From Octopus bimaculoides (taxonomy: Eukaryota): 50,142 bases of DNA. Positions within the stretch are counted from its first letter, which is position 1. Each line of letters starts with the position of its first letter. This document shows positions 1 to 50,142 of the stretch, one piece after another. The notes under the pieces are model-generated. The model ran no database searches, was not told the origin of the DNA, and saw only the letters and a list, made by a program, of their open reading frames with translations. Location: NCBI RefSeq assembly GCF_001194135.2, contig NC_068991.1, forward strand, positions 8,238,256 through 8,288,397. Direction: 5' to 3'. A program made the translations under genes and the position numbers.

Positions 1-778
1 CCGACATGTCATGTAATGTTATGAATTGTATCTGCCCCTCTGGCGAATCTCCGACATGTCATGTAATGTTATGAGTTGGATCTGCGCCTCTGGCGAATCT
101 CCGACATGTCATGTAATGTTATGAGTTTGGTCTGCCCCTCTGGCGAATCTCCGACATGTCATGTAATGTTATGAATTGGATCTGCCCCTCTGGCGAATCT
201 CCATGTCATGTAATGTTATGAGTTGGGTCTACCCCTCTGGCGAATCTCCGACATGTCATGTAATGTTATGAATTGTATCTGCCCCTCTGGCGAATCTCCA
301 TGTCATGTAATGTTATGAATTTTATCTGCCCCTCTGGCGAATCTCCATGTCATGTAATGTTATGAGTTAGGTCTGCCCCTCTGGCGAATCTCCGACATGT
401 CATGTAATGTTATGAATTGGATCTGCCCCTCTGGCGAATCTCCGACATGTCATGTAATGTTATGAGTTGTGTCTGCCCCTCTGGCGAATCTCCATGTCAT
501 GTAATGTTATGAATTGGATCTGCCCCTCTGGCCAATCTCCGACTTGTCATGTAATGTTATGGATTGAGTCTGCCCCTCTGGCGAATCTCCGACATGTCAT
601 GTAATGTTATGAGTTGGATCTGCCCCTCTGGCGAATCCNNNNNNNNNNNNNNNNNNNNNNNNNNNNCAATCTCCGACTTGTCATGTAATGTTATGGATTG
701 AGTCTGCCCCTCTGGCGAATCTCCGACATGTCATGTAATGTTATGAGTTGGATCTGCCCCTCTGGCGAATCCCCGACA
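1..778. repeat. 50-bp tandem minisatellite, ~15 copies in the window, running off the left edge
   Basis: Unit CCGACATGTCATGTAATGTTATGARTTGNNTCTGCCCCTCTGGCGAATCT; 47-bp variants lack GAC. Confidence 0.97.
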
Positions 779-881
779 AGTGGTGGAGATTTGAGCTTGC
801 TAATTTACACTCTATTAAAACACATTTACTTTTCCCTACAAACTGAGTTTTTGGAAAATCTTTTTTCACACTTACTACCTC

Positions 882-1795
882 GGCATAACTACAGAGTTGT
901 ACCCCCCCAGACTTTGGAAGGTCATAACTTTCAGAAAAATGAATATTTTTTAATGAAATTTTCTATGTATATGGTATTTATTATGTAGATTCCGAATATA
1001 CAAAAATTTCCGGTGAAAGTATTTTGGAATGGGGGTGGGGGAAAATTTTCGGAAATTCCAACAGTGTCCACTTAAACTCTTCTTAACTTCCAGGAAAATG
1101 AATATTTTTTCGTGAAATTTTCTACAAATATACCTTGATGTATGTACATTTCGAGCATGTAGGAATTTTGAAGGAAACAACTGCAGGTTATTTTTGAGAA
1201 TTGCTCCCCACTCGGTGTCGTCCATATTTGTTTCATTTTTCTCTATTATGTGCGTATGTGCATCCGTAGATTTCTAATAAGCAGTAAAGAGAAGCCATCG
1301 TAAGAAAACTTATGTTAAAAATAACATGCACACGATTTTTTTTTCTCAATAGAAGTAAATTCCAAAGTAAACGTTTCTAGTAGAGAAGTAGAAGAGAACA
1401 GAAGCAGCGTATTACTTCATTACAAATCTACGGATGCACATACGCACATAATAGAGAAAAATGAAACAATTATGGACGACTTGCTCCGAAACACCACCGA
1501 GTGGGGAACACTTCTCAAAAATAACCTGCAGTTGTTTCCTTCAAAATTCCTACATGCTCGAAATGTACATACATCAAGGTATATTTGTAGAAAATTTCAC
1601 GAAAAAATATTCATTTTCCTGGAAGTTAAGAAGAATTTAAGTGGACTCTGTTGGAATTTCCGAAAATTGTACCCCCACCCCCATTCCAAAACACTTTCAC
1701 CGGAAATTTTTATAGAAAATTTCATTAAAAAATATTCATTTTTCTGAAAGTTATGACCTTCCAAAATCTGGGGGGTACAACTCTGTAGTTATGCC
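882..1795. mobile_element. Foldback MITE, ~914 bp, ~390-bp terminal inverted repeats, 8-bp TSD (MULE/Merlin-like, superfamily uncertain)
   Basis: Arms 882-~1275 and ~1422-1795 are reverse complements (GGCATAACTACAGAGTTG...CAACTCTGTAGTTATGCC); ACTACCTC at 874-881 and 1796-1803. Confidence 0.92.
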
Positions 1796-2039
1796 ACTAC
1801 CTCTACTATAAATGGAATTATTAAAGTATATATTATGCACTTTATTGTGTTTTGTTACGAACGTAGCTTCTCAGTTTGTGGTGCAAAAAACGTATGGAAC
1901 TGCTATTGTAAAGTATTGTATTTACTTGTGTATAAGTCACACTCTTGTATAAGTTGCTCCCTTAGTTTAGTGTTAAATCATGACATGAAATTGTTTTCTT
2001 TCATAGTATAAAATATTAAGACATATACATGAGTAATTA

Positions 2040-2345
2040 TGGTATGTGTGTGATAGGAAGAGCATCCAGCTGTAAGAATCATAAAAAAAGGGGAAGGAAT
2101 AAAGAGAGGTAGTAGAGGGTAGAAAAAACTCTTTAGTCATATAAAAGTGCCCATGTGGTGACATGTAAAAGCACCCAGCACACTCTGTAAAGGAAGGGCA
2201 TCCAGCCGTAGAAACCCTGCCAAATCAGACTGGAGTCTGGTGCAGCCACTCAACCACCTGCCAGCTCTGGTCGGTCACTCCATCCAAATCATGCTAGCAT
2301 GGACAACAGATGTTAAATGATGATGATGATGATGATGACGACGAA
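2040..2345 (+). mobile_element. RTE-LINE 3'UTR fragment ending in a (GAT)n tail
   Basis: AAGGGCATCCAGC...CATGCTAGCATGGA...(GAT)n, homologous to the tail that follows the RTE ORF end at 14630-15400. Confidence 0.75.
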
Positions 2346-2589
2346 AGAGATACAGCTTTCTCCATTGTTGGGTGTGACAGACAAAGAAAAACCACAACAA
2401 TTAGTCAAACACTATGAAACCTGTTCAACCCAGACCTGCATGGAAAGACAACAGAGCTAAAACGATGTAACACGATACTGTCTTATTTTTCTTCAACCCT
2501 AGGACTCAAAAGTCCAGTTACTCAATTCCCATGGTGTGCAAGTGACTGAGATCACAACAGACCTCTGCACAGAATGTTGGTCCATTGAA

Positions 2590-2790
2590 GAGGAAAATGG
2601 CGAGGGGTCAAGATGATTACATTGTGTGTAATCAACCCTGACTGATCTTTTATTTTATCGACTCCAAAGAGATGAAAAATGTAGTTGACCTTGGCAGGAT
2701 TTGAACTCAGAATGTAAAGAGCTGGAAGAAATACCTCTAAGCATTCTTTTCTGACATGCTAATGGCTCTGTCAGCTCGTTGCCTTGATAA
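2590..2790 (-). mobile_element. tRNA-SINE family B, degraded
   Basis: Reverse complement of the family-B head and body (GGATTTGAACTCAGAA = B box). Confidence 0.65.
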
Positions 2791-3217
2791 AACATGACTA
2801 GAAGATTAAATTCCACAACAGTACTTTTCTATTAATGTATTTAGGTAATTCTCTTTGTTATTGTTGTCTCTCAGGTTTTTCCTGGAAAATGAACACACAC
2901 TTACATCACCCTGTCCTCTCTAAAGAACTGCAGATAAGCAACCCATTTCACGGGTCTTCTCTATCTGAAAGTAATCAAACCAGCACGCCTTCTTAGCTGT
3001 GGCATGGGTTTTAAACTGATATTTTTGCAGATAAACATAAAACCAATAAAAAAGAAGTTCTACAAGTATCAAGTACAAAATGCCTATAACACTTTGCTGT
3101 CCATGGCTCATTACAAAATATCGTAGTGATCAGATTTTTTTTGGTTCATAAACTCCTTCATAAATTAACTTGCAAATAACTAAAAAATATAACACCCTGT
3201 TAGTTTCAGATCCTTAG

Positions 3218-3250
<33 letters not shown>

Positions 3251-3574
3251 ACATTGCACATTGATTAACTGCATAAAATGTTTTCCTACATCATGAACAT
3301 AGTTACTCTCCCCTCTCTAGCTCAAGCTTTTCAAGACTATGAAATCCATTATGTATCTGATGATTTGATTATGTTTTAGTTAACATCTTTTACTCTAAAA
3401 TATTGATATAAAATGTGAAAAGAGTTTCGTAACACACTTGCAAAGTAGAAGTGTATTTAGGAAAGCCAGTAAAAGTGTTAAAAGATTTACCATATTTACT
3501 TGTATTTAAGTCACATTATTTTATCATTGATTTTAACACACAAAAAAAGGCCTAGGGTGTCACCTATCATCATT

Positions 3575-4395
3575 TAACAGGAACTGGTAAGCCAGAGGGC
3601 TGCACCAGGCCCCAGTCAGGTTTTGGCTTCATTTCAATGGCTGGATGCCTTTCCTAACACCGTCCACTTCACAGAGTGTACTGGGTGCTATTTACATAGT
3701 GCTAGTTGTTGCTGGCACTCTGTCGCTTACGACGTTGAGGGTTCTAGTTGATCCGATCAACGGAACAGCCTGCTCGTGAAATTAACGTGCAAGTGGCTGA
3801 GCACTCCACAGACACGTGTACCCTCAACATAGTTCTCGGGGATATTCAGCATGACACAGTGTGACAAGGCTGGCCCTTTGAAATACAGGCACAACAGAAA
3901 CAGGAAGTAAGAGTGAGAGAAAGTTGTGGTGGAAGAGTACAGCAGGGTTCGCCACCATCCCCTGCCGGAGCCTCATGGAGCTTTTAGGTGTTTTCGCTCA
4001 ATAAACACTCACAATGCCCGGTCTGGGAATTGAAACCACGAGTCTGCTGCCTAACCACCAGGCCATTGCGCCTCCACTATAGTGCTAGTATGGGTGCTTT
4101 TTCATGCGGCGCCAGCACAGGTGCTCTTTATATGACACTGGCATGGGTGTCTTTTTTACATGGCACCAGTGCAGGTGCTCTTTCAAGAGGCACCGGCCTG
4201 GATACTTTGTTTACATGGCACCAACATGGGTGCTCTCCATGTGGCACTGACATGGGTACTTTTTTATGTAGTGCCTGCATAGGTGCTTTTTCTTTACATG
4301 AAGACTGGTGCAGGCTTCGGCCTGGCTAGCTCTTGTGGTACTGTCCCACCCATGCTAGCATGGAACACAGACATTAAATGATGACGATAACGATG
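3575..4395 (-). mobile_element. RTE-LINE 3' fragment interrupted by a SINE
   Basis: Reverse complement of AAGGCATCCAGCC and of the TGGCACC..AAAAGCAC repeats, resuming after 4089. Confidence 0.65.
3707..4078 (-). mobile_element. Full-length tRNA-derived SINE (family C) with 11-bp TSD
   Basis: Minus strand starts TGGAGGCGCAATGGCCTGGTGGTTAGG (A box) with a GGTTTCAATTCC B box; TSD ATAGTGCTAGT at 3696-3706 and 4079-4089. Confidence 0.88.
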
Positions 4396-5069
4396 AAGCC
4401 AAACACAAAATGAAAGGTATGACTTGCACAAATAGATAAAAAAAAAAAATCAAATGTGAATGATTATGAACAAATAAAAAAAAAACAACTTTCAAAGTTA
4501 GAAAATAGAATTTTTTTAGTACCGTTTGTTTCTGAACTTGCCTGGGCTGAAATCAAATATAAAACACTCCATGAAGATATTTTGAAAAAAACTTATGTTA
4601 TTTCATCATTGTACAAAAATTATTAAAATGAAATTAACAGGAAAAAAAAATCTTTAAATTTTATTTTACAAATCTAAAAATTACAATTTCTCTNNNNNNN
4701 NNNNNNNNNNNNNNNNNNNNNNNNNNNNNNNNNNNNNNNNNNNNNNNNNNNNNNNNNNNNNNNNNNNNNNNNNNNNNNNNNNNNNNNNNNNNNNNNNNNN
4801 NNNNNNNNNNNNNNNNNNNNNNNNNNNNNNNNNNNNNNNNNNNNNNNNNNNNNNNNNNNNNNNNNNNNNNNNNNNNNNNNNNNNNNNNNNNNNNNNNNNN
4901 NNNNNNNNNNNNNNNNNNNNNNNNNNNNNNNNNNNNNNNNNNNNNNNNNNNNNNNNNNNNNNNNNNNNNNNNNNNNNNNNNNNNNNNNNNNNNNNNNNNN
5001 NNNNNNNNNNNNNNNNNNNNNNNNNNNNNNNNNNNNNNNNNNNNNNNNNNNNNNNNNNNNNNNNNNNNN

Positions 5070-5112
<43 letters not shown>

Positions 5113-5342
5113 ATATGGGCTAGAAGCAGTTGATGTATAAACATTGAGCCACCAGTTTTTCATGTTCTCTTTTTCTTTTTCAGATTAATACACAACAACA
5201 AGTAGTTGCTGAATATTACTTAACAAAGTGGCTGACTGGATGACAGCAGTATGAGAGCAATCTGCCAGGAAGAAGATGATGAGTGGAGGAAAGAAATATG
5301 GTTTATCTGGATTTTTTCGAGTCTGTTGTAGGCTAAAACGCC

Positions 5343-5517
5343 TTTATTACATTTTTCAAGTTTCATTGTAGAACACACACATTTATACATTTGACTGGTG
5401 AAAGATGAATAATGAATAATGGATGTAATAAATCTTGAGAAGCAGCCAAATTAAAATATTGAAAAAAAAAAATCTTTTTGTACAACTAATGAAAAAAAAA
5501 TTTTTTTCGGGTTTATT
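5343..5517 (-). terminator. Candidate polyadenylation signals (AATAAA on minus strand at 5512-5517 and 5343-5348)
   Basis: Hexamers near the end of the SINE-free tract; in AT-rich DNA they can occur by chance. Confidence 0.25.
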
Positions 5518-6251
5518 ATATAGCAATGTTGACTCCCATGAGGCTTGTAAAGTCAAAATTATTGTTATATAATTAAAAAGTTAAAAGTTAATGCTAGTTT
5601 ATCCTGTACAATGCATATATTTAGAGATGAAAAAGTAATAGGTTAATCTAATCTTAAAAATTATACTATCCTCGACAAAACTAAACCAGTTCACAGAATC
5701 TATGATTAAATAGAAAATATTGCTACGTACTAGTTAAAAAAATGAAAACCTTGCAAACCAGTATAGAAGCAAAACCAAAATAGAAAGAAATGTTGATTCA
5801 GTCCTCTTTTTATATTGTCCTTATTTCTTTTTGTTGTCAATGTACTTAAGGATATCAAAATCATAATAAAAAACAGGTATGATTTTGAAAGCCTTAAATA
5901 CATAAACAAAAAAAGGGATATAAGAACAGCAGAATCATTTGTGGTGAAAGTTGATATTACTTAGAATATGAGAAGGAAACAAAATTCAACAAGCTCCAGT
6001 TAAAAATTCAAATAAAATGGTTAATCATTTTAAAGAATTCCGCTGCAATATTTACAAACACCTGCTGTGTGGAGCGCATTAAAAAGAGAAATGAAAAGAC
6101 ATAAAAACCTTAAACTGTAGTAATAAGATTAGCATTGAATAAAAAAAATATTAAAAGATTGAAATAAAAATATTTAGACAGTAAAAAGATAAAAGTACTA
6201 CAGTTAACAAAAATAAAACACACAAGATAGTAAACTTCAAAATATTACGAA

Positions 6252-6616
6252 TATACCTAGCGAAATAAGTTAAATCTAAATTATTATACCAATGCCGAAA
6301 ATAATTAACTTGCACTTATAGAATATCTATACCCTACGTATTAAAATTACCCTATCAAGACTCAATTGGTTTTAAAAATAAGAATATAGATAAGTTTATC
6401 TTAATGTTGTTTAGAAACATTGATGACTACAACTAAGCCATAATTATACCTAACGAAATGCCATAAATATTACTATCGAAATAATCTAAACTATTATATT
6501 AAGGACAAAACTTATACCTGTGTATTAAGAATACCTTATCAAGACTTCAACTGGTTTTAAAGAATATGTAAGAAGCTTATCTTGATGCTGTTTGTCTAGA
6601 AACATCGACAAGTACA
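6252..6616. repeat. Diverged two-copy tandem duplication, period ~190 bp
   Basis: TATACCTAGCGAAAT / TATACCTAACGAAAT; CCTATCAAGACTCAATTGGTTTTAA / CTTATCAAGACTTCAACTGGTTTTAA; TTTAGAAACATTGA / TCTAGAAACATCGA. Confidence 0.8.
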
Positions 6617-7264
6617 GGAAACAGAGGCATAGAATTACAGCCAGCTTGTCTTGTGGTGTTGTCTTTGAAACAACAAGACAATGATAAAAAGAAAAAAAAA
6701 AAAAANNNNNNNNNNAAAAAAAAAAAAAAAAAAAAGAACTGAAACTATTTGTTAAATGAGAGAAATAATTTGAAATTAGTTCTTCAAACGATCTGTACAA
6801 GATAACCAGTTGTAACTAAGACAGTAACTGCAAGTTAGTTACACAAAAAAATTCAGAATCTAAATTTCAATGACTATTTGCTATACATTATTTCCAAAAG
6901 AGAATAGGACTATGAATAATTAAGATAGATTAATAACCTTTTTTGTTTTTATATATAAACCTGAACTAGCAACAAAAATATATTTTGTCTAATTTGATGG
7001 AGCATGCAGAAACATGTAATTCAGTTGTGAAACATTAGATGAATCCAAACCAGAAGAAAGTAGACAGAGATATTAATGTAAGATGGGTTGATTGATTGAG
7101 CTGATCACAGGTAATTGTATGATAAAATAGCAGATGAAGAATAATAAGGAAGGAAAAGGAGAATCCAGAGGTATAAAAACGAATTAAAGAGAATGGATGA
7201 ATTTAAAAATAAAACTCATGACAATAGAAATACAAAAATTATATGTAAACTTAGTCTTTACACA

Positions 7265-7271
7265 AGAGAGT

Positions 7272-7333
<62 letters not shown>

Positions 7334-7339
7334 GAGAGA
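7265..7339. repeat. (AG)n microsatellite
   Basis: Direct inspection. Confidence 0.95.
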
Positions 7340-7944
7340 TTCATAAATAGGACCAATGAGGGAATGGACTTTCTAATATTTCAAACTGATGCTGTGCACC
7401 ATTTATCATGTAAACATCCTATCTAAATCTTTTGAGAAATATCACCATCAGTTATCAAATGAATGGGTTTCAAATCTGCCAACATCCAAAGGAAGAGTGG
7501 ACGTTTTTTTTTCTTCTTTTTGTTTGTTTTTGTTTTAGTTTTTCCATAACTTTCCCCAGACATTTCTGAAAAGACAAGCAGTGTATTAATGCGTGCGATT
7601 GAACGGTTGTCAATATCCAGTAATGACCTTACACTTTTAGAATCAGTGGAGTCATCGAATTTCATTGCCCTAAACACAGTACCCAAAGTTTGAAAGAGAA
7701 ACGATCTCTAACAAAACATTTGCATTCATCGACAGCAATGTAAGTAACCATTGCATGTGAAATAAAAGTGTATAATCGGTAGAATTTAGCATGGGCTAAC
7801 ACAGGCGACACACCCTCCCATAGATCAGGAGCTGTTATCATAGTTCATTATCTCCATGGTATTTTCAGCAGCAATAAGTAATTTCACAGACTGTGATCAT
7901 CCTCATAACATATTGCTATGGTTTATTTCTGTAGCAAAAGCTAC

Positions 7945-7980
<36 letters not shown>

Positions 7981-8203
7981 AAAAAAAAACAAAAACCTTG
8001 GAATACAACAAATTGCAACAGATTCTAAAAGGTAGGGCTGCAATGCTAACATCAGCAAGCAATAACAACACCCAGAAGATTGAACAGCAATCTGATCATG
8101 GTAAGTTACAATGGCAGAGCTGAGAATAAGCAGCTTCTTCAGGAATGACAAAAAATACAATCTCTTATAGAAGGGGGTGGGGGGAAACACAGCTGTTATT
8201 GTC

Positions 8204-9770
8204 TCAATAATCAGAAGTTGCAACAGGCGATGGAGGTGGTGGATAGGGATTGAAACTACGCTCTGTAGAAGGTGATGGAGGACAACTCATATCGTCAGAT
8301 AAATAATGACTCCGTGGAGAAGGTGGAGGCGGGTGTGGGGCAGAGTCATAACTAAGTTCAATTAGCGAGTGATTTAAATAGTACTTCTGACATGGGTAGG
8401 GTTCACTTTCTTCATACACATCTGTACTATAAGGGGTTGTTGGTGGTGGAGGAATGTGCCGGAACTTGTATGTCCGAAATGAACGAACCGTGGAAGGACT
8501 ATTGGAAGAGTAACAGAAATCTCCCGTGTATAATGAACGGTCTGTGACAGGGGTCGGTGGTGGATTTAGGGTTCCTTTCGGATATTGTGTTACAGTAGAG
8601 CTGCTAGATGAAGCCCCCGTCACGTGATTCCTGTCATAAAGAGGGGCAGGGCCGGAGCTCAGGGACAAACCAGTTCCAACAGATTTACCACGAGAAAACA
8701 TTGTGTGTGGGGGGGTGATATTTTTGGGGCATGGGTTTAAAGGTTTATTAACCATCATTATTTCATGATCATTGGCAGTATTAGGTGGTGACTTACGGCG
8801 ACAAGCGAACACAATAACTAATATAAGCAGTGAGACAAAGACCACCACAAAACCGACCGTGTATTGAGCAGTGTTAGTATCACGCATTGGCGCTGGCCTG
8901 GGGAACTGACAATCCCACTCATCAGAACCATCGGGACAGTCATCTCGCTTGTTGCAGCGTAACTCAGAATTAATGCAAGGACCGTCATTACAATACGTTT
9001 GACCACTGGGACAACATTTTTCTTCGTCGGAACCATCTTCGCAGTCTTTCTCACCATTGCAGACCAAAATCTTTTTTATCACGTCTCCATTAGCACAAGT
9101 AAAACGCATTGTCATGACAGGACAGTTGCTTTCATCCGATTCATCGACGCACTCGGCAATACCGTCGCAGTGCCATGCAGCAGGGATACATTTGATATCA
9201 CCTGTAACACATGTAAACTGTTCAGGAGAGCAAGTTGGTGGGTCGGAACAAGTCTGCTCGTCATTTGTAAGAGCCAAGGCGACCGGGCAAGAACAACGTG
9301 CAGTACCATCCCCTTTCGCTACACAAATATGAGAACATTTGCCAGTGTCAGGATAGCAGGGATGCTTTTGGAAGTCTTCTTCACTAATCATCTGAACAGC
9401 ATGGATATCGGTTAATCCCTGAATGCGACGACCTTGCATACGATATCTTACATGAGTATCAGCATGATTGATCCACTGAATAAGCTGTTGGTCTTTATCA
9501 ATCCAGTAAACATATTGTCCAAGAACAGCTAATCCATTTGGATGTTCAATTTCACTGTCGACGAGAATTTTCCGGTTTCCACCGGAGAGGTCAGAACACT
9601 CGATGCGGTTTAATTCCAAGTCGGACCAGTATAAACGCTGGGATTTGTAATCAATAGTCAGAGCAGTTGGGTGTTTCAAGTCATTTCCAAAAAGAACTGT
9701 TTTTTCTGTTCCATCCATAGCGGCCATTTCAATCTTCGGAGGTTTCACCATGTTGGTCCAATAAATATGA
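8204..9770 (-). CDS. LRP5/6: LRP5/6 terminal exon E16: rest of propeller 4, EGF4, three LDLa modules, TM (~8801-8860), cytoplasmic tail with S/T cluster and five PPP(S/T)P motifs, stop TGA
   Basis: Acceptor ttgcag|T CAT ATT TAT TGG; uninterrupted 1567-nt frame; motifs PPPTP, PPTTP, PPPSP, CPPSP, PPPSP. Confidence 0.97.
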
Positions 9771-9867
9771 CTGCAACGACAATAAAATAATTCAGTAAGA
9801 ACAAATGAAATGGAAACACGAACGGGACAGACACGTGAAACGACAACAGCAACAAAGCAATACGTAC

Positions 9868-10067
9868 CCCTGTTCTGGGTTCAGAACAAGTGACCGAGGC
9901 TTCTCTTCCGTATCGCTAACCACAGTACCGACGTCTGTCATATCGATGTGAGTAACATTGATTACATTATTCTGAGAACATGACCAATAAATATGATGAG
10001 AGAATGGATCAATAGCCAAATCGTGTGGGTGGAAGTAGTTTGATGGATTCGGTACCACTGTTGATAC
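9868..10067 (-). CDS. LRP5/6: LRP5/6 exon E15, propeller 4 (VSTVVPNPSNYFHPHDLAIDPFSHHIYWSC...LNPEQG)
   Basis: Acceptor cctttag|GTA (phase 0), donor GG|GTACGT; 200 nt. Confidence 0.93.
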
Positions 10068-10286
10068 CTAAAGGAAAATACAACAAATATTGTAATTAGA
10101 AACATTTCTTTTGACAAAGCACAGGTCTTATTTCGTTGAACAGTAGAAGGTATATATATTGTTTATCTTTTACTTGTTTCAGTCATTAGACTGGGACCAT
10201 GCTGGAGTACCACCTTGAAGAATTATTTTAAGCCCAGTAATTATTCTATCGTTCTCTTTTGCCAAACCGCTAAGTTACAAGAACGT

Positions 10287-10527
10287 AAACACACCAACAC
10301 CAGTTGTCAAGTGACGGTGGTGCTGACAGACACAAAGACACACACGCATGTATATTTGATAAATATATATGGTAGGCTTCTTTCAGTTTCTCTAATCCAC
10401 TAACAAGGTTTTGGTCAGCCCAAGGCTATTGTAGGAAACACTTGCCCAAGGTGCCATGCAGTGGGACTGAACTTGGAACCATATAGTTGGGAAGCAAACT
10501 TCTTACCACACAGCCATGCCTGCACCT
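10287..10527 (-). mobile_element. tRNA-SINE family A
   Basis: Reverse complement of TGGCTGTGTGGTAAGAAG...GGTTCCAAGTTCAGTCCCACTGCATGGCACCTTGGGCAAGTG. Confidence 0.88.
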
Positions 10528-10569
10528 ATATATATATATATATATATGGGGAGAATTAAAAAAAAAACA

Positions 10570-11130
10570 AAAGATGAAGACAGGTGGTGTAGATAACAAA
10601 CACATGTATTAGTTTAATGCTCGGTAAGTGAAAGTCTTTAATGTTTCAAGTCTACGCTCTTCCACAGAAAGGAACACAGAAAGAAACAGGGAGAGAAAAT
10701 AAAAAATGTGTAGTGGTTAGCGATCTATCATGGCAAACGCCGGGCAGAGGGGTCACACAAGAGAGCTAGGAAGAAGGGGAGATAATAAAGTAGTGGTGGT
10801 CCCAAAACGAAGGTGCATGTGTGTGTGTATAAGAGAGCATGTATTTGCATGTGGAAGAGGGCTGGTGGGGTTGAATTGTGTTGGGGAGGGGTTATGAGGG
10901 AGGGTGAAGATGAAGGGAGAGGTGGAAGGGAGAAGGTGGATGGGAGTGAAGAGAAGAGAGGGTAGGAGTGAAGAGAAGAAGTAAGAGAGGAGAGAGGAGG
11001 AAGGTTAGATGAAGAGGGGAGAAGAGTTAAGCCCATGTGGCGCAAAGGAGCAAAGAGAGAAGATTAATCCTTGTTCATGGCGAAGACGGGAGACCAGATG
11101 GCCCCTGTGCAGGGACAATCCGAACACAGA
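10570..11130 (-). mobile_element. 3' end of a Penelope-like element: GIY-YIG endonuclease C-terminus plus pyrimidine-rich tail
   Basis: 11130-11005 translates SVFGLSLHRGHLVSRLRHEQGLIFSLCSFAPHGLNSSPLFI*, matching the Penelope ORF end pattern (R..EQ.LIF.LGT..PHGLN) as I recall it. Confidence 0.65.
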
Positions 11131-11229
11131 CACACACACAATTAAAGGTTACAAACCTCATTCAGGAATAGCAAAATCCTATGAAAGTACTGGTTAATTA
11201 CCAATACAAAATAGAGTATNNNNNNNNNN

Positions 11230-11282
<53 letters not shown>

Positions 11283-11563
11283 TACTTGATTTTAGTACTT
11301 ATTTTAATGATGCCAGAGATTAACAGTAAATTCAACTGCATTAAACATTTAAACTTAGTAAATATGTGGCAGTATATACTATAAAGCATCTGCGCTTACA
11401 GTTTATAAATAAATAATACAAGGGAAACACAGTCTTTATAAGACAAGGCATATTATTCTGCTTAACACAATCTAACAACAAAGTCCTGTTCTTATTTCAT
11501 AATCAAGTCGATAGCAGCAGCAGGAAAGGCCTTTAGCTATGAAGCCATTTGCTTCAAAAGTAT

Positions 11564-11812
11564 GCGTAGGAGGGGCTGTGTGGTAAGTAGCTTGCTTACC
11601 AACCACATGGTTCCGGGTTCAGTCCCACTGCGTGGCACCTTGGGCAAGTGTCTTCTACTATAGCCTCGGGCCGACCAAAGCCTTGTGAGTGGATTTGGTA
11701 GACGGAAACTGAAAGAGGCCCGTCGTATATATGTGTATATATATATATATATATGTGTGTATATATATATATATATGTGTGTGTATATATATATGTGTGT
11801 ATATATGTGTGT
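11564..11812 (+). mobile_element. tRNA-SINE family A, near-consensus, with (TA/TG)n tail
   Basis: GGCTGTGTGGTAAGTAGCTTGCTTACCAACCACATGGTTCCGGGTTCAGTCCC...GAAACTGAAAG. Confidence 0.92.
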
Positions 11813-12636
11813 NNNNNNNNNNNNNNNNNNNNNNNNNNNNNNNNNNNNNNNNNNNNNNNNNNNNNNNNNNNNNNNNNNNNNNNNNNNNNNNNNNNNNNNN
11901 NNNNNNNNNNNNNNNNNNNNNNNNNNNNNNNNNNNNNNNNNNNNNNNNNNNNNNNNNNNNNNNNNNNNNNNNNNNNNNNNNNNNNNNNNNNNNNNNNNNN
12001 NNNNNNNNNNNNNNNNNNNNNNNNNNNNNNNNNNNNNNNNNNNNNNNNNNNNNNNNNNNNNNNNNNNNNNNNNNNNNNNNNNNNNNNNNNNNNNNNNNNN
12101 NNNNNNNNNNNNNNNNNNNNNNNNNNNNNNNNNNNNNNNNNNNNNNNNNNNNNNNNNNNNNNNNNNNNNNNNNNNNNNNNNNNNNNNNNNNNNNNNNNNN
12201 NNNNNNNNNNNNNNNNNNNNNNNNNNNNNNNNNNNNNNNNNNNNNNNNNNNNNNNNNNNNNNNNNNNNNNNNNNNNNNNNNNNNNNNNNNNNNNNNNNNN
12301 NNNNNNNNNNNNNNNNNNNNNNNNNNNNNNNNNNNNNNNNNNNNNNNNNNNNNNNNNNNNNNNNNNNNNNNNNNNNNNNNNNNNNNNNNNNNNNNNNNNN
12401 NNNTAGCGAAATGTGTATTGTACAATACAAATAAGATGATATTCATTCTTTGAATGTAGAATTGCCTTTAAAAATGGCAGAGATCCTGGGTAAATTACCC
12501 TACAAAGCAGAAAAATTTGTCAAGGCTGTTTGTTGACAAATTTTTCCATTTAGAAAAAAAAAAAAATAAAAAAAAAAAAGAAAAGAAAAGTCTTATTTGT
12601 ATCGTACACTATTCCAAGAATTTATAAAGGTCTTAC

Positions 12637-12839
12637 CTCTGTACCATTCTCTCTTGATCTCTTAATAGTCTTTGACCGGCCATCAATCCAGTAAACATAT
12701 TTATCATAAACGTCATAATCAATAGCCTTTACATTGCGCAGGTTATGAATGGGTAAAACACTTGGAGGAAGATGTTCAGAGTTTGGCACCAAACGACTAA
12801 GGTCACCCTTTTGACTAAACAATAAAAAAGACTCTGGCG
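12637..12839 (-). CDS. LRP5/6: LRP5/6 exon E14, propeller 4 start (PESFLLFSQKG...YWIDG...NGTE)
   Basis: Acceptor ctttcag|CG, donor GAG|GTAAGA; 203 nt. Confidence 0.94.
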
Positions 12840-12946
12840 CTGAAAGAGAAAGGCAGAAATTATGCAAATTTACAGGATTCCTCCATGAAAGAAACTAAAA
12901 GGATTTCTTGCATGAACAAAGGGACAATTTCTCTTTTTTACCTTTT

Positions 12947-13108
12947 CTGAGTGGTTGGCGTTAGGAAGGGCATCCAGCTGTAGAAACTCTGCCAAATTAG
13001 ATTGGAGCCTGGTGTTGCCATCCGGTTTCACCAGTCCTCAGTCAAATCGTCCAACCCATGCTAGCATGGAAAGCGGACGTTAAACGATGATGATGATGAT
13101 GATGATCA
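12947..13108 (+). mobile_element. RTE-LINE 3'UTR fragment with (GAT)n tail
   Basis: GTGGTTGGCGTTAGGAAGGGCATCCAGC...GTTAAACGATGATGATG. Confidence 0.8.
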
Positions 13109-13140
13109 CTTTATCAAAAGTAATGCTTGTTTACTTACAT

Positions 13141-13370
13141 TCGTCATCATCATCATTTAATGCCTGTTGTCCATTCTGGCATGAGTTGGACAGTTTGACC
13201 AGAGATGCTAAGCTGGAAGGCTGCACCAGACTCCAGTCTGATTTGGTATGGTTTCTATGGCTGGATGCCCTTCGTAACACCAACCACTTTACAGAGTGTG
13301 ATGGGTGCTTTTACCCGACACTGGTACGAGTGCCTCTTACATGGCACTGGCATGAGTGCTTGTGCCTCAT
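13141..13370 (-). mobile_element. RTE-LINE 3'UTR fragment, tail-to-tail with the previous copy
   Basis: Reverse complement of the same tail, (CAT)n at 13141-13156. Confidence 0.75.
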
Positions 13371-13410
13371 CTACAGAGTGGAAGTCTTTAACAGAATTGG
13401 AGAGGTGATG

Positions 13411-13441
<31 letters not shown>

Positions 13442-13484
13442 AAATAACAAGAGGGCATATCAATTAGATAACTTGATTACTTAC

Positions 13485-13640
13485 GGGAACAAGTTTTATT
13501 GTCTTCTCCCAATGAATAATGAGTTGGGCAGGCACAAGTGAAATATATATTGTTATCAGGGTCCATTTGATCAAATAAGGCAGGATGAGCCAAGCACAAA
13601 TGAGAACAGTTACCATTATCACCTCCACATGGGTTCCAAC
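13485..13640 (-). CDS. LRP5/6: LRP5/6 exon E13, EGF3 ([52 protein letters not shown])
   Basis: Acceptor ctgacag|GT, donor C|GTAAGT; 156 nt, phase 1-1; six Cys. Confidence 0.95.
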
Positions 13641-13689
13641 CTGTCAGAAATAGAATACAAATATAGATTTCAAATTGGGGCACATGGCC

Positions 13690-13940
13690 AGCAAGCTTGG
13701 GGGAAGGAGTAAGTCACTTACAAATATTGGTTTCAAATTTTGGGACAAGGCCGGCAAATTTGGGAGAGGGGTAAGTCAAATACATTGACCTCAGAGTTCA
13801 ACTGGTACTTATTTTATTGACCCTGAAAGGACAAAAGGCAAAAGTTGCCCTAGGCAGAATTTGAACTCAGAATGTAATGACAGATGAAATGCCGCTAAGG
13901 ATTTTGCCGTGTGTGCTAATGATTCTGCCAACTTGTCACG
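13690..13940 (-). mobile_element. tRNA-SINE family B, degraded
   Basis: GCAGAATTTGAACTCAGAA...CGCTAAG...GATTCTGCCAAC. Confidence 0.7.
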
Positions 13941-14281
13941 CGATAGGATACGAAATATCTGAGATAACATGGAGAGTAATATTGAGGGGGGGGGGGTGAT
14001 GAGAGGTTAACGTATGATAGAGGGACAAGAACAGGAGATACATGGTTGGTTCATGTGGCAGAGAAAGAGGATGCTGGTGAAGATGTATCAGGGAATACCC
14101 CCAAGTTACAGGCGGGTGGATAAAAGAAAAGTAGTATGGGTAAGTTCATGCGGGTACAAGATGTGAGTAGCAGGTGGATAGAGGGAAATGCAATGAATGG
14201 TGAATGGCAATCTTGTAATTAAAACAAACATAACATAAACCAAATAAATTTTAAAACGCAGTAAGGTATATATAATTTTAC

Positions 14282-14488
14282 CAGGCTGACGTGACTCTTG
14301 AAAAACCAGGATATCCATTACAAAATCGTCATGGCTTTGGTGGATTGTTGTACGGTTGGTTCCGGTTAACTTGTGGGCACGTTCAATTGTGTTCTTCTCT
14401 AAATCAGTCCAGTAGATAAAATCTTTGTATTGGGTGATGCCACGTGGATATTGTAAATAACTGTCTATGATCACTTGTCTGTTTTGAC
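14282..14488 (-). CDS. LRP5/6: LRP5/6 exon E12, propeller 3 end ([29 protein letters not shown]...ESRQP)
   Basis: Acceptor ttttcag|GT, donor G|GTAAAA; 207 nt, phase 1-1. Confidence 0.94.
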
Positions 14489-14629
14489 CTGAAAAGATTA
14501 AACAATTGAAACATTCAGAAAAATCTATTATTAAATTAAGATGTAAGGATTAACTCATAATAAGATGGATATTTACCGACTGCATGACATCATCTTTGAT
14601 TTGCTTTAGTCTATGCATGTATGACAGAG

Positions 14630-15400
14630 TGTAAGTGTCTTGACAGAGAAATTGGGCAGGAGCCATCAGATGTGGTGAATAAGGGAGATGACTGCACTGG
14701 CATGGTCAGGTGATGTGTATGGACGGGGGCAGCTACATGATAAAGTGCCAATCTCTAACTGTAGAGGGAACCTATGGAAGAGGTAGACCCAGGAAGACAT
14801 GGAACAAGGGTGTAAAAGATAATCTTTGAATGTTGAGTCACATGGAAGCAATGACAAGTGATTGAGACCTTTGGCAATTTATTGTGCTTGAGAAGACTCA
14901 TCGAGCCAAGAGAAATCATAGTCGTGGCAGGTGCTGGTGATACATAAAAGGGCACCCTAGTCAGTGACGTGTAAAAGGCACTCATACCGGTGACACATAA
15001 AAGGCACCCACTACATCCTGTAAAGTGGTTGGCATTAGGAAGGGCATCCAGCTGTAGACACTGTGCCATATCATATATACTACGGGCTTCTTTCAGTTTC
15101 CGTCTACCAAATCCACTCACAAGGCTTTGGTCGGCCCGAGGCTATAGTAGAAGACACATGCTCAAGGTGCCACAGTGGGACTGAACCCGGAACCATGTGG
15201 TTCGTAAGCAAGCTACTTACCACACAGCCACTCCTACGCCTATAGCAAAAATAATATATGCTATGGAACCTGGCATGGCTCCTGAACTTGCCAGCTCCTG
15301 TCAAACCATCCAACCCATGCCAGCATGGAAAACGCACGTTAAATGATGATGATGATGATGACAATGATAATGAATGCTAATGTTGGTGATGATGATGAGG
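14630..15400 (+). mobile_element. RTE-LINE 3' end (decayed ORF C-terminus plus 3'UTR), interrupted by a SINE
   Basis: Translates ...LHWHGQVMCMDGGSYMIKCQSLTVEGTYGRGRPRKTW..., the RTE RLRWYGHV / GRPRKTW motifs; (GAT)n tail at 15344-15398. Confidence 0.8.
15075..15240 (-). mobile_element. tRNA-SINE family A, near-consensus
   Basis: About 95% reverse-complement identity to 11564-11730 by manual alignment. Confidence 0.92.
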
Positions 15401-15422
15401 CAATAAAATAAAGACTACATAC

Positions 15423-15607
15423 CTAACATATCTGAAGATTCGATACGTTTATTATCTAAATCAGTCCAATAAAGCCTATTGTCAGCATAGTCGATAGTCA
15501 AACCAGCAACGCGACCAAGATCAAATACTAAAACCTTTCGGTTTTTGCCATCTAATGAGGCTCTCTCCAGCTTTGGTTTTTCTCCCCAATCTGTCCAGTA
15601 CATGTAT
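15423..15607 (-). CDS. LRP5/6: LRP5/6 exon E11, propeller 3 ([20 protein letters not shown]...SSDML)
   Basis: Acceptor tttctag|A, donor G|GTATGT; 185 nt. Confidence 0.95.
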
Positions 15608-15789
15608 CTAGAAAAATAGAATATATTTATTCAATAGAATACATTCAGAAAAATTTGAAATAAATTACCATTTCTGATGGCATATAAGACACATTTTTAA
15701 AAAATAAAATGTCTCAAGAAAACCTCTGAAGTTGGATCTCCCATCGGCTTCAATGTACTAAAAACTTTTTTATTCCACAATGTGAAAGG

Positions 15790-15873
15790 TTTAAATTTAG
15801 ATCAATTTAAAACAGGAAGTTTGTATCTTGGAACCAGGGACAGTCTCACATAGGTTGGTATCAAAAGGGATAA
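15790..15873 (-). mobile_element. End fragment of the TTAA/CCCTT MITE family seen at 28828-29269
   Basis: Reverse complement TTATCCCTTTTGATACCAACC...GATACAAACTTCCTGTTTTAAATTGATCT. Confidence 0.55.
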
Positions 15874-16620
15874 TGTAACACAGAACATAAATGCAGGAAT
15901 GAAATTTGCTTGTGGTGTGCAAACCCAATTTTTTCAGGAGTATGTTCAATACATTTTCATCAACCCTCACAAAAAAAAAATTTGAATTTAAATTTAGGGA
16001 TTGCACTTGCATCCCTGGTTCCTGAACCTACACTGCTGAAATAGGGGCATGTGTAATATATGTGTGCATCTTTTATGACATCAAATATGCCATATAACAA
16101 TTTTAAACATTTGCCCAAAACCAGAACGTTTTGAGACAGGAACAGTCAATGACATCAGATGAATGTTTCGTTTAATACTTCATTTTTCATCCTTCTGAAG
16201 ATGATAAAATAAAGTTGACTTAGGTAGGATTTGAACACAGAATGTAGAGCAAAGTAATTAAATACTACAAGGAATTTTGTCCAGCATTCAATTGATTTTA
16301 CTTATCCAGTTATAACACCACTGGCTAAAATTCTTACATATTATGTATTAGTTGTAGTGGTGTCATCATCTTGATTGCTGCTTCCACTATGGTTTGGTTA
16401 TTGTATGCTTCAGTCTTCTTCAGGTGATGGCTTGTGAATTACAAGACACCTGAAGAAGGCTGGAGTGGACAACAACCGAAACTTAGCAAAAGCAACAATC
16501 CAAATACATAATATAAAAGTGTAAAATTCTTAATTTTTATCAATAAATTTTATAGAATTAATTTTGAAATGAAAGTCAGTGGGAGGAGGGGGAGAAGAAC
16601 TGGTAACTCTTTATACAAAC

Positions 16621-16847
16621 CCTTCAGGTGGATCCAATACTATTGAGCGTGGGTTGGATAGATTCTTCCAGATGAGCACGCGACGTGACTTGCCATCAAG
16701 ACGAGCAACCTCTATTCGCTTTGTCCCAATGTCAGTCCAATAAAGATTTTTAGCAATCCAATCTACAGCCATTCCTTCAGGATATTCAATTCCAAATTCT
16801 ATTATGTGTTCTAGAGAGCTACCATTCATAAATGCACGACTTATTTG
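16621..16847 (-). CDS. LRP5/6: LRP5/6 exon E10, propeller 3 ([19 protein letters not shown]...LDPPEG)
   Basis: Acceptor atttcag|CAA, donor GG|GTTTGT (weak, phase 2); 227 nt. Confidence 0.92.
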
Positions 16848-17714
16848 CTGAAATATCAAATAAAGGAGTCGAGATTGAAATTATAGTCATGTAAAAGAAG
16901 AAAAAAANNNNNNNNNNAAAAAAAAAAAAAAAAAAAAAAAAAAAGAAAACCAACATTATATCAAAATAAACTTGGCCATAATTAAGAGTTAATTACAATA
17001 AATAGCAACTTCTTTAATTTGTATTTTCTTTTCTTTTGTATGAAGCAAAGTTTGGATGGTTTGACAAATTCGAATTCTCACTGCCACCACCAGCTTCTCC
17101 TTTTTCTAACTATGGTAGCCATGTATCTCCTCTACAGCAAGACACCTTTAACTACTAATTACCTGGTATAAATACTTGGTTCCCCCTCAGTTGAGAGGTT
17201 TTATCATGTCAGTCGACTTTGCCTTTCATCCTTTTGAAGTAGATAAACTAAGTACCATTTGAGCACAGGGGTTGATGTAATCGACTTAACTACTCCTGAG
17301 TGCGAGTATAAAAAACTGCACACACTCTGCCGTGCCATGTCAAACCTGTGTGGAAGAGTTGGCTCATCAAACCAGTATGATCTCAAGTTCAAATTCAAGG
17401 CCTGTACATCTGTTGGGTGGAGAAAATATGTTGAGGCCTTCATCCTGCAATGGACTGAACAATGGCAATCTAATCCAATCTACTGAGTTACTCAGTGACC
17501 TCAAAGGTGCCAGTGCCACTTAAAAAGCACCCAAAACAGTCTGTAAAGTAATTGATATTGGGAAGGACATCCAGCCATAGAACATGCCAAAAACAGACAT
17601 CATCCAACCCATGCTAGCATGGAAAGCCGACATTAAATGATGATGATGATGAGGTAAATCATAAAAGAACGGAAAAATGAAAAAAAAAAGGTCTTCATTA
17701 TACAAGATACCTAC

Positions 17715-18013
17715 TTTAAGTGAAGCATCTGTCCAATATATCCTATTATCACTGTTATCAAAATCCAGGGAGTGTGCATCTTTAACTGACTGGATGGGAA
17801 TTAACACATCATTGTGGTTAGTTTCGAGTGAAATACGGCGAATATCTTCTTTTCGAGAGAACAGAAGGAATCCATCAGGAACTACACAGGTCTTCTCATC
17901 ATTAAGGAGCTCAAAGAAAATCCCAGTAGGACATGCACACACAGGGCCCTTTGGGAATGTATTTAAACATAGATGACTACAACCACCATTGTTTTCAACA
18001 CAACCATTAGTTC
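17715..18013 (-). CDS. LRP5/6: LRP5/6 exon E9, EGF2 plus propeller 3 start ([15 protein letters not shown]...[10 protein letters not shown])
   Basis: Acceptor ttttcag|GA, donor AAA|GTAGGT (phase 0); 299 nt. Confidence 0.94.
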
Positions 18014-18400
18014 CTGAAAACAAGAAAGCATTACAATATAACTTAAACATTTTGCTATAAAAATACAGAGGTTATTTATAGCCGTTATTGAAACAATGTT
18101 AAATGGTATCAAGTATTATCAATAGGAGCATTATTCATTCAATAATGCAACTTTCAACTTTTCCTTATTATTAAAAAACTGCTAAATGTGACTTGACTAA
18201 GAATTTTGTTTAACTACATTGTTACCATACTATTGTTGAAACGCACTGCCTTTGTTTTGGTCAAATTAAAAAATAAACAAGAAATTTGTAAAATAACCTT
18301 GTCATTAATAAGCTGGTATTTGGAATATAAATTAATAACATTTTATATCCTGCCACAGGTTGGTATAGATAAATTATGCAGCGATGGTTTAATGTGTTCA

Positions 18401-18500
18401 TTACGGGGACGTAAACACACCAGCATCGGTTGTCAAGCAATGTTGGGGGTACAAACACAGACACACAAACATATACATACATACATACATGTATATATAC

Positions 18501-18554
<54 letters not shown>

Positions 18555-18717
18555 GATGGGCTTCTTTCAGTTTCTGTCTACCAAATCCACTCACAAAGCT
18601 TTGGTCGGCCTGAGGCTATAGTAGAAGACACTTGTCCAAGATGCCACGCAGTGGGACTGAACCTGGAACCATGTGGTTGGTAAGCAAGCTACTTACCACA
18701 CAGCCACTCTTACGCAT
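18401..18717 (-). mobile_element. tRNA-SINE family A with internal (TA)n
   Basis: Same head and body as 11564. Confidence 0.9.
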
Positions 18718-19077
18718 ATATTAACAATTCAAAATTAAATGCTTATGATGTAGAAAAATAGAAATAAAGAAATGGTAGGATCTATGTAAATAACACATTT
18801 CTTTGACTGTATTCTTCTGAAGATAGACCTTTGTGACTGAAATATAAAAGTTTTTTTAAAAACTTTCTGCATTGTTAGAAGCTTTCCTTATTTCTTATTT
18901 CATTCATTTTTTTTTAACTTCTGTACTACAATGCTCTACTTTAATTACTTACGTTGTAGTTCAAAGAGAAATTATAACAAATAATTCATGGAAATGAAAC
19001 AGAAACATCAAAACAGATAATACAACTGATTTGAATAATTGAAATATTTCAAAATGAGAAACCAAACAAAGCTTTAC

Positions 19078-19218
19078 CTTCAACTTGGTGCATGCTAACC
19101 GCCTTTAGTCCCATCAAATCTGGAAGTTGGTCGATAATTACTTGACGTTTTCCACCAGTAAGTTTATGCACACGTTCAATGGATCGCCTTTGCCAATCGG
19201 TCCAGTATACATAGTCAC
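19078..19218 (-). CDS. LRP5/6: LRP5/6 exon E8, propeller 2 end ([47 protein letters not shown])
   Basis: Not in the ORF track; translated by hand. Acceptor ttgtcag|GT, donor G|GTAAAG; 141 nt, phase 1-1. Confidence 0.95.
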
Positions 19219-19537
19219 CTGACAAACAGTAAACATGGTTAAGTTAAGTATCAGCTATGCAAATGTAACTTTGAGGCTACATCCCAATGCAGCTGCACGA
19301 CCATCTTCCCTCTTTGCTAACTAAGGTAGCCACGTATCTCCTCTACAGGAACACACCTATTCTTGTCCTTCTATTGTACTTTAAACTCTCATCATCTGGC
19401 ACAAAGCCACCTCCCTCGATACTATTCACTCATCTCAGTTGAGGGATCTTGTCTTGAAAGCTGCTTGGTAACCCCACTGATGTCAGTGCTACATGAAAAG
19501 TACCCTGTACACTCTTAAGTGGTTGCATATCTTTTCA

Positions 19538-19689
19538 CACGTGGCTGTGTGGTTAAGAAGCTTGTTTTGCAATCACATGGTTTCAGGTTCAATCCCACTG
19601 CATGGCACCTTGGACAAGTGTCTTCTACAACAGCCTCAGGATGACCAATGCCCTGTGAGTGAATTTGGTAGACAGAAACTGTGCAGAAT
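19538..19689 (+). mobile_element. tRNA-SINE family A, interrupted by a family-B SINE
   Basis: GTGGCTGTGTGGTTAAGAAG...GGTTCAATCCCACTGCATGGCACC. Confidence 0.82.
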
Positions 19690-19923
19690 TAAGGCGGCGA
19701 GCTGGCAGAAACGTTAGCACGCCGGGCGAAATGCTTAGCGGCATTTCGTCTGCCGTTACGTTCTGAGTTCAAATTCCACCAAGGTCGACTTTGCCTTTCG
19801 TCCTTTCGGGGTCGATAAATTAAGTACCAGTTATGCACTGGGGTCAATGTAATCGACATAATCTCTTTGTCTGTCTTTGTTTGTCCCCTCTATGTTTAGC
19901 CCCTTGTAGGCAATAAAGAAACA
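19690..19923 (+). mobile_element. Full-length tRNA-SINE family B with 16-bp TSD
   Basis: GGCGGCGAGCTGGCAGAAACGTTAGC...GAGTTCAAATTCC; TSD AGAAACTGTGCAGAAT at 19674-19689 and 19924-19939. Confidence 0.92.
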
Positions 19924-20148
19924 AGAAACTGTGCAGAATCCTGCTGTATCATTATCAGCAGTATTGTTTAACGTTTATGTTTCATGCTGGACAGTTTGAC
20001 AGGACCAGATAGGCTCAAGGATTTCATCATGCTCTAGTGTCTGCTTTGGCATGGTTTCCAAAGCAGATATATATATTCTATAGCATCATCATATAGCACA
20101 TATGATGCTATAAAATATGGTAACAACCAAAGTGGAAATCCAACTTAC

Positions 20149-20399
20149 CTAGTAAACTGAATCCAAATATATGAGGTAAATCATTTGATACAAGAACAAC
20201 TCTGTTAGTTCCGTCAAGGTTGGAGAATTCAATCATGTCCGTTTTAGCGTCTCCCCAATAAAGCTTCTTCTCGTGGTAGTCAATAGCAACACCATTTGGC
20301 CAGCCTAATGAAGAATTAATCAGAGCTACTCGTTCAGAGCCATCCATGTTGGCCCTTTCTATCTTTGGAGTTGTTCCCCAATCAGTCCAATACATGTGT
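20149..20399 (-). CDS. LRP5/6: LRP5/6 exon E7, propeller 2 ([20 protein letters not shown]...PHIFGFSLL)
   Basis: Acceptor ttgcag|A, donor G|GTAAGT; 251 nt. Confidence 0.95.
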
Positions 20400-20677
20400 C
20401 TGCAATTCAGGAAAGACAATACAGATGAAAAGTGCATCATAGAAACAAGACGTAAGTAAATAGTGAATAAAGAAAAGCCACAACTGAAAAATTTTAGCAA
20501 ACACTGAAGTTTGAATACACAACATACAATAATTGTCAAAGCATTAACACATAAAGCCAATTATCTATCATACTAAATGTAAATATATTGGGACAAACAA
20601 AATTTACTGCCATATTCATCAGGAGACAGTATATCCTATGGATGTGTTGTGTTTAAAAACACAAAACGACGTATATA

Positions 20678-20894
20678 TGAGGGGGTGCGGAGAAGTTCCT
20701 GACTTTAAGGGTATCACAAAAGGCCTGGTTGGAGGCTCAACCTTCTGAGTTCTTTTACAGGGATTAGAAAATCTGAAGGACTGCTGCAATAAGTGTGTGA
20801 ATCTGAGAAGGGAATATGTTGGATGAAATCATAATTAACTGATCCTCCTGTATTTTCTTTTACCCAAAGCCAGGAACTTTCCAGCACCCCCTCA
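20678..20894. mobile_element. Mariner-type MITE, 217 bp, TA TSD
   Basis: TA|TGAGGGGGTGCGGAGAAGTTCCTGACTTT ... AAAGCCAGGAACTTTCCAGCACCCCCTCA|TA. Confidence 0.85.
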
Positions 20895-21316
20895 TATCAG
20901 AGGGAGGCTGAACTCATCCCAGCAGCAGCAAATGATAATGTTAGAAGCATTTCAGCCTCGTTAGGCATTATCAATAACACATGCCCTCTGACAGGATTCT
21001 TAAGTGAAATCTCTCACCAACGATATATACAAAAACAATGAAAAGAAATCATTGGTGTTGCTGGTAGCTACACAGCTGAATAAAAATCCATTGTATGCAA
21101 CTGAAGTAGTATTAGATTAAAATAGTCATTTACGTATCATATTCATTGTAAGTACATTGTTATAGGCAAACATTTTCTGCAGTAGCCATCCAGAAATAGC
21201 ATCTCTTATGGATGTACTGTTTACAAACAGCATGTATGAATCAGAGGGAGATGGAACCCACTCCAACAGTGGTGAATACATTTTTATCAAATTGCTACAG
21301 AATTTCTAGTTATTAA

Positions 21317-21658
21317 TGCTTTAGCATTCAGATAACTGTGTAAAATGACATTGTAGGGTAGGTGTTAGAGGCCAGATCTGGCCAGCCTGAACATAAAACA
21401 AGTAAAATATTTACACCTGGTATGGCCAATTTAACCCGTATGGCATTTAAACTGTTCGTGTCCGACCAAAATAGTCTACTTGTTTTATCTTCAAACAGCT
21501 CAGATCTGGCCTTTCACACCCATCCTACAGTGTCATTTTACAAATAAACAATCACTTCATCAAAATGTCAAAGCTACAAGATAATAATACATGATTAATT
21601 CAAAATAATGTGAATAAATAAGCATGACATTTGACAGAGGAATCTGAAAGCTAAAAAG
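21317..21658. mobile_element. TTAA-flanked palindromic MITE (piggyBac-like)
   Basis: TTAA|TGCTTTAGCATTCAGAT ... ATCTGAAAGCTAAAAAG|TTAA; a related half copy lies at 39504-39754. Confidence 0.7.
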
Positions 21659-21750
21659 TTAAAGAAATTTCATGAACAAAATGAAGGATAATTGATTTAA
21701 AATTGTGGTCAAGATAAACAGTTGTCAAATAAATCAAAGTTTCTATTTAC

Positions 21751-21946
21751 CCTCGAATGGGATCAAGACAAATAGCTCTCGGCTCAGCCAATCCTTCTGA
21801 AATAAGCACCTTGCGCGATGTTCCATTCAAGCGACAAACTTCAATACGATCTGTCCCCGTGTCAGTCCAGTACAAATTACGCCCTATCCAATCAACTGCC
21901 ACACCGTCCGGATGTTTCACTTCAGTGCTAACTACTATTTCTTGAC
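21751..21946 (-). CDS. LRP5/6: LRP5/6 exon E6, propeller 2 ([29 protein letters not shown]...LDPIRG)
   Basis: Acceptor aaacag|GT, donor GG|GTAAAT; 196 nt. Confidence 0.94.
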
Positions 21947-22058
21947 CTGTTTGATTCACAAGAATTTTGTAATTAACAAACAACAAAAAAGAAATTAATA
22001 AAAATTTAATATAAAGGACATTAATGTATTTTAATGAGAAATAAATAAACAAATACTG

Positions 22059-22376
22059 TGGAGATGTACTTGCATAGCAAGTGACTTGATCTGAGATTGT
22101 GTGCTGGAAGAAAAACAATTGCAACATGGAAGGTGTTTATAAGCCATATAAAAACACGCAAAAACCGTTACATTCACTTCAACATTTAAATTTAATTTGT
22201 CAAAATATTTTTGTCACATCTCAGAGATGCAACACAGAATTTTGTCAGTGAACAGGTTGTGGTTTCAAAGCGACAAAAATATTTCGACACAAATGAAATT
22301 TAAATGTTGAAGTGAATCTAACGGGTCTTGTGTGTTTTTATATGGTTTGTAAACACCACCCATGCTGCAATTGTTT
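22059..22376. mobile_element. Hairpin (palindromic) dispersed repeat, copy 1
   Basis: Arms ~22113-22195 and ~22297-22376 are reverse complements; second copy at 38116-38377. Confidence 0.85.
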
Positions 22377-22869
22377 AATAAATAAGTAAAAGATAAAATT
22401 TATTGAATTTCAAGCATTTTTTTCTTATATTCCATTATGTATACACACCCACACACGTCATTTATGAGATGACTGTTGAAACATCATGTTCCAAGACAAT
22501 AAACACCACATATACCTACTCTTTTTTGTAACATTGAGTTCTTTCTTATCATGGATAAGTACAATTAACTGACTGAAATCAATCTAACTATTTTTTCATC
22601 TACCAAACTACCTCTCTATCAACCTGTCTCCCTGCCTATCCACACACACACACATTTACGGATTACCTCCCTTAGTAAACAACTCGGCATTTATAAACGA
22701 GAAGGCAAAAACAACTTTCAGTGTAAAATAGAAGTAATAATTCTGAGTCCAAATTCAACAGGTCTATTATATGTACAAGGTCTGAGGTTTTGCGGGAAGG
22801 GACTAGTTGATTACATCAACCCCAGAATTTCACCTAAAAGGATGAAAGCCAAAGCTTATAAATGTGCAA

Positions 22870-22998
22870 AAGAGACCCTGTGAGACCTCTGACAAGCTGC
22901 TGTCTGCTCTCACAAAATCAACCAGAGCAAGGAAAACCAAGAGCTGTGACAAGTAAAACAATAACAATAACAATAACAATAATAATAATAATAATAAT
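22870..22998 (+). mobile_element. Possible non-LTR 3' end running into (AAC/AAT)n
   Basis: Complex 90-bp segment followed by a trinucleotide tail; family assignment uncertain. Confidence 0.35.
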
Positions 22999-23029
22999 CT
23001 TTTCTACTAAAGGCCTGAAATTTGGAGGG

Positions 23030-23452
23030 GGGAAGGTGTAGAGCTGATTACATCAACCCCAGTGCGCAACCGGTACTTATTTCATTGACTTCAAAAGGAT
23101 GAAAGGCAAAGTCTACCTTAGTAGAATTTGAACTCGGAATGTAAGGATGGACAAAATACTTATTTCTCTACTGCCCACAAGGGGCTACACACAGAGGGGA
23201 CAAACAAGGACAGATAAACGGATTAAGTCAATTATATCAACCCCAGTGCGTAACTGGTACTTATTTAATCGACCCCGGAAGGATGAAAGGCAAAGTCAAC
23301 CTTGGCAGAATTTGAACTCAGAACGTAGTGGCAGACGAAATACCGCTAAGCATTTCACCTGGTGTGCTAACGATTCTGCCAGCTCACCGTCTTGGATGGA
23401 CAAAATACTGCTAAGCATTTTACCCGGCATGCTAACAGTTCTGCCAGCTCAA
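23030..23452 (-). mobile_element. Cluster of three tandem family-B SINE pieces (one near full-length, ~23146-23392)
   Basis: Repeated GAATTTGAACTC and AACGATTCTGCCAGCTC segments. Confidence 0.85.
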
Positions 23453-23478
23453 AAATAATAACAACAATAACTAATAAT

Positions 23479-23517
<39 letters not shown>

Positions 23518-23518
<1 letters not shown>

Positions 23519-23668
23519 CACTACTGGGCACTGCACACATCCTACGCAAAACACTTTCAATACAGTATTCATAAGAGCATCACAGCAAACCACAGCACAT
23601 ACCCAAGGCACACAGAGCTGCGCTCGGTAGTGAAGTGAAAGCACGTTATAAAAATAAAACTACTGAAC
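23518..23668 (+). mobile_element. 5'-truncated R4/Dong-clade non-LTR retrotransposon inserted in (TAA)n
   Basis: Encodes ALLGTAHILRKTLSIQYS*, the R4/Dong ORF C-terminal motif (LLGTAHILRK.LS); (AAT)n on both sides. Confidence 0.75.
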
Positions 23669-23683
23669 AATAATAATAATAAC

Positions 23684-23884
23684 CAGATCCATCCATGTGA
23701 GCTCGTCGAATGAGATGTATATTGTCATCAGTCCAGTAAACATAGTCCTCAACGGGGTCATAGTCTATGGCAATGGTGTGTTGGATGTCATTTAGCTGAA
23801 GAATCACATCAGTATAATCAGGTGTATCCAGGGATATTCGACGCAAATCTGATCTTCGAGCCAAAAGAAGAATTTCCTTAGGAC
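23684..23884 (-). CDS. LRP5/6: LRP5/6 exon E5, propeller 2 start ([23 protein letters not shown]...RAHMDGS)
   Basis: Acceptor tttatag|GT. Donor G|GTTATT is weak but is the phase-1 site giving DGS-G-QEIVV; 201 nt. Confidence 0.9.
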
Positions 23885-24012
23885 CTATAAACATCAATGC
23901 AAAATTCATAAGATAATAACACCAAAATCAGAAAGGATATATAAAATGCCAGCTTCTCATTAAATTTAATAGTAATTTACTAAAGTTTATCAACAACTAT
24001 AAAATAGAATTA

Positions 24013-24369
24013 CAGTAGAACCTCGCAGTACGAGCTGAGACTCGTGCGAATTTTTGTCTTGAAGTACAAGAGGAAATCCACAGTATGAACACACAAATTG
24101 TCCCATCCCTGAAGTAATTAAGTTAATAAAACCAGTTTACATATTTCTTTTGCATTCTTTTTTTTTATAATTGTCATTTTACTTGTAACTACACCTTTTC
24201 TGTTTTAAAACCCATAAAAAAATTTATTTTCGAGTAGTTTTGGGGGGCTGGAACAGGTTAATTATATTTTAGTTAATTTCAATGGGGGGAAACTGATTTG
24301 TAAAATGAGTAAATCATAAGACGAGCTTGGTCGTGGAACAAATTAAACTCGTACAGCGAGGTATCACTA
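24013..24369. mobile_element. Pogo/Tigger-like MITE
   Basis: TA|CAGTAGAACCTCG ... CGAGGTATCACTA (degenerate right TIR). Confidence 0.6.
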
Positions 24370-24689
24370 CATTTCTAGTAAATATTCAGCAATTATTTGA
24401 AATTGTATGCTGAAACAAATCCATATTTATTTAGTATTAATTAAATATATATGCTGTTATTTATTAAGTCTTTTACCATTTCTCTGTGATAATATCTCTG
24501 ATACTTTATTGTATATGCCAAAAAACAAAGTTGTAACAAAAGACTTTTATACCATAAGCTATACAAACAAGTATCTCTGTAAATAAATACTAGCATGTGT
24601 TAATTAAATGATTAATTAATTAATTAATAGCAAATACAATTACAAACTATAATGATACATAGATTGTACATCAACAAAATAAAACTCAC

Positions 24690-24821
24690 TGCCAGGACAA
24701 GTTTGGCCGTTTTCGTGAATACGAATTCCCGTCGGACATGCACAAGAGTAAAAAGGTGCTTGAGGAGACATTAGACACAAGTGAGAACATCCACCATTGT
24801 TGTGACCGCATGGATTTATTT
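24690..24821 (-). CDS. LRP5/6: LRP5/6 exon E4, EGF1 ([43 protein letters not shown])
   Basis: Translated by hand (the ORF track shows another frame). Six-Cys EGF; acceptor aattag|AA, donor A|GTGAGT; 132 nt, phase 1-1. Confidence 0.95.
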
Positions 24822-25152
24822 CTAATTAATTGAAAAGAAAAATCATTTAAAAAAAAAAATGGCAAAAAATACAAAAATTCATTTTCGAAGAAAAATGTAT
24901 AACATACATATGTGTCAGATACATGTTATAAAATAGTGTTTATGTGTTATATATCCTGTTTATATTATTCATACTAAGGTAATTCATAAACTCAACTGAA
25001 GCAAAAGATGTTATGAAATGCAAAGAGTGGAATGAGAACAGAGTTTATCCCCATGGATCGAATAAAAGGTCAGATTTAAAATTCTGATACAACAGAAGAC
25101 ACCTGAAGAAGGCTGGAGTATACAACAGTTGAAATGTAGTGAAAGCAACAAT

Positions 25153-25508
25153 TAACAAGAGCACTCAGAGAGTGCAAACCACCACCAACGCTCTCTATTG
25201 AGATCAGCCAGAGATGATTTTTAAAATGAGAATATCTGAAATAAACTCAACTGCTCTCACAAACAAGAATACTAAAAATGAACCTGACTGTTCTCAAAAA
25301 AATTTTTTTTTAAACGGAAAAGTAATCCAGAATCCTTGTCTAGAACCAGATCAATCCCCAAATCTAACCAGTTTGTACCAGTCATGAAGCTAAACATCCT
25401 TGAAAGTTTCATCCGAATCCATCCAGCGGTTCTTGAGATATCTTGTCCACGGACAAACAAACACGACTGAAAACAATACCTAACTGCCTTTGCTAAAGCA
25501 GAGGTAAT
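25153..25508 (+). mobile_element. Helentron-associated (HINE-like) non-autonomous element
   Basis: 5' hairpin GCACTC-AGA-GAGTGC (25161-25175); 3' TACCT..CTGC-CTTTGCTAAA-GCAG-AGGTA hairpin (~25478-25506). Confidence 0.5.
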
Positions 25509-25904
25509 GATGAGGACATCAGTCTGACTAATACAAACAATAAACATAACATAAATTCTTCATCCCAGAAATATAAAATTGTAGTGTTTATGTACTTAAG
25601 CATAAAGACTGAATGAATAGGGGACCAGAATTTAAGACAGTGGCTCCAGAAAATATATCTAATGGCAAATATTATGTCATCATTGTTCTTACTAATAAAG
25701 TTGGCACCTGCATGTATGTGCTCAGTTTTAAAAATTTTATTAGCAAGGATAGTAACAGAATTATTATCGTGCTTCAGCTCAATCAGGTCTGTCGAGAACC
25801 CCAAATATCATAAGGCCAGAGCACAATTCAATTTATATGACATATATGTGATTGAGATTACAACAGACATCTCTGAACTGGATGCCAGCCCATCACAAAG
25901 TTAA

Positions 25905-26070
25905 CTCCTCATTTATTGCTGAAACTCACTTACAGCTGAGTGGACTCCAGTCCACTCAATATGAAATGACGTGTTTTGCTCAAGAACAAAATGCACTGTT
26001 CAGTTCAGGTATTGAAACCACAATCTTATGACCATGAGTGCAACACCCTAACCACCAGGCCATACATCTT
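25905..26070 (-). mobile_element. tRNA-SINE fragment (family C-related)
   Basis: Reverse complement of GGCCTGGTGGTTAGGGTG...GGTTTCAATACC...TTGAGCAAAACAC. Confidence 0.65.
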
Positions 26071-27038
26071 CACAGGTTAACCAACACACATTTTCGATTA
26101 CAGAGATGTAAACAGGAACATTAAACTGTAGAAAGGACATATAAGCCTTTGTCCATGTTAACAATAATAAAAGGACCTCAATTAATACCTCTGGACAACA
26201 GGAAACGGTATTAGGGAGTCAGATAAATTTGATCTTTTTTTCCCGTTATTTATTTTAATCCTTTCCAATGTTCTTTGAACTAACAAGTTTATATGACAAC
26301 AAGAAACACAACAGAGGGCTGCAATGTCAAACTCTCCCCTTCATCAAAAGCCAATGGTCATTGAAAATTGATTACACTGGTGGTACCCCAGCATGGCCAC
26401 AGTCTTTGGGCTGAAACTCATAAAAGAATAATGTTTTATTGAATTTTTGTAGATCACTTCTTCTACAACTTCTGTTTATCACTTTTGAAATATGAATAAA
26501 TGTTATCTTTTTTCAGATGTATGATGTTGGAATACCAAGCAGAAAAATTTTTTAAATCAAATTTATCTGACAACCCAATACTTTGTAAACTCTCATTTTC
26601 ATAAGTACCAAACTTAAATGAATCATTAAGGAGAGAATTCATGCTAAAAATGTTCAGCCTACAAGCTGGCTTACAAAGACTACACAAACTAGAGAGTGTA
26701 TTCATAAGATATCTGAGTTATTAATCTAATACTTATACATCTCTGCAAATCTTTGCTATCTTGGGTACCAGGGTATTAGATTTCAAATCTTAAACTCCGA
26801 GATAAATAATCTATTTTTAAATAGTCATTGACACCATGGTCAAACTGAACAAATCACTGCCAAGTAAGCTTAATTTTGTAAATCAACACAAAAACATTTC
26901 CCATGCTCCTGATTTGGAACTATATTGAAGAATATCTTTCACAGTTTATAACAAATTTCCTTAATTCTATCAAAAACTTACAAGACCTACATAAAACTCA
27001 TTGCCTGCAAACACACTGAACAGGATGACACACATGGG

Positions 27039-27310
27039 TGCAGGAGTAATGGTATGGTAAGAAGTTTGCTTACCAACCATATAGTTCTGGGTTCAGTCCC
27101 ACTGTGTGGAACCTAAGGTAAGTGTCTTCTTCTACAACCTTGGGCCAGTCAAAGCCTTGTGAGTGGATTTGGTAGGGAGAAACTGAAAGAAGCCAGTCGT
27201 ATATATAATGGGGCACTCCGTCAGTTGACTGTGAAGGTTCCAGTTGATCTGATCAACAGAATGCCCTGTTCATGAAAGTAATGTGCAAGTGGCTGAGCAC
27301 TCCACAGACT
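27039..27310 (+). mobile_element. Family-A SINE (+) followed by the 3' part of a family-C SINE (-)
   Basis: Family-A head 27039-27205; GGCACTCCGTC...GCAAGTGGCTGAGCACTCCACAG matches 3712-3810. Confidence 0.75.
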
Positions 27311-27505
27311 GTGCTGGTATGGCTATGTGATACGTATGGATGAGGACAGCTGCTCTCAGCAGGTTCAATACCTAGGATCTCCATTTAGGTCTTTTCTTTG
27401 CCATTCTTACACATTCGCCATATGACGGTTCAGTTTAGTTCTTGTAATCAAACCAGTTTGTTCTAGGTCTTCCTCTCGAGTGTTTGCCCTCTATTTTTTC
27501 TTCTA

Positions 27506-27733
27506 TTGGGTTGTCCGGAAAGTGCGTGCCGATTTTTAAAGGAAAGAAAGCGGTCAATAAATACTTGCCAGTACATTTTTAATCAACCAAATATGAACCA
27601 TTTTGTTGAACAATGCGTCTCCATCTTTCCTTTAACTTGAAAATACTCTCTTCCCAGAATTGAGGTGATTTCATGGCAAATAAGTCAAAAGGTAAGCTAC
27701 TATAAATCGGCACGAACTTTCCGGACAACCCAA
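27506..27733 (-). mobile_element. Internally deleted mariner transposon, 228 bp, 30-bp TIRs, TA TSD
   Basis: TIRs 27506-27535 and 27704-27733 with 1 mismatch; 27680-27579 encodes FAMKSPQFWEESIFKLKERWRRIVQQNGSYLVD*, the mariner transposase C-terminus. Confidence 0.93.
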
Positions 27734-27830
27734 TAGTAACAATCATTGTATGCCTTGTGCTCTTACTATGTGATCAAAGTGATAAGAAATTAACTGTTAG
27801 ATGTGCTATTAACATTAAAACAAAATATAA

Positions 27831-28247
27831 GCACCGGTATGACTGTGTGGTAAGAAGTTTTCTTTCCAACCACAAGGTTCTGAGTTCAGTCCCACCGCAT
27901 GGTGCCTGGGGCAAGTGTCTTCTACTATAGCCTCAGGCCAACCAAAGCCTTGTGAATAGATTTGGTAGGTGGAAACTGAAAAAAGCCCATTGTTTGTGTG
28001 TGTGTCTGTGTTTGTCCCCTACCACCACTTGACAACTGGTGTTGGTGTGTTTACGTCCCTTTAATTTAGGAGTTCGGCAAAAGAGATGGAATGAATACCA
28101 GGCTTTAAAATAAAAAAAAAAAGTACTGGGATCAATTCATTTGAATAAAAGTTCTTCAAGGCAGTGCCCCAGCATGGCCACAGTCACATGACTGAAATAA
28201 GTAAAAGTAAAAGTAAAAGTAAAAGTAAAAGTAAAAGTAAAAGTAAA
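27831..28247 (+). mobile_element. Full-length family-A SINE ending in (GTAAAA)7
   Basis: Head, GT-repeat core, tail GTGCCCCAGCATGGCCACAGTC...; hexamer expansion at 28201-28247. Confidence 0.88.
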
Positions 28248-28367
28248 TTCAAGATACAAATTCCAGGGTGACAAAAAAACAAAACAAAAAAAAAACAAGA
28301 ACATGAAAATAATTGTCATGATAAACAAGCAATTTCCTCTACAGAATGGTAAGAATTTGCTACTCAC

Positions 28368-28768
28368 TGCTAGGCTGTCTCTTGGCAGTGTAGACATGAA
28401 TATCCATTGGTGAGAAGATATCACTGTGTACCACCTCCTTATTGTTCCCAGTTCTCTTATCACATGAATAAATGGCACGGGTGTGCCAATCTGTCCAAAA
28501 AAGTGTTTCTTCAAAGAGTGTCAATGCAAAAGGATGAGGTAAAGAACCTTCTACAACTGGCCTGCGATCAGATCCATCAAAATTACAACTATGAATAAAA
28601 TTGAGTTTGGCATCAGCCCAATAAATTTTGGAATCATCATAGTCTAAAGTCAAGCCATTTGGCCAGTGGATATCTTCACTTATTATCACAGAACGATTTA
28701 ATTTATTCCCATCCATTCCAGCACGTTCAATTTTAGGCCGCTCACCCCAGTCTGTCCAGTACATATAG
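28368..28768 (-). CDS. LRP5/6: LRP5/6 exon E3, propeller 1 C-half ([20 protein letters not shown]...KRQPS)
   Basis: Acceptor tttacag|C (phase 2), donor A|GTGAGT (phase 1); 401 nt. Confidence 0.96.
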
Positions 28769-28827
28769 CTGTAAAATATATAAAAAACATACAAATTAGA
28801 AGTTAAAATATATAAAATACAAGTTAA

Positions 28828-29269
28828 CTCTTTTGTTACCAACCCACCCAAAACCACTTCTGTTTCAATGATACAAATTTCGTGTTTAACCCTTTCGATA
28901 CCAACCCGGCTGAAACCGCCTCTGGCTTTGTAGTACAAATGTCTTGTTTTCATAAGCTTTTAATTAAAATCTTCCACCAAACCTTAGGCACAATTTATGT
29001 TCCTAACACTAGCTTAATGATAACCAAGTTATTTTACTAAATTCTTTGTTATATTTGAAATTAATGAAAGAAACACAGAGCATCTCAAAATAAATATGGT
29101 AACAAAAGAGTTCAAGTGATCTAAAAACCATCTTTCAAAATTTCCTGTTCATCTATGTTCCATACACCAGGTTAATAATGATAAAGTTACTTTGCTAAAT
29201 TCTTCATTATTTTCAAAATTAATTGAAACAAAGGCAATGTATTTCAACAGAAACATGGTAACAAAAAGG
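28828..29269. mobile_element. Nested pair of related TTAA-targeting (piggyBac-like) MITEs; inner copy 28890-29110
   Basis: Outer TTAA|CTCTTTTGTTACC...GGTAACAAAAAGG|TTAA; inner TTAA|CCCTTTCGATACC...GGTAACAAAAGAG|TTCA. Confidence 0.8.
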
Positions 29270-29899
29270 TTAAAAATGATTACTAAACAGGAAAAAAAAA
29301 AGATTAATAAATGAATTCTTTAAAAAAATTTTCTCTAACCCTATTAGAGATCTGTAGAAAAATTTATATAATTCTAGTTAATTGTTCTTACAAATGTTAT
29401 ATAAGTAACTGGTTACAAATATTACATAACATGAGCTGCAAGTTATATATATTACATAACATGAGCTGCTAGTTAATATATTACATTACATTAGTTGCTA
29501 GTTATATAAGGAGATGATTAAAATAAAATGGAAGCAATGAGAAATAGAAAATTAAGCTATATTGGAGTCAGATTTTGCATGAGAAATGGCCTTGCAAAAT
29601 CTTTAAATACACATGTTCAAACACACAGAGACACAAATACTGGCACTCCACTACCACAAGTGCACACACACATACATATGCATGTATGTATACACATGAA
29701 TGAGTAAATGTATGTGTATACTTACATATATTTATATATACAAATATATGTAATCATATACGCAGTACAAATCAGCCTCTCTTGACATGAAACTGGTACA
29801 TTTATTTTACTGTAGTTTTGACATCTGAATAACGATTATTTTGAATTAATACTTACACAGCTCAATTTTCATAAGGAATTAACACGAAGCATTTTAAGG

Positions 29900-30262
29900 T
29901 TATTTTTTCCCCCTAATAAGGCAAGGGTTAGCTTTGCAGGACCCCATGACACTTCCCCTCATCTTGACCTATCCTCCACATCATTCTCATCAATCTCCCT
30001 GCCTTGCCCTCATTTGCTCCTCCATCATCTTTAGCCATGTTTTCTTGGCCTTCTGTTTCTAATTCTTCCCACAGTCATTTCTACTAATCTTCTCACACAA
30101 TCAATTCCATCCTTCTTCTGCCCATCACCCAGTCATTTCATCTAATTTGTCTTCACAACATCCATTATTCCCATCATTCTCTGCAATTCATGGCTTTCCT
30201 CTCTCAGTAATTCTCCACTCATTCACTGAACCATTCTCATTCCAATTCTGTCTAACCTTCCC
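29900..30262 (-). mobile_element. Old RTE-LINE ORF C-terminal relic
   Basis: Reverse complement translates RLDRIGMRMVQ*MSG...VRRLVEMTVGRIRNRRPRK, aligning by eye to RTE EMRMLRWMCG...GRPK. Confidence 0.6.
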
Positions 30263-30265
30263 TAC

Positions 30266-30570
30266 TGGTGAAGGCAATGTGGCTAAGCGGTTAGGGTATT
30301 TGGCTCACAGCTGTAAGGTTCTGAATTCAACACCCAGCAGTGCATTGTATCCTTGAGCAAGACATTCTATTTCACGTTGCTCCACTCCACTCAGCTAGCA
30401 AAAATGAGTGGTTTCTGTCTTTCAAAAGGCCAGCCTTGTCACTTTCTGTGGTATGCCGAATCTCCCCGAGAACTATATTAAGGGTATGCATGCCTGTGAA
30501 GCACTCAGCCACTTGCAAGTTAATGTCATGAGCAGGCTATTCCACTGATCAGATCAACTGGAATACTGAT
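30266..30570 (+). mobile_element. tRNA-SINE (family C-related)
   Basis: TGGCTAAGCGGTTAGGG...GAATTCAACAC...TCCTTGAGCAAGACA; 3' part is the reverse complement of 3740-3880. Confidence 0.75.
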
Positions 30571-30940
30571 TGTCCTAACAGTTTTAGTTGTTTTTCTTTT
30601 TTTCCTTTCCAACTTTCCTTGCTACTGTGTTCATTAGCTATACATCACTCTCAGAAACCATAGCATCACTCTCAGAAACCATAACATTTCTTACACATGC
30701 ATCATGTACCTTTTCTCTTCAGCTTCAGCAATATTCCCCTTCTCATGAGGACTTACTCCACACACATTTCATTTTAGTGACTCTCATTGAGTCAATTTTC
30801 ATAAGGAATTCATTCATTATTGTAATAGTAGCATGAGAAAGCAAAATGCTTTCAATTCTGTCAGTATACAAGTGGCCCTCAAAAACTTGCTGTGATTAAA
30901 ATGGCCTGCAGTAATTCAAGTTGGCCAGGCCTGGACTAAA

Positions 30941-31150
30941 ACCCTGTCAAAAGTTTTCTCCAGATCAACAAACCCATGAAACAACATCTACTTATTTTCC
31001 TGTGACTGCCTTATAATAAAGACTTTATCAGTCATTCCTCTTCTTGGCATAAATTAGAACTGCATTTCATCAATCTTTATACAGAGTGTATCCTATATCT
31101 TTATACTTTGTGCACACATCTGTATGTCGTAGGAAGCTACTAGGAGTTTG
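30941..31150 (-). mobile_element. RTE-LINE reverse-transcriptase relic
   Basis: Translates IKIDEMQF*FMPRRGMTDKVFIIRQSQENK*MLFHGFVDLEKTFDRV (RTE QFGFMPGR.TTD..F..RQ / FVDLEKAFDRV). Confidence 0.8.
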
Positions 31151-31899
31151 GATGTCAGGAAAGGCATCCACTGTCAAATACGACTCAAAACAAACCCCCG
31201 TGATGAGTTTTCATAAACAATTGAGAAAACACAGTTAGTCTTGGTATAATTCACTTTCCTTTAATGAAATTGCTCTTCTATCAAGATGATTTGCAATTGT
31301 TTGTTCGGATACAATCAATCTCTATGTTGAATGTAAATATTTGCAACCACTTTTCAGTGTTAATTGTGAGTATTTGTTTAACCACTCAACAAATGTCTTA
31401 AGCTTCTTTTCTATCTCACAGACACCTCCATAATGCAAATATGATGCACAATCTCTGTGTAGCTACTTCAATTATATGCTGTTGTCTTCTTAACACCCAA
31501 GCAGATTTTCAAGCTTTTCCCTGTTCAGCAGCAGACAGCACAAACGTATAAGTTTCAAGGACAGACTTCTTGTATGAACCTGGCTTTCTTCCTTGTTAGA
31601 CACCTGGTGAAATACCAGTGTTTGTAGCTTAAGACGAGCTATCACTGCCTTGAGATTGTGAGTCACCAGTCAAAATAACCTCAAAGTACATTATGATAAG
31701 CCCAGAGCAAACTGAATCTATTTTCAATATCATTTGAATGTCTGTTTTTGATGCTGGCATGGGTTGGAGGGTTTGACAGGATCCAGTGAGCTGCTGGACT
31801 GTGCCGAGCTCCAGTGTCAGCTTTGGCATGGTTTCTACAGCTGGATGCCCTTCCTAAAGCCAACCTCTTCACAGTGTATACTGGCTGCTTTTTATGTGG

Positions 31900-32660
31900 C
31901 ACCAGCACTAGTGAGGTTGCCAAGCAACTTGCAAGACAGAAAAGAACAGGGAAAAAGGAGAAGAAAAAAATAATAATAATAAAAAATAAAACACAACTGA
32001 GTGAGTACCTGAAATTATTGTCAACAATAATACCAAAGTCATGTTCACTAACAGACTCCTTAAAGTTGGAATTGTGAAGTGAGTAGGAAATTCCAAGTTT
32101 TTGCCTCCCAAAATATATGGAGGTACACTTGTCTGCAGCGAGCTTGAGTCACCAGTCAATAATCTCTTACTACATTGTTTCCAAGTCAAATTGTCAGAAA
32201 GCTCTATAGCAAACAGGATCGGGTTTTTTTGGTCTTTTTTTGTCTGGTTTTTTTATCATATAGTACAGCTTAATGTCATCTGCCTGTTTTAACACATTAA
32301 CACGTTTTGTGTTGGCATCAGTTTCATTAATGTATGCAACAAATAAGAGGGAACCAAGAACAGAGCCCTGTAGGACATCAGATGTCATTATATTAGGTGA
32401 AAAATGTTATCCTGCAACAAACACTTTGAATTTCAACCAGTAATATTTGCCCATTGCAGAGAGCTTCACTAAGTTATTTGTATGGCACAGAATTAAAGGC
32501 TTTGGCAAAATCAAGATAGAAATTTAATGAGCTGGCCACAACAGCTGGAGATAGATCCAAACCATAAGGGTCAAATAAGGTTATGAGGGTTCCAAAGTAT
32601 CTCTCTGACACAGGACTATCAATATGTTCATTCAACTTGTGAAACTGACCGGACAACAGC
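31900..32660 (-). mobile_element. Decayed CR1/L2-type LINE reverse transcriptase
   Basis: YLDFAKAFNSVP (~32480-32520), DVLQGSVLGSLLFVAYINE and QADDIKL (32270-32385); frameshifted. Confidence 0.8.
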
Positions 32661-33819
32661 TATTAAAAAAATGATGTACAGTCACCCTTAACACTGGCAA
32701 TTTTCCAATGTTCTGTGGGTAACACAGTTATTAAGGTAGTTATTTAAAAAGTAGTGAAAGCTGGTGCAGTAGAAAGAGCCTGCTGCATTTGAAAAGCAGA
32801 CATGTAACACAATCAAGAGCAGGACCCATATAGCTGCACATATGCCTGATATGGTTGAATGCTCTGTTGCATCTTCTACATGATTTGAATTCATGTTCAG
32901 CATCCTGTTGCTCTTTCCTGCTTAGGTGGGCTGCTGCAGTCTCACCATATTGCACTTTTGGGATTTCTAATGGACTTACATGATATGATGCTTTGCATGT
33001 GGCTCGGATTGAATTTAGAATATACTGAAGATAAGTACTGACATATCCAGAATCATAGAATGTTAGCCAATGTAGGCGCTGTAACTCAGTACAATAGGAG
33101 TTCTAGTCATAACGAGCAGTTTGGAGATGATGGTGCACCTATATACACAACAGACTCCCACACAATTTTCATCCACCATATTCACTTACAAGGCATTGGT
33201 TCAGGGCTATGGCAGAAGACACTTGTCTAAAGTATCGTGCACTGGGTCTGAACCTAAAACCACATTCTGTCTGATTCATGCAAGCATGGAAAAGTGGACA
33301 CAGAATGATTATGATGATGATGATGAGAAGGAGGAGGGTATATATTTGAGAGAGTGTTGCAGAACATCGATCATCCTTTTGTAAGAAAAAAAAAGAAGAA
33401 AAAAAAAACGATATACAACTAAACATTCAGAGTTTTATGATCTGTGGGTAGTTGGGTGAGTGGGGGACACAGCTACTAAAATATTTTTCTCACTCATAAC
33501 AAGCAGTCTCGAGTAGGTCTTACACTAGGTGGGTCACAGAGTACAATGAGAATTAAGTACCTCACCAAGCCAGATGTGCAACATCAGAAAATTATTTAGT
33601 CAATTGATTGGACAGAAACATGTCTGACAGCAACATGTCTTAAACACAATAAAACTGTAGTGTACATCATCTGTCCAATGGGCTGCACAAGACCACCACA
33701 GCTCAGCACACTATGACATGGGTTAAATACCATCCACATCTTAACAGCACAATAAGTTCAGTGTCACCTTGAGACATGGGCACACTGGACAGTTGCCCAG
33801 GGGCCTCACAGGCGTAGAG

Positions 33820-34008
33820 CAGTGCTCCAAAACCTTTTTTTTCACTTGTAGTACATTTATATTCTTTTCAAAAACCGGCGGCACACCTGAACTAAAAATA
33901 TAACTAAACGTATAGGGGAAAAAAATTATATTCAGGTTACATTGTGGCACACCGAGCATCCTCTCATGGCACACTGGTGAGCCACGGCATACCGGCTGCA
34001 GAGCACTG
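33820..34008. mobile_element. hAT (Charlie-like) MITE, 189 bp
   Basis: CAGTGCTC...GAGCACTG TIRs; flanks GCGTAGAG / GTCTAGAG (6/8 match, NTCTAGAN-type target). Confidence 0.65.
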
Positions 34009-34159
34009 GTCTAGAGGCTCAGTTCTGATCTATGAATATTGTTGCAGACAGTCAGTAAAAAATACTACAGGGCCTAATTAGTGCATTGATTTGCCCAGGG
34101 GCCCAATTCAGATCTATGTATGCTGCAACTTGCTTTCAGCAAGTAAATAGTACAGGGAC

Positions 34160-34477
34160 CACACCAAAGTTATTGATTGAGCATGTGTGCTTACGATGGT
34201 GTGTTACTAAACTCTCTGGTCCGAGTTTGGGTGAGTGAGCGTTGTGTCAATAGCATCGAGGTACAATTATGTTTCAACCAGATTTTCAACCTTATTGCAA
34301 GCCTCACCATTTCTTCCACCCAACTTTTTCAGATTCTAGATGTCAAGACAAAGAGAATGATATACTAACTTCGAAAATGGCCGGAGTGGTGTTTACGACA
34401 CTCTGTTACTAAAACGCCTCATTTGTTGTAGGTTTCTAAATTTTGATTTACTGTCAGGTGACTTCTGGCCAACCCTG
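34160..34477 (-). mobile_element. 5' fragment of a Tc1/mariner-superfamily element
   Basis: TA|CAGGGTTGGCCA end; degenerate N-terminus MVRLAI...LVET...TQR with frameshifts. Confidence 0.45.
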
Positions 34478-34481
34478 TATA

Positions 34482-34645
34482 TACAACGGGCTTCTTTCAG
34501 TTTCCACTTACCAAATCCACTTCACAAGGCTTTAGTTGGCTGAGGCTATAGTAGAAGCCACTTGCCCAAGGTGCTTCACAGTGGAATTGAACCTGGAACA
34601 ATGTGGCTGGGAAGGAAGCATCTTACCGCACACAGCCATGCTTAC
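34482..34645 (-). mobile_element. tRNA-SINE family A
   Basis: Reverse complement of the family-A head and body. Confidence 0.82.
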
Positions 34646-34683
<38 letters not shown>

Positions 34684-34696
34684 NNNNNNNNNNGAA

Positions 34697-34737
<41 letters not shown>

Positions 34738-35254
34738 AATGGGAGGGAGAGTAGAGCGTATGATAAATATAATCCTAATTTTTTAAAAAATGTTACTCAT
34801 ATTGAAATTCCATATGGTAGACAATGTGATAATATTAGAAATAAAGAAAGTGACTAATTCAATTAACATTAACATCTAATGACTGTCACGATATTTATAA
34901 AATAGAAATTAAGCTAAGCAGATTCTTGGAAAGCATAACGTTTAGATAGTGGAGCTCAGAGAAATATTGATTTCTTACATAAGCATACGACTTCAGGTTT
35001 ATTTGGGGAAAGTAAAGTTGTAGTCATCCTGGGAATAGGATGTAATTAGCTCAAAGACTTTACACCACCATCATCATCATTTAATGTCTACTTTTCTATG
35101 CTGGCATGGGTCAGACAGAATTCATTGAGACATGTTTTCTATTAGGTGGACGTCTTTTCTGTCACCAGCCCTCACCTGTTTCCAAGCAAGGAACAGCAAA
35201 GTGGAGCAGAACCCCAAACCACATGGCCACATGGTTGGGAAGTAAGCTTTTTAA

Positions 35255-35728
35255 CCCTTCATGGGATGGCAGGATCCCTTGGGACCCCAGCAAATTTTAA
35301 AAGTTATGCAACTTTTACATTTTTTATTCAAATGATTTTGTATCTCTTGACTTTTATTGTTAATAGTTTATGTATGCACATACAAATTTTGAGTTAAACA
35401 TTTCCAGTCATATGGATGTTATAGCATAAAATATGGTCATTGGGGTCCGACTGGACCCTATTGACGCTCCTGGTGAACTATAAGTCAATTTTCTTCGTAC
35501 TTGTACTGGTATGAATCAATATACTTTTTTCTTTTTGTTTTATTTTATATTTAGTGCTATATATATGGTTTATAAAACTATAAAAAAAAGCATTAAATTT
35601 CTTGTTCTGTATCATGTATATACAAGATTAAACAAATATTACTTTATGGATAGTGTGGAAATGCACAAAAATAAAAGGGGGACCCCAATGGCTTTTGTGT
35701 AATTCCAACCCCACCAGCCCATGAAGGG
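35255..35728. mobile_element. piggyBac-like MITE, 474 bp, perfect TTAA TSD, inserted in a SINE head
   Basis: TTAA|CCCTTCATGGG ... CCCATGAAGGG|TTAA; the flanks rejoin as AAGCTTTTAACAACACAGCC (family-A SINE). Confidence 0.9.
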
Positions 35729-36779
35729 TTAACAACACAGCCACACCTGTGCCTATAAGCCATACCAACGTTCTTATAATCAGTGACACTGTATAACTGC
35801 ATACTTTCATTTAATAGGTTTCCAATGTTCTCTTTGCTCTGAATTAACTATGAGACTCATATGAAATAGACCAGACATAGTATTTATCAAGGCGGACAAA
35901 ACTAGGAAGATTCACTTTCCATGTTCAGAGCCTTTCTCCTTTGAATTATTAAAAAAAATAAATTTGATCAGGATTTTTAATATCCACCCATTCATTTTCA
36001 CTACCCACTATTCCTAGGAGAGCTGCTGGCTAGAATCCTCAGGCACCTCCTCCATAGGGTCCTATCGGAAACAACCACTGTTAAACTCTCTTGATGGATT
36101 CCCAAGCATAATCAACTGAGTTCATGAATATCATCCAAACATCTTGTTCATGATCTATGAATCTTCATTGAAAAACAAAACAAAAAAAAATCATCTTTCA
36201 TGTTGGTACAGTTCCAAAGTTTTGCCTGGTTTAAACTCAAACCAACATCTAAAATGCAACCATTTTATTCTAATGTATGGAGGGGATGAGAAAATGATAC
36301 AACCAAGCCATTACTAATAGTATTTATGGAAAAAATTACAGAAATATTTGTAATGTTTTTAAAATTATGCAAGCATGAATGGAATTACTCAACAAATTAA
36401 GTGTTATCTGCAAATATGTTATTAGAATAACGAACACAATGTCAAAAGTTAGCATTTATTGTGATTCAGAAGCTTGTGAGCCACAGTGACCTCAAGAGCT
36501 ATTTCAGCGGAGGGCAGGTTCTTGGTAGGACTGAACATGTCAAAGGATAGAGACCACACTAATAAGGACCACCTCTCAATGCAAAAATGGGTTTGCATAG
36601 AGCTGACAGCCCTACCCAAGGAAAAGCAAAGTTACAGAAGCACCGATGACAATTCAAAACCAACAAGACCTGGGAGAAGAAGGCCATCCCTCCCTTGGGA
36701 AAACATAACCCACAAGGGAGCTGGAAAGGAAAATGCCCTTAAAACAGCTGGGGGCAGAGCTTAAAAAGCAAGGATCCAG

Positions 36780-36942
36780 GCATGGCTGTGTGATAGGAAA
36801 CTTGCTTCCCACCCACATGGTTCTGTGTTCAGTCCCGCTGCATGGCACCTTGGCAAGTGTCTTCTACTATAGCCTCAGGCTGACCAAAGCCTTGTGAATG
36901 GATTTAGTAGCAGAAACTGAAAGAAGCCCATTGTATATTATC

Positions 36943-36989
<47 letters not shown>

Positions 36990-37180
36990 TTTGCATTCGT
37001 GCTTGTCACCTCTGTCACTACATAACAACCGGTGTTAATGTGTTTACTTTCCCATAACATAGCGGTTCAGCAAAAGAGACTGATAGCATAAGTACTAAGC
37101 TTAGAGACCAATAAAATAAGTCCCGAGCTTGATTTATTTGACTAAAACCTTTCAAGGCAAAGCTCCAGCATGGCTGAAAC
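36780..37180 (+). mobile_element. Full-length family-A SINE with (GT)n core
   Basis: Head GGCATGGCTGTGTGATAGG through tail CTCCAGCATGGC. Confidence 0.85.
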
Positions 37181-37329
37181 AACTGGAGAGAAGTAGAAAG
37201 GACAATCCAGGGTGGAGAAATGTGGAGAAAAGTCATCGATGGCCTATGCTCCTTGGGAAAGAAGGGCTTAAAGAAGAAGCTTATTGGAATAAGTTAGGTG
37301 TCCTTCCAACGATACAAGGGTCAGTTGAG

Positions 37330-37612
37330 AAGCTGGCAAGGCCAGGAGCTGCACCAGGCTCCGTAGTCTGTTTTGGCTTGGCTTCTATCGTTGGATGCCC
37401 TTCTTAACCCCAACCACTTTACAGAGTGTACTGGGTGCTTTTCACATAGCACCAGTACCAGTGCTTTTTACATGGCACCATAACCAATGCTTTTTATGTG
37501 GACTCATCACCAGTGCATTCTACATGGCACCATCATCAGCGTTTTTCACATGGCACCATCACTCATGCTTTTTACATGGTATCAGTACCAATGCTTTTTA
37601 CGTGGCACCTTA
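37330..37612 (-). mobile_element. RTE-LINE 3'UTR fragment with TGGCACC repeats
   Basis: GGATGCCCTTC and repeated TTTTACATGGCACC units, as at 4090-4290. Confidence 0.7.
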
Positions 37613-38040
37613 TATATATATATATTTTTTTTATTTATAAAGAAAACGTATACTTGAAATTAGATATGAGGCTACACTGAAGAGATTTGAAATTTATTAA
37701 AGACTTAAATTACTAAAAAGTATGTGTGCTAAATTAATAGCTTAATTATATTATTAGTCTGAGTATAATGTTCTTTTTGTTAAAGGAGTGTTGTCAATTA
37801 ACCTGATTTCAACATGTTACTGACACATGATCTTGGTAGGATTTGAACTTAAAATTATGAGAAACCAAACTAGACATAAAATATCCGAGTCATTTCCTCA
37901 CCATTCTCTGAGCTTATGAAATATACATATGTGTGTGTGTGTGTGTGCGCACACAGGGTGCAGTGAATATATTGTTGTCTAAATTACGTAAAAGTGAAAA
38001 TAAACAGCCAGAGCAAGTAATAAGAATATGAAAAATAGTA

Positions 38041-38113
38041 GTTGAAAAATATCATTATAGGTATAAATATACTTGTTTACGGTATATTTATACCTATAAC
38101 AATATTTTTCAAC
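38041..38113. repeat. 32-bp inverted repeat with a 9-nt loop
   Basis: GTTGAAAAATATCATTATAGGTATAAATATAC - TTGTTTACG - GTATATTTATACCTATAACAATATTTTTCAAC; 30/32 paired. Confidence 0.9.
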
Positions 38114-38115
38114 TC

Positions 38116-38377
38116 TGGAGATGTACTTGCATAGCAAGTGACCTGATCTGAGATTGTGTGCTGGAACGGAAAAAATTGCAGCGTGGAAGGTGTTTATAAG
38201 CCATTTAAGAAACACACAAAAACCGTTAGATTCACTTCAACATTTAAATTTAATTTCCCAAAATATTTTCGTCGCTTTGAGACCGCAACCTGTTCACTGA
38301 CAAAATTCCGTGCAGCATGGAAATTAAATGTTGAAGTGAATCTAAGGGTTTTTGTGTGTTTCTTAAATGGCTTATAA
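38116..38377. mobile_element. Hairpin dispersed repeat, copy 2 (right end in an N gap)
   Basis: Homologous to 22059-22376. Confidence 0.85.
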
Positions 38378-38448
38378 ANNNNNNNNNNNNNNNNNNNNNN
38401 NNNNNNNNNNNNNNNNNNNNNNNNNNNNNNNNNNNNNNTATATATATA

Positions 38449-38860
38449 GGCACAAGCATGGCTGGCTGTGTGGTAAGAAGTTTGCTTCTCAAACATATGG
38501 TTCCAGGTTCAATCCCACTGTAGCACCTTCGACAAGTGTCTTTGGACAAGTGTCTCCTAATTTAGCTCCCAAAACTGGATAAACCAAAAACTTACGGGTA
38601 GATTTCATTAACAGAAACTAAAAGAAACCTGTTATATATATATGTCTATATGCATGTCTGTCTCTCTCTCTCTTTGTGCTTGTCCCACTACCTCAACTTG
38701 ACAACCAGTATTGGTTTGTTTATGTCCCTATAACAGTCTGGCATATAAGACCAAGAGAGTAAGTACCAGACTTTAAAAAATATGTACTGGGGTCAATTTG
38801 TTTAACTATATACTTCAAGGCGGTGCCCCAGCATGACCACAGTTCCGTGACCGAAACAAA
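38449..38860 (+). mobile_element. Family-A SINE
   Basis: Head and tail recognisable; ends ~25 bp from the E2 donor. Confidence 0.8.
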
Positions 38861-38885
38861 AGATTAGAAAGGAATGATTACTTAC

Positions 38886-39276
38886 CCGTTTAAAGGATCC
38901 AGAGCAATAGCCCGTGGCTGATCTAAATTTTCCCAAAATAATATTTTACGAAATGATCCATTCAAATTACTGACTTCAATCCGATTGGTTTCGGAATCAG
39001 TCCAATAAAGCTTTTTTCCTAGCCAATCAAGGGCTAAACCATCCGGCGATAACAATCCAAATGTAATCACATTGGTGCTGGTTTGGGAGCCGTTTATATA
39101 GGTTCTTTTAATCATTTCCAAGCTGACATCAGTCCAAAAGACTGAGTTCTCAGCATAGAAGAAATCCACTGCAGCAGCATCTTCAAGGCCACTGATTATC
39201 ACAGAAGAATTCTGTGAGTCTGCTGCATCAACAAGACGCACATCTTTGCGATTAGCAAACAGCAACAGTGGTGAAC
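38886..39276 (-). CDS. LRP5/6: LRP5/6 exon E2, propeller 1 N-half ([17 protein letters not shown]...[12 protein letters not shown])
   Basis: Acceptor tttcag|GT (phase 1), donor GG|GTAAG (phase 2); 391 nt; contains FWTD and YWTD. Confidence 0.96.
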
Positions 39277-39503
39277 CTGAAATAGAAAAAGAAAAGAAAC
39301 ATTAATGTCATCTCATAATCTTTTAAGATCATTAACCACTATGTATGTGGTAAATAGGACACATACATAGGCATATACATAGGACACATCACAGGCATAT
39401 AGGACACACACTCACATAAGATGCACCCCTATTTTACTATAATATTTTGTGGGAAAAACAAATTTATTATACATCATCACATGCTTCTTGAAAGATATTT
39501 TAT

Positions 39504-39754
39504 CCTTTTAGCATTCACATTACTTCGTCAAATGCAATGCTTATTTATTTTCATTATTTTGAATTATTCATTATTATCAAATCATTTATTATCCATTATT
39601 ATTGAATCATTATCTTGTAGTTTTGGGGTTTCAATAATGTGACTGTTTATTTTTAGAATGACATTATAGTGCAGGTTTGAGAAGCTGGATCTGGCCAGTT
39701 TGAATATAAAACAGGTAGAATATTTGAGCTGGACATGGTTTAAATGCTAAAGAG
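39504..39754. mobile_element. TTAA-type MITE related to 21317-21658
   Basis: CCTTTTAGCATTCACATTAC...AAATGCTAAAGAG|TTAA. Confidence 0.65.
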
Positions 39755-40375
39755 TTAAAGTCGTTTTGTAGAGGCAAAATGTATGATTTTATAACAAAAC
39801 TAGTTTTCGAGTTATAGAGCTAAAACCCTTAGTCAACGTTTCTATCACGTGATCCTTCAAGATTGTTCAACTCTGGGTGTTTACTCTTAACCATGGAAAT
39901 CGGATACACAGACAACATATAAAATAATAAAACAACAGTAAAGAATTTTTAAAAATCAACAATAGAAATGGAAATTAAAAACATGCCAAACAACTTATGA
40001 ACAGTCTCAAGAACAGAATAATTTGACCCTCGTTAGATACAATAACTGCAGTTCTAATTTTAATTCCAATTCACAAGAATAATCACATGATTAAAAGTTA
40101 AATTCTTATAACTTGGCCTTGATGTCAAAAAATTTCACTCGACTATTTTTTTTCTTTTTTAAAATTTAGTTGCTGTATTGTCTATGTCAACTGAGACAGT
40201 GATAAAAATAAGAAGAATTATTTAAAAAAAGTTTGTATTTTATCAGAAAAACTTGTTGCTACAAGTTTGCTAAATAATTTTTTTCCTAAAGAGACATGCA
40301 CAACACACTAATGTTCAAAATTAACCTCTGTTTGTGATATGTTACAATATAATTGCATTCATTCATTATATAGTG

Positions 40376-40846
40376 CAGTTACAGTACTTTATGGTTATTT
40401 CACCCCCATTAGAATATTGGGTTATCTCTCCAAGTTTTATGAGAAATTTCGGAACTTTTGGTTATCTTCCTCATTTAAAAAAATTGTTTAACCCTCAATA
40501 AAACAAAAAAAAAACAAAAAACAAAAGCGAAAAGATGAAACATCTTATTGAATCTGATAATATTTTGATAACAAATCATACAGAACTGGAAAGATTAATA
40601 AACATGAAAACTGGAAAAAAAAATTAAACATCTTACTGAATCTGATAACATTTTTATAACAAATCCTACCATTCCTATTGAGGATGCCAAATGTCGACAA
40701 TGTGTTGAGGTGTTGAATCAAAAGGATTTAACTCTTTTAATCCAATCTCGTCACATAAACTCAATTTTTTAGTGGGGAGATAACCCAGTTTTTTTTTTAA
40801 TGGCAATTTTTTAATGGGGGTGAGATAATCAAAAAGTACCATAGTG
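40376..40846. mobile_element. Old inverted-repeat element ending in CACTATG (Transib/CMC-like?)
   Basis: Diverged ~33-bp IRs and repeated subterminal GGTTATCTC motifs; no TSD visible. Confidence 0.4.
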
Positions 40847-41319
40847 AAATCAATTTAAACTTACTTTGAAAAAGCAATCAGAATCGCAATTTCTCACCCC
40901 AACCTTCTCTGCAATGACTATGTCACTGTTATCGTTAATTCACTTCATATGGAACCATGCGGTTGGGAAGCAAGCTTCTTACCACACAGCCACCCCTGAA
41001 ATTGCTGGCCTTGTGCCAAAATTCGAAACCAATATTTAGTTTCTACTTCTGTGTTTTGTGTTAAACTCTTGCAACAAGTCTACTTTGTCCTTCACCTCTC
41101 GTTGCACCCTGTGAATTGACACACCCACTATACACTCAATACAGAGTCAAGCCAACAGACTATAACCACTCCCACAAATTTATATCTTTGTGCTAAAGGT
41201 AGAAATCATTTCCTTATTTCATTTAAGATTCACATAGAAATTGACATCTTCAAAATTTTATATTTCAAGAATGTCGTTAATTTTCATATTTCGGAAATGT
41301 TATTAATTATAGAAGCTCA

Positions 41320-41665
41320 TTTTGCAACTATGTGGTCTTGGGTTCAGCCCCACAGTGCGGCACCTTGAGCAGATATCTTCTGATATAACCTTGTGTGAAT
41401 TTGGTAGATGGAAACTATGTAGAAACCTATCATGTATGTGTGTGTGTAAGCATGAGTGTGTGTGTGTGTGTGTGTGTGTTTGTGTATTCCCTTCCATTGC
41501 TTGACAATCTGTTGGTTTGTTTACATCCCTGTAACTTAGCAGTTCAGCAAAAGTTACAGGCAGAATGAGTACCAGACTTCAAGATAAGTACCAGGGTCGA
41601 TGTTTGACTAAACCCCTTCAAGGCAGTGCCCCAGCATGGCTGCAGTCTAATGACTGAACCAACAA
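41320..41665 (+). mobile_element. Family-A SINE
   Basis: GGTCTTGGGTTCAGCCCC...(GT)n...GTGCCCCAGCATGGC. Confidence 0.8.
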
Positions 41666-43279
41666 AAAGGAAAGATAAAAGATCATATGAATCCTCTTCT
41701 CTTCCATAAAACCTGAGGCCTTGTGTGCCTTGAGCATTCCTCATCTAAATCAGTTCCCTGAGTCAACAAAAGACTCGTGTTCCTATTAACAGTTAATCAC
41801 AGTTTAAGAGCAATCAGATTGTATAATAGCGAGTGAATGCTTGTGCAAACATGTACACACACAATAACACGACAAATTTGATCATTTTCGTGCCATTCTA
41901 TTTTAACCGTAGAGCAAACAGTTTAACAGAGACAAAAATTGCACAGTAGTGAAAAAAAAGAAAAAAAGGTGGGGAAAGAAAGAAAGAAAAAAGCAAAACA
42001 GAAAACTGAAAAAGACAGAGAGAGAGAAAATTCCATCGCCACCATCGCTCTCTTAATATCTTATAGCATTGGTAAATTCTGTTATTGTTGTCACTCTCAG
42101 CAACTTCTCACACAGCAATCTGTCATGTGAGTAGCAGAAATTATCTACCGGAGTTGTATATCAGAACATGTTTTGAATCCCAATCCGTAATGACTTCAAA
42201 ATTTTTACAGCCCAGCACAAGCACAGCCACCACCACCACCTCCTCCTCCTCCTCCAGCCTGATACATTCAATGAACACAATGTAATTAACGCCCTAGACA
42301 AAACAAGGTCCCCAATTTAGATAGAATTACGGAGGCGAGGGAAGGTTAGGAGGGGTTTCAAGAAATAACATGAATTTGTTACTTAATAGCTGTCATATTT
42401 ATTTGTTTCTTGTCTTTACAAATAAATGAAACAATCAAATAGAAATCATATATTGCCATCATAAATTTAGAATATATCCTTTCTGCTCCCCACAACAGAA
42501 ATTCTTTATAATAATAATAAAAGAAAGAAAGAAAGAGGTTGGTGGTGGTGGTGAGGGGACTACATTGCCATGGTTATCTTGGAAAAAAACAAAATTTATT
42601 TTTCTTAAATGAAAGAGAAAAAAACTCAAAAGAAATTTTTCTAAACATTTACGTATAACTAAACTAATTATTTCATTTAATTCAATTGAAAGGGATAATT
42701 ATTTTAATATTTGTTTTATATTTGGAGCAAATATTGTACCCTTTTAATTCTAAAATAAAAAAAATAATAAAATAGAATAAATAAACAAAGAGGCAAGGGA
42801 GAGCAAAAGAGACAGGGGGGGAGACGAAAAAGGAGAAAAAAAAGAAAATAGAAAAAAGAAAAAGTAGAAGAAGGAGAATAAACTATCCAGACTGCCTTTA
42901 GCATTCATGTCAAGACCCTCTTATCTGATCTCCAGCTGAATACCTCTGCATATTACTTCCTCCTGCCAAGTGTCAAAAAGAACTGCCATAAACTTCTGTT
43001 TCAAAGCCACTGCTCAAAATCTGTCATAGATAAGGTTGGCAGCCAATTGAATGGTAGTCACATTAGCAGCTTACCATTAATAGGCATCCACCAAGCTTTC
43101 TCTTTCTCTCTCTCCTGTTGAGGGGAGGAAAAACTTTTCATCAACAAAACAATATTGTTTTATAGAGTGTGTTTGTGTGTAGTCGTGCGTGTAGGTGTGT
43201 TCTTAAAGGTTTTAAAAAAAAACTTAAACACACACTATAACACTTTCTAATTGTATATGTGGTCTTCAGCTTTGCGGAA

Positions 43280-43328
<49 letters not shown>

Positions 43329-43484
43329 AGCTTTTTAGTGCTGACTGTTGGGGGAAAAGAGTACTCAATACCAGGGCAGAGAATAATATACTTTATTTAG
43401 GTCAAGCCAGTCTCTTAACTACTCTGAGTTTTGCCTGTGGGTGCACAAGATCTTCAGGCAAGTTATGATATATATACTTTTCTT

Positions 43485-43666
43485 TTATTTGTTTTAGTCA
43501 TTTGACTGTGGTCATGCTGGAGCACTGGCTTTAGTCGAACAAATCAACTCCAATACAATCTTTGTAAGCCTAGTACTTACTCTATCAGTCTCTTTTGCCG
43601 AACTGCTAAGTTACAGGGATGTAAACACACCAGCATCAGTTGCCAAGCGATGGTGGGGGGGGGGGA

Positions 43667-43700
<34 letters not shown>
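43485..43700 (-). mobile_element. 3' half of a family-A SINE, inverted relative to 43845-44230
   Basis: Reverse complement of tail GCTCCAGCATGACCACAGTCAAATGAC and body GGTGTGTTTACATCCCTGTAAC. Confidence 0.78.
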
Positions 43701-43710
<10 letters not shown>

Positions 43711-43844
43711 GATGCAAATTCTTTCAAAATGGCTTCTTGGAAAGTTGTAGCAGCTTTGCACTATGGAGATTTCAGTTGCCTTACAGCTTGAATAAGAATC
43801 CAATTCTAAGTATTGCAACTAGTTTTTATTTTAAAAAAATAAAT

Positions 43845-44230
43845 AGATGTGTGGTAAGAAGTTTGCTTCCCAACCACATGGTTCCAGGTTCAGTCCCATG
43901 GCATGACACCTTGAGCAAGTGTCTTCTACTATAGCCTTGGGAGAGTGGATTTGATAGACAGAAACTGAAAGGTGAGTGTGTGTGTGTGTTTGCATGTTTG
44001 CGTGTGTGTGTGTGTTTGTCTCCACCATGACTTGACAGCTGGTGTTGGTGTGTTTATGTTCCTGTAACTTAGTGGTTCAGCAAAAGAGACCTAACAGAAT
44101 AAGTACTAAGCTTTACACAAAAAAAAAATAATAATAATAAGCACTGGAGTTGATGCGTTTGACTAAAAGCCTTCATGGCAGTGCCCCAGCATGGCCGCAG
44201 TCAAATGACTGAAACAAGTAAAAAATAAAT
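43845..44230 (+). mobile_element. Full-length family-A SINE
   Basis: Head to tail recognisable. Confidence 0.85.
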
Positions 44231-44689
44231 TTTGAAATGTTTTTAAAAAAAAGCACCCAGAAATCCACTTGAACTACATAAAACCAATCTATGAAAATAA
44301 AGCAGTGTTATCATTTGAAACCATAACTGTTTACATCCAAAAGAATTCTGTGTAGCTGATAAAAATTTGTACATCATGACCTCAAGATAAATACTTGAGG
44401 ACCTCAGTGAGTTTATACCATGTTACATAGTATATACTAAAGCACCATATTAAGCACTTGTCTGCTGTGGTCACTAATGTTTCAAAATCCAGCAATATTC
44501 TCATTACATTTTTGGTTCAGTTAATTCATTTTGCATAAAATTTCTTTTTTTTCTACCAATTCTTGTTACAATTGCACACCAAAAAGTTATCCTTCTCCAG
44601 AGTATCTTTTTGGTTCTTTTACCATTTATTTCTTTTATTTCGAATACGCTGTATCTATAACAAATTTTATCATTAACTCCAATAAATGA

Positions 44690-44880
44690 TGGCAGAATTG
44701 TTAGCACGCCAGGCAAAATGCTTAGCAGTATTTCATCTGCTGCTATGTTCTGAGTTCAAATTCCGCCAAGGTCGACTTTGACTTTTATCTTTTGGGGGTC
44801 AATTAAATAAATACTAGTTACACACTGAGGGTGATGTAATCCCAAATTTGAAGACTTGTGCTTCCAGTAGAAAGAATTAT
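44690..44880 (+). mobile_element. Family-B SINE
   Basis: TGGCAGAATTGTTAGCACGCCAGGCAAAATGCTTAGC...GAGTTCAAATTCC. Confidence 0.82.
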
Positions 44881-45324
44881 TACCTCCAATAAGACAACGA
44901 ACTGACAGAATCATTAGAATGCATGGCCATAGTCTAATGACTGAAACAAGTAAAACATAAAAGATGTGTGGCTACAGTCCAATACCAAATGAAGAAGTTG
45001 ATAGAGATGAGTGTGAATTGAGATACTCGCCAGAAAATAAATTCAATACAAATTCCTGTCATCGAAATTTAGTTTTCATCACTTTGGGACTCAAAATACC
45101 AAGGAAGTCAAGAAAAAAAGAAAAAGCAATTCAGCCTGTGGTTTATGGCCTTCACTGAAGTTCTGCCAGAGAAATCTCAAGAGAAACATAATTCACAATG
45201 CAAAATGTAGGCAACCCGAGAAGCATCATACAAAATTTGAGGATAAGCTTCAGATTTAAGGGCTAATAAATTATTACTGAAGAATAGTGATTTAGTGAAA
45301 TTTAAAAAAAAAAAAAGAAAAAGG

Positions 45325-45735
45325 TACAGGCATGGCTGTGAAGTAAGCTTACTTTCCAACCACATAGTTCAGGGTTCAGTCTCACTGTGTGATACCTTGG
45401 GCGAGTGTCTTCAACTATAGGCTCAGGCTGACCAAAGCCTTGCAAGTGGATTTGATAGATAGAAGATGAAAGAAGCCCCCCCCCCACCATACATGTATGT
45501 GTGTGTGTATGTTTATCTCCTTGTCTTGACAAGGCATGATAGGTATAAAAGAGTGTCATTATCAGGCAAACAGCACATTTAGTTTTCAGTCTTTATGATA
45601 ACACATCTGGCCATAGGGAAACAGATGAGGATTGGTGACAGGGAGGGCATCTAGCCATAGAAAATCTGCCTCAATAGACTGTCTGTCTTGTGCAAAGCAT
45701 GGAAAAGTGGAAATTAAAATAATGGTGATGATGAG
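45325..45735 (+). mobile_element. Family-A SINE joined to an RTE-type tail
   Basis: Head at 45325; GGGCATCTAGCC...GCATGGAAAAG...(GAT)n. Confidence 0.7.
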
Positions 45736-46089
45736 TGACAGAATTAAAGGACTTAGAATTATAAGACAAAAATGTTTAATGGACCCCAGTTGAGAACCCC
45801 TGATCTAAAGGACGAAAGGAAGCAGACTTAAGACAGAAAGTGAATTAGGGCTAAACCCTGAATGGAAGGAAAGAAGTTTGTTTATAATTCATGCCGTTTT
45901 GTTTAAAGTTTTTCCTCTAGCATCTAGTTGAATTTTCACAAAATGCTAAGTCAGTTTTAAGTAAAGAATATTGAGCAAGCATTCAAGTTGGGTTTTGGGT
46001 ATTTCTTTTGAGCAAACATACTAACTCAGCTCCCTTCAGTTGACAAGTCTTGTCTTGTGAGTTACTTGGTGACACTACTTGGACTGGTG

Positions 46090-46252
46090 TCATGTAAAAA
46101 GCCCCCAGTAAATTCTGTGAAGTGTCTAACTTTAGGAAGGACATCGAATTATAGAAACCATGCCAAAACAGACATCGGAGATTGGCAGCAACTTCTGGCT
46201 CATTGGCTTCTGTCAAACCGTCCAACCCATGCCAGCATGGAAAACAGATGTT

Positions 46253-46285
<33 letters not shown>
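46090..46285 (+). mobile_element. RTE-LINE 3'UTR fragment with (GAT)n tail
   Basis: CCGTCCAACCCATGCCAGCATGGAAAAC...(GAT)n. Confidence 0.78.
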
Positions 46286-46286
<1 letters not shown>

Positions 46287-47569
46287 GTCAATCAAACTGA
46301 TAGAACAGAAAAAAGATTTGAGAATATCAGCAATGAACAAAATGCCCTAAATTTAGAATATAACAGCAGTCAAAATGTCTCTATAAACCATATCAACTCA
46401 TAATGATGATTTCTAGTTTCTGCAACAGGAAATGGATGAAGGAATATATCATACCCAAAATAAAATACGAGTTTGGCACTTATTCCTAACACAATAACAT
46501 AAGAAATAATTATACAAACTGCCTAATGTGTTAATTATATGGTCTGTATCCAAAGCTGGCCCTCAGTTTGCTGGTACCCTGGAATGTTGAAATTTGGTAC
46601 CCTTTCAGGTATAGCTAAAAAAATTTATAACAAAGATTTTAAAAAATCTACAAATGCATACTAAGTGTTAGAATAAAATATTTTATCTTATTTTCAATTT
46701 TTTCCCCCTTTATATTTCTGATGATATCCCAAACATATGAAGCGGTGTCCCCAAGAATGTGATACCCCAGGTGACCAGCACTTCAGCCAGTCTTGTTTAT
46801 ACCCATGGACAAGACACTCATTCCTCAAAAGCAAAGCCCACCAAGTTTTAAGTCTCAAAGATAGCATGGTTCACTACTGTAAACAGAAGCAGCAATAGGG
46901 TTCCTTAGTTTTATTCATTTAAATCCAATTCATCCCATGGGAATAGCTACTTGCTCCAGTCCAATAAATTCTTATGGTCTGGAAAAAATTTGCTTATTAG
47001 GTAATATGTACCAGCAAGAAGAATGAAGCTTCCTGTCCAGAGTTACAATGAAACATCTACAGTGAATAAGAATTCACAATTTAAGACCTGATAGGTAGTC
47101 TAATTGCTTATTCACATGGCCATTTCTGTGGAGACAATATTGAGCAGTCAATATTTCTCAGATTCAAAGAGAGAAGAAATTACCGACAAACACGACTGAA
47201 CAGAATATAGCAGGGGAAGAAAGTTAAAAACCAGTTATGATTTTCTTCCGAGCACAAATAAGTGTTCCTTCATGATGAAATAGTTTTACAGTTTGTTTTT
47301 TTTTCCCCCCATTTTTTTTTTAAGTAAAATTTTTCCTTGCAGCACTTAACATTTATAATATATGGCTTGACTGGACCATATATATATTGCATTAAGTTTC
47401 TGTAACAGAGTTGATATTTTAAGATGTTAATACAAGCTTTAGAAGGGACAGGGCTCTTAATTCAGTTATTTTTTACCTTTCTACCTTTACATGCACTGCC
47501 TTGAAGAATTTAGTTGAAATTGACCTTAGTACATTTTTTTTTTTTATCTGGTATTTATTCTATCAGCCA

Positions 47570-47797
47570 CTTTTGCCAAACCACTAAGTTACATGTTACA
47601 GGGATGTAAACAAACAAACACTAACACATGCACATTTGTATGACAGGTTCCCAGTTTCCATCTACCAAAGTCACTCACAAGGAATTGGTCGGCCCACAGC
47701 TATAGTAGAAGACACTTGCTCAAGGTGCTATACAGTGGGATTGAACCCAAAACAATGTGGTTGCAAAATAAGCTTCTTAACCACACAGCCATGCCTG
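47570..47797 (-). mobile_element. Family-A SINE
   Basis: Reverse complement of head and body. Confidence 0.8.
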
Positions 47798-48969
47798 TGT
47801 CCATGGTGACATGCTTTTTTTTCTATTGCCAATTTCCATCTTGAAATATTAGATTTCAACTTTGTAGACTGGATAGAAAAGCACCAGCTAGCAATTAGCA
47901 GTTACTAATGATTAAAGACTTGGAAAAAAAAACAAAAAATTGTGAACTACTGTTATTAAAAGAACCAAGATTTATTAGAAAGGAAAAGACAGTTCAAGAG
48001 AGGCAGTTTTAGAAATGAAACCAACCTCGTGTCAACATGGAAGACATGAAGCCAAGATTAATGATTTATAAGGAGAAAACTAGAAATGTGTGCACAAGTT
48101 TCAATTATGGTTATTATATCTGACCAGCCAAATGAGAAAAATAAATAGAAAGTTACAGAATGACATTTGTTATTCGAGAAATTTGCTGTTGTTTCTTGGG
48201 TTAACAGAATTGTAATTAACATTAATCTAGTTTTAAGCAAGATTATGTTACCATAGCGATATCTGACCAAATCAACTACATCATATTAAATAGAACCTTG
48301 TTTTAATTATAATATTGTCTGAAGACATTTTACATTATTTATTCCTTGTAACTAGATTTTTCATGTACAGTACAGCTCTTGTGAGTTATTCATCCCTTTT
48401 TTTTCTAATTCAATGTGCCCTTTGTCTGCCATATATACATACAAATGTATGTACATAGGTACATATGTATATATAGTTTTAAAATTATTGGTGCAACTTG
48501 ATAATAGGGTAAATGCTTACCCAATATTATTTAAATACCGTTTTGCTAGAGAATAAAAAAGCTTTCTGTTTATCCCAGCATATATATATGTATGAAAAGA
48601 CAATTATTTTTCTAGATTTAGATTTATGATAAAAGAGACTCGTTAGTTTCAATGTTGAAATACAAATATTTTTCACTTCAAACTATTGTGTCAATCAATG
48701 AAATAGGTTTACAAAGGAAATATTTTATTCTCATCTGTTAATTTTAATTTTGTTAATCAAACATGAACCTCAGAATACATCAGTTTGTTCATTCCTGAAG
48801 CTATGTCATCAAGTATTCAGTTTATCTATTAAAATAAATGTAGTTAATAGTAAATGCTGACTGACTCAAGGTGGTAAAATTTAAATAATTAAAAAAAAAA
48901 AAATGTTGATGTCAAAAGATTTTTTTAAAAAAAAACTCTAGGCATATAATATGAAATGTAAGTTAAATA

Positions 48970-49187
48970 TTGGCTTCAAATTTTGGCACAAGGCCAGCAA
49001 ATTTGGGGGAGGGGGCTAGTTGATTACATCGACCCTCAGTGATCAACTGGTACTTATTTTATCAACCCTGAAAGGATGAAAGGCAAAAAATCAACCTTGG
49101 CAGTATTTGAACTCAGAACATGAAGACAAATGAAATGCCACAGAGCATTTTGCCCGGCGTGCTAACGGTTCTGCGGGCTCACTGCCT
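48970..49187 (-). mobile_element. Family-B SINE
   Basis: Reverse complement of the family-B head and body. Confidence 0.8.
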
Positions 49188-49257
49188 TAATCTCAAATGA
49201 GAGTTAAATGTTTTTTTCCACCACAAATGGCAGAAAACAATTATTTGAAATAATAGA

Positions 49258-49600
49258 TGCAGCCATGTCTGTATGGGTAAGAAGCTTGCTTTCTTAACCA
49301 GGTGGTCTTGGGTACAGTCCCATTGTGCAGTACCTTGGGCAAGTATCTCCTACTATAGCCCGATGCTGGCCAGGGCCTGGTAAGTGAATTTGGTAGACAG
49401 AAACTGAAAGAAGCCCGTCGCGCATATGTGTGTGTGTGTCTGTGGTTTTTGTCCCACACTGCTGCTTGAGAAACGGTGCTGGTTTGTTTACATTTATGTA
49501 ACTTAGCAGTTCGACAAAGATATCCAACAGAATAAGTATTAGGCTTAAAAAGTAAACAGTCGGTCCAATTTGTTCAAGATGAAAAAAATAAAAGGTGTGT
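49258..49600 (+). mobile_element. Family-A SINE
   Basis: Head, GT core and tail recognisable. Confidence 0.78.
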
Positions 49601-49635
49601 AATACTTGTTCATTTGTAGTTATCCTGTCTTTCTT

Positions 49636-49670
<35 letters not shown>

Positions 49671-49701
49671 CACACACACACGTTTGTTCATTAGTAGTTA
49701 C

Positions 49702-49810
49702 CCTGCCATGAAAAGAAAGGAGAAGCTGTTGTTGGAATAATGATATTTGAGGATCTACTGCCTGGGGCAGAGAGAGATGCCAGTGTCAAACCAGATGTGA
49801 AGATACACAT
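49702..49810 (-). CDS. Weak candidate for LRP5/6 exon 1 ([17 protein letters not shown]...FSWQ-G)
   Basis: ATG with A at -3, 109 nt, phase-1 donor CAGG|GTAACT compatible with E2; but the signal peptide is poor. The true exon 1 may lie elsewhere or outside the window. Confidence 0.15.
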
Positions 49811-49865
49811 GCTTATAAATGAAAGACAGAGGCGGTGGGGCAGAATTGTTTTACTGACAAGAAGT

Positions 49866-50013
49866 GTAAGTATGTACGTATATACATACATACATATGTG
49901 TTTGTGTGTGTGTGTGTGTACATACATATATACATATATGTATGTGTACATATATATATGTACATATATATATATGTACACACATATATATATACATATA
50001 TATATATATACAT

Positions 50014-50052
<39 letters not shown>

Positions 50053-50142
50053 CACATATATATATACATATATACATACACATATATATATACATATATA
50101 TATACATATATATATACACATATATATATACATATATATATA
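49866..50142. repeat. Compound (TA)n/(CA)n/(TACA)n microsatellite
   Basis: Direct inspection; source of the spurious YIYI ORFs. Confidence 0.97.

What the first reader, a model, noticed from the sequence alone, without database searches (positions are those of the whole stretch)
8204..9770. Polar intron loss: one 1567-nt terminal coding exon replaces about nine vertebrate exons
Seen: upstream coding exons are 132-401 nt, then a single exon spans half of propeller 4, EGF4, all LDLa modules, the TM and the whole tail. Knowledge (from memory of the 23-exon human LRP6, to be verified): most upstream junctions here coincide in position and phase with human ones (matching exon sizes 132, 227, 185, 203, and 201+196=397), and human has about 8 further introns 3' of this point. 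Inference: a contiguous block of 3' introns was removed precisely, the pattern expected from recombination with a reverse-transcribed mRNA primed at the poly(A) tail. The locus is full of RTE-LINE relics that could have supplied RT.
Basis: partly seen in the sequence, partly recalled or inferred. Interest (0 to 1): 0.72.

Follow-up and report, generated by a model that had tools for sequence, protein, structure and literature searches.

The report
Octopus LRP6 giant last exon
The octopus Wnt co-receptor gene LRP6 ends in one 1.57-kb coding exon where amphioxus, a bird and a sea cucumber have seven to nine small exons, but a snail, bivalves, an annelid and a brachiopod have the same giant exon, so it is an old inherited gene structure (probably one ancient block loss of introns), not an octopus novelty.

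Summary
On the minus strand, 9770..8204 is a single 1567-nt last coding exon of Octopus bimaculoides LRP6; my gene model matches the public protein at 100%. It encodes the second half of propeller 4, EGF4, three LDLa modules, the TM helix and the PPPSP tail. The same stretch is 9 exons in bird LRP5, 8 in amphioxus and 7 in a sea cucumber.

A gastropod (1600 nt), a bivalve (1549), an annelid (1591) and a brachiopod (1642) have the same terminal exon, starting at the same phase-2 junction. All share the 15 upstream introns with amphioxus. A nematode that keeps 12 of those 15 also has none of the eight 3' introns. The state therefore predates the split of molluscs, annelids and brachiopods, perhaps all protostomes. 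It says nothing about coleoids or local LINE relics.

Loss is the likelier direction but unproven. Six of the introns are shared between chordates and an echinoderm. Three lie exactly where propeller unit 3 has introns in all bilaterians. No cnidarian or sponge gene structure could be obtained. This is an ordinary, already annotated gene structure and a tidy example of a known pattern.

The parts
8204..9770 (-). Terminal coding exon of LRP6 (exon 16), 1567 nt including stop TGA at 8206..8204
   Evidence: ORF and translation; acceptor AG at 9772-9771; identical to the public protein P0294
9771..9867 (-). Last intron, 97 nt, phase 2, GTACGT...TTGCAG. It is by far the shortest in the gene (the others are 641-10117 nt). 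It sits at the junction conserved in all four propeller units.
9868..10067 (-). Exon 15 (200 nt), first part of propeller 4
12637..12839 (-). Exon 14 (203 nt)
13485..13640 (-). Exon 13 (156 nt), EGF3, phase 1-1
14282..14488 (-). Exon 12 (207 nt)
15423..15607 (-). Exon 11 (185 nt)
16621..16847 (-). Exon 10 (227 nt)
17715..18013 (-). Exon 9 (299 nt)
19078..19218 (-). Exon 8 (141 nt)
20149..20399 (-). Exon 7 (251 nt)
21751..21946 (-). Exon 6 (196 nt)
23684..23884 (-). Exon 5 (201 nt)
24690..24821 (-). Exon 4 (132 nt), EGF1, phase 1-1
28368..28768 (-). Exon 3 (401 nt)
38886..39276 (-). Exon 2 (391 nt). Exon 1 (signal peptide, 55 nt by analogy) was not found in the window.
9365..9769 (-). Second half of YWTD propeller 4, inside the terminal exon
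   Evidence: Pfam Ldl_recept_b x2; coordinates
9248..9364 (-). EGF4
8909..9235 (-). LDLa1 (9235-9122), LDLa2 (9121-9014, lacking Cys1 and Cys3) and LDLa3 (9013-8909)
8801..8863 (-). Transmembrane helix YTVGFVVVFVSLLILVIVFAC
   Evidence: sequence
8207..8800 (-). Cytoplasmic tail with five PPP(S/T)P-type motifs at 8563-8549, 8452-8432, 8332-8315, 8281-8270 and 8242-8225
9582..9583 (-). Site of deuterostome intron 'octopus aa 1144, phase 1' (amphioxus, sea cucumber, bird); continuous here
9369..9370 (-). Site of deuterostome intron 1215 phase 1 (EGF4 start; all three deuterostomes)
9243..9244 (-). Site of deuterostome intron 1257 phase 1 (EGF4 end; all three deuterostomes)
9120..9121 (-). Site of deuterostome intron 1298 phase 1 (LDLa1|LDLa2; amphioxus and sea cucumber)
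9012..9013 (-). Site of deuterostome intron 1334 phase 1 (LDLa2|LDLa3; amphioxus and bird). The linker here is 2-3 residues shorter in the protostomes sampled (1 shorter in Trichinella).
8907..8908 (-). Site of deuterostome intron 1369 phase 1 (after LDLa3; all three deuterostomes)
8697..8698 (-). Site of chordate intron 1439 phase 1 (amphioxus and bird)
8474..8475 (-). Site of deuterostome intron 1513 phase 2 (bird and sea cucumber; context RSY|RxY)

Best explanation
The 1567-nt exon is the normal, already annotated last exon of Octopus bimaculoides LRP6 (the Wnt co-receptor, arrow/LRP5/6). It is long because eight introns that deuterostomes carry between propeller 4 and the end of the tail are absent, while all 15 upstream introns are kept. 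This state is inherited. The same exon, with the same start and phase, is present in a gastropod, a bivalve, an annelid and a brachiopod. All three ecdysozoans sampled also lack the eight introns. The most likely history is one event, before the mollusc-annelid-brachiopod split and possibly on the protostome stem. In it, the 3' part of the gene was replaced by recombination or gene conversion with a partial, 3'-anchored cDNA of its own spliced mRNA, erasing all introns downstream of the tract's 5' end. Shown: the exon, its content, its distribution across phyla, and the deuterostome intron positions. Inferred: that the introns are ancestral (loss, not gain), that it was a single event, and that a cDNA was the agent.
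For: Gene model and identity. Same terminal exon elsewhere: Gigantopelta 1600 nt and Pinctada 1549 nt; Owenia 1591 nt and Lingula 1642 nt. Identical upstream exon sizes and phases. Uninterrupted ORFs beginning at or within about 10 residues of the same boundary, most similar to oyster, mussel, clams, Solemya and a nemertean. Environmental contigs with a single HSP starting at the exon boundary. Deuterostome introns: amphioxus has 7, bird 8 and sea cucumber 6 in this stretch. Six positions are shared between chordates and the echinoderm. Polarity: in an alignment of the four propeller-EGF units, the deuterostome unit-4 introns (1144, 1215, 1257; phase 1) fall on the same columns and phase as the unit-3 introns (826, 895, 947) present in octopus, Lingula and amphioxus alike. 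The other sites are phase-1 module boundaries of LDLa repeats, the classic exon-shuffling layout of the LDL-receptor family (established knowledge). Block character: all 8 missing introns are the 8 most 3' of 23, P = 2e-6 under independent loss. Joints are flush at 6 of 8 sites. Trichinella keeps 12 of 15 upstream introns but none of the eight. The LDLa2-LDLa3 linker at site 1334 is shortened in all protostomes sampled relative to deuterostomes and two sponges. The RT model predicts simultaneous loss of adjacent introns and a 3' bias (PMC3652778).
Against: No non-bilaterian gene structure was obtained, so gain on the deuterostome stem is not excluded by an outgroup. Trichinella has an intron within about two codons of site 1439 but in phase 2 rather than 1. 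If that is the same intron displaced, the protostome ancestor still had it, and nematode and lophotrochozoan losses would be partly separate. Two of the eight joints (1334, 1439) differ by 2-4 residues from deuterostomes, so removal was not demonstrably exact there. Two unassigned environmental sequences (P0088, P0116) have an uninterrupted 3' region, branch near the base of Bilateria in a crude NJ tree and best-hit deuterostomes. If they are cnidarians from genomic DNA, they would favour the long exon being ancestral. Nothing survives in the sequence that shows the mechanism of so old an event.
Confidence: 0.6

Rival explanations
1. The long terminal exon is the ancestral bilaterian state. 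The eight introns were inserted on the deuterostome stem, with one or two more later in chordates or vertebrates.
For: Every protostome sampled lacks them and no outgroup gene structure was obtained. The unassigned sequences P0088 and P0116, with a continuous 3' region, branch near the bilaterian base.
Against: It needs at least six independent insertions confined to one third of the gene. Three of them would have to land at exactly the columns and phase where paralogous unit 3 already has introns in all bilaterians, and three at phase-1 LDLa module borders. No gain in the other two thirds of the gene is shared by the deuterostomes sampled. Sponge and deuterostome proteins share the longer LDLa2-LDLa3 linker, so the protostome state looks derived.
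Confidence: 0.22
2. One reading: a recent, cephalopod- or coleoid-specific cDNA-mediated loss, with reverse transcriptase supplied by RTE LINEs in the locus.
For: Only the block pattern itself.
Against: The same exon with the same boundary is present in a gastropod, a bivalve, an annelid and a brachiopod. No RT domain was found in the ten longest non-exon ORFs of the window.
Confidence: 0.01
3. The introns were ancestral but disappeared piecemeal or in several independent events (separately in Lophotrochozoa and in ecdysozoan lines), by genomic deletion or repeated cDNA conversion. There was no single protostome-stem event.
For: Intron loss is rampant in this gene elsewhere: the wasp has 2 introns, the mite 3, and Owenia lost an internal block of 3. 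Trichinella has an intron about two codons from site 1439 in another phase, and joints 1334 and 1439 are not flush.
Against: Five lophotrochozoans from three phyla show no intermediate state: 0 of 8 retained and 15 of 15 upstream kept, except Owenia. Trichinella also shows 0 of 8 against 12 of 15. The shortened 1334 linker is shared by lophotrochozoans and ecdysozoans.
Confidence: 0.17

Closest known systems
Reverse-transcriptase (mRNA-mediated) model of intron loss: recombination of genomic DNA with a cDNA, giving precise, simultaneous loss of adjacent introns with a 3' bias (summarised in PMC3652778)
   Same: All missing introns are adjacent and are the 3'-most of the gene. Upstream introns are untouched. 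Six of eight joints are flush.
   Different: The event is hundreds of millions of years old and shared by whole phyla, so none of the model's other predictions (germline expression, processed pseudogenes, RT source) can be examined. Two joints are not flush. Ancestral presence of the introns is inferred, not shown with an outgroup.
Vertebrate LRP5 and LRP6 genes (23 exons from memory; bird LRP5 partial locus analysed here)
   Same: Same protein architecture. The bird shares junctions 764(2), 826(1), 947(1), 1015(0) and 1081(2) with octopus, with exon sizes 185 and 203 recurring.
   Different: The bird has 9 exons where octopus has 1. It lacks the 895 intron that octopus, amphioxus and sea cucumber have. 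The human gene itself was not examined.
Amphioxus LRP6 (Branchiostoma lanceolatum, 23 exons)
   Same: The first 15 exons match octopus one for one in order and phase, with six of them the same size: 55, 406, 395, 135, 201, 196, 251, 141, 290, 227, 185, 213, 159, 203, 203.
   Different: The 3' part is 8 exons (188, 210, 126, 123, 114, 111, 246, 527) instead of one.
Insect arrow/LRP6 (Aphidius gifuensis)
   Same: Orthologue, also without the eight 3' introns.
   Different: Nearly all introns are gone (3 exons: 97, 2041, 2824 nt), so it is uninformative on the block.

Membership tests
LRP5/6 (arrow) Wnt co-receptor | Four YWTD beta-propeller + EGF units in the ectodomain | tested here: met
   The spliced model gives four units that align with each other and with LRP6 of other phyla. 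PDB LRP6 ectodomain chains match.
LRP5/6 (arrow) Wnt co-receptor | Exactly three LDLa modules between EGF4 and a single TM helix | tested here: met
   Pfam Ldl_recept_a x3; module and TM coordinates. LDLa2 lacks two cysteines.
LRP5/6 (arrow) Wnt co-receptor | Cytoplasmic tail with five PPP(S/T)P phosphorylation motifs | tested here: met
   PPPTP, PPPPTTP, PPPPSP, PPSP and PPPPSP, in the same order as in bird, amphioxus and Lingula.
LRP5/6 (arrow) Wnt co-receptor | Orthology to annotated LRP6 | tested here: met
   100% identical to 'LRP6 [Octopus bimaculoides]' over residues 20-1603; 58-64% identical to LRP6 of chiton, annelid, brachiopod, amphioxus and mammals.
LRP5/6 (arrow) Wnt co-receptor | Wnt co-receptor activity | not testable with these tools
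   Functional assay needed.
cDNA (RT)-mediated intron loss | The introns were present in the ancestor (it is a loss) | tested here: inconclusive
   Six sites are shared by chordates and an echinoderm. Three coincide with paralogous unit-3 introns present in all bilaterians. No cnidarian or sponge gene structure was obtained.
cDNA (RT)-mediated intron loss | Several adjacent introns removed together | tested here: met
   8 of 8 contiguous sites are empty in five lophotrochozoans, with no intermediate.
cDNA (RT)-mediated intron loss | 3' bias: the block abuts the 3' end | tested here: met
   The missing introns are the eight most 3' of 23; P = 2e-6 under independent loss.
cDNA (RT)-mediated intron loss | Exact excision with no gain or loss of coding bases | tested here: inconclusive
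   Flush at 1144, 1215, 1257, 1298, 1369 and 1513. There are 2-4-residue length differences at 1334 and 1439. After this much time, later indels cannot be separated from imprecise removal.
cDNA (RT)-mediated intron loss | Germline expression of the gene and an available reverse transcriptase at the time | not testable with these tools
   The event predates the phyla concerned. Present-day repeats are irrelevant, and no RT domain was seen in the ten longest non-exon ORFs.

The most novel reading that the evidence does not exclude
The empty 3' block, together with the shortened LDLa2-LDLa3 linker, is a single rare genomic change that arose once on the protostome stem. LRP5/6 gene structure would then be a clean presence/absence character for placing disputed lineages (chaetognaths, xenacoelomorphs, and others) relative to protostomes and deuterostomes.
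Probability: 0.3. Interest if true: 0.4.

Novelty: new member of a known kind. Interest (0 to 1): 0.2.

Why it matters
It matters little for octopus biology. The gene is an ordinary, already annotated LRP6, and its exon structure is the one common to the lophotrochozoans sampled. Its modest value is as an unusually clean example of all-or-none, 3'-anchored block absence of introns: 8 of 8 against 0 of 15. The pattern is conserved across at least three phyla and could serve as a rare-genomic-change marker once polarity is fixed with cnidarian or sponge genomes. For the scan it is also a caution. A difference from the vertebrate gene structure is not evidence of a lineage-specific event until close outgroups are checked.

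Tried and rejected
1. Non-bilaterian outgroup. A protein search with the sponge Oscarella LRP5/6 was swamped by LRP4 and returned no cnidarian. The one sponge with a genome record (Corticium candelabrum, isoform X2) was 'not on record' in the contig look-up.
2. JGI metagenome scan with a profile of the propeller-4 to LDLa3 region. It gave 79 contigs, many from LDLR-family paralogues. The LRP5/6-like ones show the same single exon but cannot be assigned to a taxon, and none was closest to sponges. One insect-like contig (L081) has introns in this region, but at positions unrelated to the deuterostome ones.
3. The 521-aa query returned only proteins of 908 aa or less, so named full-length orthologues were missed until the full-length model was used.
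4. Uninterrupted ORFs from Logan assemblies were treated with care. Some Logan contigs are transcripts (full-length 1588-1732 aa ORFs on 5-7 kb contigs). Only ORFs starting at or near the exon boundary were counted as supporting evidence.
5. A crude NJ tree to place unassigned ORFs was not resolving. P0088 and P0116 remain unidentified.
6. A Pfam scan of the ten longest non-exon ORFs for RT domains found none. This does not exclude degraded LINE fragments, but it is irrelevant to so old an event.
7. Literature searches for LRP5/6 intron evolution found nothing specific.
8. The bird locus has a tandem duplication in the EGF4 exon that broke exact mapping. The exon size there (~126) was inferred from the remainder.

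Full report
**What is there.** Window 9770..8204 on the minus strand is one open exon of 1567 nt. It follows a pyrimidine tract and an AG at 9772-9771. Its first base completes a codon, 521 codons follow, and a TGA stop sits at 8206..8204. Pfam finds two YWTD (Ldl_recept_b) repeats, an EGF and three LDLa modules. The best solved-structure relatives that cover the region colinearly are LRP6 ectodomain chains. Downstream lie a TM helix and a tail with five PPP(S/T)P-type motifs.

Using a gastropod LRP6 as a guide, I mapped 14 further exons upstream on the same strand. Their sizes are 391, 401, 132, 201, 196, 251, 141, 299, 227, 185, 207, 156, 203 and 200 nt, all GT-AG. The spliced product has no stop codon. 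It is 100% identical to residues 20-1603 of the public protein 'LRP6 [Octopus bimaculoides]'. Exon 1 (signal peptide) is not in the window.

**Check of the comparison with vertebrates.** A flycatcher LRP5 locus (partial model) splits the homologous stretch into 9 exons: 191, 210, ~126, 237, 111, 237, 140, 98 and 259+stop. The bird also shares the junctions at octopus residues 764(2), 826(1), 947(1), 1015(0) and 1081(2).

**Who else has the giant exon.** Exact protein-to-genome mapping gave the following.

| Species | Group | Exon sizes (nt) |
|---|---|---|
| Gigantopelta aegis | gastropod | 55, 394, 407, 132, 201, 196, 251, 141, 290, 227, 185, 204, 141, 218, 200, 1600 |
| Pinctada imbricata | bivalve | ...215, 1549 |
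| Owenia fusiformis | annelid | ...200, 1591 |
| Lingula anatina | brachiopod | 55, 406, 401, 132, 201, 196, 251, 141, 299, 227, 185, 207, 141, 206, 197, 1642 |

Intron phases are identical to octopus throughout. Many uninterrupted 500-560-aa ORFs from genomic contigs start at or within about 10 residues of the exon boundary. They are closest to oyster (100%), mussel, clams, Solemya and a nemertean. Environmental contigs show the same pattern. The structure is thus common to molluscs, an annelid and a brachiopod. It is not a cephalopod or coleoid feature.

**Who has the introns.** Amphioxus LRP6 has 23 exons. The first 15 match octopus one for one. The 3' part is 188, 210, 126, 123, 114, 111, 246 and 527 nt. 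A sea cucumber has 188, 207, 123, 123, 225, 538 and 280 nt there. Projected onto one alignment, in octopus residue numbers:

| Site (phase) | Amphioxus | Sea cucumber | Bird |
|---|---|---|---|
| 1144 (1) | yes | yes | yes |
| 1215 (1) | yes | yes | yes |
| 1257 (1) | yes | yes | yes |
| 1298 (1) | yes | yes | no |
| 1334 (1) | yes | no | yes |
| 1369 (1) | yes | yes | yes |
| 1439 (1) | yes | no | yes |
| 1481 (0) | no | no | yes |
| 1513 (2) | no | yes | yes |

At least six of these introns go back to the chordate-echinoderm ancestor, so 'vertebrate gain' is excluded. None is present in any protostome sampled.

**Ecdysozoans.** A wasp (3 exons) and a mite (4 exons) have lost almost everything and are uninformative. 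Trichinella is informative. It keeps 12 of the 15 upstream introns, including 1081(2), but has none of the eight. It has two introns of its own in the region. One is inside LDLa3. The other is about two codons from site 1439 but in phase 2 rather than 1, so its homology is unclear.

**Direction of change.** I could not obtain a cnidarian or sponge gene structure, so polarity rests on indirect evidence.
- I aligned the four propeller-EGF units with one another. The deuterostome unit-4 introns 1144, 1215 and 1257 fall on the same columns and phase as the unit-3 introns 826, 895 and 947. Octopus, Lingula and amphioxus all have those unit-3 introns. The EGF-start intron is present in units 1-3 of those species. 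Sponges already have all four units, so the introns most simply date from the duplication of the units.
- Sites 1257, 1298, 1334 and 1369 are phase-1 borders of LDLa modules, the classic exon-shuffling layout of this receptor family (established knowledge).
- The LDLa2-LDLa3 linker that hosts intron 1334 is 2-3 residues long in deuterostomes and in two sponges. It is absent or 1 residue long in all protostomes sampled, so the protostome state looks derived.

Together these favour loss. I put that at about 0.75.

**Block character and mechanism.** All eight missing introns are the eight most 3' of 23 inferred ancestral introns. Under independent loss that has probability 2e-6. Six of the eight joints are flush in the alignment. 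Simultaneous loss of adjacent introns with a 3' bias is what the cDNA-recombination (RT) model predicts (PMC3652778). The mechanism remains an inference, because nothing in a sequence this old can show it. The ten longest non-exon ORFs of the window have no RT domain.

**Caveats.**
- Two unassigned environmental sequences (P0088, P0116) have a continuous 3' region, best-hit deuterostomes at about 37% and branch near the bilaterian base in a crude tree. If they are cnidarians and genomic, they would argue for the opposite polarity.
- The Trichinella near-1439 intron leaves open that nematode and lophotrochozoan losses were partly separate.

**Verdict.** The gene and its structure are already in public annotation. 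I found no paper describing this particular case. It is a new instance of a well-known kind of event and of low interest beyond a possible use as a phylogenetic character.

Noticed in passing
window 9121-9014 (minus strand), LDLa2: The second LDLa module lacks Cys1 and Cys3, the two that pair with each other (CPVMTMRFTCANGDVIKK against CPxCSxxEFxCxxGxCI in other phyla). An 87%-identical octopod transcript (P0295) lacks them too. One disulfide of LDLa2 therefore seems to have been lost in octopods.
   Followed up: partly
window 9771-9867: The last intron is only 97 nt, whereas the other 13 mapped introns are 641-10117 nt. In Gigantopelta, Pinctada, Lingula and Owenia the same intron is 766, 371, 477 and 223 nt.
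   Followed up: no
L006 (Owenia fusiformis LRP6 locus): Owenia has a 769-nt exon where octopus, Lingula and amphioxus have four exons, so introns 826, 895 and 947 are missing. This is an independent internal block loss of three adjacent introns. Its annotation also has an 18-nt exon after the 401-nt exon, which is either a micro-exon or an annotation artefact.
   Followed up: no
L011 (Trichinella sp. T9 LRP6 locus): Trichinella keeps 12 of 15 ancestral upstream introns. It also has five introns at positions seen in no other species: 83(0), 235(0), 645(0), one inside LDLa3 in phase 1, and one about two codons from deuterostome site 1439 but in phase 2.
   Followed up: partly
L001 (Ficedula albicollis LRP5 locus) 14050-14276 and 25486-27354: The EGF4 exon is tandemly duplicated within the locus. 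The last two exons occur twice, about 1 kb apart (25486-26336 and 26504-27354), and a 101-aa gene is called on the second copy. This is probably an assembly artefact.
   Followed up: no
alignment of LDLa2-LDLa3 linker; window 9012-9013: All protostomes sampled (octopus, Gigantopelta, Owenia, Lingula, Lithobius, Halotydeus, Aphidius) have 'C-C' with no linker, and Trichinella has one residue. Deuterostomes and two sponges have 2-3 residues. The difference sits exactly at intron site 1334.
   Followed up: partly
L081 (JGI contig Ga0157363_1011138): An insect-like arrow/LRP6 (79% identical to Aphidius in part of the tail) has introns inside propeller 4, inside LDLa2 and in the tail. Neither Aphidius nor any deuterostome has these, so intron gain also occurs in this region.
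   Followed up: partly
window 639-666, 4694-5069, 6706-6715, 11220-11229, 11813-12403, 16908-16917, 34684-34693, 38379-38438: Assembly gaps (runs of N), several flanked by TA/CA-type microsatellites. The 11813-12403 gap lies in intron 13. A short element encoding '...RWASFSFCLPNPLTKLWSA...' recurs in several introns, probably a SINE-like repeat.
   Followed up: no
window >39276: Exon 1 of LRP6 (the first 18 codons, MDTFFNFYLL...) was not found in the 10.9 kb of window upstream of exon 2. Intron 1 is therefore longer than that or the exon lies in unassembled sequence.
   Followed up: partly
proteins P0088 and P0116 (Logan/JGI, no locus): Two related unassigned LRP5/6 C-terminal ORFs (596 and 579 aa, 69 and 26 cluster members) have all five PPPSP motifs, an EGF4 lacking the NGG motif and no close named relative. 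Their source organism is unknown, and it matters for the polarity question.
   Followed up: partly
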